A DNA stretch of 63,915 nt, counting the filler. It is 10 parts of 10 records of this genome, joined end to end, with 100 filler letters (N's around TTAATTAATTAA, not from the genome) between each part and the next. Parts side by side here need not be neighbours in the genome. Positions count along the whole stretch, not along the records: positions 38,073 to 51,282 come from SRR7504441_3693; 9 more parts are not named here. One strand, written 5' to 3'. Both the position numbers and the translations under genes were made by a program. The notes under the pieces are model-generated. The model had not been told where the DNA came from, ran no database searches, and worked only from the letters and a program-made list of their open reading frames with translations. This document shows positions 1-63,915 of this stretch, one piece after another (within the stretch, counting starts at the first letter, position 1; every line of letters starts with the position of its first letter).

Positions 1-191
1 AGGGTTTCATTTGTCCGGTGTCGTGTGATACAGTGTAGGCTGTTGGATCACACACACATGGGGTTCAGTTCGACGGTCGTTTAGTCGTTCAATGAATGAA
101 GGAAAGGCGGGAAAGGCTGGACTGAAAGTAGGCGATTAAAGCATCAACCTTGTTCGGTGTTAGCTGCGTGTGCAATCTAGGTGCAAGCAGT

Positions 192-1231
192 CTAGTACGG
201 GATCTGGAGGCCGTCCTCGCAGTTGATGAACTGGCCGCTCTTGCTCATGTCGATCGCCATCACTTCGTGCAGCACCCGCTTGGCGCCCTGATCCGACGGC
301 ACCGCGCCCTCCACGTCCCATATGTGCTCGTACTTGCGGGTCATGTCGGTCCGGTTGAACCCTGGGTGGAGCATCACCACCGGGAATCCGTGCTTCTTGA
401 GCTCTTCGCTCAGCAGCACCCCGCCGATGTTGCACGCAGCCCGGCTCATATGGTGCCCCTGCCCGGCCGCTCGCCAGGCCCGGGCCCGGCTCTCACGTAG
501 TCCCCGCCCTCGTCCTTGTTTTGCGTGAACCGCCACTCGGCTGAGCCGGCCTGCCGCGGGCTGAGAGCCGGCCGAGACGCGCGGGCTGCCTGGCTGCTGA
601 TCGTGACCAGCTTGCAGCCGGGCGCCAGCTTGCCCTGGCTGAAGAGCGCGCTGTTTACCCGGAGCGGACCCAGCTGCCCCGAGCCTCAGTCCGGCCGTTA
701 AGATGGCTCACGGCGCAGATGTCGATCTGCTTGAGCTGCTCGTCGAAGTTCAAAGGGTTGGCTGGGTCGGTCACGGTCTCGTGGATGTCCGGGAAGTAGC
801 CCGCGTTGTTGATCACAATGTCCACCGGCTCATCGATTGCCTCGGCCATCCCGGCCACCGACTGGGTGTCCTGTACGTCCACGCCGCTGATGATCTGCCC
901 CGGGTTGGCCGGGTCCGGCAGTCGGCTTGCCTGGTGCCGGGGCGGGTGAAGGTAGTCCGGCAGCTCGCCCGGGCTGCTGCGGCAGGTGCCGATCACCCTG
1001 GCCCCGCAGCCCACCAGCTCCTGCACGATCGCCAGCCCGAGCCCCCGGTTGGCTCCGGTCACCAGCACCCGGCTCCTGGGCCCGGCTGGTCGGCGGCCGG
1101 GCGGGGCCGCACCCGCAGAGTTCGGTCCCGTCGTACACGCTGCTGATGTCCAGGTAACGGATGTTCTTCTCGGCCTTGGCTCGCTCGAACCGGGCCGTCT
1201 GGTCCGCCAGGCTGTGCGTTCGGTCCGCCAT
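192..1231 (-). CDS. Short-chain dehydrogenase/reductase (CsgA/C-factor-like), 5 introns
   Basis: Spliced product has [26 protein letters not shown]-like (VTISSQAGS) and [11 protein letters not shown]. Introns at 1076-1112, 895-930 (GC-AG), 674-711, 551-589 (GC-AG) and 459-496. Confidence 0.9.
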
Positions 1232-1304
1232 CTCGAGGATTCCCTGAAGACCGCGGCTGGCAGTTGGAGTTAGACGGCGGGTGTGCCGATTGGCCGGCAG
1301 TGCG

Positions 1305-2588
1305 ATGCCTGCTCAGCTTGTGGCGCTGGTGGTGCTGCTTGGTGCCGGGATCGGTGCAACGCAGTCTGATCCGTGGGCCGTGCCGGGGCATGTGTGCACA
1401 AGCTTTGGCGGGTGCATCCAGGCGGCGGCGGACTCGGTCGGGCTGAGCCAACACGACCTGCACCGGCTGTGCGGCGAGCTGCCCGAGTGCGCCCGGCCGG
1501 GCTGGGGCAGGCTTCTGCTCGAACACAAGGGCCTCCTGCCCCAGCTGATCCACGGCCGCCCCCCGCCGCCCGGCTGCCCCCCGGTGGCGCGCTGGTACCC
1601 AGAGAGCTGGGCGCTCGATCGGCCGGCGCACGTGGCCGGGCTGGCTCGGGAGCTCGAGGGCCTGTGCACCCGACCGGCCAGCACCGAGCTGTTCTGCCTC
1701 AAGCCGCTGCTTGGGACCGAGGGCCGCGGGATCGAGATCGTCGGCCTTGAGCAGCTCTGCCAGTACCGGCCGCAGCTGTTCGGGCGGGAGCACAAGACGG
1801 CCCCGGTGGTGGCCGACCCGTACAGGCCGTACTTGGTCCAGCGGTACCTGCACAACCCACTGCTGCTCCGGAGCAACAAGAAGTTCGACATCCGGGTGCA
1901 TGCCTTTGCTGCAATGAGTGTCGGCCGCCAAGCTGCCAGGCTCCGGCCGCTCTTTTGGAGCTTCGTGAGCCCGGTGCTTTTGGTCAAGGTGGCCCCCGGC
2001 GAGTACAGCCCCGCGGAGGCGGTGCTGGCCGAGTACAAGCAGCGGCATGTGCTGAGCGCCGGGCCTGGGGTTGGCTGGATGCTCGGGCACCACCTCTGGC
2101 GTGAGCTGCACCCGGACCAGCAGGCCGAGTGGCGGCCGGACCAGCTGCTCGAGCGGCTCCAGAGCCGGGTCGAGTGCGCAGTGCGGGCGGTATTCAGCGC
2201 GGCCAAGCCGGAGCTGCTCCTGGAGGCAGTGGCTGGGCGGGGCGAGCCGAGGCTGCTGGGCGACCGGCCGCCGACCGAGCAGGAGCTGCGGTCAGTAGCT
2301 GGGGTGCACTGGGAGCTGTACGGAGTGGACTTCGTAGTGGACGCCAACGCGGAGCCGTTCATGGTCGACTTTAACACCGAGCCTGGACTGAGCAAGGCCG
2401 AGCTGCTCGGAGATGCGGTCAAGGCCCAGTTCGGGCAGATGCTCAGCCTGCTCCAAGCGATCCAAAAGAACCGAGACCACACCACCGCACCCAACCACAC
2501 CGCCGGCTTCCGGTGCCTGAACAGTCCACAGAAGGACGAACCCTGGTGGAACGCCACCACCGCACATGACGGCACTGATGAGCTCTAA
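1305..2588 (+). CDS. Tubulin-tyrosine ligase family (ATP-grasp) protein with signal peptide and C-terminal TDEL
   Basis: Motifs [44 protein letters not shown]...[10 protein letters not shown]. Hydrophobic N-terminus [18 protein letters not shown]. Confidence 0.8.
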
Positions 2589-2703
2589 AAGCCGTACTGT
2601 CTACGAGTATGAACTGTCGCACCCGTGGTTTGAAACGTACAGATCTGGAGTCATGTTATGATTTTGTTCCGTATGAGTGCTTTTGCTTTATAGTGCAGCT
2701 TAA

Positions 2704-3475
2704 TTAATAGCCGTTACGGTATTCCTCGACCTTATTATTCACGAGTTGCGTGATTCTGGTGGACAACTCCACGTTTTGGGGATTCTTATCGGGATGCCAT
2801 TTTCGGCGCAATCTCCTTAGCATTTGCTCGCGCTCCCTCCTATCCTTGATTCGAAAGACCGCCTGGCGCCCTGGTCAGCCCGGGGCGGCGACTAGCTCCC
2901 ACCTGTAGCTGTAGCCCGACCTCTAGCTCGAGCTCGGCAGCCATGTCTTCGATCGGGTCCACTGGCTCGGCCTCCTGCTCTGCCTCGGCCCTGCCCAACC
3001 GCTGCTCGGCACAGCCCTAGATTCCGCAGCAAACCCCCAAATCGGCGTGGACCACTCGGCCTCGGGGCTGGCCCCCATCGAGATTGGGCTCGGGCCTGGT
3101 TTGCTGGCGATCGGGAGCACTTTGATCTCGAAGGCCCCGTCGCTGAAGCTCAGCCTGCGCCGGGTGAGTTGGACCGGCCTGGGGCTACTCGAGTCGGCGG
3201 CGCTGGAAGATGGGCTGGAAGAGCTCGAGCAGGAAGCTGACTGCGGTGGGGTCGAAGCTAGGCCACAAGCAGCCGAGCCGGTGCGAGACCGCGTTCCAGA
3301 CCTCCCCGAGGAACGAGTTCCAGGGCGCGATGTGCAGCCGGGCCTCCAGCTGGAACGGCACGAACGGGCTGCGCTGGTAGTCGAGCCAGCTTGTGCACAC
3401 GCAGCTTCCATGCAGCCCCACCACCACCCTCGACTGCCCCGTGGCACGCAGCCGCTCCTGCACGCCACCTTTCAT
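2704..3475 (-). CDS. Small protein with C-terminal J-domain-like segment (sacsin-type), about 3 introns
   Basis: Spliced C-terminus RREREQMLRRLRRKWHPDKNPQNVELSTRITQLVNNKV contains the HPD motif. This part is absent from the ORF track. Confidence 0.65.
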
Positions 3476-3520
3476 CCAGACAACATGCACGATGAGAACT
3501 CCAAACGGCAGCCAGTAGCC

Positions 3521-4682
3521 ATGCGCGCCGCCGGGTTGCCGGCACGCCGGTGGCTGAGCTGCGCCCGCGATGGAGGAGGCGAGACCGTGCTCAGTCGGCT
3601 CCGTCGGCAGCACGGGTGCGCGCGGCTGTCGGCTGTGCTTCGAGCCGTGTCAGGCTGCCGGAGAGCGCGGCCCAGCGGCTGCTCAGGAAGCGGCTGGTCC
3701 GGGTGCGCAGCCAGCCCGGGGGGGCGTTGCGGCGGGTGGGCCGCGGGGTGATGCTGGCCGATCGAGATGAGCTGGTGCTCCCGAGCTCGTGGGTGAGCCC
3801 CGATGCGCTACCGGAGCGCTCCAGAGCCAGTCGGCCGAAGTTCGACCGGGCGGCGGCTGAGCGGGTGTTGCTGCCGCGGGTACGGGCCGGGCGGCGGGCT
3901 GGACAGGCGGTGCAGGTGCTCTTCTCAGATGAGCACCTGATTGTGCTGAACAAGCCGGCCGGGCTGGCCACCCAAGGTGGGAGCCGAATTGCGGCAAGCG
4001 TGGACAGCATGGCTCAAGTGCTCAGTGACGGCGAGCCGCCCAGGCTGGTGCACAGGTGCCGCCCGGGCCTGGCTGCGGTAGGACGAGAGGCAGGTTGGAC
4101 AAGGATACCTCCGGCTGCCTGCTGCTGGCTCGGTCCAGGCAGGCGGCGGCAGCGATTGCAGCGGCTTTCCGGCGAGGCGACAAGGCGGTCACACGCAGGT
4201 ACTGGGCTGTTGTGTGCGGGACACTGGAGCGCTCGGAAGGGTGGCTCGATTCGGCGCTTCAGCCAGGCGTCGGGCGGTTCGGTCGAGAGAGGATGCAACT
4301 GGCGGCTGCAGCGGCGGAGGATGCGATGCCTGCTGCCACCCACTTTGAAGTGCTCGCAGCCAGTAACAGGCTCAGCTGGTTGCAGCTCGCCCCTGCCACA
4401 GGCCGTAAGCACCAGATCCGGGTGCATTGCTCCCAGGGCTTGGGAGCACCAGTGCTTGGCGACTACAAGTACGGCTTCAACCGGCTCAGTAGTGCCTCTG
4501 AAGACTGTGCACTATTAGGAATATCGCCACGAAATGTGAAACTACACCTCCATGCGTATTCACTCCAGTTGAAGCACCCAATCCATGGCAACGAGTTAGA
4601 ATGGCGGGCGCCACCGCCAGAGCATTTCGAAAAGACAATCAACACGCTTGGTTGGGGAAGTCCTGATTCATTTAGTTCGTGA
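3521..4682 (+). CDS. RluA-family RNA pseudouridine synthase (probably organellar)
   Basis: Motifs IVLNKPAGLATQGG, VHR|LDKDTSG (across a 38-nt intron), PATGRKHQIRVH, PVLGDYKYG, LHLHAYSL. Confidence 0.92.
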
Positions 4683-5156
4683 CGTAGTTGCTCAAGTTTC
4701 AATGAAGTTGTACATAACTAGTCATGTAAGAGGGGCCGAACTCGTGTCGAACCGATCGGGTCTCTTACAGTGTGTAGTTTATATATATTACTTACGTCCG
4801 GCTATCAAGGGTTGAAGGAAAATGATTATTTGTAGTACGAGTATAGTATTCAATCGATCAATCAATCAAAGGTCTGTGTTGTGTACAATTGCATCCTATG
4901 AGGTACCTATGAGGGCTTACAGTGCATGCCCGCGTATGGTACAATATCATTAATAACGTATGCTAGGTACCAACTCTCAACATGTACAGTTATTTACAAG
5001 ACTTAGGTACGGTATTACTTGACGTACATCTACACGTTTCTGCTTTTATACAGCATTGCTCGTGTAGCAGCTCGGCAGCCAAGCACTAGTTGGACCTTAT
5101 GTAGCCGTGAAGCACTTCCTAGTCTGAAAGCGTCGTCGTCGCTTGAAATGACGATG

Positions 5157-6583
5157 TCAAAATAACGAGGAGAAAACACCAGCAATACCTCCCGCATCCG
5201 CCTCAGATTCGCCCACATCACCCCCTTCGACGTCAGGATGGATGACATCCTTTGGTCTAGACCTAATGGTTGCATCAAGAGCTTTTGTCTCCGCCCTGAC
5301 GCGAGCCTTTTGCAACACTGATTCCATCTCCTGGATTACTCCCATGACGCGAACACTCTCGAGAAATTTTCCCTCAGAGGCTAATTGATCCTTCTCCTTG
5401 CTCAATTCCTGTCTCTTTTGCTCCAATTCAGTTGTGATCAATGTACCTATGAAAGCATACAGTATCGTTACATCAGTGAACCACTTTAAAACAAGTTACC
5501 GAAAGCAGCTGACTGGGCAGTAGCAGGATCCAGCAATTCTTGGACTTGTCTTTCGTACTCACCAGTCAACAGCGAGCAGTGGCTGCTTACCTTTGGCGAA
5601 GTTGATGCATTTTCATGCTCCAAACAGAAGATTCTCCCTTGTTCTATGACCTGATGCCCGAGTAGGCTACTCTTGAAAGCAACAGATCACCTGGTCGTGC
5701 TTTTGTAGCATCTCCCAGACAGGTCCATCAAGCAGGGTTTGATGCTCCTCAATCAGAAGTCTGACTGTACCTCGCGCGGCTTCAATGTCGCTGACAGGAC
5801 AGACCAATTGAATTTGAGGGTCGGGCTGCTAAGTACACCTTGCTTTGGTTTGCAAATCATTAATCGTTTCGTTTTCCAACTGTGAAATGTTCTTGAGTGT
5901 GACCTAAAGAGCAGCAATATGAGCAGCAGAATGGCGCATTTGTGTTTCCTGTGTTGCCTCTTCTAGTGTCTCCTTCACTTGGGACAACGCTTGCACTGCA
6001 CGATCCTGCGCTTCTTTCCATTGCGTTATTCTCTGTGGCCCCAGGTTCGGTGTTTAGGCCGTCATGGCGGTCACCTCGTCAAGCACTGATGGTAGCTTTG
6101 ACTTCGCTTCTATCAGCAACGCATGTCTGCCTTCTAAAAGTTCTATCAAATGCTCCACAGATTCCTACACGGCAGTATTATTCAGAGACGTTCAGAAGAG
6201 CACTGTCACTCGGTCTGAGTGAGCTGAAGGGTCAGCTTGCATGGTTGCCAACTGCTGTGAACCTGCAAGCAGAGGATTACGGGAGCTCTACCCAGGGCAT
6301 GCCTTGAGGAGGAGCTTTCCATTGGGTCCTGCCAGTCAGTGGATTGTAGTAGTACTTTCGCCCGCTTATGCCAAACTCGCGCCACTCTCCACCAGGAGCT
6401 ACAGGCGGGGGTTGAGACTGCGGCGCTCGAGCAGGGGGTCGTGAGCTTTGAGCTACCGGTGCGGAGATGCCATGCTCTCGGAGTAGGCTCTCGAGCAACT
6501 TCACACGTTGAAGCAGCTCAGTAGGCTCGGCCACTTGAGCTGGCTCCTCAGCCTCTGCCTCCTCCACCTCCGCTGGTGCCTCA
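5157..6583 (-). CDS. WW-domain coiled-coil protein, 5'-truncated, multiple small introns
   Basis: GEWREFGISGRKYYYNPLTGRTQWKAPP is a WW domain. Downstream helical exons are joined through 40-55 nt introns; the exact structure is uncertain. Confidence 0.65.
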
Positions 6584-6683
6584 NNNNNNNNNNNNNNNNN
6601 NNNNNNNNNNNNNNNNNNNNNNNNNNNTTAATTAATTAANNNNNNNNNNNNNNNNNNNNNNNNNNNNNNNNNNNNNNNNNNNN
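6584..6683. other. Artificial contig linker (first of nine: also 12212-12311, 19278-19377, 22963-23062, 28050-28149, 37973-38072, 51283-51382, 56119-56218, 59870-59969)
   Basis: Identical 44N-TTAATTAATTAA-44N blocks (stop codons in all six frames). Confidence 0.99.
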
Positions 6684-7001
6684 AAAGACTATACAAAGAC
6701 TATGCAAAGACCTCAACAGGCACCTTCAAAAGAACAGAAAAAAGTGAAATCAATGCTACTAATGTTATATCATAGATCTAGCATAGATCTAGCATGCGCA
6801 GTAGTCGGTGACATGCGTTCATTTTTAGGCATCTCACTCGAGTTCACCTCTACATGTACTAACCTCAATTAACCCAACCTACGGTTCCGCACAAGTACGC
6901 CAGCACAAGTCTAACTAGTACATCTATCTAGTATCACAAGGCTCTTGGACATCTGATGGCATCACGAGTGTATCGATGCGATACTTAGAACACCACTACA
7001 A

Positions 7002-10000
7002 TCATTTGGCACGCACGCGCTTGCATGCAAACGCATCCCATTGCTCTAAATGCTTGAGCTCGGCCTGCACCCACAGCCCTCAGTGGCCCTGTGGAGTACC
7101 CAAGCCCACCTGGGCCAGAGCTGTTAGCTCAGCCACAAACGCAATAGGTGCCAGCCCGCCCGCCCGGTCCTGCACTATGATCGGATGGCCAGCCGCAGCC
7201 GCCTCCCTCGAAACGCACTCAACAATGCTACCCATTGCCTGCCAGACATCTCAATCAGATTCAATAGGTAGCCTCAACATACTTGCACGCAGCTTGGATT
7301 CGCGCGGCCAGCTGCTTGGCATCGCGCTGCCGCTTCCACAGCAGACTGCCGGCAGCTTGGCTTGAGCGCGGCCCTACGGGCCTGGACCGACGCGCCTATC
7401 GCCTCACACAGCTGCTCTCGGGCTCGCTGTAACGTGATCCGCCTGGACTTTGAGAGCAGAGCGACCATCTCGGCCAGTCCGAGCTTGGCATCCGACCTAT
7501 GCGCGGGGGACAGCTTCTGGAGCGCCAGCAGCCAGCCCCGCCCACGAGGCATCCGGTGGATAGCTGGCTCGAGCGTCTCGCCCAGCTGCTCCAGCCGCGC
7601 AGCCGGGAGGCAGGTCTGGTCCTGGCTGGTCCGGTTTGGCACTCGAACCAACACGGGCGTAAGATCGGCGGTGCCGGATGTGGAGACTGCAAACCCAAAC
7701 TTGACCACGGAAGGCTGCCGGTAGTACGTGTCGATCTCGTGCCTGTCGACCAGCAGCTGATCGGTCGGGCCGAGCCCGGCGACCACCGTCTCGTCCACTA
7801 CAAAGTCCATGGCGTCCGAGAACTCCATCCGAACAAGGTTTGCCCGGTTGGGCGCCTCAGCTGCCACGTCGAACCCCGGGACTAGGCACTGCTGGCGCGG
7901 CTCCATGTGCCGCACTGGGACAGCCCGCAGCTGGAAAGAGGCAGCCGCCCAGGCGAGGTCCTCGTAGTCCAGACTGAGGGCTCCGTGCAGAAGCTGCCGG
8001 CACCGGCGATTGGAGGACGGCCGGCTTTGGTGGAGCCCGGCGGCGAGGGATTGCTTGGCGGTGGCAAGGTCTGCCTGGAGCGCCTGCTGGAGGCAGGAGA
8101 TCTGAGTGGCCACGAACGAGCCATTCAGCAGCGACAGGTGGTACTTGGAGGCCGTGAGTGGGTGGCTCTGCAGAAGAGGCTCTTTCTCGGGCAAGCAGTC
8201 CACCACGAGCTGATCCAGCACAGGCCAGGTCCGCGGCCGGCTCTGGCTGCTCGCCCGGCGGAGAGTCGCCAGATGAAACAGCAGCAGCATCTCCGGCCAG
8301 GTGCGAAGGAGCAGTTCAGTCCCCAGTGGTGCTTCAGCTGCGCACGCCTCGAAGTCCCGCGGGCAGAGCATCGAGTCCCACTGGATCTGCATCGCAATGT
8401 CGCCCGGGGCCAATTTCTGGGTTGGGAACATCCCTACTCCGTTCGACCAGTGATCGAGCGACACACCCGGCTGGATGCGCGCCTCGGCCTTCACCTGGGA
8501 CCACTCACGCCAATACATCCGGCCGGGCCACCAAACTGCCAGCCAGGCCCATCTCCCGCAAAAGCACGTTGTGCTGTACTTCGGTCGCCTTGGACACTGG
8601 TCTTGCCGGCTGCTGAGCCTGTGCCTGCACGCCCGGCTGCCCAACGGGTTCAGTCGAGTTCAAGCCCGGCTGACCTGCTCGTCTGCTGGTGGGGAGGAGA
8701 ACAAATGCAGGCACAAGATCAGGAGGAGCGCCGCCAGAATCAGCAGCCGGAATCCTAGCTGCATCCTGCTCTCGCCTGCCCAGCCGGTTCAGCCTGGCCA
8801 AGCCTGTGCTACCTGGCCGGCCCACGAGAGAACTGAGCTCGGCCCATTGCCTGCTGAGCCAGCCTGCAGTCTTGGGTCGATCCGGCCGCGCCTGCTGCTT
8901 CCTCTTGCGCTTTGGCTGCTGGTGCTTCTTCCCAGCGATCTGCGCTTCAGGCTCAGCCGCTTGCCTAGTCGTAAGCCTGGACCTCTTGTTTGGGCGATGC
9001 AGCCCGCCGCTCAGACTTGCTCTCGCTCTCTTGTTTAGGCTGGGCAGGCACCGGTGGCGGCTTCTCCGCACTCGGGATGGCAGGCGGCTTCTGTTTCTTG
9101 CTCTCTGCCCGTGGCTTCTTCCCGGGCTGTGCGCAGCCACGGTCAGCCAGCACTAGCCCCGCTGTGCTATTCAGGCAATAGCCACCTGGAGTGGCACTTG
9201 CTGGCTCGACCGCTGCAAGCTCTTAGTCTTGAGCCTCTCCTCGTTTAGTGCTTGCTCGGCCTCCCACAACCGCTGCTGCGCCGCGGCCGCCCGATCCTCT
9301 TGCGCAAGCTTCTCTTGCCGCAGCTGCTCCAGAAGCGACTGCTGCGGCTCAGCCGGCTGCCGCTCTCCAAGTCGAGTCTCGTATGAATCGAGCAGCTGCC
9401 TGACCATCTGCAGCCCCTGCTCTCTGCTGGTCTGCTCAGGGAGGCCCGAATCCGCCAGGACGGCCGCCAGCATTGCGTCGTCTGCGCTCTCATTCTCGAG
9501 GGCCGCACGCAGCTGCTCTCGCGTGGTGCTGTCTGCAATCAAGGGCTTGGACACTCGCGGGCCGCTCTCGGCCGCTGTCAGGGCACCGGTCCGCCATTTG
9601 GCTGGGCTGGTTTCAGTCAGCTCGCCAACCTCTGTGAGGATGTTGTCCAGGACCGGCCAGACCGCCGCCGCCCACCACAAGTTGACCCGCCAGCGCTTGG
9701 ACGAGACCCGTTTGATTGAGATGCCATTCAGCAAGTCGGGTCTGGCCATCTGGCCCGCCAGCACCGCACTCACCAGCCGGTCTAACATCTGGCCGGGCGA
9801 CTGTATGGCCTCGAGCTTGATGCTCAGGTTGGCCCCTCCCAGGTTGGCGGGGTCCGTCCATATCGGGTCCAAGCCCACACGGAATACCCAGATCCGAGCC
9901 CCGACCGGCATCGCAGCCACCGCCACCTGCCGCTCCTCAGCCAGCCGACCGCTCACGCCCGCACCGCTTGCCAGAGCGCCTGCCACCAGCCAGTGCTAGT

Positions 10001-10759
10001 GCAGCTCCCCAGCTGCCGCGCCGGCCCAGTCTGGTCGAAATGGACAATCCATGGCCCCGGCTCGGCCGCGAGCTCCTCCGGATTGAGCGGCCTCAGCTGC
10101 CCCGGCTGGCTCAGTGCGAGCCACCAGGTGCGGCACCCCTGCGCCCGTCCGGCGGGCCTCTAGATCCTCTGGGAGCGCCGCACCGGCATCCACGGGCAGC
10201 ACGCCCGACCAGCCGGGTGCGCGCGATTGTGGCTGGGAGTTGCCCGGCCCGCGAATCTGTGGCTCAGCGTCCTCTGGGGCGGCCGGCCGCGGCTGGGATT
10301 CGCCCGAGAGCTGCTCCCATGTCACGCGACTGCCCGGATCGGACGTGCGTCCCGACCGGCCTAAACTAAGTCACCGGCAATCGGCCAGCGGCGCACCGGT
10401 CCACAACGAATCGCCCCAAACCGCCGTCTCCCAGGCCTGTCCGCCGCTCGCCGCCGCCGCCGAGCCCACAGGCCACCCCCGAGCCGCCGGTTGGTTCGGC
10501 TGGTCCGTTGTTCCTCCGGTCGTTTGCGTACTGCCCCGGGCTGAGCCGCCGGGCCGGTCGGCGGGCACTTGGTGGAGGATAGAGTGCACCGAGCTGCGGC
10601 CCTCGCTACCGGCCCACTCAGCCCACCGCTTCGCTGGGCCACACACCCGGACCGATCGAACGAGTCCCGGCTGCCCGACGAGTCGCAGCTGGATCGAGCC
10701 GCCCGTTGCGCCGCCCGGGACCGCCGGTCCGGGGAGCGGGGCGGCAGGCTGCTCTCCAT
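7002..10759 (-). CDS. Putative fusion protein: divergent eIF4E-like domain, coiled coil, transmembrane helix, degenerate SET (Rubisco-LSMT-like) domain
   Basis: eIF4E-like: PWIVHFD...RIWVFRVGLDPIWTDPANLGG...LNGISIK...VNLWW. TM: GFRLLILAALLLILCLHLF. SET-like: NGVGMFPTQKLAPGDIAMQIQW...LAWAAASFQLRA...CLVPGFDV. One continuous frame can be built with GT-AG introns; a split into two genes is possible. Confidence 0.55.
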
Positions 10760-10841
10760 TCGAGCCCCCGGTGTCAACAGACCGGCCCACAACGGAACAG
10801 CTGCAGCTGCTCGGGCCCGGGGAGGCCTTAAGCGGGGAGGC

Positions 10842-12205
10842 ATGGCCAATACAGCGAACGTGGGGGCTGGCGCGCTCGACCTGCAGCATATCCGGGACAC
10901 GCTGTGCAGGTCACTGTGCACCCCGGCCTCCGGGCCCGAGCCCCGGGGCAGGATGGAGGATTCTATCATCTTCTGCCTCACCGAAAGGGCCCAGTACCCC
11001 CTCAACCAGGCGCGCCCGACCGACCGCCCGGCCCCCGACCGCGCGCAGGAGGCGTACGCCCCGGACTGCCCGATGCTCAGCGAGTTTGTCCGGCACCAGG
11101 CGGCTGCTCCCGCCCCAGCAGCTGACCAGCCGGCAGCTGCGCACGGCCGGCTCTAACGCCTGCTACGCGGACCATTTTCTGTATCGGTGCCACTGCCCGG
11201 CTGCGGGCGGCTGATCCAGGCTGGCCAGGACCGAGCTGCTGCACGCCGAGGCCGGGCGTGCGCCAGCCGGCCGGTTGGCCTCAGGCCGGCGGCAGGGTAC
11301 CTGCATCCAACTGAGCACTCGTTCTTCTCGCCGCTCCCGGAGCCGTTGATAGGCGAGGTCGGGTGCTCGGCCGGTCCCAGCGGCCAGCGCGGGGCCAGTC
11401 CGAGCGGTTCCTCACCTCGCAGTCGGTGCTGCACGAGCACAAAGTAAACGTGAACTCGAAACTGCTCGAGGTGAGCTCGCGGTGCTGACTGGCGCTCACC
11501 CAGGGGGCCAGCTCTACCGGACTGCTGTGCTGCCTGAGATCTGCGCCAACGAATCGGACGGCAACCTGGGCTCGGTGTGTACGATAGACATTCAGCTGCT
11601 CCAGACCATCGCCACGCGCATCTACTACGGTCGGGCCTCTGGAGGGACCTCTCACGGTGGTCAGGACTGTTCGTGGCGCATTCTAAGCTATGCTCCGAGC
11701 GGGAACGGTGCGCTCGTGAGCCAGTCGGCCGGCCAGCGGCTGCAGGTTTGAGAAGCTGATAAGAGACCGGGACGAAGCAGGGTAAAAGCCGTGTGGCCGG
11801 CTGGGGCGACACGGGTTCAGGTTGATGGAGGCGATCACCAAGCCTGAGGTGGAGCAGCGGAACATCCGGAGGGTGCGGCCAGCGGCTGGGCCGGGCTGAC
11901 TGGATTCTGAAGGTAGTGAAGAAGGTCCAAACCTTCTCTCAAGAAGTCACAGTCGACTCCCCGGAGAAGACTTCAGAGCCAAAGGCTCGTGAGCGCTGCG
12001 CTTGGTGCCGAATGGCGGGAAGGTTTACCGTATCTCGCCCGAGTTTGTGGGCTCTGTGTTTGAGAAGTTTGTGATGCCGCTCACCAAGGAGGTCGAGGTG
12101 CGCCGCAGGCAGGCCGAGTGCTCAGGCTGCTGCATGCAGGTTGACTATTTGCTCAATTATGTGCCATTGGAGGGGGTCACTCGGGTGCAGCCGAGTAGCA
12201 AGTGA
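10842..12205 (+). CDS. ARO7: Chorismate mutase, eukaryotic AroQ type, intron-rich
   Basis: Motifs LDLQHIRDTL.RMEDSIIFCLTERAQY, GRYLHPTEHSFF, DGNLGSVCTIDIQLLQTIATRIYYGLFVAHSK, VMPLTKEVEVDYLL. About 11 introns of 35-42 nt. Confidence 0.93.
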
Positions 12206-12311
12206 TTGTCANNNNNNNNNNNNNNNNNNNNNNNNNNNNNNNNNNNNNNNNNNNNTTAATTAATTAANNNNNNNNNNNNNNNNNNNNNNNNNNNNNNNNN
12301 NNNNNNNNNNN

Positions 12312-15300
12312 GCTGCCAGGCTTACTACTTGTTCATCATTTGTTGGTGTCAAATCGATCCCGTAATCGTTAAGCAATTTCTTCCGGTCGGCATTAGCCTT
12401 AGCTTGTGCTTTGGTAGCTTCTTTTTCTAAATTAGCATCGTGTTCTTTCGCCGTATGAGCCATGGTGAGCAGATCTTTCCATGCTGCTGTTTGAAAGTCC
12501 GCATCCTGCTTCAATGCCAGGACCTTGTGTTCTTCTACCTTGTACCTAGCCTCTGCAGTGCCGGCCAATTCATCAGCTGCGAGTTTTCGCTTTCTTGATG
12601 TCTTCAGCTGCTCTGCCAGGTTGTTCACTGTACTTTCTGCTTTTTCCTGATGCAGGAGTTGTTGCTGCAGCCTGTCCTTTGTGTCCTCAATCTCTTGGGC
12701 AACTTCTTCTTTCCTGCGTACTGCAGCCTTGGCTTCCGCAGAAGCGGACTGGCCAAAAGCCACAGCAGCCTGATGGCCTCGTTGTAGATGTTGTGCTATT
12801 TCCTTGGCCTTCGTAATTTTGGCCTTAATTTGTCCAGCGACGTTCCTTCCAAGCTGCACGTGGGACGTTACACGATTTGCGTTTCGGATCAGGTCTGCCG
12901 AGGATGCTTTGAGCTGTCTGTGTCGATCAGTGAGCTGCTGATGGTCTTGCTGTACGCTTTCTTCCAATTTTGTTATGCTCGACTTGAGCTTTGCGACCTG
13001 TTGTTGCTTGTCAGTAAGTCTTTTCACGTGCTGTTTCTTGGCATTCAGAGCATGCTGCGCTCCACTTATTGCTTTAGCAATTTTCACTGCAGCGTGTTCA
13101 GCTGTCTTGTGAGCTCGAGTGTCAGCTTCCTTCTGCGCTGCTGATTCTTGCTGCAAGGCGTCATAGTCACTTTGCGCACGAGTTACTGCTCGCTTGGCTT
13201 TGTCTAGCCGGACTACGGCTGCAGCATGCTCACTGCTGGCCACAGTGGCAGCATCTCCAGCTACTGCAAGCACCCCCTCGGAGTCCCGAAGAGCATCAGC
13301 AGCCTTTGTTGCCTGGCGCAGCATGGATGTTGCTTTCCCTTGCATCTTTGCGGCATCTGGCTCTATGATGGTTAGCTCGTCCTTGGTCGTCTTGTGGTGC
13401 TGCTTAGCTTGAACTACTGCCGACACAGCCTGCTCTTGTCTCTTGGTAGCAAGATTCATAGCAAATTCAGCAGCTTTGATCTGCTCAGCTGCACTTGTCC
13501 TGGCCGCATCAAGCATTTCCTTGGACCTTTGGGCGGATGTTTGTGCACCTTTCTCTTTACTATTCGCAGCATAGACCTCATCCTCAGCTGTCCTCAGAGC
13601 TGCCTTTGCCTCTGCGGATTCACTTCTTGCTTCTTCTAGCCTTTCTCGCGCCGTTGAGTGCATTGCCTCGGCGTGCTTTTGAGCATTCCTCATGCCTGGT
13701 ATCCTCATTTGCTGGCTCTGCAATGCCTTCTGACTATGCACCTCGCTTTCCTTGGCCTGAACCTTCTGTTTTGCAGCCGACTTTTGGACTTCTTGTTGCT
13801 CCTGCTCTCGTTTCTTTATGTCCCCAAGCTGACTTGCCAGCCGGGTAGCAGCACCTCGTCGTGCCTCCGCATCCTCACTTGTTGTTGCCACCTGCTGACT
13901 TTGTCGAGCGAGCGCGGCCAGAGCAAGGTGCTCTTCTGTAACCTTGCCAGCAGCATCCTCGGTTCTGTGGGCTACTAACTGTGCAGTGCTTCTTTGCTGG
14001 TGAGCTTTTATTGCTGCATCTTTGCTTGCAGCTGCACTCATCTTTGCAGCCTCCTTTTGCCCTGCCTGAGCCTGCACAAGTGCTTTTTGAGCACCCTTAA
14101 CAGCCCTTTCACTAGCTTCCTTTGATTCTGAACTACGTGCAAGTTCTTGTTTGACCGTATCCAGAAGTGCTGTTTGCTCCGACGAAGATAGTTTGACCAG
14201 GTCAAGTCGTGAGATTACCTTTTGTAGGCCGGTCCTACTTGCCTCTTCACGCGCACTATTGGCATTGAACAGTTCCTGGGTCTTCATCATTTTCGACTGT
14301 GCGACCTGGCGAGCTGTCCCAGCGGCCTGAAATTCCTTCTGGGCGTTTATGAGAACACGGGCTGCCACTTTTAGTTTGTCTTGGATTGTAGGCACAGCCT
14401 TCTTTGCTGCCTCCACTCGAAGCTGAGCTTCTTCTTTGCTCGTCTTTGCTAGATCCGCACGTTCGGTCGCTTGTTCAACCGCTTCTGTAGCCTCACGCAA
14501 CTTTTGAGTGGATAGTGAGGTCTCAATCTTGGCCTGCTCTGCCTGTGACAGAAGGTGCTGTGCTCTCGATGATGCGGCACCCTCGGTCACCCGGGCCCGT
14601 TGGTATTTCTTTGCAAAGGTCGAAGCTGCCGATTTTGTTTGCAAGGCTTCTTTCTGTGCCGCAATAGTATTGTCTGCTGCCGTTTTCTTCTCAGCATTGC
14701 ACCTTTCTCGCTCTGACTTGGCAGCTTCAAGAGCTTTATCTGCCACCACATTTTCCTGTGACATGGCTGTCAATGCCTGTTCTGCACTTTCACGTTGCAG
14801 ATCAAGCTGCTGTGCTTCTTCGCGCTTTGCAGCAGCGTGCTTTGCAGCATCCTCATACTTCAGTGAAGCTGCTTGAGTTCTGATCCGTGCTTCGGTACTG
14901 GCCTGCTGCGCTTTTGCAAAGGCACTCTGTGCCTGCTTTAGCACTTCGTTCGCATCTGAAATCTTACGCCTGGCGGCTTCGACCTTCATAGAATGTTCCG
15001 CTCTAACAGACTTTGACGACGCTGCTCCAGGCACATGCTTCAACGTCTTCGCTATGTTCAGCGACTCCATTGCTGCAAGATGAGTTGACTGTGCCTTCTC
15101 TGATGCTCGAGCAAGCACTGTATCCTCTGGGGCACTGACATCAATCAGGACTTCTTCTTGAAGCGAGAGTTCGATGCAGGTCGCATTCTGTTGACAGTCT
15201 TGTTTGATCTTCTTGGCTTTTGCAGCCAAATCTTGGGCTGCCTTCTCTGCTGTTTTATCCACGTCGACTTTCTGTGCTTCTAAGCCCTGCTTTACTTCTT

Positions 15301-18300
15301 GCACGCGTTTTGAAGATTGCTCAAGTTGAGATTTAACATCGTCTTCAGCTTGCTTGGAAATTTCGGCAGCTTTCTGTGTCGCAGCATCTTCCACTTTGGC
15401 AATGTTCTGCTTGGTTTCTTGACTTTTACGTTCACTGTCCTGGTCTGCCTGCTCTTTTTGCTCACTTGCCGCTTGGAAGGCCTTCTCAGATTCTTGCTTC
15501 TGCTTCATGGCATCTGCCTCTAACTTTTGAGCATCAGATGTAGCGCTTTGTACAACCACTGTCTTATCTTCAGTGGCTTCCTTAGCTGAATTCTTGATAA
15601 TACGCTGCTTGAGCTTTGCAGCTTTTTCGAGCAGTTTGGCAATGTGGGCTGAGGCAGCCTCATGCGTGGCAGTGATGCTGCCCGAAGTCTGGTCAAGGCG
15701 AGATTTGGCTGCATTCTTCTCAGACATTGCCGTTTCGGTGCCCGTAGAACTGTTTGAGCTGATGCCATGAGCTCTGCTTGCAAGCTGCTCGGACTTTGCT
15801 TTTGCAGCGGCACCAATTCTCTTGCTCTCGGTAGTTGCAGCCGCGAGAATCGAGTTGGCGCGCTTCTTTGCATTAGCTACTCGCTTTCCTACCTTCTGCA
15901 TTACAGCATCATGAGCTTGGTCAGCGGCTTGCTTTTCCTTTGCTTCCTTGTCTGAGACCAGCTTGCCAGCCTTCTGTTCAGCTTGCACCTTTTTGAGACG
16001 CGCTTGCCGCATTTCGGAGTCTGCAGTGCTCGTCTGGTTATCAAGGCAATCGACTTGATCATCGTAGCTTTCTTTGGCCTTAGCCTCGTCAACTGCAGCT
16101 TGCTTCTGCAATTCACTAGACTGCTTCAATACATCGCGACGCACTTTATCGGCATCTGTCTGAGCCTGATGCAAAATAGCCTTGTGCATTTCGTCCACTG
16201 CACTATCAAGTATGCGGGCATGGTTTTCCTGTGCCTTCTTTGCTGCCATTGTAGCTTCTTCCAATTGTGTAGACGCAACTTTCAAAGCCAAAACAGCTGC
16301 TGTTTCTTGTCGCTTCGCTGTCTCACTGAGCTCCCTAGAATCGTTTGCAACCTTCTCTTCTTCCTGTGCAGTTTTACTCGCCCGTGCCGCCTGGCCGGTT
16401 ACTCTTTCCTTCAAATTCTGAGCTGAACTGAGCGCCTTGTGTGAAGTTTCTGCTTCCCGTGCTGCAGCAGTCACTGCAGCCCCACAATCCCTTGTCACCA
16501 CACTGCGCTCTTGGTCCATTGCCTCTGCGAGATCTTCTTGGGCTTTTACTTGCTTCGCTGCAGACTCAACCTGAAGAGCCTGGGCCTTCTTGAGTTCTCG
16601 TTCCTTCTCTTGTGCAGTGTCGACTCCTTGCTGTGCTGCCTTGATCTTTTCATTCTGCGCTGCCTTGTCCCTTGAAGACTCCTTCTTCACTGTCTGCATT
16701 CTTTGCTCAAGTGCATTCTTCTCATCATTGGCTCGAGTTTCTAGAGGTATTGCGACCCTGTAAGCAAAGCTGGCTTTTTGTTTCTCAGTCTTCGCTATTT
16801 CTTTTTCACGGGTGGTCTCTCCAGCTACTGCTTTAGCTTTCTTCAAAGTCTGCCTTGCTCGTCTGAATGCCTTTTGTGTTGTGAAATCTGCAGTCTCAGC
16901 CACCTCAAGATCCTCTTCATTCTTTTGTACTTCCGCCACTTGTTGTGTTAGCACTGCTCTCATTCTGTCACTGCGATGTGACAATGTTTTTTCAGTCCCT
17001 TTAAGCGTATCTGCTTTCGACTGTCGCGCTACGTGACGTTGTTGCGTTGACCTCAGTACATTCAAAGACTTCTGGTAGGTATCCTCACCGAGGGCAAGCT
17101 TGGAGGTAGCTTTTTTCAATGTCTCCTCTTTCCCTGTGAGCACCTCAGCAGCTCTGTGTTGCTCGGTATCTGCTTGTTGCTTTGCTAGATGGTTTGCCTT
17201 GTCAGAGGATACTGCTTCAGCTAGCTCCTCATTACTCTCCTCTAGCTTCTTATTTGCGGACTGGGCACTGGCTTTGGCGATCTGCTCTTTCTCTGTTTCT
17301 TCCTGCAACGCTTCTTGACTTTGACTCGCAGCTCGTTGAGAGGAAGCCTCTTGAACTTCAAGCTCCTGGGTTCTTAATTTCAAATCGACCAAGCTCTCTT
17401 CGATCTGCTTCAGCTCGGCTGTGCGGTCCATGTATTCGAGTACTTTTGCCTCATATTCCCTTTTCTGTGTCTTTGCCTCGGCCAAGGCCATTTTATATGC
17501 ATTTGAAGCCTCTGTCAACTTTTCTTCAGCCTTTGCTAGCGTTTTCTTGCGCCTAGGAACAACAAGTAGTTCTGGTGCCCCTTTGGCCTCATCGACAGCC
17601 GCTTCTTGGACCTCGAGCTGCTGCCTTGATTTACGGAGTTCTGCCTGGGATTGAGTCCACGCGCTTTCTGCTGTGAGCACAGGAGCTTTTGTGTTCTCTT
17701 TTACCTCTTGGTGTTGGGTTTTTGCTTGTGATCCAGCAGTGGTGGCCTTGATCTTCTCCTCTTCAGCAAGTTGGCTCATTTGTTGAGCTTGTCTGAACGC
17801 CAGCTGTGCTGTGTGCAGCTTATCCTCCATCATCCTTGCTGCAGCAGCGGCTGCATCAGCCTTGCTCTGCGCAGCTGCAGCGGATTCTGTGGCAAGAGCC
17901 ATGGCTGCAGAAGCCTTCCTTTGGGCATCTTGCTTTTCCTTCAGGGCCTCCTGCGCTGCTTGGAGTCCAGCATTTGATGGCTCGATTTTTAACACAGCCT
18001 GATTTACCTTCGATCGAGCAGCTTCTTTAGACTTTTGGGCTTCGTCTGTATGCAATTTGGACCGGGCTGTAATGCTCTTGAGCTCAAGCTTTGCCTCATC
18101 TGACCTGTGCTGCAAGGAATCTACAAGCCGCTGGTGGAAACTAACCTCAGATTTTGCAGTCCTGCTTTGGCCCTTGATAGCTTTTAGAGCCTGGGCTGCC
18201 TCTTCGTGCAGTTCAGTAACTTTATCACTTGCAGCTGCCGCAGTCTCAGCATCTGCTGATAATGCTTTAAGCTGTTCTCCTGTTACTGCTCTGCTTGTTG

Positions 18301-19277
18301 AAATAACTTTTCTGCTATTTTCTAAAGATTTCAGAGGTGCTGACACATTGAGCTCATTTAATCCTGCCAGAGCTGCATGGGCCTTTTCAACAGCTGCTGC
18401 AGCAGATGATGCTTTATCACTCGAGTCTTCAGATACTGATGCAGCCTTGCTGCTGCGTCTATCTGCCTGGCGTCGGAGGACATCAGAAACTGCAACGGCT
18501 TGTTGGGTCAAATGGACAGTTTTCACCGCTTTTGAATATTTAGCCTTGGCTTTCTTGTAATCCGCCATGATTGAGGCGAGCTCAGACACAGCTTCACTGA
18601 CAGACTCTGCAGTATCGATATGCTTCTCTTTGATTGATTGAATCTCCTTGCTTTTGAGAATCACAAGTGCTCGAAGTTTCTCCATCTGTCTTTGCGCCGT
18701 CTCTGCAGCCTTTTCGCGTCGGACCATATCTTGTTGCTGCTCTTCACTTGCAACACGAGACAGCGCAGCTGCATCTTCTGAGGACCGGGCAGCCTGCACA
18801 GCAGCTTTTTTAGAAGCTTCCCTCACCTTGGCAGCTTGGCGCTCCTGGTGCGCTTGTGCATCATATCCAACAACGCGCAGGGACTGCACTGCATTGTCTC
18901 TGATAAGCTGGACGAATGCAGCTGTTCTCCATTCACCCGGAGTCACAATTATTTCTGTGCCTTCTAGATTCCCCGTGTAGAGAACAGCCTCGCAGTTTTC
19001 AGGAACTTGAATTGAGCTGGCAGCATTTATTATTGCCCCATGAGTTGTGAACTTCTTTGTCGGATAGACACCAAGAGCAAAGCGAGCAGTCCATTCTTGG
19101 CCAATATCCCCACCATATAATTTGACCTCACCACGGCAACTCGGCTGTGTCTCTTCTGCATGTTGCGCAATCTCTTCGGCCTGTAATGCCCGATTGAATA
19201 CCTGGATTTGAGCAATCTTGCCATTGAAATATTTGCCATCGCCAGCATGCCCTCGGCCCACAATCACGCCCAGCGAT
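12312..19277 (-). CDS. Giant intronless coiled-coil protein fragment with LamG/ConA-like and beta-gamma-crystallin-like segments; truncated at both ends
   Basis: IVGRG..DGKYFNGKIAQIQVFNRALQAEEI matches a LamG C-terminus. SSIQVPENCEAVLY...DNAVQSLRV is crystallin-like. More than 2100 aa of A/K/E/Q-rich helical sequence follow. Confidence 0.75.
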
Positions 19278-19677
19278 NNNNNNNNNNNNNNNNNNNNNNN
19301 NNNNNNNNNNNNNNNNNNNNNTTAATTAATTAANNNNNNNNNNNNNNNNNNNNNNNNNNNNNNNNNNNNNNNNNNNNCAGAGGTGGTACATGAGGTGGTA
19401 TTGCCGAAGAATTCATGAATCGCATGAATCATGATCTGGAATTCTGGATCTTTAGTTAGTGTCTGAACACGACCCCGGCGCACGACCTAGTGCGCTAGTG
19501 GTGGAGTAGTGGTGGAGCGGAGCGAGTCGAGTGTACATAAGTCGAGGCGAGTGGACAGAGCACGCGGTGGTGGCCGTAGGAACATGAGGAACAGCACCAA
19601 CCTAGAGCAGCCTCAAGGAATTCGGAAATTGCTCAGGCCGATTCTGAAATAATATTTCTTCAGTTGAGACTTACGAG

Positions 19678-22600
19678 ATGGCGAATTTGCCAGCTTACTG
19701 GATCGGTCTGGCGCTCAGCTGCGTGCTGGGGGCGGCCGAGCTGGTTGTGCCGCTTCCGGACTCGGCGGTGGTGCTGGCGCAGCTGGGCCAAGACCAGCCG
19801 CCCGGCCCGGGGCAAGACCCGGCGCTACGGCAGGCGCTCTTGGCCTCGGCGCACGCCGAGGCCAGGCAGCGGGCCGAGGCGGCGGCCGAGCGGTCGGAGC
19901 ACATCAGGGCCGAGGCCACGGTGGCCCAGAGCAAGGTGGCCGAGGACCCGGCCGAGCGGGTGTCCCAGATGGATCAGTTCCTGGACCACATCCAGAAGAT
20001 GAAGCACTCGCTTGCGAAGTCGGCCGCCAGCCGCGAGATCATCGGCGCCGGCGGGGCCGCGGGCGGGCCTGTCGGTGGTCCCCGGTTGGAGCGGGCGGCG
20101 GCCAAGGAGGTGCTGGCCGGGAATCAGAAGGCGATCAAGGCGATCAAGGACCGGGCGGCCTCAGACAAGATGTCGGCCGCGGTGGAACAGATGCAGCTCA
20201 GCCAGCAGATCAAGGCGGTGGCCACCAAGCTTGAGGAAGAGAAGGCCCAGCTGCGCGACCGGCAGCAGCTCGAGGCACTCCAGCGGGAGTCGGCAGCCAA
20301 GATCGAGGCTGGAGAGGAGCAGTTGCAGCTGCAGGAAGCGAAGATGGCAATCCAAGCTCAGGCCGGCCGGCAACAGGCCGTGCTCAAGCGGCAAGCCGAG
20401 CTGGTCAAGCAGAGGCTGGCCGCCGAGCGTCAGAAGGATGCGGCCAAGGAAAAGAGCTTGCTGGGAGAGCTCGACGCCGTCAAGGCTCGCACAGCTGAGA
20501 AGTCGGCGGCAGCCAAGGCCGAGATTAGCCGAGCCAAGAGCGAGGCCAAAGCCAAGGAGCGGGAGGCCGAGGCCGAGGGGCTCAGCCTGAAGCGGCAAGC
20601 GGCAGACCAGGAAAGGGGTCTGCTGGATCAGGCGGCTCAGGCCAAGGCGGACGAGCAAGAGATCAGTGGGCTCAAGCTGAAGCAGCGCGACGTGGAACAA
20701 CTGGCTGGAGGCGCCACCGGCCAGCTCGCGGCGTACAGCCAGAAAGACATGGCCGCCAAGAGCGAAAGCAAGAGGTTGGAGGCTCAGCTGGCCGCCGCAG
20801 AGGCTGAGGCGACTAGGCTTATGGACAAGAAGGAAGAGCTCGTTGGGCAAGTGGAGCTGGCCAGGCAGCGGGCGGGCAAGGCGGTGAAGGACAAGATGGG
20901 CTCGACGGCCACTCTGAGCAAGCTCAAGCATCTGCAGGAGAAACTGAAGCTGGTGCAAGGCACCGAGGACGGCATGCGACAGGGTCTGGCCCAGGCGCAG
21001 CAGGCCGAGCTGGCCCGGGTGCGCGAGCTGAAGCACCAGCGGCTCAAGGCCGAGATGGAGGAGAAGGAGGAGGCCAACCGGCTCTCGCTGATCAAGAGCA
21101 AGGACCAAGCGAAGCTGGAGGCGGTTAAGAGAGAAGGCGAGGAGCGCACAAAGGCTGCCCAGCGGCAGGCGGCTCGGACCGAGGCCAAGGAGGAGGCGGC
21201 CGTCCAGAAGAGCAAAATGGATGCGGCCGATGCGCTGGACAAGCAGAAGGCACACGAGGAGGAGCTCGAGACTCAAATGAAGAGTGCTCTTGACGCCAAG
21301 CTTGCAGGGATCAAGAGGCAATCAGATGCGCTCGATTCCAAGCTCAAGCTGAACAGGGAGCAGATCCAGACCCAGCTGGCGGAGGAGCAGGACAAGCTGA
21401 ATAGCGAGATCAAGATAGCCAACCAGAGGGCTGCCGAGGCGAGGCAGAACGCCAAGAGCGAGAGCAAGACGCTCGCAGGGCAAATCAGAGCCGAGAAGGC
21501 CGAGGCCAAGGCTGAGGGCACCAAGGAGGTGGCCGACCTCAAGGCTGATACGGCCCAGCGGATGGAAGCTCTGCAGCACGAGGCAAGGATACAGGTTGAG
21601 CAGGCGGCGGAGCGGGCCCAGGAAATACAGGAGCAGGCAACAAACATGCAGCGAGCCCTGACTGAGCGCGAGAGGCTGGCGGCGCTGAACGCCAAGGAGC
21701 TGGCGCATCAGAGGGTCGAGGGGCTGCGGGCCAAGGCAAAGGTGGCACTTGAAGATGCTGAAGCTATGGCTAATAAAAACAAGGACACTCAGATCAGGGC
21801 GGCGGAGATAGCAGCAGCCCAGGCCGAAGCCGCACTCAAGTCAGCGCAGGCTAGGGCGAAGGAACTTCGGGATCAGCATGAGGCTCTGACAAGCGATGAG
21901 GAGCAGAGCACTGAGCAACTCAAGGAAAGCTTGAGCCAAACCAAGGAGGAGCTAGAGCAAGCCGTAGTCCAACAGGTGCCGTCTGGGCCTGCCCCAGGCT
22001 GAGGCGGGGACAGGCGAGTCTGGAGAAGAACATCCGTGACAAACAAGTACAGGTAGCGCATCAGTCGGATCTTCAGCATGAAGCGAGCGCCGAGGAGAAG
22101 CAGCTGCGCGCGTTCAAGGCTGTGTTTGCAAACAGTGAGCGCCTGCCTTGTGCCCAGCCTGCTGATCTGATTGTTTCAGAGTTGCGAGTGGTCACGAGCA
22201 GAGTAGTTGAACTCACAAAGCAGCTGAATGAGGTGAAGAGGCGCGAAGAGGCTCGAGAAATGCGGGTGAGCACCGCGGCTGAGGAGCTGGAGTCTGCTCG
22301 GAACAAACACATGCAACTCAAGAGCCAGCTTCAGGTAATTGAAGACGCACGAAAGAACGCCGCAGCCAAGGCAGCCGAGGCTGCGGCCGAGAACGTGAAC
22401 AATGCACTCAAGGTGCCAATAGCCGCCAAGTGGGTGCCAGGGACTCATGGGGGTGTTGCAGCACGCGAAGGTAGAAGCTGCGTTGAAGGAGAGCCAGATG
22501 CAGGAGGAGGAGGGCGCGGAGCAGCGCCGGGTGGCCAGGCTGCGGAGAGAGGCTGAGGAGAGCAGGCAGACTGTCGCCAGGCTGAACCGGATGCGAACAA

Positions 22601-22962
22601 GCCGTCGGCTGCTGAGCCAAGAACAGAGTCAAAGCTTGGACGCGGCCACTGCTGAAGAAGTGGCGACGTCCTGTGCTGAGCAGTGCGGCAAAGACGGGCT
22701 TGTGCTGGTCTGGCCGTTCAAATGTCTCAAGGACTGCATGGCTAAGCGGATTGGGAAACTGAAGCCTGTAGCCGATCACAGCGAACCAGCACTTGTCAAG
22801 CAGAAGTCAGATTTAAGTCAAGCGAACAGCAAGCTGAAGATCGAGCTGGCTGGACTTAAATCTGACTTGGCAGCAGCCAAGGCCGAGCTCGGGGAAAGCA
22901 ACCACGATAAAGCTGCCAAGTCTAGTGACAAAAAGGTGGACTTGGGGGAGTCAAATCTGCCG
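19678..22962 (+). CDS. Secreted long coiled-coil protein, 3'-truncated
   Basis: Signal peptide MANLPAYWIGLALSCVLGA, then A/E/K/Q heptads. Continues through small introns into ORFs 22122 and 22447. Contains a 4-Cys motif CAEQC...CLKDC and LGESN repeats. Confidence 0.75.
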
Positions 22963-23165
22963 NNNNNNNNNNNNNNNNNNNNNNNNNNNNNNNNNNNNNN
23001 NNNNNNTTAATTAATTAANNNNNNNNNNNNNNNNNNNNNNNNNNNNNNNNNNNNNNNNNNNNGCGTGTTAGTGTTATCTATTGGTCTACTATTGGTCAAT
23101 TTTCATGACTGTCATTAATTAAACTATCTGGATTCTATATAGATATAGATGTACCATATGCATCG

Positions 23166-25221
23166 TCACGGTGGCATGGCTTCACGACGAATTGCCCGAG
23201 TCGCAGGATCCTCACACCAATGCGACCATTCATCAGAGTCGGAGAGCTGACTCGGATCATCTGCAAAAGCAAAGCTTTCAGACTAGCACTTACAGGCCGA
23301 GGCGTACCGTTCAGACTCTCTTCAGAAACATCCTCGCTGGTGGTGTCTGGTGGTAGCGTCTCGAACAAAGAACTTCGGCGAGTTGTAACAAGCCATGACT
23401 CGGCGACTTGAGGTCGAACTGTCTCGTACACCAACGAGACTAAATGCATATTGGCCTGCCTCCACCGCTTGCCAACAAATGGCATCATGGCTTTTTGAAC
23501 ACGGAGTGCGCATATCCTCGTGTTGCCGCTAGAGCTTTCGACGAGCTTGCGAAAGATGCTGGGTCCCTTGAGCTCAATCAGCTTGTGTACCGTAGGAGGC
23601 CATCGCTTGGTTACAACCCAGATCAGCCTGGCAGTAGCCGAAATCGAACGCTGTTGCTGAGAGGTTACGACTGCCTTGTGGAAGGTCCTTGGGGTAGGGT
23701 CCCACGTGGCCTCATCCGGCTCCGGCTCTTCGGTGCTCTCGTCCTTGTCCCACGCATTTGCTCCGAGCCTGTGACTCAGGAAGCGCAGCAGCGGTTCGCA
23801 CAGGCCCTGCTCGAGCACGACCCGCGACAGGCACGACTGCTGCTGCTTGTTGGATGATTTGATCAGCATGGTAAGCGACTGGGCAGTACCGTCCACTAGC
23901 AGGTCCAGCCTGCTGCTGGCCTCAACCCCAACTGGCTGGTGCAAAAGAGCCATTATCATCGCGCCCATGTTTTGTGTGGCAGAAGGTAGGAAGAGTTGGG
24001 CAGACTGGAGCACCTTGTTGCTAAGTTCTGCAGCATTGGATGAGCTGAGGCCCGGCTGATGCTCCTCAAACATGGCGTCCACAACCATCGCCACATCTCG
24101 ATTGTCTGAAGCCTGCTGCACCGCTGACCCCACACTTGGCACCCGGCGGGGCAGCCGGCACCTCGGGTCATGACGGCGTATCCCTCGCGGAGCGGCAGCG
24201 GCAGGTCGGTGATGGCTCGGTTCGCGAACATGGGAAATGCGCGTCTCAGTTGCTTGGTGTACTCGCGCAGCTCGCGCTCGGACGACTTGAGAGCTGTGCC
24301 GTGGCCTGGCAGGGTCCCATTGATCGGTGCGAGCTCGCCCAGAGTTCTGACCAGCGATTGGTACAGTAGTATCACCTGCTGGCCAGCTGAGCCCGCCCAG
24401 CCCACACCGACCAATCCAGCCGGCTTGTCCGAGTCAGCGGCGGACGGAGCAGCCAACGCTGAGAGCAGCAGGCTGACCAGCTCGACCAGCTCGTGCCTGG
24501 TGCACAGCTTGGTCTGGGCCCGATCCGAGATCACCAGGCACCTGCCGCCGGCTCAGCCGCTCAGCCAGCCGCCACCATGCGAGAGCCAGCCAGGGCGCCA
24601 GCCCGGTCCAGGCCTGCTCATACTGGCTTGTGTGCTCTGACTCGTCGCCCTCGGCGCAAGGCCGCACGGCGAGCTTGGCCACTGCCACCAGCTGCCGCCG
24701 GAGCTGCTGGGTGACTGTTGGGAGCGCGCCGGCTGACAGCACCTCGGCCGTCATCTCGAGGCAGGGTGCCGGCGGCCACGAAGGGCAGAGCTGCCAGCAG
24801 GTTGAGCCGGGCGGCGGGCCGGCTCGCCTGGTCGGGTTGGGGCGCAATCACCAGCTGGAGCAGCGCCGAGACCGCCTGGCTCTGGCCGGCCTCAAGCTCC
24901 AGCCGGTCGAGCAGCAGCCCCACGAGCTCCCCGCCGCACTCGGCCCGGGCCCGGCCCAAGTCGGCGGCCGCCTGGCTGATGAGCAGCTGCCGGTCCCCGT
25001 TGATGGTGAACAGCTCCTCGGCACCGGCCAGCAGCAGCTCCCGCCGGTGCGAGGCGCTGTCGGTCGGCTGGGCCGGCGGGTGGGCCAGGTGCGACCGGCT
25101 CGACCTAGGCGACCGGCTCGACTTTGGGCTGGGCACCTGCCGGCGCTCGCCGGGCCCCAGAGCGGCCGCAGACCAGCACCGGCCCGTCCGTTTCATCCAG
25201 ACAGTCGAACGCCGGCTCCAT
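23166..25221 (-). CDS. STRIP: Striatin-interacting protein (STRIP/Far11; N1221 + DUF3402-like)
   Basis: C-terminal ALRVQKAMMPFVGKRWRQANMHLVSLVYETVRPQVAESWL matches the Far11/STRIP signature (LGRQWRKSNM...IY..VR....DW). Also LPLPLREGYAVM. Confidence 0.75.
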
Positions 25222-25291
25222 ACCCAGCCCAGGGGTGCCAACAAAGCCGTTAGGACGGCCGGTGCCGCCGAGGCTTCACGGCCAGTTACGA

Positions 25292-26250
25292 ATGGAGCGC
25301 TCCCCTGAGGACAGGGGCGTGCGGTGGCGGCAGCAGATGGACGGTGCTGGGGACGCGGCGGCGGCGATGCAGTGCAAGCTGGCGCCGGGGGACGAGCTGA
25401 AGGTGGAAGTTCTCTTCCCGAGCTGGCAGTGGAAGCAGGTGGACATCTACGGCGCTGTGGTAGTGCGCAAGAAGTGCAGAGCGCTCGAGGAAGGCGACGT
25501 GGTGCGCGGGCGCAGCTCGGACCGGCCTGATGGGCTGGGCAGGTCGTGATGGCCAACAAAGTCCGGAATAGCCCCGACGAAATCCGGGACGAGATCCGGC
25601 GCTGCCTGCGCGAGCGGAAGCCGCTGACCGTCAGATTCATACCGCGGCAGGAGGCCCAGTACCGGGATACGCTCGAGGCCCCGGGCAAGAGCTCGCCTGG
25701 GCCGGAGCCGGAGGGCGAATACGAGTTTAGCGAGGCGCAGAATAAAGTGCTCCGGCAGCTGGTCGGGATGATGTTCCAGACAGCCGCCCTGTTCGCCGCC
25801 GTGTGCGTGGCCAGCTGCGCCGAGGCGATATACAAGCACTACCAGGCCACCGGCGAGCAGCCACCGGATGTGTCGGCGGTCAGCGATGCAATAGATTACA
25901 TGTTCTACGCTTACTTTCTGCAGAGGGCGAGTGAAAGCTTTGTGAAGGTGACCACAACTGCGGGGAGTGACATCAGTCTGTTACTGGCTGCGCTTAACCA
26001 GCTTTACTTGCTGTTCAAGAGGATGCGGTTCGTGTGCGCGATCTACATCCTCAAGACGTGCGCCTTGATTGCCATTGAATTCCCGCGGGTCAAGCGGCTG
26101 TTCAAAACTCCAAAGACCAACCTCAAGTCTCCGTTGGCCATGACTGCCAACCAAGCAACGCTGGTCATAGTTTTTGCTTCGCTTATCTTGACAGGGATCG
26201 GTCTCATTGGCATCAGATTCGACAAACAGAAAATGGAGCACGATGCATGA
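25292..26250 (+). CDS. Multi-pass membrane protein of unknown function
   Basis: ATG at 25292, one 41-nt intron into ORF 25546-26250. About 4 hydrophobic helices. Motifs YEFSEAQNKVL and SFVKVTTTAGSDISLLLAAL. Confidence 0.7.
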
Positions 26251-26557
26251 ACTCACTTCACCATCACGAGGAGAGCTCCAACATTATCATTATCCTCGTA
26301 TACAATGATGTACGAGTATTGTTAGATGAAATACATTAGATGAAATATGATGTTCAAAATGAATAAAGCATGAATGTGTCATCGGATGTACCATAGATGT
26401 TTAATAGATGTTACTGATGTTAGATGTACCACACTTCATGCACAATTCATGTAATGTTACACACACACATTGAAGTGCAACGATCGCTAGCACTCGAACA
26501 CAACTTGTAGTCGCTAGCGCGGTGTTGCAAGTCCTTCCGCAAGACCTCGCGGGCGCG

Positions 26558-27595
26558 CTAGCGTCGCGACTTGGAGCTCAATTGCGACGAGAGCTCTTCC
26601 AGCTTCTGGTCTTGGTGCTTGATCTTGTCCATCATGGCCTGCTGTTGCAATAGAATCGCATTAAAGTACGATCGACTGATGCTCTCGTCCGAAGCGGCCC
26701 GAGTCAACGCTCCGATGGCGAGCGCCCCCACTAGAAAGAAGATGTACCAGCACCGGCAGATGACTGCCTTCTCGTACTGGATGTACGCCCCAAACCCGAG
26801 CCAATCCGGCCAGTCGTGGCTGTCCAGGCCCAGCGCGCCGCGCAGCGTCATCTCACAGATGAAGGTGGCCCCGAAGCCGGCCACGCTCCAGAGCTGGGTG
26901 CTCCAGCTCACTTGCTTGAGGCCGGTGGCCATCAGCACGAGCACCGTTACGCACACGTAGTAAGCAGGGCAGCCCACGTCATTGATCAGGTAGGGGTGGT
27001 CCTCGTTCCCAGACTTGACGTTGCAGATCGACGACTTGTCCAGGAAGCACTCCAGCCCCTTGGGCCCGTGGCGCTCGTACACCTTCCGCCGGTCTGGCTT
27101 TGACAGCGCGTCGTATGCCTCTTTCACTCGGATGAACTTTGTCTCAGCCTCGGGCTTCTGGGCCTCAGGCACCTTGTCGGGATGCAGCTTGAGCGACATA
27201 CTCCGGAACGACCGCTTGATCTCGGAGCCCTCGGCCCGCCGGCTGACCTCGAGCACCGCGTAGTGGTTGGGCTCCGTCAGGTAGCTGCTCGGGAACTGGA
27301 ACATCAGAGCTGCCAGCGCCACCGCCAGCGCCCCAGCCAGCAGGCGCCGGCTGCGGGCAGACGAGTGCACGGCGGCCTCGAGCCCGAGGAAGTCGCTCGA
27401 GACGTTTGAGACCGCGATCCGCTCGATCTGGGCAAGCTGGTCGGCCTGGGCAGCCTTGCCGAGCTGATCCACCGGGACCAGCACCGTCCGGCCCCCCGAC
27501 ACGCACTTGCGCACCAGCCAGGCCAGCACCCCCACCATCGACAGCAGCACCAGCCCGGCCAGCTGCGAGCTGGTCTCGTCCTCTTCGCCGGCCAT
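26558..27595 (-). CDS. DnaJ-domain membrane protein
   Basis: NHYAVLEVSRRAEGSEIKRSFRSMSLKLHPDK...KFIRVKEAYDALSKPDRRKVYE, with TM helices on both sides. Confidence 0.9.
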   Translation of the reverse strand: MAGEEDETSSQLAGLVLLSMVGVLAWLVRKCVSGGRTVLVPVDQLGKAAQADQLAQIERIAVSNVSSDFLGLEAAVHSSARSRRLLAGALAVALAALMFQFPSSYLTEPNHYAVLEVSRRAEGSEIKRSFRSMSLKLHPDKVPEAQKPEAETKFIRVKEAYDALSKPDRRKVYERHGPKGLECFLDKSSICNVKSGNEDHPYLINDVGCPAYYVCVTVLVLMATGLKQVSWSTQLWSVAGFGATFICEMTLRGALGLDSHDWPDWLGFGAYIQYEKAVICRCWYIFFLVGALAIGALTRAASDESISRSYFNAILLQQQAMMDKIKHQDQKLEELSSQLSSKSRR

Positions 27596-27676
27596 CGAGC
27601 CTGCCCAACGGTTTCATTCGGGAGCCCATTTGCACACGCCGCACCTGACCCGTGCAGGCGGTGCCGGGCGCCGGAG

Positions 27677-28049
27677 ATGCCCAAGAAAGGGGTCGGCCAG
27701 GCGAGCGGTGGCGAGAGCGCCCGGCTGAGGCTGGTGCTGGCAGGTTCTCTCCTCGTTGGAGGACCACGCGCACGAGGTGTGTCCGCCCCCCCGCTCGGCT
27801 GAGCGGTGCGGCGGCAGCTGGACCGGGAGCTCCGGCAGGCCCAGGCCTGGGGCGCCAGCCGGCTGAGTGCTGGCGCAGGTGGAGGCCGACGTGGAGCTCA
27901 ACCGGGTGATGGAGCGCAAGTACGGCGACTTGTTCCAGCCGGGGATCTACCACCTGCAGAAGCTGGCCCGCACACGGTGCCGAATGTCCGATGCGAGCTG
28001 ACCGCCCGGGCAGCGAGGACAAGCTGGCCAAGGTGATCGGGCAAGTGGA
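27677..28049 (+). CDS. Hypothetical protein, 5' part (truncated by linker)
   Basis: MPKKG...VLSSLEDHAHELDRELRQVEADVELNRVMERKYGDLFQPG can be assembled with four small introns. Confidence 0.55.
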
Positions 28050-28149
28050 NNNNNNNNNNNNNNNNNNNNNNNNNNNNNNNNNNNNNNNNNNNNTTAATTA
28101 ATTAANNNNNNNNNNNNNNNNNNNNNNNNNNNNNNNNNNNNNNNNNNNN

Positions 28150-28210
28150 AAGTAGAGAAAGTAGAGAAAGTAGAGAAAGACAGAAAATAGAGAAAGTAGA
28201 GAAAGTAGAG
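28150..28210 (+). repeat. 9-bp minisatellite (AAAGTAGAG)n at contig end
   Basis: About 6-7 imperfect tandem copies visible. Confidence 0.85.
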
Positions 28211-28294
28211 CACTTTCGTTGTTTGGTCCTCACGGTCATGATTGTACCGTAGCGACATATGATTTTATTGACATGACGATAGTGTCGAGGGCTG

Positions 28295-29283
28295 TCAGGC
28301 ACCTTTCTTTGACGGGACCGGGCCTCGAAACCAGCCTTGGCTCCTCGTTGGCCCTGGAGCCTCGTATGCCTGATCGTCATCCAAGTCGGGAGCACTCGCG
28401 AGCAAATAGCTCTCCTGATGCTCACGCAACTCTTGCAGGCATGACCTGACCAACAGTTGATTTGAATCACGCACCCAACAGTTGACCTGCTCTCGTTGAA
28501 TTCTGCCTCTGACATTTCTCTGTGTCCAAATTTTGCCACCTCGTATCGGTGGCATTGCGCCATGACTTGCTGCATGTCGTAGTATTCGGACTCCTCAGGG
28601 AGCGCCTCAGTGACCAGCTCCGTGAGTGTCTGGTGCACTTGCCTGACGGCAGCTCGTGCCGCGCCGCAGGGGATGGCGCACCTCGTGACTCCAGTCATGC
28701 CAGCCACAAACCGCTCCAAACTAGGTGGCACAATGTGCGAGATCGCGAACTTGTACCTTAGATACTCATGCTTGGGGTCACCTGCCGGGCGCACTCGCCC
28801 AGCGGTGGTGCCCGATGCACACCGGGTGGCCCCCAGCCGTCCTGCCCCGCCCCGATTGGTACGCTCTTCGAGAACTCCTGCACCACACAGAATCGGTCCA
28901 CCACAGCCGCGGCGAGCTACCTCGCGCACAGCCGCGCTTTCCTCGACCCCATCGCTGCCGGCACCCACTGCGTCACCCAGCGCGGACGCATGCACACACC
29001 GGATTAGTTGCCGCATGTCCTCCGGAACTTGCTTGCTGCTGAATGTGCGCATCTCCAGGCTGCGACCGAGCCGCTTCTTGCGCTGGGCTGTCCCGCGGGT
29101 GGCCCGAGGGCTGAGGATGGTCGGACCTTGCACTGTCGAGCGCCACCGGTCGACAAACAGCAGCACCAGCGCGGTGATGGCGCCCACGATGGCCACGATC
29201 AGCACCTGGGCCGCGGTCAGCCGGGGCGGGGGCACAGTCGCTGCCTCCTGGTACGTAAACTCGTCCACAGTCCGCTTGCCCAT
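28295..29283 (-). CDS. Hypothetical single-pass membrane protein, intron-containing
   Basis: N-terminal TM VLIVAIVGAITALVLLFV. Last exon inferred to be the end of ORF 28295-28555. Confidence 0.55.
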
Positions 29284-29485
29284 GTCGGCCTGGTCAGCGC
29301 GCCGGGCAGCCCGACAACTGAACTCAACGGTCTGCGCTGTCGCTCATCACCCCGTCTCCTGCCACATCGCACTGCGCGAGCACAACGGACTTTCAGGCTG
29401 CGCCACACGCACCGGGGGGACTGGCGGTCACGCACCGGGGGGGACTGGCGGTCAGGCAGCAGCAGCCTGGGCGCGGCCGGTGGGG

Positions 29486-29795
29486 ATGAGCAACTCGTGC
29501 GAGGCGATCATGGGTGACCTGCTCAAGTGCCTGGCCAAGTCCGAGTGCGTCCGGCGGGGCGGCTCGCACAAGGAGTGCCTCCGGTCGGACAGCCTCGACC
29601 CCGAATGCAAGGGGCTATACACGCTGTACACGGCCTGCAGGCGGGGCCAGGCAACCGGTCGCCCGGCAGGGCTGGCCGAGCTGCTCGGGCCAGGTGGACA
29701 TGCGCAAGCGGATTCGGGGGAATATGTTTAAGATGGGGCCGGGCGCCAAGGAGGTGCCCAACGACAGCCGAAGCGACTCAACCGACGGGCAATAA
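29486..29795 (+). CDS. COA5: Cytochrome c oxidase assembly factor 5 (Pet191)
   Basis: MSNSCEAIMGDLLKCLAKSECV...KECL...ECKGLYTLYTACRRGQ|VDMRKRIRGN (twin CX9C-like). Needs GC-AG intron 29651-29693. Confidence 0.9.
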
Positions 29796-29884
29796 AACCA
29801 CAGCCTACAGTATATATAGTACACGACCAGCCCGTGCCGCTGGTACACGCACCCGGCCTCACCCGTCGACTAGAAGCAGCTGCT

Positions 29885-30675
29885 TTATTCGGCGTGCATA
29901 TCTACGTCGTCCTCCACATCGTCAAACTGGCCTTGGGCGCCGTCAGCCACAGTGTCCGGCCCGGCTACACAGCGCTCAGGCGGCGGGTCGGCCGGCTGGG
30001 CGCACTCTGCAGCATGTTGTCAAACTGTTGGAGCAGCGCGGCCTCCTGCGCCCCGGCCTCCACTTGGTCCTCGTTCGTGATCCAGTCACCCTCGCCGTCT
30101 GCCCGGCCCATCACCCCCCCGCCCCCCCCGCGCGGCCCACCCATCACCGGGTCCGGGTTGAGCGCGGCCCCCTTGGACATGGCGTCGAACAGGACCGGCA
30201 CTGCCCCCGCTCACTACCCGCCGCCCGCCGCCCGCACGTTGGCTCTCGTCGGCCGGCACCAGCCTGAGCTCCTGGACTTCGTTGTGCTCCACGCCGCTGC
30301 CCCGCGCCTGAGCCGGGGCCGCAACGGGGGGGCGCACCCGAGCACCAGGCTGCCGGTCAGATCCGGGTCCAGCTGTCCCCGATCGCCGGGGCCGGCCGGA
30401 CGGGGCGCCTGGCAGTAGATGCACGGGCGGGGGTAGTTGAGCGGGTCGGTGCTGATCGAATGCATCACGATGGCCGGGTAGTCCAGGCTGGCGTGATCGC
30501 CGTTCGGGCCGCTCCACCTCAGCGTGCTGCCCCACCGGTCAGCCGGTCAGCCCGCGGCGCACCGGTCGCCGACCAGCAGCTGGCCCGGCCCGAACGGCGG
30601 CAGCTCCTCAGCCACCAGCTCCACCCCGTCCACTGCCGCAATCGCCCCGCCGTCGCCGTCCTGCAAACCCGGCAT
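29885..30675 (-). CDS. CLNS1A: Methylosome subunit pICln (Voldacs family)
   Basis: SLDYPAIVMHSISTDPLNYPRPCIYCQL, ELRLVPADESQL..LFDAMSKGAALNPDP, C-terminal GQFDD. Confidence 0.88.
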
Positions 30676-30813
30676 GCTCCCCCGAGGCTCTCGACCGCAG
30701 CTCATTTCCAACGGCACTGGCAAAAGGATCAGCTAAAAACGCGAGGAAGAGCGGGGCGGGGAGCGTCGATCGGGGAGGGAGCGGCCGGGTGGTGCAGCTC
30801 GGCCAGGGATAGG

Positions 30814-32586
30814 ATGGGCTGCGGGGCGTCGATGCAGCCGGTGGATGGGCGGGTAAACGATTGGCGGATTTGGAACGCGTTGGATCTCAAGGAGGAGGAA
30901 GACAAGTTCAAGTTAGCCATGCTGTTCCGGTTCCTCGAGCAGCAGGCCGCCAAGGAGAGCGGGGTTCCGCTGGAAAAGCACGAGGAGGACGAGGATGAGC
31001 CGACACCGCACTTTGAGCAGGTTTCGGTGGACGTGGGGTATGTTGGGCTAGTGCTGACAGTGCCACTGGAGCGGGGCTCAGCCCGGGACTTGCTGGAGGG
31101 ATTTACCCGTGGGGAGCCACTGCATCAGAAGTTTGCGTGGATGGTCTGCCACGAGGCGTTGACAGTACTGCAGCGTGAGGGCAACATCAACAGGGTGGCT
31201 GCCCCACAGCCAGGTGGGCACAAGGTGGTGGTGGTCGGGGATTTGCATGGCTCGCTCGGTGACCTCAGAAAGATAATCAACGAGCATGGATCACCGAGTG
31301 ACTCGACGATATATGTGTTTAATGGAGATTTCGTGGACCGTGGGCCTCACGGTGTGGAGGTGCTGCTGGTGTTACTTGCACTGAAAGCCCTTCACCCGCA
31401 GCACATGATGATAGACAGGGGCAACCATGAAGATATTGCTGTGACCTCATCGTATGGTTTCCGAGAAGAGGTGTCTCGAAAGTACAACGAACAGACCTAT
31501 CAATTGTTTGTGAAAGTTTTTAAGTGGATGCCTCTATGCACGGTGGTTGGGCAGGACGAAGGAAATGGGCTGTTCATTGTGCACGGCGGGTTATTCTCGG
31601 ATCAAACAGTGACATTGGAGGACATTGAGGGAATCCGAAGAAATAAGTATTCATCTGTGCTGATGCGGCACATCAAAGATGGTTCACAAGTTGATCGGCA
31701 CGAGATCATGCTTGAGGATATGCTCTGGTCTGATCCCTGGCGTAAACCTGGCGTTACACCAAGCGATAGAGGTAGTGGGGTCCTCTTTGGGCCTGATGTG
31801 GTAGCCAAGTTCCTCAGCAGCTGTAATTGTAAGAATCTGATCCGTTCGCATGAGTGTGTAGAGAACGGTGTCGAGATGACTCAGATTTCAAGTGACATGA
31901 AGATGTACACTGTCTTTTCAGCTTCAAACTATAGTGGTGGAGACAATTATGGCGCTGTATTGGTTTACAAAACACTCTCTGATGAGCCCGAAATTATTCG
32001 CTTCAGGTCTTCTGAGCCTTTACCACGTACGCAGATACAAGGCTCGAATCAAGTAAAGCTCCAAGATCTTATACGCCGACGCCATTTCCGACTGCTGAGA
32101 GGATTTCAGAAAGCGGACATCGATTCGAGTGGCAAGATCACGCCTCAAGTTTGGGCAGATACAATGGGGAAGACGTTGCGCATGGAAGAAGTGGAATGGC
32201 TAGAATTTCGGCTGATGCTTGTTGGGGAGCTTGACGACAATGGTATGATCCCCTATAATGAGTTCCTTGAACGTTATGGAGAGTCGGATGCCGGCCGCAC
32301 CAGCGAGAAGCTGAATGATGAAGCTAGATCAATGGTCACACACCTGTATTCAAACTATGTCCCCATGCAAGTTATTTTCAATCAGTGGGACACCAACAAG
32401 GATGGCAAAGTGGATCGTTCTGAATTCCGAACTGCGCTTGAAATGCTTCAGCAGCTACACCCAAAGGAGGAGCACCCAATGGATCCAGATTCGTTGTTCG
32501 ACCTCATTGATTTAAACAGAAGCGGGTACATTAATTTCAATGAGCTTTGTGAGGCATCGAGACTCAGTAAAATTGCGGCAAACTAG
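30814..32586 (+). CDS. PPEF: Ser/Thr protein phosphatase with EF-hands (PPEF/RdgC-like), intronless
   Basis: Motifs GDLHG, NGDFVDRG, RGNHE, LWSDP, IRSHE, TVFSASNY. EF-hands DTNKDGKVDRSEF and DLNRSGYINFNEL. N-terminal acylation motif MGCGAS. Confidence 0.92.
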   Translation: MGCGASMQPVDGRVNDWRIWNALDLKEEEDKFKLAMLFRFLEQQAAKESGVPLEKHEEDEDEPTPHFEQVSVDVGYVGLVLTVPLERGSARDLLEGFTRGEPLHQKFAWMVCHEALTVLQREGNINRVAAPQPGGHKVVVVGDLHGSLGDLRKIINEHGSPSDSTIYVFNGDFVDRGPHGVEVLLVLLALKALHPQHMMIDRGNHEDIAVTSSYGFREEVSRKYNEQTYQLFVKVFKWMPLCTVVGQDEGNGLFIVHGGLFSDQTVTLEDIEGIRRNKYSSVLMRHIKDGSQVDRHEIMLEDMLWSDPWRKPGVTPSDRGSGVLFGPDVVAKFLSSCNCKNLIRSHECVENGVEMTQISSDMKMYTVFSASNYSGGDNYGAVLVYKTLSDEPEIIRFRSSEPLPRTQIQGSNQVKLQDLIRRRHFRLLRGFQKADIDSSGKITPQVWADTMGKTLRMEEVEWLEFRLMLVGELDDNGMIPYNEFLERYGESDAGRTSEKLNDEARSMVTHLYSNYVPMQVIFNQWDTNKDGKVDRSEFRTALEMLQQLHPKEEHPMDPDSLFDLIDLNRSGYINFNELCEASRLSKIAAN

Positions 32587-32933
32587 GGAGCGGAGGTGCT
32601 ACGGACCGAGGAGCAGAGGTGCCGTACGGTGCGGTGCATAGGTGCTACATAGGTGCATAATTATTAAATGAAGGTACTATAAAGGTGTGCACAGCTCAAA
32701 GAAGGTACTCGCACTTCTGCTGCCACGCATCCGGAATCAGCTCGCACGCACGCTCTAGAGGCCGACGGGCCGAGCCTTCAAGGATAATACTTGTAAGGAT
32801 AATTGTATTGAGTCGTCCTGCATGCGTTTTGGCATAAGTCGTTCACGATCAGTTCACGATCGACGTAATTACTGTCATGGAAGCCGATTCTACAGTCATG
32901 TATATGTTACCAAGTAACGAGCTCACCACCCAA

Positions 32934-34975
32934 TTAAGCACATCGTGGGGACGCGCAATCATCATCATGCCGTGATAAGAAGCTGACACGTTGGGTCCTC
33001 GAACCATCCACTCGGAGAGTAGCCTTGAAGCAATGGCATAATTCGGACAATTGCAACACATTGTCGCCATTAAGATCCATTTCGTCAAATAGCCTGTTCG
33101 CATCAATCGGGTCCTCGCCATCAGTCGCAAGTGTGTTCACTTCATCTATATAAGCCTTAAATTCTTCACGATCAACCTCCTGATTCCCGTCCACATCGAT
33201 GTGATTGAATATAAGCTTCAACAATGGATAGCTCTTTGTCAGGTGTGTCACAGCCTCCAGCTTTTGCGAGTGCCCAGACATGCTGTCGGTCACTGATATC
33301 TCTAGCACAGACTGCTGTAAGAATTTCTCAAAATCTATCCTGCCTTCGTCTGCCGGAGCTATCTCTGGCTGCCAACGTTCCCAGTATATTTGAATCTTGA
33401 TCACCTCACGCATTACATTTTCCCACTGAGTTATGCTCATTAGAGGCGCATCAGGCAGCTCGCCGGCCTCCTGTAACGCCTCAAATCTGGCCGCAAGCCG
33501 GTATCGATTCTGTGCAATCAGAAGCAATAGTGCGTTCTTGTTGTTGACATGGAGCCTCTCCAAATCTATCTCCTTAGCCTCAAAAATTTTCATCCTCGGC
33601 CGCTCGCCTGGTTGCTTGAATCTAAGCACAGCCCCCTGTAGCCCCCACAGGCTGAGCCTAAGCTTGAGCTGGGTGTCACCTTGTTGCAAGCACCATTGTA
33701 ATTGGAAGCCGAAAAGACAGTAAAGAGTGAGTAAGAGGAATCAATCACGAGCTCCTCAACTCCGCTTGCTATGCATTCATGCGATCGGACCAGGAACGGC
33801 ACTTGGAGCACCTGCCGCGCCACGGCGCTCATTGGCTAGTTGAAGGGTGACTCGCCTGCAGCCACTCGTGCACTTGGACGAGGTTGTACAAGACTCCCAG
33901 CCCTCGATAATGATTAGGCGACCAGTAGGCGTCAAGTCGATTGTCGGGCTCTGGATCACTCCATAAGATGTCACAGATGATTGCGTCCTTTAGGTCGGCT
34001 GTATCGCGGTCAAGCCCGGACACGGTGTGTGTGCCCTTCCGCTCTATCGAGTTCAGCTGCTCTAAGCTCATCTCGCCTATCGCAGGAGGTCCACCGTGAA
34101 CCACAAAAGCAGTCTGTTCGATCAGAGTGCCGATCGGGAGCGCTGGGAACACAGCGGCAAATAGCGCGTAAATGGCCTGGTCGTACTTTCGCATCACTTC
34201 GTGCTCAAACCCGTACGACTGGCATATTCGCACATCCTCGTGATTCCCCCGATTCAGGAACACTGTAAAACAAGCAAGTCAGCAGGATCGGGGCAGAGCA
34301 GCTCTTGCCGTGTTCTGGGAAGGCCACTTTCGCCACCAGCAGCACCAGCAGCACCTCCACGCCGCACTCACCCCGGTCCACAAAATCGCCATTGAACACA
34401 AAACGCTGATCTGGCCCGGGGTAGCCCACCTGCTCAAAGATGTTGGCTAGGTCGTTGATTTGCCCGTGTAGATCGCCCACAACCACCACAGGCCGCTCCG
34501 GGCTCGGCGGCGGCAGCACGTTGACGTTGGGCTCGGCCCGCAGCACTGGCACCGCCTGCTTGATGATTGCAACAGCGTCGGCGGCTGCAATCAGCGACCC
34601 ACTCGACGCCACCCCGAGCACCCGCCGGAAGGCCGTCCCATCGATCTGATCCCCGAGCACCCTGCCAGCCCTCCCGTCGGGCGAGTGGAGCTGCTTGGCC
34701 TCCGCCGCGCTCCACATCACTTCAAGCGAGTCCAGATTGCTCTTGCGCTGGATCACCTTGTTGGCAGCGTCGCCGTGCTCCAAGCTGAACCGAGCCTCGA
34801 TCCGGGCCAGCGCTCCGGCCATGAACACGTGCCCCTTCTCGTCCAGCGCGTCCAGCGCGGCCGAGTCCGCAAACTCCTCTCGCTGCATGCAGCTCGACAT
34901 ACCTCGCAGGCTGTGCGGGGACGGCACCTCCCAGTCGTCCTTAGTGTCGCGCGGCCGCGAGCAATCGATACCCAT
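32934..34975 (-). CDS. PPEF: Second PPEF-like phosphatase with EF-hands, intron-containing
   Basis: Motifs GDLHG, NGDFVDRG, LNRGNHE, LWSDP, VRSHE, TVFSASNY. EF-hands DVDGNQEVDREEF and DLNGDNVLQLSEL. GC-AG introns 34263-34308 and 33812-33855. Confidence 0.9.
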
Positions 34976-35323
34976 GCTGCGCTGCCCGTCCCACCCAGCC
35001 GGCGCTCCAGGGGATCACAACGGCAACTACGGCAGTAACGCTTTTGGGGTAGCGCCTGTAGTCTGTAGATGTACTAGTTGTAGCTATTAATACTAGTTGG
35101 CTCGGTGAATAGACTTGCTCGGTGGTCGAGGGACCTTGTGCGCTTAGGAACGCAACTAATTGTACAACATTTGCGTGTGTATTATTTACACTAAGATGAG
35201 TACGACACGAGATGCCGATCAAGCAAGATCTACAACTAACTTGCAATTAGGCCTCTCCAATTAGGCTCCTCGACAAATAGGCTGGAGGAGCCATGCACGA
35301 CCGCATCGAGCAAGCTGGCCACA

Positions 35324-35982
35324 TTACAAGCTCTTCTGAGTAGCGGGAGGCACCTGCACCCAGTGAGCCACTTGGAGGGAGTCCGCAGACTCACCCATTT
35401 GCACCCCTTGGAGTACACGCTGGCTCCGGCCTGCATCCGGCTATCATGCCTAATGCGGGGCTCGTCGGTCACCTCCCAGCCGGGGACGTCCTTCATGATC
35501 TGGGCCTCGGCCTGGCTCGCCGCGTTCTTGGCCGCAACCCACCTGAGCCGGGTGAGCTGCACCAGTCTACGACGTCGGCCGGACTACACGAGCGGGATGC
35601 CCGGCGGGCCGGCGGCTTACCGTCTATCTTCCTCGGCCTGGAGCAGCGGCACGATGTTCCGGCGGGCCGCAAACTTTTCCTCCCTCAGCTCGCTGGCCAC
35701 CACTTGCTCAGACCCGGGGATGGCCGGGCGGGCACCGGCGCTGTATGTTGCCCTGTCCGACTTTGTACATCCCGTATGTGATCACCGCGGCCGAGGCCAA
35801 GAACATGGCAAACCCGGACGGGCCGCGCGTAGCCATGTCCCGCCGGTAGCGGACCGGCGGGAAGCCGCCGGGCCGAGGCCCGTCCTGCTTTGGTCTGCCG
35901 GCCCAGAGGTGAGTCGGCCGATCGGGATCGGGGGCACTCACGGTTGGGCCCACCCCGGTACCGCGCCCGTGATGTGACTCAT
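35324..35982 (-). CDS. NDUFA13: NADH dehydrogenase 1 alpha subcomplex subunit 13 (GRIM-19)
   Basis: [17 protein letters not shown]...GPSG...[10 protein letters not shown]...[18 protein letters not shown]...[13 protein letters not shown]...WVPP. 5 introns. Confidence 0.93.
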
Positions 35983-36128
35983 GCTGCTGATCTTCCCCCC
36001 CGCTCTTGGCTTGATCCGATCGGACAACAACGGCAGCCAATAAAAAAAAAACAATCGAACAAGGTGCTGCCTTGCTGAGGCGGAGCACCGGATCCGATTG
36101 GTACCAGCGGGCCGCCGCGGGGTCGAGG

Positions 36129-36871
36129 ATGGCAAACTCGAGCAGCAGCGCGCAGCCGTCCAAAATGGCGGTGATGCTACTCAGCAAGCAGCTGAAAGGT
36201 CGGCGCCCGCGCTGGCCGCTCGCCGAGTGCTGCTCCAGAACTGATCGACGACCCGATCGAGGGCTTCTCAGCTGGGCTGGTCAAGGATAACATCCTTTGC
36301 TGGGACGTGATGGTCATGGGCCCGCCCGACACCCCATAGTGAGCGCCCTGGCGGCCGGTCTGAGCCGGGGTGGTTTTAGTGAGGGCGGGTTTTTCAAAGC
36401 GAGGCTATCCTTCTCGGACGACTACCCGCAGTCCCCGCCCAAGATGTGCCGCCCCCAGCCCGCCAGGCCTGCTGAACACGCCGGCCAGGGTGTTTCAATC
36501 GGACGTGTACCACCCCAACGTCTACGCAGACGGACGCGTATGCATCTCGATTCTTCATCCGGCGGGTGACGACCCGATGGGCTACGAGCGAGCTGAGGAG
36601 CGCTGGTCGCCTGTGCAAAACCCGAAGTCGGTCCTGCTATCTGTGATCAGCATGCTGTCGGTGCGCGCGCCGGCTGCGGTGGGCTTGGCTGACTTGGCTG
36701 CAGTCTCCGAACGACGAGAGCCCTGCAAATATAGACGCAGCTTGCTTATGGAGAGATCGGCCCGACGAGTTCAAAAAGCAGGTGAGATGCTAGCTACAGC
36801 GAACGTGTCGATGACGGTTAACCCAATGGCAGGTGTATCGATGTGTAAGAAAGTCTCAAGAGGAGCTTTAA
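36129..36871 (+). CDS. UBC7: Ubiquitin-conjugating enzyme E2 G (Ubc7)
   Basis: EGFSAGLV...GPPDTPYEGGFFKA...[36 protein letters not shown] (acidic loop)...SPNDESPAN. 5 introns. Confidence 0.92.
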
Positions 36872-37098
36872 AACTTGTTGAGGACGACGAGGGCCTGCGT
36901 GGGCGCCAACCTTTCAATGATAGTGACTAGAAACCACTCATAGCCGGCTATTTCATCGTGATTGTATTGAAAATGAATCATAGTTGCCTAGCTTAATTGA
37001 ATCTAGCGGCGAATCCTGAAATTGAGTGCAATACAATCATGCACGTAATGTTATTCGTAGAGACTCTTGCCTTTGGGCGAGAGAGCATCACACGACGC

Positions 37099-37972
37099 TC
37101 AATCCGTCATCCTCCTGCCTGCACCCCACTGGTGACCTCCGTAGAAGTTCTGGTTGGGGGCGCGCGGTCCCTGGCCGCACAGAGTTAGCTCCTTGGCACC
37201 CCCCGGGTGACCTGTATAAAGAGGTTGCAGATGAACTGTGGAGGGTACAGAAACCGCCGGTTACCAGCGGCTGGATACACTACAGTGAGGAAATAGTAGA
37301 GGTGTCCCGCAGCGATCCCCAGCAGGTCCTGCACAGACCAGGCGCTAGCCCGGGGCCAGCTAGCGGTTGCGAACCATCACTGGCGAGCCCCCCATGACTA
37401 CGGTGAATGCCACCAGCACCCACGGCAAGTACGAGCCCTCGAATTGGATCCCGAACATGAACCGGACCTGCACCGCCCGGTCGGCCAGGAACAGGGGGGC
37501 GAGACCTGCTGGTTGTGGAAGACCTTTGACCAGAGGTAGATGATGGACATGATCAGAGCCATGCCTAGGAACGGGACCTGCACTCGGTGGGCAGGGCACA
37601 GCCCGAGAGGCGCACCTCCATGATCACCCCAAACACGTTGAGCGTCACCACCGTGAAGATGATGAAGAACAGGTAGGACCCGGGCTGCTCAGTCCGGTCC
37701 AGGTGCTCCTCCAGCCCGGGCGAGTGGTTGTGCAGGAACATCAAGTGCATCAGAAACCCGAACCCGAGCTGCACCCGCCGAGATGGGCGCGGCGAGCACC
37801 GGGGGGGCTACCTTGCCCATGAACATCATGTTGGTCACCAGTCGCCAGATCTCGAACGACTTGAACACTTGCTGCGGGATCAGCGCCAGCGTCATTGGCG
37901 AGATCAGCCCGAAATTCCCCGCCAGCGTGACCACCACCAGCGAGGCGAAGGTGTAGCGTGTCACGATCGGCA
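37099..37972 (-). CDS. DERL1: Derlin (Der1 family), 5'-truncated
   Basis: TRYTF...FEIWRLVT, IIYLWSK, YLPWVL, GIAAGHLYYFL; C-terminal SHP-box-like GGHQWGAGRRM. Confidence 0.9.
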
Positions 37973-38072
37973 NNNNNNNNNNNNNNNNNNNNNNNNNNNN
38001 NNNNNNNNNNNNNNNNTTAATTAATTAANNNNNNNNNNNNNNNNNNNNNNNNNNNNNNNNNNNNNNNNNNNN

Positions 38073-39024
38073 CTGCGGGTTGGCTGTGGGGTCCTTCACG
38101 TTGTGGTACTCCCAGTCTACATTCAGATTAGTTTTCCGTCCAAAATCGGTCACATCCTTGAAGATCTCAGCCATAACCTCCGGCCCGTACGGCTTGTCTA
38201 TGTCAAAGTACTGGCCCTCAGCACGCTGCTGCTTAACCTGCGCCGTCCATCCGCCCCCGGACTCGAAGATGCCCCCGGAGCACGGAACCGACTCGTGCGC
38301 CAGGAACAGCACGATTGGGGTGACATAATCCGGCTTCCAGGCGTCCACAACCTCCTTGGGCATAATGGTCGCAGTCATAGCAGTACCAGCGCCAGGCGCG
38401 ACCACGTTCACCTTGATGTTCTTGGACGCGCCCTCCAGAGCGAGAGATTTGGTGAAGCCGAGCATGGCCGACTTGGCCGTGCTGTAATTCACCTGCCCGA
38501 ACTGGCCGTACAGTCCGTTGGTGGAGGTGATGTTGACAATCCGGCCGTACTTCTGCTCGCGCATCGTGCTCCAGGCCGCTTTGACCAGCGAGAACGGCCC
38601 ATTCACGTGCACAGTCATGATCAGGTCCCAGTCGGCCCGCTTCCTGCCCGCCGCTCAGCGGCACCCACAAGGGCTGGCACATCCGGTTGAAGCTGACGTC
38701 CCGAAGCACCCCGGCGTTGTTGATGATGATGTGCACGGCGTTGTAGGCGGCGAGCGCCGTCTGCACGATCTTCTCGCCGAACTCCACCTGTACATGTTAC
38801 ACGTCAACACTTTGAGCTATAGGTAGGCTGACCGAGTCGTAGTTCGGGACAGCCTCGCCTCCGGCCGCCTTAATCTCGGCCACAACGGCGTCGGCAGCCG
38901 GCTGGCTGAGGTCGTTGACCACCAGCTTGGCGCCCCGGGCCGCGAGCTGCAGCGCGTATGCCTTGCCCAGCCCGGCACCCGAGCCGGTCACGATTGCCAC
39001 CTTGCCGGTATACTCTAGAGACAT
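38073..39024 (-). CDS. Peroxisomal 3-hydroxyacyl-CoA dehydrogenase (HSD17B4/Fox2 SDR domain), 3'-truncated
   Basis: [65 protein letters not shown]. Confidence 0.9.
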
Positions 39025-39106
39025 GCTGTGCTTCCCTCCCGAGCGCCTTCGAGAAATAACGGCACGCCGATTGGATCCAGATCGTGCTGTGCTGAGCCCA
39101 GTCGGC

Positions 39107-40076
39107 ATGTCGGACAGCAATCTCGGGCTGCCCAGTCGGATGGCGTTCTCTGCCGTAGCTGGGATGGTGTGTCGCTGCGCCGGGCTGCGGCTGATCCGAC
39201 CGGCAGGGCGCCGCCTGCTTCTGCCACCCGCTGGACGTGCTGCGGGTGCAGAAACAGGTTGACGCCCAGAAGCGACCGCTGCTCCAGCTGGCCCGCGACC
39301 TGGTCCGGAAGCACGGGCTCGGGGCCGGCCTCTACCCCGGGCTCACCGCGGCCTTCTTGCGCCAGTGGACCTACGGCAGCTGCCGGATGGGCATCTTTTC
39401 GTTTCTGCTCTCGCGGCACCGGAGGGAGCACGACGGAGCGCAGCCGGGGCTGGCCAGAAAGCTCGGGTTCGGAATGATAAGCGGCGGGATCGGCGCACTG
39501 GCCGGGACGCCATCGGAGGTGGCGCTGGTCCGGATGGGCGCGGATACAAAGCTGCCGCCGGCTGAGCAACGGCATTACAAGGGGCTGGTCGACTGCCTGA
39601 GCCGGATTTTTCGGGAGGAAGGGCTGGCCGGGATGTGGAATGGGGGGACGGTGACGGTTATGCGGGCGATGATCATGGGTTCTTGCCAGATGGGCGTGTA
39701 CGCACAGGCGAAGCAGGAGCTTGTAGGCCGGGGGCTAGACCCTGCCGGACTGCCAGTGATGCTCGTCTCAGCCACAGCGGCCAGCTTCGTGGCCAATGGG
39801 GCGTGCATGCCGTTCGATGTGGTCAAGAGTCGGCTGCAGAGTCAGAACCCTGTCAGTCCAGCATACAGTGGGATGCTTGACTGTGCGACCAAGAGTATTG
39901 CGGCTGAGGGCCCGCTCGTGCTGTGGAAGGGTGCGAAAGTGATACCGGCCCTGGTGTGACCCCGTGTGTGTTCAGGTTTTGTGCCCGCTTTTGTAAAGCT
40001 GGCGCCCTACACCATTCTCTCGCTCACCTTCCTCGAAAAGCTCACCCTCTTGGCAACTGGCTCCTCGGCATTGTGA
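39107..40076 (+). CDS. Mitochondrial 2-oxoglutarate/malate (dicarboxylate) carrier, SLC25 family
   Basis: Three carrier repeats: [33 protein letters not shown]. Also [12 protein letters not shown]. 2 introns. Confidence 0.9.
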
Positions 40077-40311
40077 TCACCTGTGAGCACTAGTGTGCAC
40101 TTGTAATGTCACGTTGGCCCGCCGATTTTCGCGGGTTCGATTCGGGCTCGGTCATCCGAATATTAAAACTTGTCGCGCTTGAGGCTGACCTACGCACCGG
40201 TACCGCACAAGCGACCTGCAACATTTCGCATCCCTAGCGCGTCGAGCGAAGTCAAGCTTTTCCTTCCAGAAGACGATGGAAGCGATGGGAGCTGGCTCGC
40301 ATGCTGGATAG

Positions 40312-42279
40312 ATGCTGGCTGGGGGTCGCTCGTGCTGCTCCGGTCGGGCCTGGCCCGTGTTCCACACCTGGCGCTTGTCGGTGGTGGCGGTCGTGCTCTT
40401 CCTGCTGATCCTCACCGCCCGGAACCTCGCGCCAGCCCGAGCCCCCCAACCGGCCTGCCCCACGCTCCCAGCGCTGCCCACTCGCCCACCCACCGACCAG
40501 CTGCGGCTACTCCTCCACCCCAACGCGGTCAGCCAGAGCCGCATAGACTCGGCCTTCGACCGCAAGCTGACCGAGCTGCACTGCCAAGCCACTCGATGCA
40601 CCCAGGGCGGATGCGACCGGCTGGCCCTCAGTCAAGAGGCCATGGAGGCGGGCGATGCAGCGTTCAAGAGCTTCGACATGGAGGCGGCCGTCGCGGCGTA
40701 CATGGTGGCCTTCACCCCAGACGGCAACCCGTCGGACCTCGGGCAGACGGAGCTGGAGGAGCACGCGCGACTGGTGAGCGCCTTCCACTTTGTAGAAGCC
40801 TTGTCGGCCGTGCAGCTCTTCTGGGCGGCGGATGTGCTCGCAGCTCGGCTGCTTGAGCTGGTCTCATGGTCCAGCCTGTACGAGCTCCGCGCCCATGGAG
40901 ATGAGCACTTCCGGCGCTACCCTCTGGCCTTGGAAAACATGCAGAGCTGTCTCCGACAAGTAGGCAGCCAATGCAGCGGAACGGGGATTCCGCCGCGGGG
41001 ACTGAGCCTAACTTTGGACGATCGATCGCTAGAGATCTGGCTGGCAAAGTCTGAGACGTGGGTCAAGGCCGTCCCAACAGACGTGGTTCTAGAGAGCCTA
41101 GAGGTGAAAACTGACGAATGTTCCACCGTGCCAGTCAAGAAGGTGGCTGGATCGATTTGCTTCAAACACGGCGATAAGAAGGAGACATGGCTTTTGCCAC
41201 ATGTGCTCCCGGAGCCGGGTGCGCCAGTGAGCCCTCTGTGCAACAGTTCAGAGCGCAAACTTAGTGTTAGGCGCCAGCCAACTTACCACGACCGCAAGTT
41301 GGAAATGTTCAAAAGTGAAATTGCCGACCGGTCCAAAGACACCTCCGCGACTATCTATGAGACGGTTTATAAACCTAGGCTATATTCAGCAGGCCCGGTG
41401 GGACTGAAGATCCATCAAGCGGATCAAGGCGAAGAGATCCAGCAGTTTTTCAAGTCTCAAGGGTACGTCGTAGTCGGGAATGGCATTCCACAAGGCTGGG
41501 ACACGATGATGCGTGACTACGTCCTACGGTTCCGGACCAAGATCTCCACGAAGGCTTGGAGTGTGGGTCCAAATTTTCGGCGGCACACCAACAAGTATAT
41601 AAAAAAGCCTGGCTTCCGAACCAATTTGGGACTATCTTTGGAGGAAGGAACGCCTTCGGGCAAGACAGTAGGGCAGGTATTTGCTGAAATGTTTAGGTCG
41701 GTGCCCGCGCTGCAAGAGCTGCTGCCGTCAGATGCACTGGTAACAGAACTTGGTGCATTCGTTGTGGAGCCTGGTGCGGAGCACCAGATCATCCACCAGG
41801 ACATCAATTATGTGAAAGGTCAGGCCAAGCCAAGGGCCCTTTTCGTTCAGCTCGGACCTGCCGAGGTCGGCCAGGGAAATTTGCGTGTCTGGCCAGGAAC
41901 GCACCCACAACCAAAGTTGAGGCCGATAGATGATGACAAAGCCGATCGAGAAACCAATCTAGAAAGTGTGAGGTATAACAGTGGCACCAAACGTGGGTTC
42001 CAGGGCATCGAGATTGCGCCAATTGAATCACGCAGTATCATAGTATACGATGGGTCCATGTTCCATCAGGGAACGAGGAATGTGCACCGGGAACCGCGTG
42101 TGATACTGTACCTATCCGTGGTCTTCGGTGAAAAGGCTCACAAGTTTGCTGATGCTTGGACAATCTCCCTCATTCCAGAGTACAAGAAAAAGAGATTGAC
42201 GGTTAAAGACCTTGTGAGATACCGGCTTCCTTCCGAAAGAGCATGGATGAGCATGGACGAGCACACTTGCAATGCCTGA
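40312..42279 (+). CDS. Type II membrane protein with C-terminal PhyH-like Fe(II)/2OG dioxygenase domain
   Basis: N-terminal TM LSVVAVVLFLLIL. Motifs PGAEHQIIHQD (HxD), GNLRVWPGTH, IIVYDGSMFHQGTRN...RVILY. Confidence 0.8.
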   Translation: MLAGGRSCCSGRAWPVFHTWRLSVVAVVLFLLILTARNLAPARAPQPACPTLPALPTRPPTDQLRLLLHPNAVSQSRIDSAFDRKLTELHCQATRCTQGGCDRLALSQEAMEAGDAAFKSFDMEAAVAAYMVAFTPDGNPSDLGQTELEEHARLVSAFHFVEALSAVQLFWAADVLAARLLELVSWSSLYELRAHGDEHFRRYPLALENMQSCLRQVGSQCSGTGIPPRGLSLTLDDRSLEIWLAKSETWVKAVPTDVVLESLEVKTDECSTVPVKKVAGSICFKHGDKKETWLLPHVLPEPGAPVSPLCNSSERKLSVRRQPTYHDRKLEMFKSEIADRSKDTSATIYETVYKPRLYSAGPVGLKIHQADQGEEIQQFFKSQGYVVVGNGIPQGWDTMMRDYVLRFRTKISTKAWSVGPNFRRHTNKYIKKPGFRTNLGLSLEEGTPSGKTVGQVFAEMFRSVPALQELLPSDALVTELGAFVVEPGAEHQIIHQDINYVKGQAKPRALFVQLGPAEVGQGNLRVWPGTHPQPKLRPIDDDKADRETNLESVRYNSGTKRGFQGIEIAPIESRSIIVYDGSMFHQGTRNVHREPRVILYLSVVFGEKAHKFADAWTISLIPEYKKKRLTVKDLVRYRLPSERAWMSMDEHTCNA

Positions 42280-42603
42280 TTTGGTTGATTTTTAATTAAT
42301 GCAGTTTAAATACAGTATGTGATGCTTGATTTGATTGAAACTCGACAAGTCGTGTGCATGCAATTGCGTATGCATCGTATTCCGATAGATTTTCTTAGAT
42401 CAAGCTTAGATCTATACTCAGTCTCTGGATCGACGCTAATCCGGACGAGTACTATACCATCAATTGATCAATTGAGGCTTAAAATACTCGCTAAACATTT
42501 AATGATTTACATGCAGGAGCCTCGAATTGAGTTCCGAATGATACCCAAAACGGGGATGAAGGCTCTCAGATGACTCTCAACATCGCTATAATATTTGTGC
42601 AGT

Positions 42604-45600
42604 CTACGCCTGATGGTGGGATGCGTCATATATCGGGCCAGTATTGCCCATCACCATTGAGCTCGGCATTGGTGCTTGATCATTCCGACAAGCGTTTGGA
42701 TCAGCGCTCTCGACCCATCCTGAACTCGGGCCCATTGGGTTGTCAACAACCAAAACCCTGTCTGCTGGGCCTCTATTCCGGCAGGCATTTGGGTCAGAGC
42801 TCTCTACCCAATCAGCGTTGGGGTCATTCCGACAAGCGTTTGGATCAGAACTCTCCACCCATAAAGCCTGCATTCAACCACTGCGTCAGCATGGAGACGG
42901 TCAAGGGCGCAGATACCTGACCAGTGGGACCCGAGTAATGACACTGTGCTGGGTCGGAGGATTCAAACCAATCTTGATAGTCAGCTGGCTGGATCCATGC
43001 ACTGAAGTAGTCATATGCCGGATTGTTCTGGGGCTGCAGTTGGCCGGATGCCTCGTTGACACTCATCGACATCAGATTCTGACCAAGTTGAGTCAGTTCT
43101 CTACCATTATAGCAGCCTGCAAGCGGCACCTGGGGTGGCGGTGGAGGTGGCATCCAGGCCTCGCTCATCATATCGCCGTAATCACCTGTGAACATAGAGC
43201 CAGTAGTGGCCAGGTTGTCCTGTGTCGGGATCGCATAGGTCCAGGAGCCATCAATCCCGCTGTTCTTCTCCTTGGCCAGCCGCTGCCTCGCATCGGTGGG
43301 GTAAGGCTCCATGTCTTCCATAGGATCGTGCCATACAGAATCAGGCTCGCGCTTGACGAAGTCATACACAAAAAACTTTGCGACTGACTGGATGAACAAA
43401 GTCTTGTGCAGCGGCACAAAGATCCAAACGATAAGACACACGATCTCAAGCCCACACAGACCAAAGACCACAGCCTGCGGCTCCGTATCCTTGTTCTGAT
43501 CCTCGAGTAGAACAGCCACAATCGCGATGTGCGCGACCACGAGCAAGACCATCGCTCTGCGGAGGTATGGCAAGACTTGCCAAGAGTAGCCGGATGCCTC
43601 TGCCAGCCTGCAGTTGCGAAGCAAAGAGTACTTCCAGCTCCAGTACAGAATCAGCAAGCTAATGAGAGTAAGTGGGTAGATGATCGGGCACAGAGGCCCA
43701 AAACACAGTCCGATGGCTACTGTCTTGACAAGCTTGGCGTAGGCGTCCGGAAGGTCGAACTCCATCGGCATGTATATTCTGTCGAGCTCGTACTGCACCA
43801 CCGCGCTGCGGGCTTGCCACCACTTCCAAATGGCGTCGTCGGGCGCAAACACAACCAGGAAGTTTGCAAATATTGCATTCGAGACCGTAAGCAAGATCCC
43901 AGTCTCGGCCAGGCCGCCGTCTGCATACCAATCGTCCTTATCGATTAAGATGAAGTAGATCAGGACTGTGTTGATCACGTAGGCAGCGGCCAGCTTAACA
44001 AACAGAGAGATGGCTGTATCCGTGGTTGTCTTCAGATGTTCAAACTTTTGCATTGAGGTCACGGCCCAGGAGATTGCAGTGTTGAGGGCCATGGTCACCA
44101 CTGATGCCAATGCTGTTATTCCCGTCTTGTAATTGTCGGAGTGGCCCTTGATGTTGTCCCTCTTCGCATACTCAATCAAAACAATCAGTGCAGCGGAAGC
44201 CAAAATCACCAACAGGCAAACCGAAAGCGAAGCCACGAGCCTGCAGAAGCGCTGGGCACGGGTCTTGGAAAAGTTCTCATAGATGATTGCCCGCGGCTCG
44301 GGAGCTCGTGACAACCGGATGGGATACTGGCCTTGAAACGGAGGAGGCTCGAATGTGACGTGCCCCGTATCCGTGGGCATGCAGTGCCTGTTGAAAAAGC
44401 TCCTCTGCTTGAACCACTTGACGAGAGTTTCGGCGGTCATTTGGTTCATGCATACGCACACAGCATATCTGTACCGGCCGGTCAGTCATTCAGCGACCGC
44501 ACAGCACTGGCTCACCCTGTGCATGTCTCCTCCTTGCATTCCTGCTCAGTGCAGCGTCTCTTCAGATCCTCCATCTTTTGCTCAACCTCGCTCAATTCGA
44601 TATTCTGCTTACCCAGCGCCTGACGCCCCATCAGCCAGGCCCTGTGCACGCCTCGCCTTCTCGGCCGACTTGCGCCGTTCGGATGTCGTGGGCACGCAGC
44701 ACCCATCGGCAGTGGGCTCGACCTCTGCAGGCCCCATATCCAGGAAGGTCTGCAGCGCGAGTCAGTCCAAACCGACAGCACGCGGCACCGTGATCTGCTC
44801 GGTACTAGCCTCGAGGAAGGTCTTCCGTCGCCACAGCTTGAGCAGCTCTTCAACGTCAGTGAGCACCACGCAGTTATCCTCTGCCAGTGCCTGGTAGTCG
44901 CCAGCATGTGCAGACCTTCGCAGCTCAGCCGCCTTCTCGTCAGCGCTTGCACCAGGGTATATGGCCTCCAAGCGCTTCATGTAAACCAACTGCAGCCTAA
45001 TCTTGAACTCCGGTAAAGCCATAATGTCCCTGATGTAATCCAGTACCTGCTGATGATTGGCCTCCGGTGGCAGTCCTGATAACATGATAGCGTAGTCACT
45101 AGCAGTCACGTTCAGCTCGTCCCAGAGCCGGGACATGCACAGATTGCTGGCGTGCAGCATCGTGATGTAGAGCAAGAAGCAAACCACAATGCAAAACTCG
45201 AAAAATGCCTGCCAGCTCAGCACCGGCGCACTAGTCACTTCTCCGAGCGACATCCAGTTGAAGTAGTTCGGGTCATCCAGCGCCTCGTGCTTCGCGTCGG
45301 TCCATATCGCGTAGAGCGATAGCAGCGAGACCAGCACTAACAGGTAAACGTACCCTAGCGCCGTGTGGAAGAACACTAACACGCCCACCCCCGCCCGCCT
45401 ACCGATCTCGAGCTGACTGGTGCCGCACACCGGGTAGAGCGCGTGCTGGCCTTTGCGCATTAAGTACCGCTGTCCCCGCTCCATTGCCAGCTTCTTGGAG
45501 AAGCCGGTGTCGGTGTGCTGCTCGAACTGGCTTGTCTCGATCAGCAGCCGTCGGCCAGCCTTATCCATCACGGGCAGGTACCCAAAGGACTCCCCGGCGT

Positions 45601-45805
45601 GTTTCACATGCACCCAGCCGCACTGCTGGCTGCTCACCGATGCGCTGACCGGGTCGTGCACCTCCTGGGCCGCCTGGAGCTGCTCGCCCGTCACGGTCTC
45701 GTACTGGAGCGCGAAGTAGCCGGTGACCGCCTCCCAGGCCGGGCGCGAGCGGTAGGGCACCCCGGGGTACTCGGCCACTGTGAAGCTGGACATGGCGCCC
45801 GACAT
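42604..45805 (-). CDS. TMC/OSCA(TMEM63)-like multi-pass channel protein with C-terminal peptide repeats
   Basis: GVGVLVFFH, TASDYAIMLSGLP, RAPEPRAIIYEN, EFDLPDAYAKLVKT...PLCPII...YWSWKYSLLR; about 10 TM helices. A 49-nt intron links to the terminal exon (ORF 42604-42873). Confidence 0.8.
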
Positions 45806-45995
45806 CAGGCCCTGCAAGCCCACCTGCTGGACGCAGTCGAGCGCTGGATCAGCGATCAAGTGTGGTGCAACGTTGGCGAGCGCCAGTAGGAGGGGTGGGC
45901 TCCGGCCGAAGCGTCGCGGCTAGCTCCAACTGCCGCCGCGCAAAAGTGCCAGCAGCGGCCAGGCCACTGCGGCCTCTGCAGGGGGCGTCGCAGGG

Positions 45996-48468
45996 ATGGC
46001 ACGCGCTGCTGGCCTGCACCGGTGCCAGGAGGACACGGTGGCGGGCCTGCTGTCCTGCCTGGCCCCGGCCGGTGCGGCAGCCGTGCTGGCCGACCCTCCC
46101 GGGTTCGACCGGCCGCTCCAGACCGCTCAGCTGCTCGCACGGTTCTGCGGCGGCTACCGGGAGCCCGCCCGGGCGATGGCCCCGGAGCGGATGGGGCTTC
46201 GGCCGCCGCCAGCTCCGGTGCTCGACCAGATAGGTGCGGTGCTGGCCGATCTTGTCGCGCCGCACCTGGCCGCACTCGACCTGGAGGCTCGCGCGGCCTG
46301 GAGGGCCACCTGCAAGGCGTTCACCCGGGTGTCGGAGGGAGCGGCTATCGACTACGCTGGGGCCTCCGGGCTCGGGCCCGTGCTGTACGCGTTAGGCTCC
46401 TCCCCGGCCCAGGCAGCGATGGCCTGGGTGGCCCTCCCGCTCGCGGCGCCCGAGGTGCTCCCGGCAGGCTGTCGGCTATTTGACTAGGGTCTCAGCTATT
46501 CGAGGCGGCGGCGGCTGGACGTACGGACCGGGTGCGGGTGCTCGCGCTCTGCGGCGGTTCAGGCGCTGAGTTGATCGGCCTTGTGCTCCGTCTGGACTCT
46601 ATGGCAGGGCCTTTGCTCACGGTGAGCAGGCCTATGGGCTGCACTGATGCGCTCCGCAGGTGCAGGTGCGGGTGATGGACCACTGCGGCGCCTGGGCGGC
46701 CGGCCTGGAGGCGCTGCAGCGCTGCCTGGCTGCGGTATGCACAAGGGTTCGGCTCGAAGTCGAGTTTGAGCAAATCGACTTGCTGCTGCCTTCTGCCACT
46801 GAGCTGCTCACAACAGCCCTGGCCGGATGCCAGCTGTGCACACTGTGCTATGGCTTCTCCGAACTTCACGAGCGCGACCCCAATGCGACTGGCCGGTTTG
46901 TGTCTGCCATGCTGGCCGAGTGCAGTCGGCAGGGCGCTCGGTGTGTCGTGATCGATCCGCTCTCCATCCAGCACGACAAGCCCAGTTGGCTAGACCAGCA
47001 GGCGGCCGCGCATCATATGGCGCCAGCGGTGGCCATCCAAGCCAAGATCCAGCTGCCCCCGTCGCAGCTGGCTGGCTCCCCGCTGCAGCGTTGCTTTGAA
47101 CAGCTCGGGCTTAGAATAGGCCACGATGTCAAAACATTTTGCAACTTCTGGCTGCGGGCATACACCTGTGACCAGCAGACCTCCACCTGCGGGAACTTGG
47201 CGCCCAGGGGCGACTCCGGTCAGCAGTTGCGGGTGCTCGCAGTTGTTCCGGAGGCGGCTGTGCAGAGCTTTGGGGCGTTGTGTGTGGCAGCTGCAGGGAG
47301 TAGTGCTGTCCAGCTGCGAGGCGATCCCAAAGCGCCAAAGAGCTGGGAGCAAATGTGGCGGGTAGTGGCTGGTTGGCGGGCCACTGGGGGGATTCTAGTG
47401 GCCGAGCAAGTGCAGTTGCCGGACTTGCTGCTTGGCTGTACCAGCGAGCGAGCCTTGCAAGCCTGCGAGTCGCTTAGCTCACCCGATCTAATGGCAGTGC
47501 TCATCCATCCAAGCAAGCCAAGTAAACGCCTGCTCGAGGCCTTGGCAACGATACGACCGTTACGGCAGCTATTGGTGCTGGGTGGGGATAGTCCTGGCAT
47601 CGAGCAGCTGCCAGTGCCACTCCGGAGATCCTCGGTTTGGTTTGCGAGAGCAGAGTGCGAGCTGCAGGCGGCACTCAGTCAGAACCATGTTACAGTGAGC
47701 CACCACCACATCCAGTGCAACCACACTGAGCGGCAGACTACACTGGTCGCCAGCTGCAAGCAGGCGTGCCAGCGGATTAGCTGTGCGCTACACCCAGGGC
47801 TCCTGTCACTATCCAAGAAGGCTGCTTCCGTTGCATCCTCGCCCAGCTGGTCGTGGGCAGACTCAGAGAGGACAGCGGCTGTGCGGCGTTTATTGGAGCT
47901 ACACAAGCGGGTAGTCGTATTCTGGCTTCTCCCGCAGAGTGTCACAGCGATTGAGCACTGCCTCGACCCAAGCATGGCCGAACTGCATAAAGTGGACAGG
48001 TTTCGAGACACACAGCGGAGGAGGGCAGATACAGGGCAGAGGACGTCGCTCGCCCATTTTCAGGCGTGGAGCAGGCGTGATCTTGAGAATTGCACACACA
48101 CCAAAGACGGAGCTCCTATATGCTACAAGTTCAACTACATGGATTGTGATGGTGCTTGCGACAGGGCACATCGGTGCGATAGTGTCCAATGCGGTGACAA
48201 AGCAGCGCATCACCCTAGGCGAAGCTGTCCATCTCTGACGGTTAGTGACGCTTCCAGCGAGCGGCCGCAGCTGTGGCTGTTTGCGTTGCATGCGTGTGAA
48301 CGAGAGGTGTGGCTGCCACAGGGCGTGTATAGTGCAGTTTTCTTCGACCTCGATTTAGTTGCACAGACACCCGAGATGAAAGGTCTATATCGAGAAGCCT
48401 TGGCACGGCTCGTCAATCTGAGGGCAGAGCCACACGTTACGCTAAACGTCTATAGACTCGCGTCCTAA
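45996..48468 (+). CDS. Degenerate SNF2-like helicase-fold protein with F-box-like N-terminus and CCCH/CCHC zinc finger
   Basis: Eroded SNF2 motifs: GSPLQR, RVLAVVP, GGILVAE, PDLMAVLIHP, RVVVFW, SAVFFDLD, VTLNVYRLAS. Zinc finger PICYKFNYMDCDGACDRAHRCDSVQCGDKAAHHPRRSCP. Confidence 0.5.
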
Positions 48469-48814
48469 TGCACAATGTCATAATTATGCATTGACATTGA
48501 CAGTTGTGCCATTACTGTATAATAGTTAGGTACCACTGCTGCGTGCATGCCATACTGTAGAATGCTCATCAAGTAGCATGCATACAATCATGTCCATTAA
48601 TTTTTTATGTATTGATCATGAATATTTAATCATTGCTAATAGTATTGTACAACGATGTCGACTCACTAATGTTGTCGACTCACTTAGACTCACTTTAGGT
48701 ACACTTTAGGAGTGTTCTTGCTATGTTCTTGCTATGCGTACAGTCGAGTTCATGCTAGACTCGCTGAGGCTGAGTGCCGTGTAAAGCTATAGTAAAGCTA
48801 GACTCAGGCAACGC

Positions 48815-51153
48815 TCAGTCCAAGTATGCAGCTCGCATCTGCCAAAGAGCCATAACACCCCAGTGTCCGTTGGTATTGTTGCTCCTCTTGATCGTGGTCA
48901 GGTTGCTGTCCAGGTGAATCAGCGGCGCCTCTAAAAAGTCGGTATTGTTTGCATCGGCCCAGACACACGGTGGAATCCCGACGAGATATCCAGCCTCGTC
49001 CATCGGACTGTCACCTGTGCCATACACTGCCTGGTTCCTGCAGATCAACTGGTTGCGATCATTGTCCCAAAGCTCAAGCGACATGCAAGAAGGCGCATGA
49101 CAGTGGGCCGCTGCATACATGAGCTTGAACCAGCCATTGTGCTTCTGGGCGATCCTTGTAGGATCGATGCACGCCCCTGTGCTCACTTGGGCCATGCAGC
49201 CGGACGAGAGCATGTCTCGGCCCTTGAACTTGGACGCAATCTGGTGCACGCAGAGCTCCGGGTCGGTCTTAGGGTTGAGACAATCAGCGGTGGATTTCGG
49301 AACATCGTATTCATTGTTGATCGCCTCAGTCGACCACCAGACCCGGTAAAGATTGGATTGGTTCTTGAACTCCTCAAAGTAAAATCGGTACCGGAGCTGC
49401 CACGAGTCAACTGCCTCAGGCACCTGCTGGTCGGCGTCCAGAAGGAGCGAACCTCCTCCACAGCAGTGCAGGCCGCCCTGGCACAAGGAAAGTAAGTCTC
49501 CAGCTGGCAGGCAGGCGCACACACCTCATACGCACTGATGTTGCAGATTCCGTTGTTCGTGCTGAGCAACTGACTTGTCGGCTCCGGCGCACACACGCCT
49601 CGGTTGAACGGCCCACCACCGATTGTGCCTCCCAGCGAGCTGGCGTCCCGACACATGCAAAGCAGCTCACTGGAGCATTGCGCCTCCGACTCTGAATTGT
49701 TGTTGAAGACCACGTCGCACCTATCCGAAGGAGGAAGGTACGAGCAACCAGCCGGCATTTTGGCCGAGGAGCTGTTCAAGAGCTGGATGGTGGCGTTGCC
49801 ACAGACCTGGCGTGCGGCTGCTAGGCACTCTTGCAGAGTGTTGACCCTGCTTGGGACCGAAGTGGCTCCGATCACGACAGCGGGGCACGACTCCGATTGG
49901 ACGCTGGTGTACCGGTCAACAATCTTCACTTTCCTTGTGGTGCACGGGCACTCGAGAATTCCGGAGTAGTCGGCACCCGGAGGCGCCAGTGAGCGGCGCG
50001 GCAGCAGAGACGCGATGTGTCCAGGGGTTTGCTCTCCGGTGAGCCGCTTGTTGGTGTTGATGATCATAGGCATGTTCACAAAGGCGACCGGGCTGCGCAG
50101 CAGCTGGGCGTAGCCTGCGGCATACCCATGGAAGGACTTCCTGTGCTCATTGCCGTTGCCCTCCGAAAACACCTGGACTGTTGGGACCCTTACTCCAGGT
50201 GTAAACGGCTGCTTGTACCACACGTTGCCGTCGCTCCAAGTGAGTACGGAGCATGTCGGCGCCCCCTCGGCCGGCGAGGTGGAGAATTTACCAGTGACGT
50301 TCAGCCCAGCGTCATCGTGGGCTCGCAAGGTAGCTCCACCTTGTGGAGCGTCGGGACTCGGCGGTGAGATCGTGCCATACCCTTGGTGCCAGCCTCGGCT
50401 CCCGACGCAGCTCGCGGTGAAGTTGGTCGCATTGCTGCCCTCCGCGTGGCTCCACACCGTGCGGCCCGCCAGCTGGATCTTCTGATAAGCGGACTTGGGT
50501 GCACCGCACACCGGGCAGACCCAGCTCGCGGGCAGCTGCTCAAACGGCACCCCGTTCCCATCCTTGTGCTGGTCGTACACGTGATTGCAGTGCGAGCACT
50601 GGTACTCGCCCTCGTTCGGGCCCGGCCGGTCAGCGCTAATGTTGACGGAGATCCCGTTGACTGGATTCAGCCAGAGGCCCCGTATGTCGCACATTCGGTC
50701 GGTCTGCGCGTCGGCCTGTGCCGGGCGCCAGCCGGGGAGCCGGCCGCCGTGCGTTCCTCGCAGGCCGGCGCCTTGGACTGGAACAACGTCCTTTCCGTGC
50801 ATGAAGCCGGAGAAGTGATGATTGTATTGCTCGTAGCATGGGATCGAGTGGAAGCTGCCGTTGGCGGAACGCCGGACGATGTCGACCTCGTACCCGGTGA
50901 TCGCCATTACCTTGCCGTCGAACCGATCCACTATCGCCTGTGGGAGCGGCGAGCTTTGCTGGGCCCACCACACCTCAGAGTAGCGCGAGGTGGTCAGCGG
51001 GCCGTTCAGCTCAAAGTACTCGCCCTGGAACTCCGCCTGACGGCCGGGCCGGGCCGGGTTGGCCACGGTGTACTCGCTGTTCATGTTGGGCGCCGCGCCC
51101 ACCCCGGCGGCCAGGATGGCCAGAGCCAAGAAAGGACATTGCCTGAAGGACAT
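48815..51153 (-). CDS. Secreted SURNod19-like / Cu-monooxygenase-like protein with inserted rubredoxin domain
   Basis: Signal peptide MSFRQCPFLALAILAAGVGA. Motifs MAITGYEVDIV...EQYNHHF; YAAAHCHAP...LICRNQAVYG...DEAGYLVGIPPC...HWGVMALW. Rubredoxin YQCSHCNHVYD...PFEQLPASWVCPVCGAPKSAY. One 47-nt intron near 49479-49525. Confidence 0.8.
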
Positions 51154-51722
51154 TTCAGTGAGAGCAACCTGATGAAGGTCCGTTAAACTCAAGGGTCTGA
51201 TTGAGAGCAACAAAGATAGACTACGTATGGACACCGCAAAAAGCACAGAAGATCGTGAAAGCTATGATTGAGAAGGACTTCANNNNNNNNNNNNNNNNNN
51301 NNNNNNNNNNNNNNNNNNNNNNNNNNTTAATTAATTAANNNNNNNNNNNNNNNNNNNNNNNNNNNNNNNNNNNNNNNNNNNNTCACCTTTGTTAGCGCCC
51401 GCCTCGATTCCGACCCTAAAAGTATAGTGTTTCGACCGCCAAGCTGGCCACAGTCCCAAGCACGTTAGGAGCCGCTTAGATTTGAAGCAGAGTAACAGGC
51501 TGACTATCTCTGCACCCGTGAGCATTACGTGTAAGCGGCCACGAAGTGGCCTCACCAAAGCGCTGACGTGGTCCCACATAACCTTCAGTTCACAATCACG
51601 TATATTAAAAGTCGTAGACCTAAATTGAACGATTACATACTAGCTAGCTGCTTGGCAGTACTTTCTAATGTTATAGCTTGACAACGGTTTCATGGATGAA
51701 AAACAACTGTACTATACGTGTA

Positions 51723-53919
51723 CTAGCTGTGCTTGGCCGCTTTGCCGCCAAAAAACCTCCGAATGTCATGCGACACCGGTAGCGCCCTCTTGCTCCCCAC
51801 CGGCGGCTCGGTCGCCGCCACCGGCAGCAGCGGCCTCAGCTTGGGCTGTGCGCTCACCGCCTTGACAGCTTTAGTGTAAACCAGCTGCCTATAAGCTTTC
51901 ATGTCAAACTTGCCTTCAATTCCTTTACGCGTCATCGATCGGACCGCCCCGAATATAGCCCGCTCGGGGAATGGAGTGTCGTGATGCCCGAAACACCTGG
52001 CCAACCGGACTCAACCACGCGAGCAACTGCTAAGCGTGTTATCAATATTTACTACATGCACAGACGGACCAGGCAACCCCCATATAGCCGTTCTCATCCC
52101 GGCCGTCCATTTCGAATTTATCATTCAGCCTGCCAGCACCGCTCAGAACGGCCGTGCCAGCAGCCACCGGACTGCGCACTCGAACGCGGCTGAAGGGTCC
52201 TCAAACCAGCTAATCAACCGTTTGCACCTGCCACAGTCGTCAAGCCTTATATATAGCACATGTATGTGTGATGGCACCAGTACATTCTGAGATAGTTATG
52301 CATGTGGCCCGTAGCCACCATCTCCCACTGCGCCGCATTCCACACCTGTCTCGCCGTCATCACAGCATGGCATAATACAGCCCACGCCTCACTGCTCATC
52401 AACACATGATTTAGATCTACATCACAGCAGTCTACAGCGGGTCCACACCTCGTCATCAGTCTCACCCCGCGCTAGCGACTGCTCACTCCACCACCCTTCC
52501 CTCTGATCACTAACATGCGCTGCCAGCGAGTTCCTCGCCCATTCAGGTACAATCTCGAATCTGTCGTAACACTCCGGGTTGTACCATACCATGTTTCTGG
52601 CAAGCTCCCGCCGGACTATCAGCTCCTCGATGAATGCCCCCCCGCCGCCGGCCGAGCCCGCTGCATGCTGCTCCGCCTTGACGGCTAAGGCCACGTGCAC
52701 CTGTCGGTCGAATCATGCTTGATGATGACACTGTATGACTGGCCACCATATACGCACCAGGCTAATATATATGCCCAAAGTGTGCCTATAGGGATAGCAT
52801 AGCACAGCACAGCATAGCATAGCACAGATGAAGCACCGGACTGATGTGTCCAAAGTGCAGAAACGGCGAGAGCCCAGACCCGTGCGCGTTCTGCACAGCC
52901 CAGCGTCAACGGCCGCCTCCCAGCGGCCGACCGTTGGGTCGTTGCTCTTCCCCGTCGCATAATCCCACAGCCCGCCTCGCGATGTCACCGGCAGCAGCCC
53001 GCCCGCTCCGCTCCGACTGACGAATGAAGCTAAGTGCTCCAAAGCGGCCGGCTCACCGCCTCGCCACCCAGCCACCGGCGGCACAGTGCAGTCCAGCCCT
53101 AGCGGCTCCAGCTGCCCGAGCATGCCCGGGGTATCTGTCAGCTCTAGCTGGGGCGTGTCGCTTAACGCTTCAGCCACTGTGTCGGCGGAGCTAGCCAGTA
53201 ACGGAGTGAGATTGCTGGATGGTCGGAGCATCCGCGCTAGGTGCCGATGGATTTTAGGCCGCAGAGCCTTGGCGGAGGGCTCGGCCATATTAGAGGCCAA
53301 CTCGACCGGCACTGCCACACCACCTTCGACCTGCCGCCCTTAATCAACGGCAGCCAACGGCTTTCACCTGAATCACTCGACACGTCGCCGCGGCCGCCAC
53401 CGCCGACCTCCAGCTGCGGCACACCCGCGAGTACCCGCAGTCGCAGACCACTGCGGCGGCAAACGGCTCGAGAGCTGCGACCGCCTCGGGGGGCGGCCGG
53501 AGCGCGACGGCCAGGTGAACCCCGCGACTGGAGAGCCCGCGACTCAGGGCCGCGAGCCCGTCCAACAGAAACGCGAACATCCGTTGGTTCGCCCCCGGAA
53601 ATTCCGTTGCCAGGCCGTACACCGCCACCACCGGCAGCCCGAGCCGGTTGGCCGTGAGCACGGCCAGCTCGAGCGCGGGGTTGCAACGGACCCTCACGTC
53701 CTGCTGCACCCACAACAGCACGAACCTGCCGTCCTGCCGCTCCGAGGCGTTGTTCAGCTCCCGAAGCCGCTCCGACTCGGGCGGGGCGGCCCCGGGCCGG
53801 TTGCCGGCGGCGGAGACTCGGGCGAGCAGGTCCGGCGGTCGGTTGGCGGCCGCGCGTTTGGCCAGCGCCAGCGCCCGCCGCTCGGCGATGGCTGCGGTTT
53901 GGCCGGGGGTGAGCGGCAT
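51723..53919 (-). CDS. PHR: Class II CPD DNA photolyase
   Basis: VLLWVQQDVRVRCNPAL, SGLSPFLHFGHISP, FIEELIVRRELA.NMVWYN, WNAAQWEMVATGHMHNYLRMYW, DGRDENGYMG, ERAIFGAVRSM. Confidence 0.93.
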
Positions 53920-54090
53920 CGACTTGGTCTGGGCCCCCGGGCCGTGGGCTGGCACTGGCACTGCGGTCCGGTCCACCTGCTGGTCAAGGGGTGTTTTGCA
54001 AGGCGGCTTTTTTTATTTGTTTCTGAGGTTTATTTTTGGGAACCTAAAGGGTCTGTTGAGAGCTCTGAGAGATGGCCGCCCTCTGTTGAG

Positions 54091-56118
54091 ATGGCCGCTC
54101 TATTCCGCGGCTGTTCTCGGATGGCCACCGACGCCGGGCTGCTCGCGGGGGTGCGGGCGGGCGAGGTGCACGGCCATCGCGTCCGTTGGTTTCAACCCGG
54201 GGCCAGATCAGCCCGGAGGCCGCCTTCGCCCGGGCGGCCGGCGCAGAGAAGGCGGCGGCGGTGGAGGCGGTGCTGGCCGGAGCGCGGCAGGTGTGCCGGC
54301 CGGGGAGCGGGGGTGAGAGGGGGGCAGGGGGAGGCGCCAGGGCGCCGGTTGGCCGCTGTGCTGGGCGAGCACAAGCCAGTCTACCGGCAGATTCAGGAGG
54401 CGGCTCGCCTCCGGCCCGGCGGGGCGGCAGACCCCCCTGACGAGGAGGTTGACGCCTTCGTACGCGAGTGTCTGGGACTGGGCGGGGAGCACGGCTGCGC
54501 GCCCGAGCCGGCGGCCTGGTGGCGCGACACGGATGCTGTGCTAAAGCGGCTGGGCGAGTCGCGGGCAACCTCGCGACCGTTGGCGGGGCCGGGGGTGCAG
54601 CCCGGCGGGCAGGACGAGGGGTGGGAGGCGGGGCTGGAGCGGCGGATGGTGGAGCAGTTGAACGATTTGCTCACGAGGGGGCGGTCGGAGTGGCAGGAGT
54701 TGGATACAGCGTGTGCAATTCCGGTGGATGTGATGCGGGACGAGCTGCTGCGGTGGGGATCCTCGGGCGGGTGTGTGCTACCTCCGGATAGGGATAAGGA
54801 TAGGGCGAGTCTGGCCTCACTGGGATTGTTATCCCAGCAAGTGATGGCGGATAGGGATAAGGATGTGGCTACTCGAGTGTGTGAGCTGTATATAGAGGAA
54901 TGTGAGAGCCGGAGGGCGGAGCTGTACGAGCAGAGGAGGGTGCAGGCGGATAGAATAGCGGCTGAGCTGATCGAAGAGGAGGAGAAGTCCGAGAAGGGGA
55001 AAAAGGAATCCAAGAAGCGGAAGAAGAAGAAGAAGAAGGCTGCGGACAGGGCCTTAGAGGAGGCTAGGAAAGCAGAGGAGGCCGCGAGGGCGGAGGCTGC
55101 TGAGGAGGAGGCAGCAAGGGCAGAGGCGGCGGTGGTGGCTGAGGAGGAGGAGGCAGCAGCGAGAGCCGAGGCGGCAGAGGAGAGGGCGAGCGCTGTGGCG
55201 GCCGCGCTGCAGGCTGCTGCGGAGGAGGCTGCAGCAAGGGCAGAGGCGGCAGCTGCTGAGGTGTCTAGCAAGACAGCCGAGGCGCCTAATGCGGCCGGCC
55301 ATCTGGCTGAGGGATCCGCGAGCCCCAAAGCGCCACCGGGCGAGCCGAAGCAGCTGCCGGGACGTGAAGACAACCCGGTGTTTGGGAGACGCTGGGGTGG
55401 GACTGACAGGAGAGCGCAGGTGGAGAGTACTGTGGTCGAGGGTGAGTTGGCTGCTGAGTCGGAGCGGCTGCAGGCGGAGGTGGGGGTCGGGAGCGCTTGT
55501 AGGGCTGATGGAGGAGGGTGTAGGTGGAGCGGCTGAAGGGACAGCTCAAGGAGGCTGAAGCTGGGAGGGAGGAGGCTCAGTACGAGCTGCAGCACCAGCA
55601 TCTCTGGTTCCAGGTCAGGTTGCCTGATTAGGAAGGTGTTACCTGGATTGCCTGATTAGGAAGGTGTTAAGTCGAGGGTGAGCTGCATTCCGTGCCGCTC
55701 TGGTGCTATTGTTCGAGTATATGGAGTCATATCCATTTGTGGAACTGGCTGAATGCTGAGCTTGTGATGCCAGGCGACTCAACACGAGGCTGAGCAAGCG
55801 AAGCAGGCAGCCTCACATAGCTGTTGCTATACCATCTGTCCATCGAGGAGCCTATGCTGAGTTTGCTGATCAGGCTGAGATGGCGAGCTGCCGTGCACTC
55901 GAGGCGTACAGGCGAGAGGCTGAAGCCACGCTCGAGGTCTCACCGCACTCACAACGAGGTTTCAGTTGAGATTTGATGCAGGCGCAGCGGGCGAGGATCA
56001 ACGTGCTCGAGTGCCGGCTGCAGGTGGTTGCCTAATTAGGACAGTGTTAAGCTATGATGTTTCCCGATTAGGAAGGTGTTAAGCTATAGACAGTTGCCTG
56101 ATTAGGGAGGCGCAGGCC
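54091..56118 (+). CDS. Hypothetical coiled-coil protein with Lys-rich NLS-like tract, 3'-truncated
   Basis: Long open frame 54328-55480 with ADRIAAELIEEEE...KKRKKKKKK and EAAARAEAA repeats; further exons run to the contig end. Start is ATG 54091 or 54121. Confidence 0.6.
55620..56108 (+). repeat. Intronic repeat family, consensus TTGCCTGATTAGGAAGGTGTTAA (5 copies)
   Basis: Copies near 55620, 55648, 56028, 56060 and 56094, inside introns 55614-55773 and 56024-56115. Confidence 0.85.
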
Positions 56119-56218
56119 NNNNNNNNNNNNNNNNNNNNNNNNNNNNNNNNNNNNNNNNNNNNTTAATTAATTAANNNNNNNNNNNNNNNNNNNNNNNNNN
56201 NNNNNNNNNNNNNNNNNN

Positions 56219-57178
56219 CTTTTCGGGAAGGTAACAGTCACACCTCCGGCGACACGATCAACGTGAACTCCATCGGACAGCCGGTCTGTTCGTACTTTTC
56301 GAACCCGTACGGACGAACCGTCTCCACTGTGCCGTACTCCTGCCCCACAGCACTCGCTCGGCCGATCAATCGTAGGAGCACGCACGTGAGAGTTGAGTCG
56401 TAGCCACGGCGTCAGCGCGGGCCGCGGGATCGGCTTCCAGTACCCAGCGTCCAGCCGCATCTGCCGCCAGCTCTGCCGGCCCTCTGCATACCCGGCAGCA
56501 CCGCCCCGGACCGCGAGTGTGCCCCAGCCGCCACCCGGTACGGGTCTCCCTCCCTCTCACCGTGATCCTGAACCGCCTGCGACTATCGTGAGACTCTCAG
56601 TCGATCAGCCGGGCACCATCCTGGGCCGGAGGTTGGGTGCCTCTTGCCCGAGCGCCTGCAGGATCGCCAGGTTCATCACCTTTCCCAGCGGCGTCTGCTC
56701 CGCCGGCTTGATCTCCGCAACGGACATCTCCGGTCGACAGGGCTCGGTCTCCTCCCAGGCCGCTTGCTGCACCGGGTAGGCGGCCAGGTCCTCCTCCACA
56801 GCGTGCACGCGGTCGCCGTGCTCCAGCGCCTTCGTCCAGGCCCCCAACGAGGCCGCCTCAGCGCTCGCCTGCGTCGATGGGGCTGCCCCCCGGGGCTCGA
56901 CCGTCGCGCCGGGGGGGCGGGCACCCTCGCGCTGGACGACGACTGCCGTTGCGTCCTCCAGGCTCTTCCGGACTAGACCTGTCCGTCGGTTGGTGGCGGC
57001 GCGGCCGGGCTGCCAAAGCACTGCGAGGGCTCAGCTGAGCGGTCGGGGGGTTGTAGTCGTCGGAGGTGGCGTAGAGTGGGAGCTTGGGTGGGCAGCCGGC
57101 CGATTGCTCGGCCCAGGCCCGGGACGACTGAGCCGGAACCGACCGGTCTGGGCTCGCCCCCACCTCGTCCAGCATCAT
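56219..57178 (-). CDS. Hypothetical protein, 3'-truncated; exon structure uncertain
   Basis: GC-rich overlapping ORFs divergent from the GST gene. The end VHVDRVAGGVTVTFPK is weakly HSP20/CS-like. Confidence 0.35.
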
Positions 57179-57222
57179 CCTCAGGGAGTCTGGGCAGACG
57201 GGATGTCCGTTAAAAGTGCTGA

Positions 57223-58158
57223 ATGGCGGTAGCTGCACCGCCGGTGCGCTTCTACAACGACGCCCGCACCCACAACGGGGCGTGCAAGTGACCGTGGGCC
57301 CACCGGGCCTGGCTGGCGCTGCTCGAGAAGCAGGTCCCGTTCCAGCTCATCCCGGTCCCACTCCACGCCAAGCCTGCATGGTTCGTCCAGCTGTACCGCG
57401 CCACCCATCCGGATCCGACCGCCCGCGCCAAAGTGCCGTTACTAGAGCTCGGCACCCCGGGGCAGCCGGGGTACCTCCGGCTCTGCGAGAGCGAGGTGGT
57501 GGCGCGGTTCGTCGCCGCCCAGTGGCGGCATCAGGGCACACCGCTGCTGCCGAGCGCTCCGGCGGACGAGGCGCGGATGAACTTGTTTGTGCAGACGGTG
57601 ATGGAGGGCATGGCACCGGTCTATTTTAATATAATGGCCGCAAAGTCTCCCGCCAAAGTCGCCCAGCAGCTGCGCAAACTCCTCAACGGACTCGTCAGCG
57701 CGGCCGGCTGCCTCACCAAGCACGGGGGGACGTCATCACCGGGGGGGCCGTTCTTGCTGGGCGAGTACAGCTTGGCCGAAGCGTTAACGACACCGTTCGT
57801 GCTCCGGTTGTCGGTTGTGCTCCCGGTGCACCGCGGTGTCGACCTGCTCGACTGCTGCAAAAGGCTCGGCTTGGACAGGCTTTCGGAGTGGATTCAGGCC
57901 GTGTTGGCCCGGCCCAGCACTAAAGCCACGAGGCCGGCGGACAACTCGCTGCTGGCGATACCGCCGTACCTCCAGCCATTTTTCGAGTATCAGCTACCGG
58001 CCGCGGATGTGGCGGCTGCAATTGAGCAGCTTGGACCGGCGGCCCGGCAGGCAGCGGCAGAGCGGGAGGAGCGGGCGTTCGTGGAGGGGTTGAAGCAAGG
58101 ATCACGGGTGGCCGGGTATGCAGAGGGCCGGATGTCGGTTGACAAGAGCAAGCTTTGA
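57223..58158 (+). CDS. Selenocysteine-containing glutathione S-transferase (omega/lambda/DHAR-like), 311 aa with U23
   Basis: MAVAAPPVRFYNDARTHNGACK-TGA(57289-57291)-PWAHRAWLALLEK...KPAWF...AKVPLLE...LCESEVVARFV...GPFLLGEYSLAE. The TGA aligns with the catalytic Cys of the CP(F/W)A(Q/H)R motif, and a SECIS lies downstream. Confidence 0.92.
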
Positions 58159-58167
58159 GCTTTCCGT

Positions 58168-58286
58168 TGGCGTCGAGAGAGTCGATCGTTTAAATGATAA
58201 ATGACGCTCCGTGCTTAAAATGAGGCTGATCGGGCCTCAGGCGCGGGGCAGAGCCAAATCAAGCAGTCAAACGGCTCGTAGACGCC
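58168..58286 (+). promoter_or_regulatory. Eukaryotic type II SECIS element in the GST 3' UTR
   Basis: ATGAC at 58201; 10-bp helix GCTCCGTGCT / GGCGCGGGGC; unpaired AAAA 58217-58220; mini-helix TGAGGC / GCCTCA; 3' AGAG 58250-58253; outer pairing GGCGTC / GACGCC. Confidence 0.88.
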
Positions 58287-58562
58287 TTAATTAAAGTATG
58301 TCTCTAAAGTATGAGATCTAAAGTATGATCGAATTTGATTCATACTCATGGTTGCGCCATGAGCGTTTGCCGAATGATTGATCAACATAAAACTATACGA
58401 GTATACTTGAAATAAGAGTACTTGCGACATGAATTGGGCACAGCTAGAGGAACTCCAACGGCAGGCTCGGCTCTTCGTCTTCCATCCCGTACAGATCGAA
58501 CTTGCGGTCCATCATATTCAAATCCAACCTGAAATGCCGTTAGAATTACCGTTATAATGCCG

Positions 58563-59869
58563 TTATAAATCCAACCTCCGTCGCGTCCCAGAGCCATCGC
58601 AAATCTGGCTGGATCGACACACCACCACCTTGGAGCCCGGCGCACACCACTGTCCGCAGCCATGCTCCGCCGCAAACTCCTCCAACGCGCTGGACCGGCT
58701 CCGCCAGCCCTCTACCTGTGCCGGGCTGACAGTGCACAGCTTCCTGCACCACAAAGCGCTCACTGGCGGGGCTTGCGGGTGGTAGGTCGCACCGGCAGTT
58801 GTGCGGCACGCACCAGGCGCACTCGACAAACCACCAGGTAGCGAACATTTCTCCGATGGTCAGGTCCGCCAGCCCTGCCACCGCAGTGCACTCCTGAATC
58901 GACCCCGTGTCCACGTAACTGCATCGGTCCGGTGTCACACATCAACGGAATCACAACGGCACCTGGCTGACTTCTGGTCGTAGCTCATCCCAAAATGCGA
59001 CAGCGAGGCGCAGTAGACGCACTGAGGGTCCAGACCATCGTAATACCTACCCGAGCAAGCTTCAGTCGAAACACCGTCGAAACGAGACAACACCTCATCT
59101 CGCAATCATCAAACAGCTTATCGCAGCTCGAGCACATCCCGAACTCACCGCACTGATCCTCCGGCGGATGATGCTCGCACTCCCACACCACCCTGCCCCC
59201 TCGCTCAGCCAGAGGGCTTGCCACCACCACCTGGCTGGCCGGACCCCGCTCCCTCGCTGCCCGCCCCAAAGCACCAGCCGCCTCTTGGTCCGCCCACACG
59301 CCGCGCACTCCTGTGCCCCGGACCGGTCCAGCAGCACCCTCATCCCGTCGGACAGCTCCACCGCCGGCCGGCCGTTGGCAAGCCGGTCCAGCGCGTCGAG
59401 CACCCTCACGTCCGGCTCGTGAGACCACGGCTCGCCAACGGACCGGAGCGACCTTGTCCGGTCCAGATTGAGACGTTGAAGCTCCGGGAGCGCCAACGGA
59501 CTTGCCAGGAGGTCCAGCACCGCCCGAGCGTCCACCGATCGACAGCCCTGGAGCGACAGTGAAGCCAGCCGCCCGCAATGACCGACCGCCGCGCTTGCAC
59601 TGCCCGCCGCTCGCACCAGGGCCGGGCAGGGGCGGGGCACCAGGCGGCCGTGAGGTTGGGGCAGCCGATCAGGGAGAGTCCGTTGAGCCTGGATGACGTC
59701 CCGGCCAGGATCAAATCGAGCGAGTGGTCGGTGGCCTGAGACAGCCCGTACAACTTGATCGTGCGGGTCGAGCCGAGCAGCTTGGGCCGGCGGGCGAAGA
59801 AGGCCACTGACAGGCTCGGGGCCTCCCGGCCGAGCTCGAGCCGCGGCCACATGTAGGCCGAGGAGGCGA
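58563..59869 (-). CDS. Leucine-rich-repeat (FBXL-like) protein with Cys-rich C-terminus, probably 5'-truncated
   Basis: LRR units LNGLSLIGCPNLT, LASLSLQGCRSVD and LQRLNLDRT; CxxC clusters in downstream exons. Confidence 0.6.
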
Positions 59870-59969
59870 NNNNNNNNNNNNNNNNNNNNNNNNNNNNNNN
59901 NNNNNNNNNNNNNTTAATTAATTAANNNNNNNNNNNNNNNNNNNNNNNNNNNNNNNNNNNNNNNNNNNN

Positions 59970-62900
59970 GGATGGTCACCCTGCACCGTCTCGCTCTCGG
60001 CCACAGTCTTGCCAAGCATCGAGACTGGCCAGCTGGTGGGCCGCTCCATGTTCCTTGAGTACTCGCGGTCCACAAACTTCTCGATCTCGATCTGCTGATC
60101 CCTCCGGGCCTGGACCTCCTTCTCTTGCTCCTGCTCTTGCTCGCGCTCCTGCTCTGTATCGAGCGTGGTCGAAGAGGTCTCAAGCAGGGCGAACAGGCCA
60201 ACCTCTGTCAGCACGGCTTGTCCAGTCTCGTTCTCCTCGACTGTTCGGACGAATGCGGCGTGCTTCTCAAGCATGTTCCGCAGTCGCTGGTCGAATGGGA
60301 CCGGGTCGGGCACAGCAGCTTCAAGTGAGAAGTCGATGGGCTCCTCAAACACTCTCAGGCTGCCAGCCTGGTTATACTCGAGCACCACAGGCTCAGCCGG
60401 CTCCTCGGCAGCTGCTTCGTTCTCAGCAGCGGCAGCAGGCTCGGCAGCAGGTTCGGCTGCATCCTCGTCGTGACTCTCGCTATGCTCATTGAAATCTTTG
60501 ATGAGCATTCTGAAGGCGTTCTTCCGGTAAATGTTGGCCACGTTCTGAATGCAAAGCATCGACCACTGCATCTGCTCGGTTCGCATCGAATTGATCACAA
60601 GCCATGCGACCACGTCCTCGAGCATGCAATCAGCCTCTGGATCCTCCTGCTGGGCAGGGCTTCGCTCGATCTGGCGATCCATCAGCCTCTGCACCTCAGG
60701 AATCACAAACAGATGGATCTTCTGTCCTGCTGCGATCTGACGCATACGGAATGCGCCTTGGACATAGTCGCGGAAAACCATGTCTTTGCCCAGAGTGAGC
60801 ACAGCAGTGGCGTTCACCACGTGTTTAATGTCCATCCCCGTGGTGTGGATCTGATCGTAGAATGCAAAACGTCGCTCTAGCGGCACCCCGCACTGATCGT
60901 TGTCAACCACCCGGCCTGTGGCTCTCACGAGCACCTTCTGCTGGTCTTCGTCGTTCAAGAAAACAACCCCATCGCACCAGGGCAGCCCAAGCTCGAGCAG
61001 CTTGGCTGCGACCTCGTAGTTCGAGTATCCAGTGATCAGCGCGCCCGTGTCGATCAGCGCATGGTAATCTCCATCTGATATGCGCTGCAGCAGCATCTCG
61101 ACCGTCCATCCATCCGGTAGCGCTTCGTGTGAGACAATATCGGGCCGGAGCATGGTGGTGAGCATCTTGCCGTCGTCTCCTGTCTCGTAGTCGCACTTGC
61201 CTAATTCAAGCGGCAGCAAGTCACTTGGAGTCCCAGAGAACCCGACACGCTTGCCCACCAGTGCGTCGCCGCCCACCTCCTGCCCGCTGGCAGACAGCTT
61301 GACCCTCTGGGCCCGAGTGTACTCAGGGTAGATGAACCTGTTGAGGTAGTAGTGGATGGCAAGCGGCTGCATCCGCCACAGCTCGAACAGCTTGTCCATT
61401 TGCTCCTTGTTCGAGTTCTGGAGATATTTGAGCGCCACCACCTCCTTGGCCAGATCCTGCCCGCAAAATTCAATCCCAACCACAGCCCCCAGCTCACCTC
61501 CTCCTCCTCCTCCTCCTCTGCAGCCGGTTCGTCTAGCTTGGAAATCTTGCCTCTAATCCGGCCGCCAGAAGCATACACCCACGCCTCGTGTCGCAGGCAC
61601 GAAGGCCGCTCCGATGCAGGCCCGACTTCGTGTGCAAACTCTGTGGTCATTGCATCAATCAGGTCTGTAAAGTCCTGCCGACGGATTCCGGAGTAGCGAT
61701 AGGCCAGCACAGTCACGCCGATGATCACATCTGCCCGCCCAGTTAACAAAACAAACACAGCCATTTAGAGCACCAGGATGGGCGAACTCTGACGACCGAG
61801 AAGGCACATCCTTCCCAAGGAATGGCACTGCCAGCTTGACTCTAGAGCGCGGCACGTTCGGGTCCTCTTCGAGCACAGCAGTGCACTCACTGTCGTTGAG
61901 CAGTCCAAAGGAGACTCGGTTGACCTTGACCAGGCAATGAGGCATGAACGTGTCGAGCCAGTCGTGGCACAAGTTGAGCAATTTCTTCTGCATCGGGGAT
62001 GCAATCAGCGCCATCACCTTGGCCGCCAGCGACATCTGTTTCAGCTGGCGAAGCTCCATGTGGATCTGACCGTATGCTTTGTTCAGCTTGCCCGCTAGTC
62101 CCGTGATCTGCTCCGTGCTCCCCACACAGTCTGATAGCTTGCGCGGCGACGCCTCCGGCTGCTTATGCGTCATGTGATGCTTGATAAGGGCGATTGCCTT
62201 GGCCGCGTCCCGCCCGCCAGAAGGGTTCAGTGGAATCTCAGCTGCAGCCGGGCTGGCAGGCAGCCGGGCTGCAGCATCAGACATGCAGCCCTCAAGCTCG
62301 GCTATGCGCCTGTCGATTGACTCAGCGAGAGACTTTTGCATCTTCATTGCCGACTCAGTACGCTCCCGCCGAAGCTGTTCCTCCTTGTGCAGGATGGTTG
62401 CCTTGTTCGCCTCCACTTCCTCCAGATCCTCACGCAGCTGCTCAAGCTGGCGCGAGCCCTGACTCTGCGTCCGCACCAGCCCAGCGGTATCCGACTGTAA
62501 AGATGGGGCTTCCTCCTCCTCCTCCCAGTCAGGGATACCGCTGATGAGCTGCTGCACATGCTGAGCTTCGTAGAGCACTGGCACCTTGAGCTTCCAGATG
62601 TCCACCCGCTGCTCCACCTCGATCTTGCTCTCGCCGCCATAGACCACGGCCCTGCTTGTGGGGAGTGGGTCGTACTGCTTGGCAAACTCGGTCTCTTCAC
62701 TGAGCAATTCCTCGAGCATATCAAGAGCGTCGTCTTCGAAACCAGAGTCCCCAATAGCCCAGGCGCCCCGCCGACCATCGGGACAGTTGTGCCCGTTGTG
62801 GTGCCCGTAGTCCTGGCCACATACCACGCAGTTGCCGCTGTGATAGTCCTCGCAGCTTGGACCGCACCGCTCCAGGTTTTCACCGCCGCCAACCACCACA

Positions 62901-63915
62901 CACCGCAGGCGGCCAGCCACCTGGAGTGGATGAACCCGCTCTTTGACCTCGTCGATTGAACCGCACCGGACCACAGTCATGCCCATCTCCTCCAGCATCG
63001 AGCACATAGCGTGCACCTGCGAAATGGCCCCAGTGTTCTCGCCAGTGGCCTGACCGAAAGTCTGGGCGTACCAAACAATTACTGAGTTGTCCAGCGAGCT
63101 GTCGTGCGGAGTCTCGAGCTCTTCAATCTTGTGGTTGATCTCCGTAATCTTGAGCTGGATGCTGGCCAGCTCGGTGGCCCCCGAGCTCAGGCTTCGCTCG
63201 AACTGCTCGTCCAGGCTGTAGATCTCGTGGATCAAGTTGAACTGCTCCTCCGATGCCTCAAGCGCCGCCCGTAGCTCGACCAGCTGAGTCTGCAGGTACT
63301 CTGTGGTGCCCTGCTCCTCCGCCAGCGACGAGTTGGCTCGCATCAGCTGAGCACCCTTCTCCTCGATCTCTTGCACAAGGTGAGACCCACTCCTGACCAG
63401 TCCTGGCGTGGGCTCAGGCTCGTCCGGTATCTCGCCGAGCGTAACACGCACTCGCTTTATCTCCTGACTAATCAGGTTGATCTTGGTGGCGCCCTCGGAC
63501 TTGGCTGCAGCCCCCTCCAGCACATACTGTACAGCCTCGTCGCGGGTTATCCCGTGCAGGTGCTGCTTCTGCAGCCAGAGGTAGGACCACTCGGCCAGCA
63601 CGGGCTTGATTTGCTCGTGATAGAACTCCTTGTTCAGCAGCTGGATGTGCGGCAGCCGCTGGAGCGACTTGGTCTCGAATCCTTGCTCGATCGCCGCTGC
63701 CAGCCGCTGCAGGATCAGCAGCGCTGTACCTTGCTGCTCAAAGCATGAAATCTTGCCGGTCTCGGCGAAGAAGATCGCGTCCATGAGGTGGATCGGCAGC
63801 CCCCACCGCTCGCCGTTGTCTGAGGCGTCCAGGTCAAACTTGTCGCCACATGGGAAATTGAGCTCGGATTTGAGCGGCTGCCACACCAACACTCATGCTT
63901 ATGCCTAGCTAGCAC
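59970..63915 (-). CDS. Large DUF3638/DUF3645-type helicase-like protein, internal fragment
   Basis: LAVPFLGKDVPSRSSEFAHPDV, LSASGQEVGG, GFSGTPSDLLP, ALIDTGALITG, FAFYDQIHTTGMDIK, QGAFRMR, EQEREQEQEQEKEV. Confidence 0.75.

Follow-up and report, generated by a model that had tools for sequence, protein, structure and literature searches.

The window analysed is a stretch of 63,915 nucleotides, made up of contigs joined by N-linkers. One of these, a metagenome-derived contig of 13.2 kb (38073-51282), carries a gene on the minus strand at 48815-51153, which according to the ORF listing, the sequence and its translations has two exons and encodes ∼763 amino acids. The start codon lies 130 nt from the end of the contig. 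The gene originates from a marine protist and its product is a copper-oxygenase-like protein of the secretory pathway. The exons are separated by a frame-shifting intron of 47 nt, left unmentioned in an earlier, sequence-only reading of this gene. The splice junction is confirmed by uninterrupted homologs, since P0003 ('NISAYEGGLHCCGGGS') and P0259 ('NISAYEGGLRCC') both continue across the position of the intron. The features of the gene are listed below.

48815..51153, minus strand: whole gene, start to stop codon; length and ends agree with the full-length ortholog P0259 (761 aa)
49525..51153, minus strand: exon 1 (P0001), 543 aa (translation)
51091..51153, minus strand: signal-peptide-like N-terminus, residues 1 to about 21 (hydrophobicity proxy on the sequence; all homologs have the conserved mature start right behind it)
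50704..51090, minus strand: first part of the N-terminal (CuH-type) β-sandwich domain, with Y110-N111-H112-H113 (HH at 50815-50820, nearly invariant; fold from the homolog model)
50608..50703, minus strand: avidin-type β-barrel, first part, residues 151-182 (structural alignment of models)
50470..50607, minus strand: rubredoxin in a loop of the barrel, residues 183-228, with Cys186, Cys189, Cys214 and Cys217 (Pfam, PDB match, fold)
50425..50469, minus strand: linker behind the rubredoxin, residues 229-243, with the clade-typical 'VWSH' and low model confidence at 229-239 (model, alignment)
50194..50424, minus strand: avidin-type β-barrel, second part, residues 244-320 (structural alignment of models)
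49924..50193, minus strand: second part of the N-terminal domain, EGNGNEHRKSFHGY...ECPCT, with H337 (50143-50145) and H343 (50125-50127) as candidates for the third CuH histidine (alignment)
49525..49923, minus strand: Cys-rich middle region, residues 411-543, lacking the DOMON-like segment of many relatives (gap of P0001 in the alignment)
49478..49524, minus strand: intron, 47 nt, GT..AG (sequence; P0003 and P0259 continuous over the junction)
48818..49477, minus strand: exon 2 (P0002), 220 aa, the C-terminal, CuM-type domain, with the SURNod19 Pfam match at residues 95-214 (translation, Pfam)
49097..49105, minus strand: H-C-H, candidate CuM histidines, invariant in the family (sequence, 45-sequence alignment)
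48851..48865, minus strand: H-W-G-V-M, with the candidate CuM methionine; His, Gly and Met invariant (sequence, 45-sequence alignment)
48815..48817, minus strand: stop codon (sequence)

The protein begins with the hydrophobic stretch MSFRQCPFLALAILAAGVGAAP, followed immediately by the family-conserved 'NMN..Y.(I/V)ANP'. By the hydrophobicity proxy, the signal peptide proposed earlier is indeed a secretory-type N-terminus with a conserved mature start behind it. The same crude proxy is passed by 46 of the 147 sequences that start with M, a figure that is not a rate, many of them being fragments. In addition, the protein contains 13 N-x-S/T sequons and 31 cysteines. In the alignment, no spacer of the kind expected for a plastid transit peptide lies between the signal peptide and the mature start; plastid targeting was considered and rejected as unlikely, because the conserved mature sequence directly adjoins the signal peptide. 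The product is best read, from these sequence features, as a soluble glycoprotein of the secretory pathway, probably from a large protist branch within the SURNod19 family.

Family membership and fold of the core

SURNod19/MtN19 proteins are known from plants, fungi and bacteria; excerpts of two papers describe them as stress- and copper-responsive and as having no known activity (PMC3882225, PMC9632046), and in the 2022 excerpt the function of the SURNod19 domain is called unknown (PMC9632046). Membership of this family, as claimed in the sequence-only reading, is supported by a Pfam match on exon 2 (PF07712, 43.3 bits against a cutoff of 25), which covers profile positions 262-372 of 377 and leaves the N-terminal half of the profile unmatched. 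The ortholog P0259 matches positions 180-373 with 47.9 bits. Of the Pfam families expected by that reading, SURNod19 and Rubredoxin were found above cutoff and Cu2_monooxygen was absent: PF01082 and PF03712 gave no match to this protein at E ≤1 and none to its relatives at E ≤0.1. A profile built from 45 family sequences retrieved no PHM or DBH from the PDB sequences at E ≤10, only chance-level matches with E of about 0.9. Because there is no sequence-family match, the protein is not filed as a PHM/DBH member by sequence. DOMON has no Pfam match in this protein, whose alignment gap spans the DOMON-like segment of the relatives. In the relatives themselves DOMON stays below the Pfam cutoff (25.6 against 32.7 for P0032), and 4 of the 45 members match it at E ≤0.1. 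The sole match in the ESM Atlas was a haptophyte cluster labelled SURNod19, with a score of 0.77 that is below the level of more than a lead.

The motifs on which the earlier assignment rested are all present, namely YNHHF (H112/H113), AHCH (49097-49105) and HWGVM (48851-48865), and across the family the positions of the HH / HxH / Met ligand pattern show little or no variation. In particular, H656, H658, H736 and M740 are invariant in the 45-sequence alignment; for Y-N-H110-H111 the conservation is 90% or higher. The choice of the third CuH histidine is ambiguous between two positions. Among the 99 sequences with an EGNGNE-type motif, a histidine is found at the first candidate position only in 42, at the second only in 35, at both in 18 and at neither in 4; at least one of the two is thus present in 95 of 99, and this protein has both. 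In DBH, as described in parts of PMC4846438, CuH is bound by three histidines and CuM by two histidines and a methionine (262/263/333 and 412/414/487); CuH is the electron-transfer site, and ascorbate gives both electrons. Enzymes of the PHM/DBH type have, for CuM, HxH and a Met some 70-85 residues further on in the second domain and, for CuH, HH and a third His some 64-70 residues further on. The HxH and Met of the putative CuM site agree with DBH by motif and order only; all 45 aligned sequences have both HCH and the Met of HWGVM.

The full-length fold was modelled on P0005, a homolog of 750 aa without the rubredoxin, which BLASTP aligns to 98% of exon 1 at 40% identity; the protein itself was modelled as exon 1 alone. 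The AF2 model of P0005 (pLDDT 83.6, pTM 0.81) has PHM as its top Foldseek match (E 1.9e-4). With VIA-align 2, 25 PHM entries were found at Z 12.6-16.4, the best of which is 6ala_A (Z 16.4, rmsd 3.5 Å, 246/297 residues, model 41-750), while DBH reaches Z 8.2 and PNGase F-type proteins Z 6.2-7.0. The PHM and DBH values, obtained on the homolog model, bear out a PHM/DBH-type two-domain fold. Copper enzymes of this shape make noradrenaline and amidated peptide hormones. In the exon-1 AF2 model (pLDDT 82.2) the packing of the domains is unsure because its pTM is 0.60. The best 50 matches to this model in a wide structural search were barrel and rubredoxin, and PHM was not among the matches listed; the search is therefore uninformative on the fold of the N-terminal domain.

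The nested rubredoxin and its relatives

The complete rubredoxin that had been placed at about 50478-50607 is confirmed and maps to about 50470-50607. Pfam PF00301 matches residues 184-222 with 35.7 bits (cutoff 23, E 8.8e-9), and phmmer matches PDB rubredoxins at E 3e-9; 8f6t_A is also among its matches. Both knuckles, C186-x-x-C189 and C214-P-V-C217-G, are present, and the aromatic/Pro core (Y, F, LP, W, K, Y) is retained. The residue directly after the first CxxC knuckle is Asn, whereas classical rubredoxins have Gly at this position. The rubredoxin blocks of the exon-1 model have a pLDDT of 84-93 and resemble solved rubredoxins with TM 0.66-0.79 and rmsd 1.9-2.7 Å; against 1rb9_A, VIA-align 2 gives Z 6.1 and rmsd 1.7 Å, with 45/52 residues aligned at 47% identity. 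Zinc-ribbon Pfam families overlap the same region weakly, all below their own cutoffs.

Alignment and models agree with the earlier description of the rubredoxin as nested in a β module that interrupts the enzyme. This module of ∼115 aa (CDIRGLWLNP...CSVLTWSDGNVWYK) is a barrel, which in turn interrupts the N-terminal domain of a protein of the SURNod19 family. It is similar to the streptavidin variant 6qsy_A (Z 8.3, rmsd 3.0 Å, 91/119 aligned, 18% identity), chicken biotin-binding protein 2c1q_A (Z 8.2, 93/123 aligned, 22% identity), zebavidin (Z 8.2), agroavidin (Z 8.1) and a designed barrel (Z 9.2), with like values from the homolog model; Z 7-9 over 85-98 aligned residues is the tool's range for a common arrangement, in which designed and unrelated barrels score alike.

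A survey of homologs, judged by the spacing from HH to EGNGNE, found the barrel module in 16 of 94 family members, counting those in which both flanking motifs are present. The nested layout is common to P0001, P0003, P0118 and P0004/P0259. To three relatives with the same nesting, the rubredoxin is identical at 29/46, 31/46 and 27/43 positions, a level of conservation equal to that of the N-terminal domain (69/127) and above that of the linker (4/11). In a quick tree drawn without P0004, which clusters with P0259 at 90%, P0001 and P0259 form one clade with an SH-aLRT of 100. Rubredoxins of this clade accompany a SURNod19-type core in two further layouts, as a tandem pair within the middle region (P0040) and N-terminal to a SURNod19-like segment that scores 21.4 bits, below the cutoff of 25 (P0198). 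A first locus scan of the metagenome found no relative. A scan with generic rubredoxin patterns returned 80 loci, of which two, L002 and L003, were examined, both encoding secreted four-rubredoxin proteins; no further barrel-plus-rubredoxin locus was found in the scans at this coverage.

The same rubredoxin clade is attached to other proteins behind signal-peptide-like N-termini. It is joined to cytochrome b561 in P0188 (82.7 bits), in a layout like that of a DOMON-b561 protein, and P0124 combines three rubredoxins with a multi-pass membrane region and cytochrome b5 (66.4 bits). P0137/P0269 carry a fusion to violaxanthin de-epoxidase (VDE, 184.7 bits), a lumenal enzyme that uses ascorbate, and BBE, CREG and aldo-keto reductase are fused to the clade as well. 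Other fusions are to hydrolases that need no electrons, a cathepsin-type Peptidase_C1 with I29 propeptide (P0114) and GH20 (P0127), and these fit a more general role of the clade. P0116, like L002 and L003, is a secreted array of four rubredoxins with no enzyme. In total, 15 of 53 proteins have a non-rubredoxin partner family (E ≤1e-5). Thirteen of the 15 partners are redox-related or cofactor-binding (Cyt-b5, b561, VDE, BBE, FAD_oxidored, Flavin_Reduct twice, Glu_synthase twice, AKR, CREG twice and Pyrid_ox_like), and two, GH20 and CIA30, are neither.

Proposed electron entry to the putative copper enzyme

In the reading favored here, given about an even chance of being right, the protein would be a copper oxygenase of PHM-like type whose built-in rubredoxin lets in electrons one at a time from an external donor. 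What we infer is that copper and iron are bound, which way and with which partner electrons move, and that the chemistry is that of an oxygenase. The core would be a PHM/DBH-like two-domain, two-copper oxygenase, in which H112, H113 and a third histidine at H337 and/or H343 could hold the electron-transfer copper in the N-terminal domain, and H-C-H together with the Met of HWGVM the oxygen-activating copper in the C-terminal domain. The avidin-type barrel is predicted to sit in the electron-transfer domain and to present the rubredoxin in one of its loops. Most likely, the four cysteines hold iron and the rubredoxin serves as a one-electron port to the nearby copper, so that it would take over the job that soluble ascorbate has in PHM and DBH. 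The enzyme had been called possibly self-sufficient; this part of the sequence-only reading does not stand, because no reductase, NAD(P)H or flavin domain is present and the rubredoxin must be reduced from outside. A plausible donor would be a membrane conduit like the fusions of rubredoxin to cytochrome b561, or to a transmembrane region and cytochrome b5, in data from related marine eukaryotes. The architecture had been thought undescribed, and the literature search indeed found no paper on a SURNod19/PHM-like enzyme with a nested rubredoxin.

Alternatively, the insert may be a structural or docking Cys4 knuckle, holding zinc or iron, that feeds no electrons to copper. It might hold the barrel loop firm, or provide a binding site for some partner or receptor shared across the secretory pathway. 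The attachment of the clade to the non-redox lumenal hydrolases P0114 and P0127, the enzyme-free secreted arrays, the Asn in place of the usual Gly and the weak zinc-ribbon matches are all consistent with such a role. However, Rubredoxin scores above its own cutoff and every zinc-ribbon family below, the aromatic/Pro core is kept through to CPxCG, and the partner families of the clade are redox-related or cofactor-binding in 13 of 15 cases. A structural or docking knuckle is regarded as rather unlikely.

A second alternative concerns the core, which could be a binding protein or hydrolase of the PHM/PNGase-F fold and no oxygenase, its conserved His and Met residues serving otherwise and the rubredoxin sensing redox state or metal, or taking part in iron/copper handling. 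PNGase F-type proteins do share the fold, there is no sequence-level connection to the Cu2_monooxygen families, and SURNod19 is without a known biochemical function in the excerpts of PMC9632046 and PMC3882225. Against this, the Z scores to PHM are about twice those to PNGase, and the HH, HxH and Met follow one another in the order and with a similar spacing of the DBH ligands. Moreover, bean Nod19 is described in part of PMC3882225 as a target of miR398b that follows copper supply like the Cu/Zn superoxide dismutase CSD1. A core of this kind is considered improbable.

The integrity of the insert can be judged from relatives and from reads. The sequence-only reading had named splicing out of the rubredoxin and misassembly as ways in which its proposal could fail. 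In the test against relatives neither failure was seen: the nested layout is found in three sequences besides this one, and one of them, P0259, a full-length transcriptome protein of 761 aa from a relative, retains the insert. Removal by splicing and faulty assembly are thereby very improbable as explanations. Matching material was present in 20 public runs, each with a share of 0.15 or less, and contigs of four runs were aligned to the locus. A DNA-run contig of 413 nt covers 50571-50983 with 0 differences and joins the N-terminal domain and the barrel to the first 11 codons of the rubredoxin. Contigs from RNA libraries, which touch parts of both exons, cover 50777-51037 (1 difference) and 48858-49119 (2 differences), and another at 48700-49365, with 8 other letters and 12 gaps, is probably from another strain. 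No aligned contig of the four runs spans the intron or the whole rubredoxin. That the nesting is an artefact, caused by intron retention, a wrong gene model or chimeric assembly of the metagenome, as the metagenomic origin of the contig, the lack of an aligned read-level contig over the whole insert and the possible identity of the best DNA run with the source of the contig might suggest, is highly improbable, as the insert is in frame and stop-free, is 63-67% conserved at an identical place in three other sequences, occurs in a full-length transcriptome-derived protein and is bridged on one side by the DNA contig with 0 differences.

A wider scheme can also be imagined, which is put forward as a speculation of rather low probability. 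Some marine protists may run a rubredoxin electron supply outside the cytosol, in which membrane rubredoxins of the b561 and b5 type would pass cytosolic reducing power to the rubredoxins of secreted or lumenal enzymes (PHM-like, VDE-like, BBE-like and others) and to free four-rubredoxin chains, replacing or supplementing ascorbate, with SURNod19 as a copper oxygenase. Rubredoxins are regarded as cytosolic or plastid carriers, and the signal-peptide-bearing clade would then be an unrecognised power route for lumenal or extracellular oxidative chemistry. Copper oxygenase activity would be the first biochemical role for the SURNod19 family, and a PHM-like two-copper core with conserved candidate ligands gives SURNod19/MtN19 proteins an activity that can be tested. 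A covalent arrangement of Fe and Cu would in turn be a model for the arrival of electrons at the CuH site of PHM/DBH-type enzymes.

Comparison with known systems

With plant, fungal and bacterial SURNod19/MtN19 proteins (PF07712) the protein shares the C-terminal profile match and motifs of the YNHH, HCHAP and GVM type. The plant proteins are smaller, about 400 aa (404 aa for bean Nod19 according to part of PMC3882225) as against about 760 aa here. The protist branch adds the barrel, the rubredoxin and the Cys-rich middle region, and in many relatives, unlike this protein, a DOMON-like segment.

PHM, DBH and tyramine β-monooxygenase, the ascorbate-dependent type II copper enzymes, are similar in the two-β-sandwich core, as judged from the homolog model, and in the HH of the first domain, with candidates for a third His, and HxH...M of the second, in the same order. 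They too are disulfide-rich glycoproteins of the secretory pathway, and they take two external electrons per turnover, as given in parts of PMC4846438. In contrast, they have no detectable sequence-family match to the protein described here, whose N-terminal domain is split by the barrel and rubredoxin, whose two domains are separated by a Cys-rich middle region and which has an extra invariant histidine four residues ahead of the Met. The electron source here would be a covalent Fe(Cys)4 centre and not soluble ascorbate. The barrel, modelled as eight-stranded, up-and-down and of about 115 residues, could be of the avidin and streptavidin kind, although designed barrels score as high; here it is the insert of an enzyme and has the rubredoxin in one loop.

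AlkB is a di-iron enzyme of the bacterial cytoplasmic membrane, with its rubredoxin on the cytosolic side. In AlkB with a fused rubredoxin (8f6t; AlkG/AlkT; review PMC8918992), the rubredoxin is likewise covalently attached to the oxygenase that it serves and the reductase is separate. The protein here differs in being, by its sequence, a soluble, signal-peptide-bearing eukaryotic protein of the copper type, with the rubredoxin nested two levels deep. An extracytoplasmic haem relay is found in cellobiose dehydrogenase, whose cytochrome domain feeds the copper of LPMO. Similarly, in CYBDOM (DOMON-cytochrome b561) proteins, the subject of 10.1101/2023.10.10.561639, and the DOMON of DBH, a non-cytosolic carrier domain fed by b561 through a membrane serves a copper or iron acceptor. 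The carrier in the present protein would be an Fe(Cys)4 rubredoxin in place of haem b.

Gene model and a nested rubredoxin

The gene for the putatively secreted SURNod19-type protein lies on a 13.2-kb contig (window 38073-51282). Its coordinates, 48815-51153, had been given exactly by the sequence-only reading, from which the intron was absent. Because the window is ten joined contigs and not one molecule, with nine linkers of the form N44-TTAATTAATTAA-N44 spanning window 6584-59969, features across a linker are not genomic neighbours. The neighbours on the contig, taken as ORFs without intron structure, are ordinary eukaryotic genes, two ORFs without Pfam matches among them, and since the source organism is a eukaryote they carry little functional meaning.

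Features of the contig (window coordinates)
51153-49525, minus strand: exon 1, 543 aa (translation P0001)
49524-49478, minus strand: intron, 47 nt, GT..AG, from the sequence
49477-48818, minus strand: exon 2, 220 aa (translation P0002)
48817-48815, minus strand: stop codon, from the sequence
39237-39959, plus strand: mitochondrial carrier ORF, Pfam 126.8 bits
40312-42279, plus strand: PhyH-like dioxygenase ORF, weak (22.3 bits; cutoff 22)
42845-44461, minus strand: anoctamin/RSN1_7TM-like membrane protein ORF, Pfam just under cutoffs
46660-48468, plus strand: 602-aa ORF, no Pfam match

Judged by the conserved sequence that follows it, the start codon is soundly assigned, since a hydrophobic N-terminus leads directly into NMN..Y.(I/V)ANP, the mature N-terminus conserved family-wide. 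The spliced product contains 31 cysteines and 13 N-x-S/T sequons. The exon junction, between ...NISAYE and GGLHCCGGGS..., is continuous in the homologs P0003 (67% identical) and P0259. The latter is a full-length 761-aa EukProt protein, taken from a transcriptome assembled with Trinity, with 53% identity across the region. It carries a rubredoxin at the same position and is the strongest evidence that the insert is real; the possibility that the rubredoxin is spliced out is thus not borne out in this relative. Public runs give short pieces only of the exact locus: a 413-nt DNA contig, from a run possibly the same as the source sample, extends with 0 differences from the N-terminal domain through the first part of the barrel into the first 11 rubredoxin codons, contigs from RNA libraries cover each exon in part, and no piece crosses the intron or the whole rubredoxin insert.

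All motifs previously picked out by eye (YNHHF, AHCH, HWGVM and both CxxC knuckles) are present in the translation. The proposed complete rubredoxin is recognized by Pfam at residues 184-222 (PF00301, 35.7 bits, cutoff 23, E 8.8e-9) and matches solved rubredoxins in sequence searches at E 3e-9, and SURNod19 membership is supported by PF07712 in exon 2 (43.3 bits, cutoff 25). A word-indexed search returned 106 related proteins at E ≤ 1e-3, mostly of 600-860 aa, from marine eukaryote transcriptomes and metagenomes. An alignment of 58 of them gives the family plan: a signal peptide, a YNHH-bearing N-terminal domain, a short loop, the motif Q.FSEGNGNEHR.S(Y/F)(K/H)GY...ECPCT, a Cys-rich middle region, which in many members holds a DOMON-like segment, and a C-terminal domain with HCHAP and H.GVM. 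Pfam DOMON scores stay under the cutoff (P0032, 25.6 against 32.7 bits), with 4 of 45 members matching at E ≤ 0.1.

The loop that follows YNHH has 161-221 residues in 16 of the 94 members in which both flanking motifs occur, and at most 80 in the other 78; the expansion is a module of ~115 residues. Only P0001, P0004/P0259, P0118 and the N-truncated P0003 have a rubredoxin inside it, at the same spot, and the nesting proposed earlier, of rubredoxin in module in enzyme, is thereby confirmed. These four rubredoxins are 63-67% identical to one another, a conservation that equals that of the catalytic parts and exceeds that of the linker behind them. In a quick ML tree that omits P0004, which is nearly identical to P0259, P0001 and P0259 form one clade (SH-aLRT 100) amid members with and without the module. 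The barrel itself has been relocated within the family, since in P0013 (634 aa) the N-terminal domain lacks the avidin-type barrel, which is found in the middle region.

The nested architecture is real and conserved, and apparently undescribed: the sequence-only reading did not recognize it as described, and the literature search found no description of it. Nor did that search, in literature outside subscription journals, find a publication linking Nod19 to peptidylglycine alpha-hydroxylating monooxygenase (PHM). Judged by title, papers mentioning Nod19 together with copper and monooxygenase were plant expression studies, none of them treating it as a copper monooxygenase; no relevant title appeared for rubredoxin-b561 fusions or for rubredoxin with violaxanthin de-epoxidase (VDE), and no titles or abstract openings reported secreted eukaryotic rubredoxin fusions. 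The function of Nod19-domain proteins is given as not known (PMC9632046), and bean Nod19 is described as a miR398b target that tracks copper supply, its specific function still to be elucidated (PMC3882225).

Predicted folds and the candidate copper-site pattern

Models were made of a full-length homolog, P0005 (750 aa, module present, rubredoxin absent), and of exon 1 alone, in place of the spliced chain. The P0005 model (pLDDT 83.6, pTM 0.81) has PHM entries as its best Foldseek matches (E 1.9e-4 and up). With a second structural aligner, Z is 12.6-16.4 for 25 PHM entries, among which 6ala_A ranks first (rmsd 3.5 Å, 246 of 297 residues aligned, model residues 41-750), with human dopamine beta-hydroxylase (DBH) at Z 8.2 and PNGase F-type proteins at Z 6.2-7.0.

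In the exon-1 model (pLDDT 82.2, pTM 0.60), pLDDT is 84-93 in the rubredoxin blocks and under 50 at residues 229-239. Superposition of the rubredoxin part on solved structures of rubredoxins gives TM 0.66-0.79 and rmsd 1.9-2.7 Å, and the model places this part between barrel strands 168-174 and 244-250. The barrel matches a streptavidin variant (Z 8.3, 91/119 aligned, 18% identity), chicken biotin-binding protein (Z 8.2, 93/123, 22%), zebavidin (Z 8.2), agroavidin (Z 8.1) and a designed barrel (Z 9.2); in the P0005 model the corresponding values are Z 6.9-7.7. The predicted fold class of the module is clearly an eight-stranded avidin/streptavidin-type barrel, and at these Z values it is a possible member of the avidin family.

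In a 45-sequence alignment (P0005 numbering), H656, H658, H736 and M740 never vary, and conservation of Y108-N109-H110-H111 is 90% or higher. According to PMC4846438, the ligands of DBH are His262, His263 and His333 at CuH, the electron-transfer site, and His412, His414 and Met487 at CuM, the electron source being two ascorbates. The family motifs agree with these ligands in order and spacing, and in both the Met precedes the last aligned residue by 10 (model 740/750; DBH 487/497). The third CuH histidine has two candidate positions, NE-H-R and S(Y/F)-H-GY. These are separated by six residues and alternate across the family: 42 of 99 motif-bearing sequences have the first only, 35 the second only, 18 both and 4 neither. 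The gene studied here has His at both (window 50125-50145, minus strand). This complementary pattern would fit a CuH ligand that either position can supply. Pfam scans and a family profile run against PDB sequences gave no link to PHM/DBH. The family is therefore described as sharing the fold and ligand pattern seen in PHM/DBH, and not as part of their sequence family.

A secretory-type rubredoxin clade and its partners

With barrel plus rubredoxin as query, a full HMMER search gave 949 proteins at E ≤ 1e-3, of which 107 reached ≤ 1e-10; nearly all of the 949 matched by way of the rubredoxin part. The nearest form a recognizable clade, C.(V/I)C.H(V/I)Y(D/N)...DG.G..F(E/D).LP(D/A).W.CPVCG.PKSA(Y/F). 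W.H follows the rubredoxin in 73 of 133 clade sequences and, 5-15 residues behind it, is kept in all four nested proteins (W-S-H at window about 50437-50445, minus strand); it could be a relay or docking element. Clade members examined or scanned have signal-peptide-like N-terminal segments and rubredoxins joined to varied partners. Pfam found a partner family at E ≤ 1e-5 in 15 of 53 scanned proteins; for 13 of the 15 the partner was classed as redox-related or cofactor-binding, and the other 2 fall in neither class.

Partners and layouts of clade rubredoxins
P0188 (310 aa): signal or anchor segment, rubredoxin flanked by sequons, eukaryotic cytochrome b561 (82.7 bits)
P0124 (608 aa): signal peptide, three rubredoxins, multi-pass membrane region (weak b561 match, 13.9 bits), cytochrome b5 (66.4 bits)
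P0137/P0269: signal peptide, VDE-type lipocalin enzyme (184.7 bits), two C-terminal rubredoxins
P0163, P0221: CREG
P0167: BBE
P0183: aldo-keto reductase
P0213: CIA30
P0127: GH20 hexosaminidase-like, two rubredoxins
P0114: rubredoxin straight after signal peptide, cathepsin-type cysteine protease (185.9 bits)
P0106, P0110, P0111, P0112, P0113: signal peptide, ~350-aa CPFG domain (no Pfam match), C-terminal rubredoxin
P0116; metagenome loci L002 83-871 (plus strand) and L003 45-809 (plus strand): signal peptide, Pro/Thr-rich linker, four tandem rubredoxins, no partner
SURNod19-type core, layout 1: rubredoxin nested in barrel (the present gene)
SURNod19-type core, layout 2: two tandem rubredoxins in middle region (P0040, whose 90% cluster includes a member labelled Picomonas judraskeda)
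SURNod19-type core, layout 3: rubredoxin N-terminal to SURNod19-like segment (P0198, 21.4 bits, under cutoff)

The clade thus meets SURNod19-type cores in three layouts. P0137/P0269 represent a second type of ascorbate-using lumenal enzyme bearing a clade rubredoxin. The CPFG-domain family, with Cys-Pro-Phe near the mature N-terminus followed by LCYWAWQ.LPPP and WPMAV.IWK, is possibly another secreted redox enzyme.

Role of the rubredoxin

Fusion that has arisen repeatedly and independently typically points to a functional link. Ascorbate is the electron donor of the lumenal enzymes PHM and VDE, and in animals reducing power crosses the granule membrane through b561. DBH is a lumenal enzyme supplied with electrons by ascorbate (PMC4846438). 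From the recurrent fusions, the ascorbate-fed lumenal enzymes, b561 and the insertion into a CuH-type domain, we infer as the best reading a mechanism in which the rubredoxin would be a built-in electron entry port, inserted in the domain with the candidate electron-accepting copper. We hold an electron-relay role to be evenly balanced, because the clade is also fused to a protease (P0114) and a glycosidase (P0127). Both are non-redox lumenal hydrolases, which the electron-relay idea leaves unexplained, and the role of the module may be wider than, or different from, electron relay. The sequence-only interpretation was largely right except in calling the oxygenase self-sufficient, which fails as the protein has no reductase part. 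P0188 and P0124 look, from their domain order, like trans-membrane electron conduits ending in an extracytoplasmic rubredoxin, analogous to the DOMON-b561 proteins.
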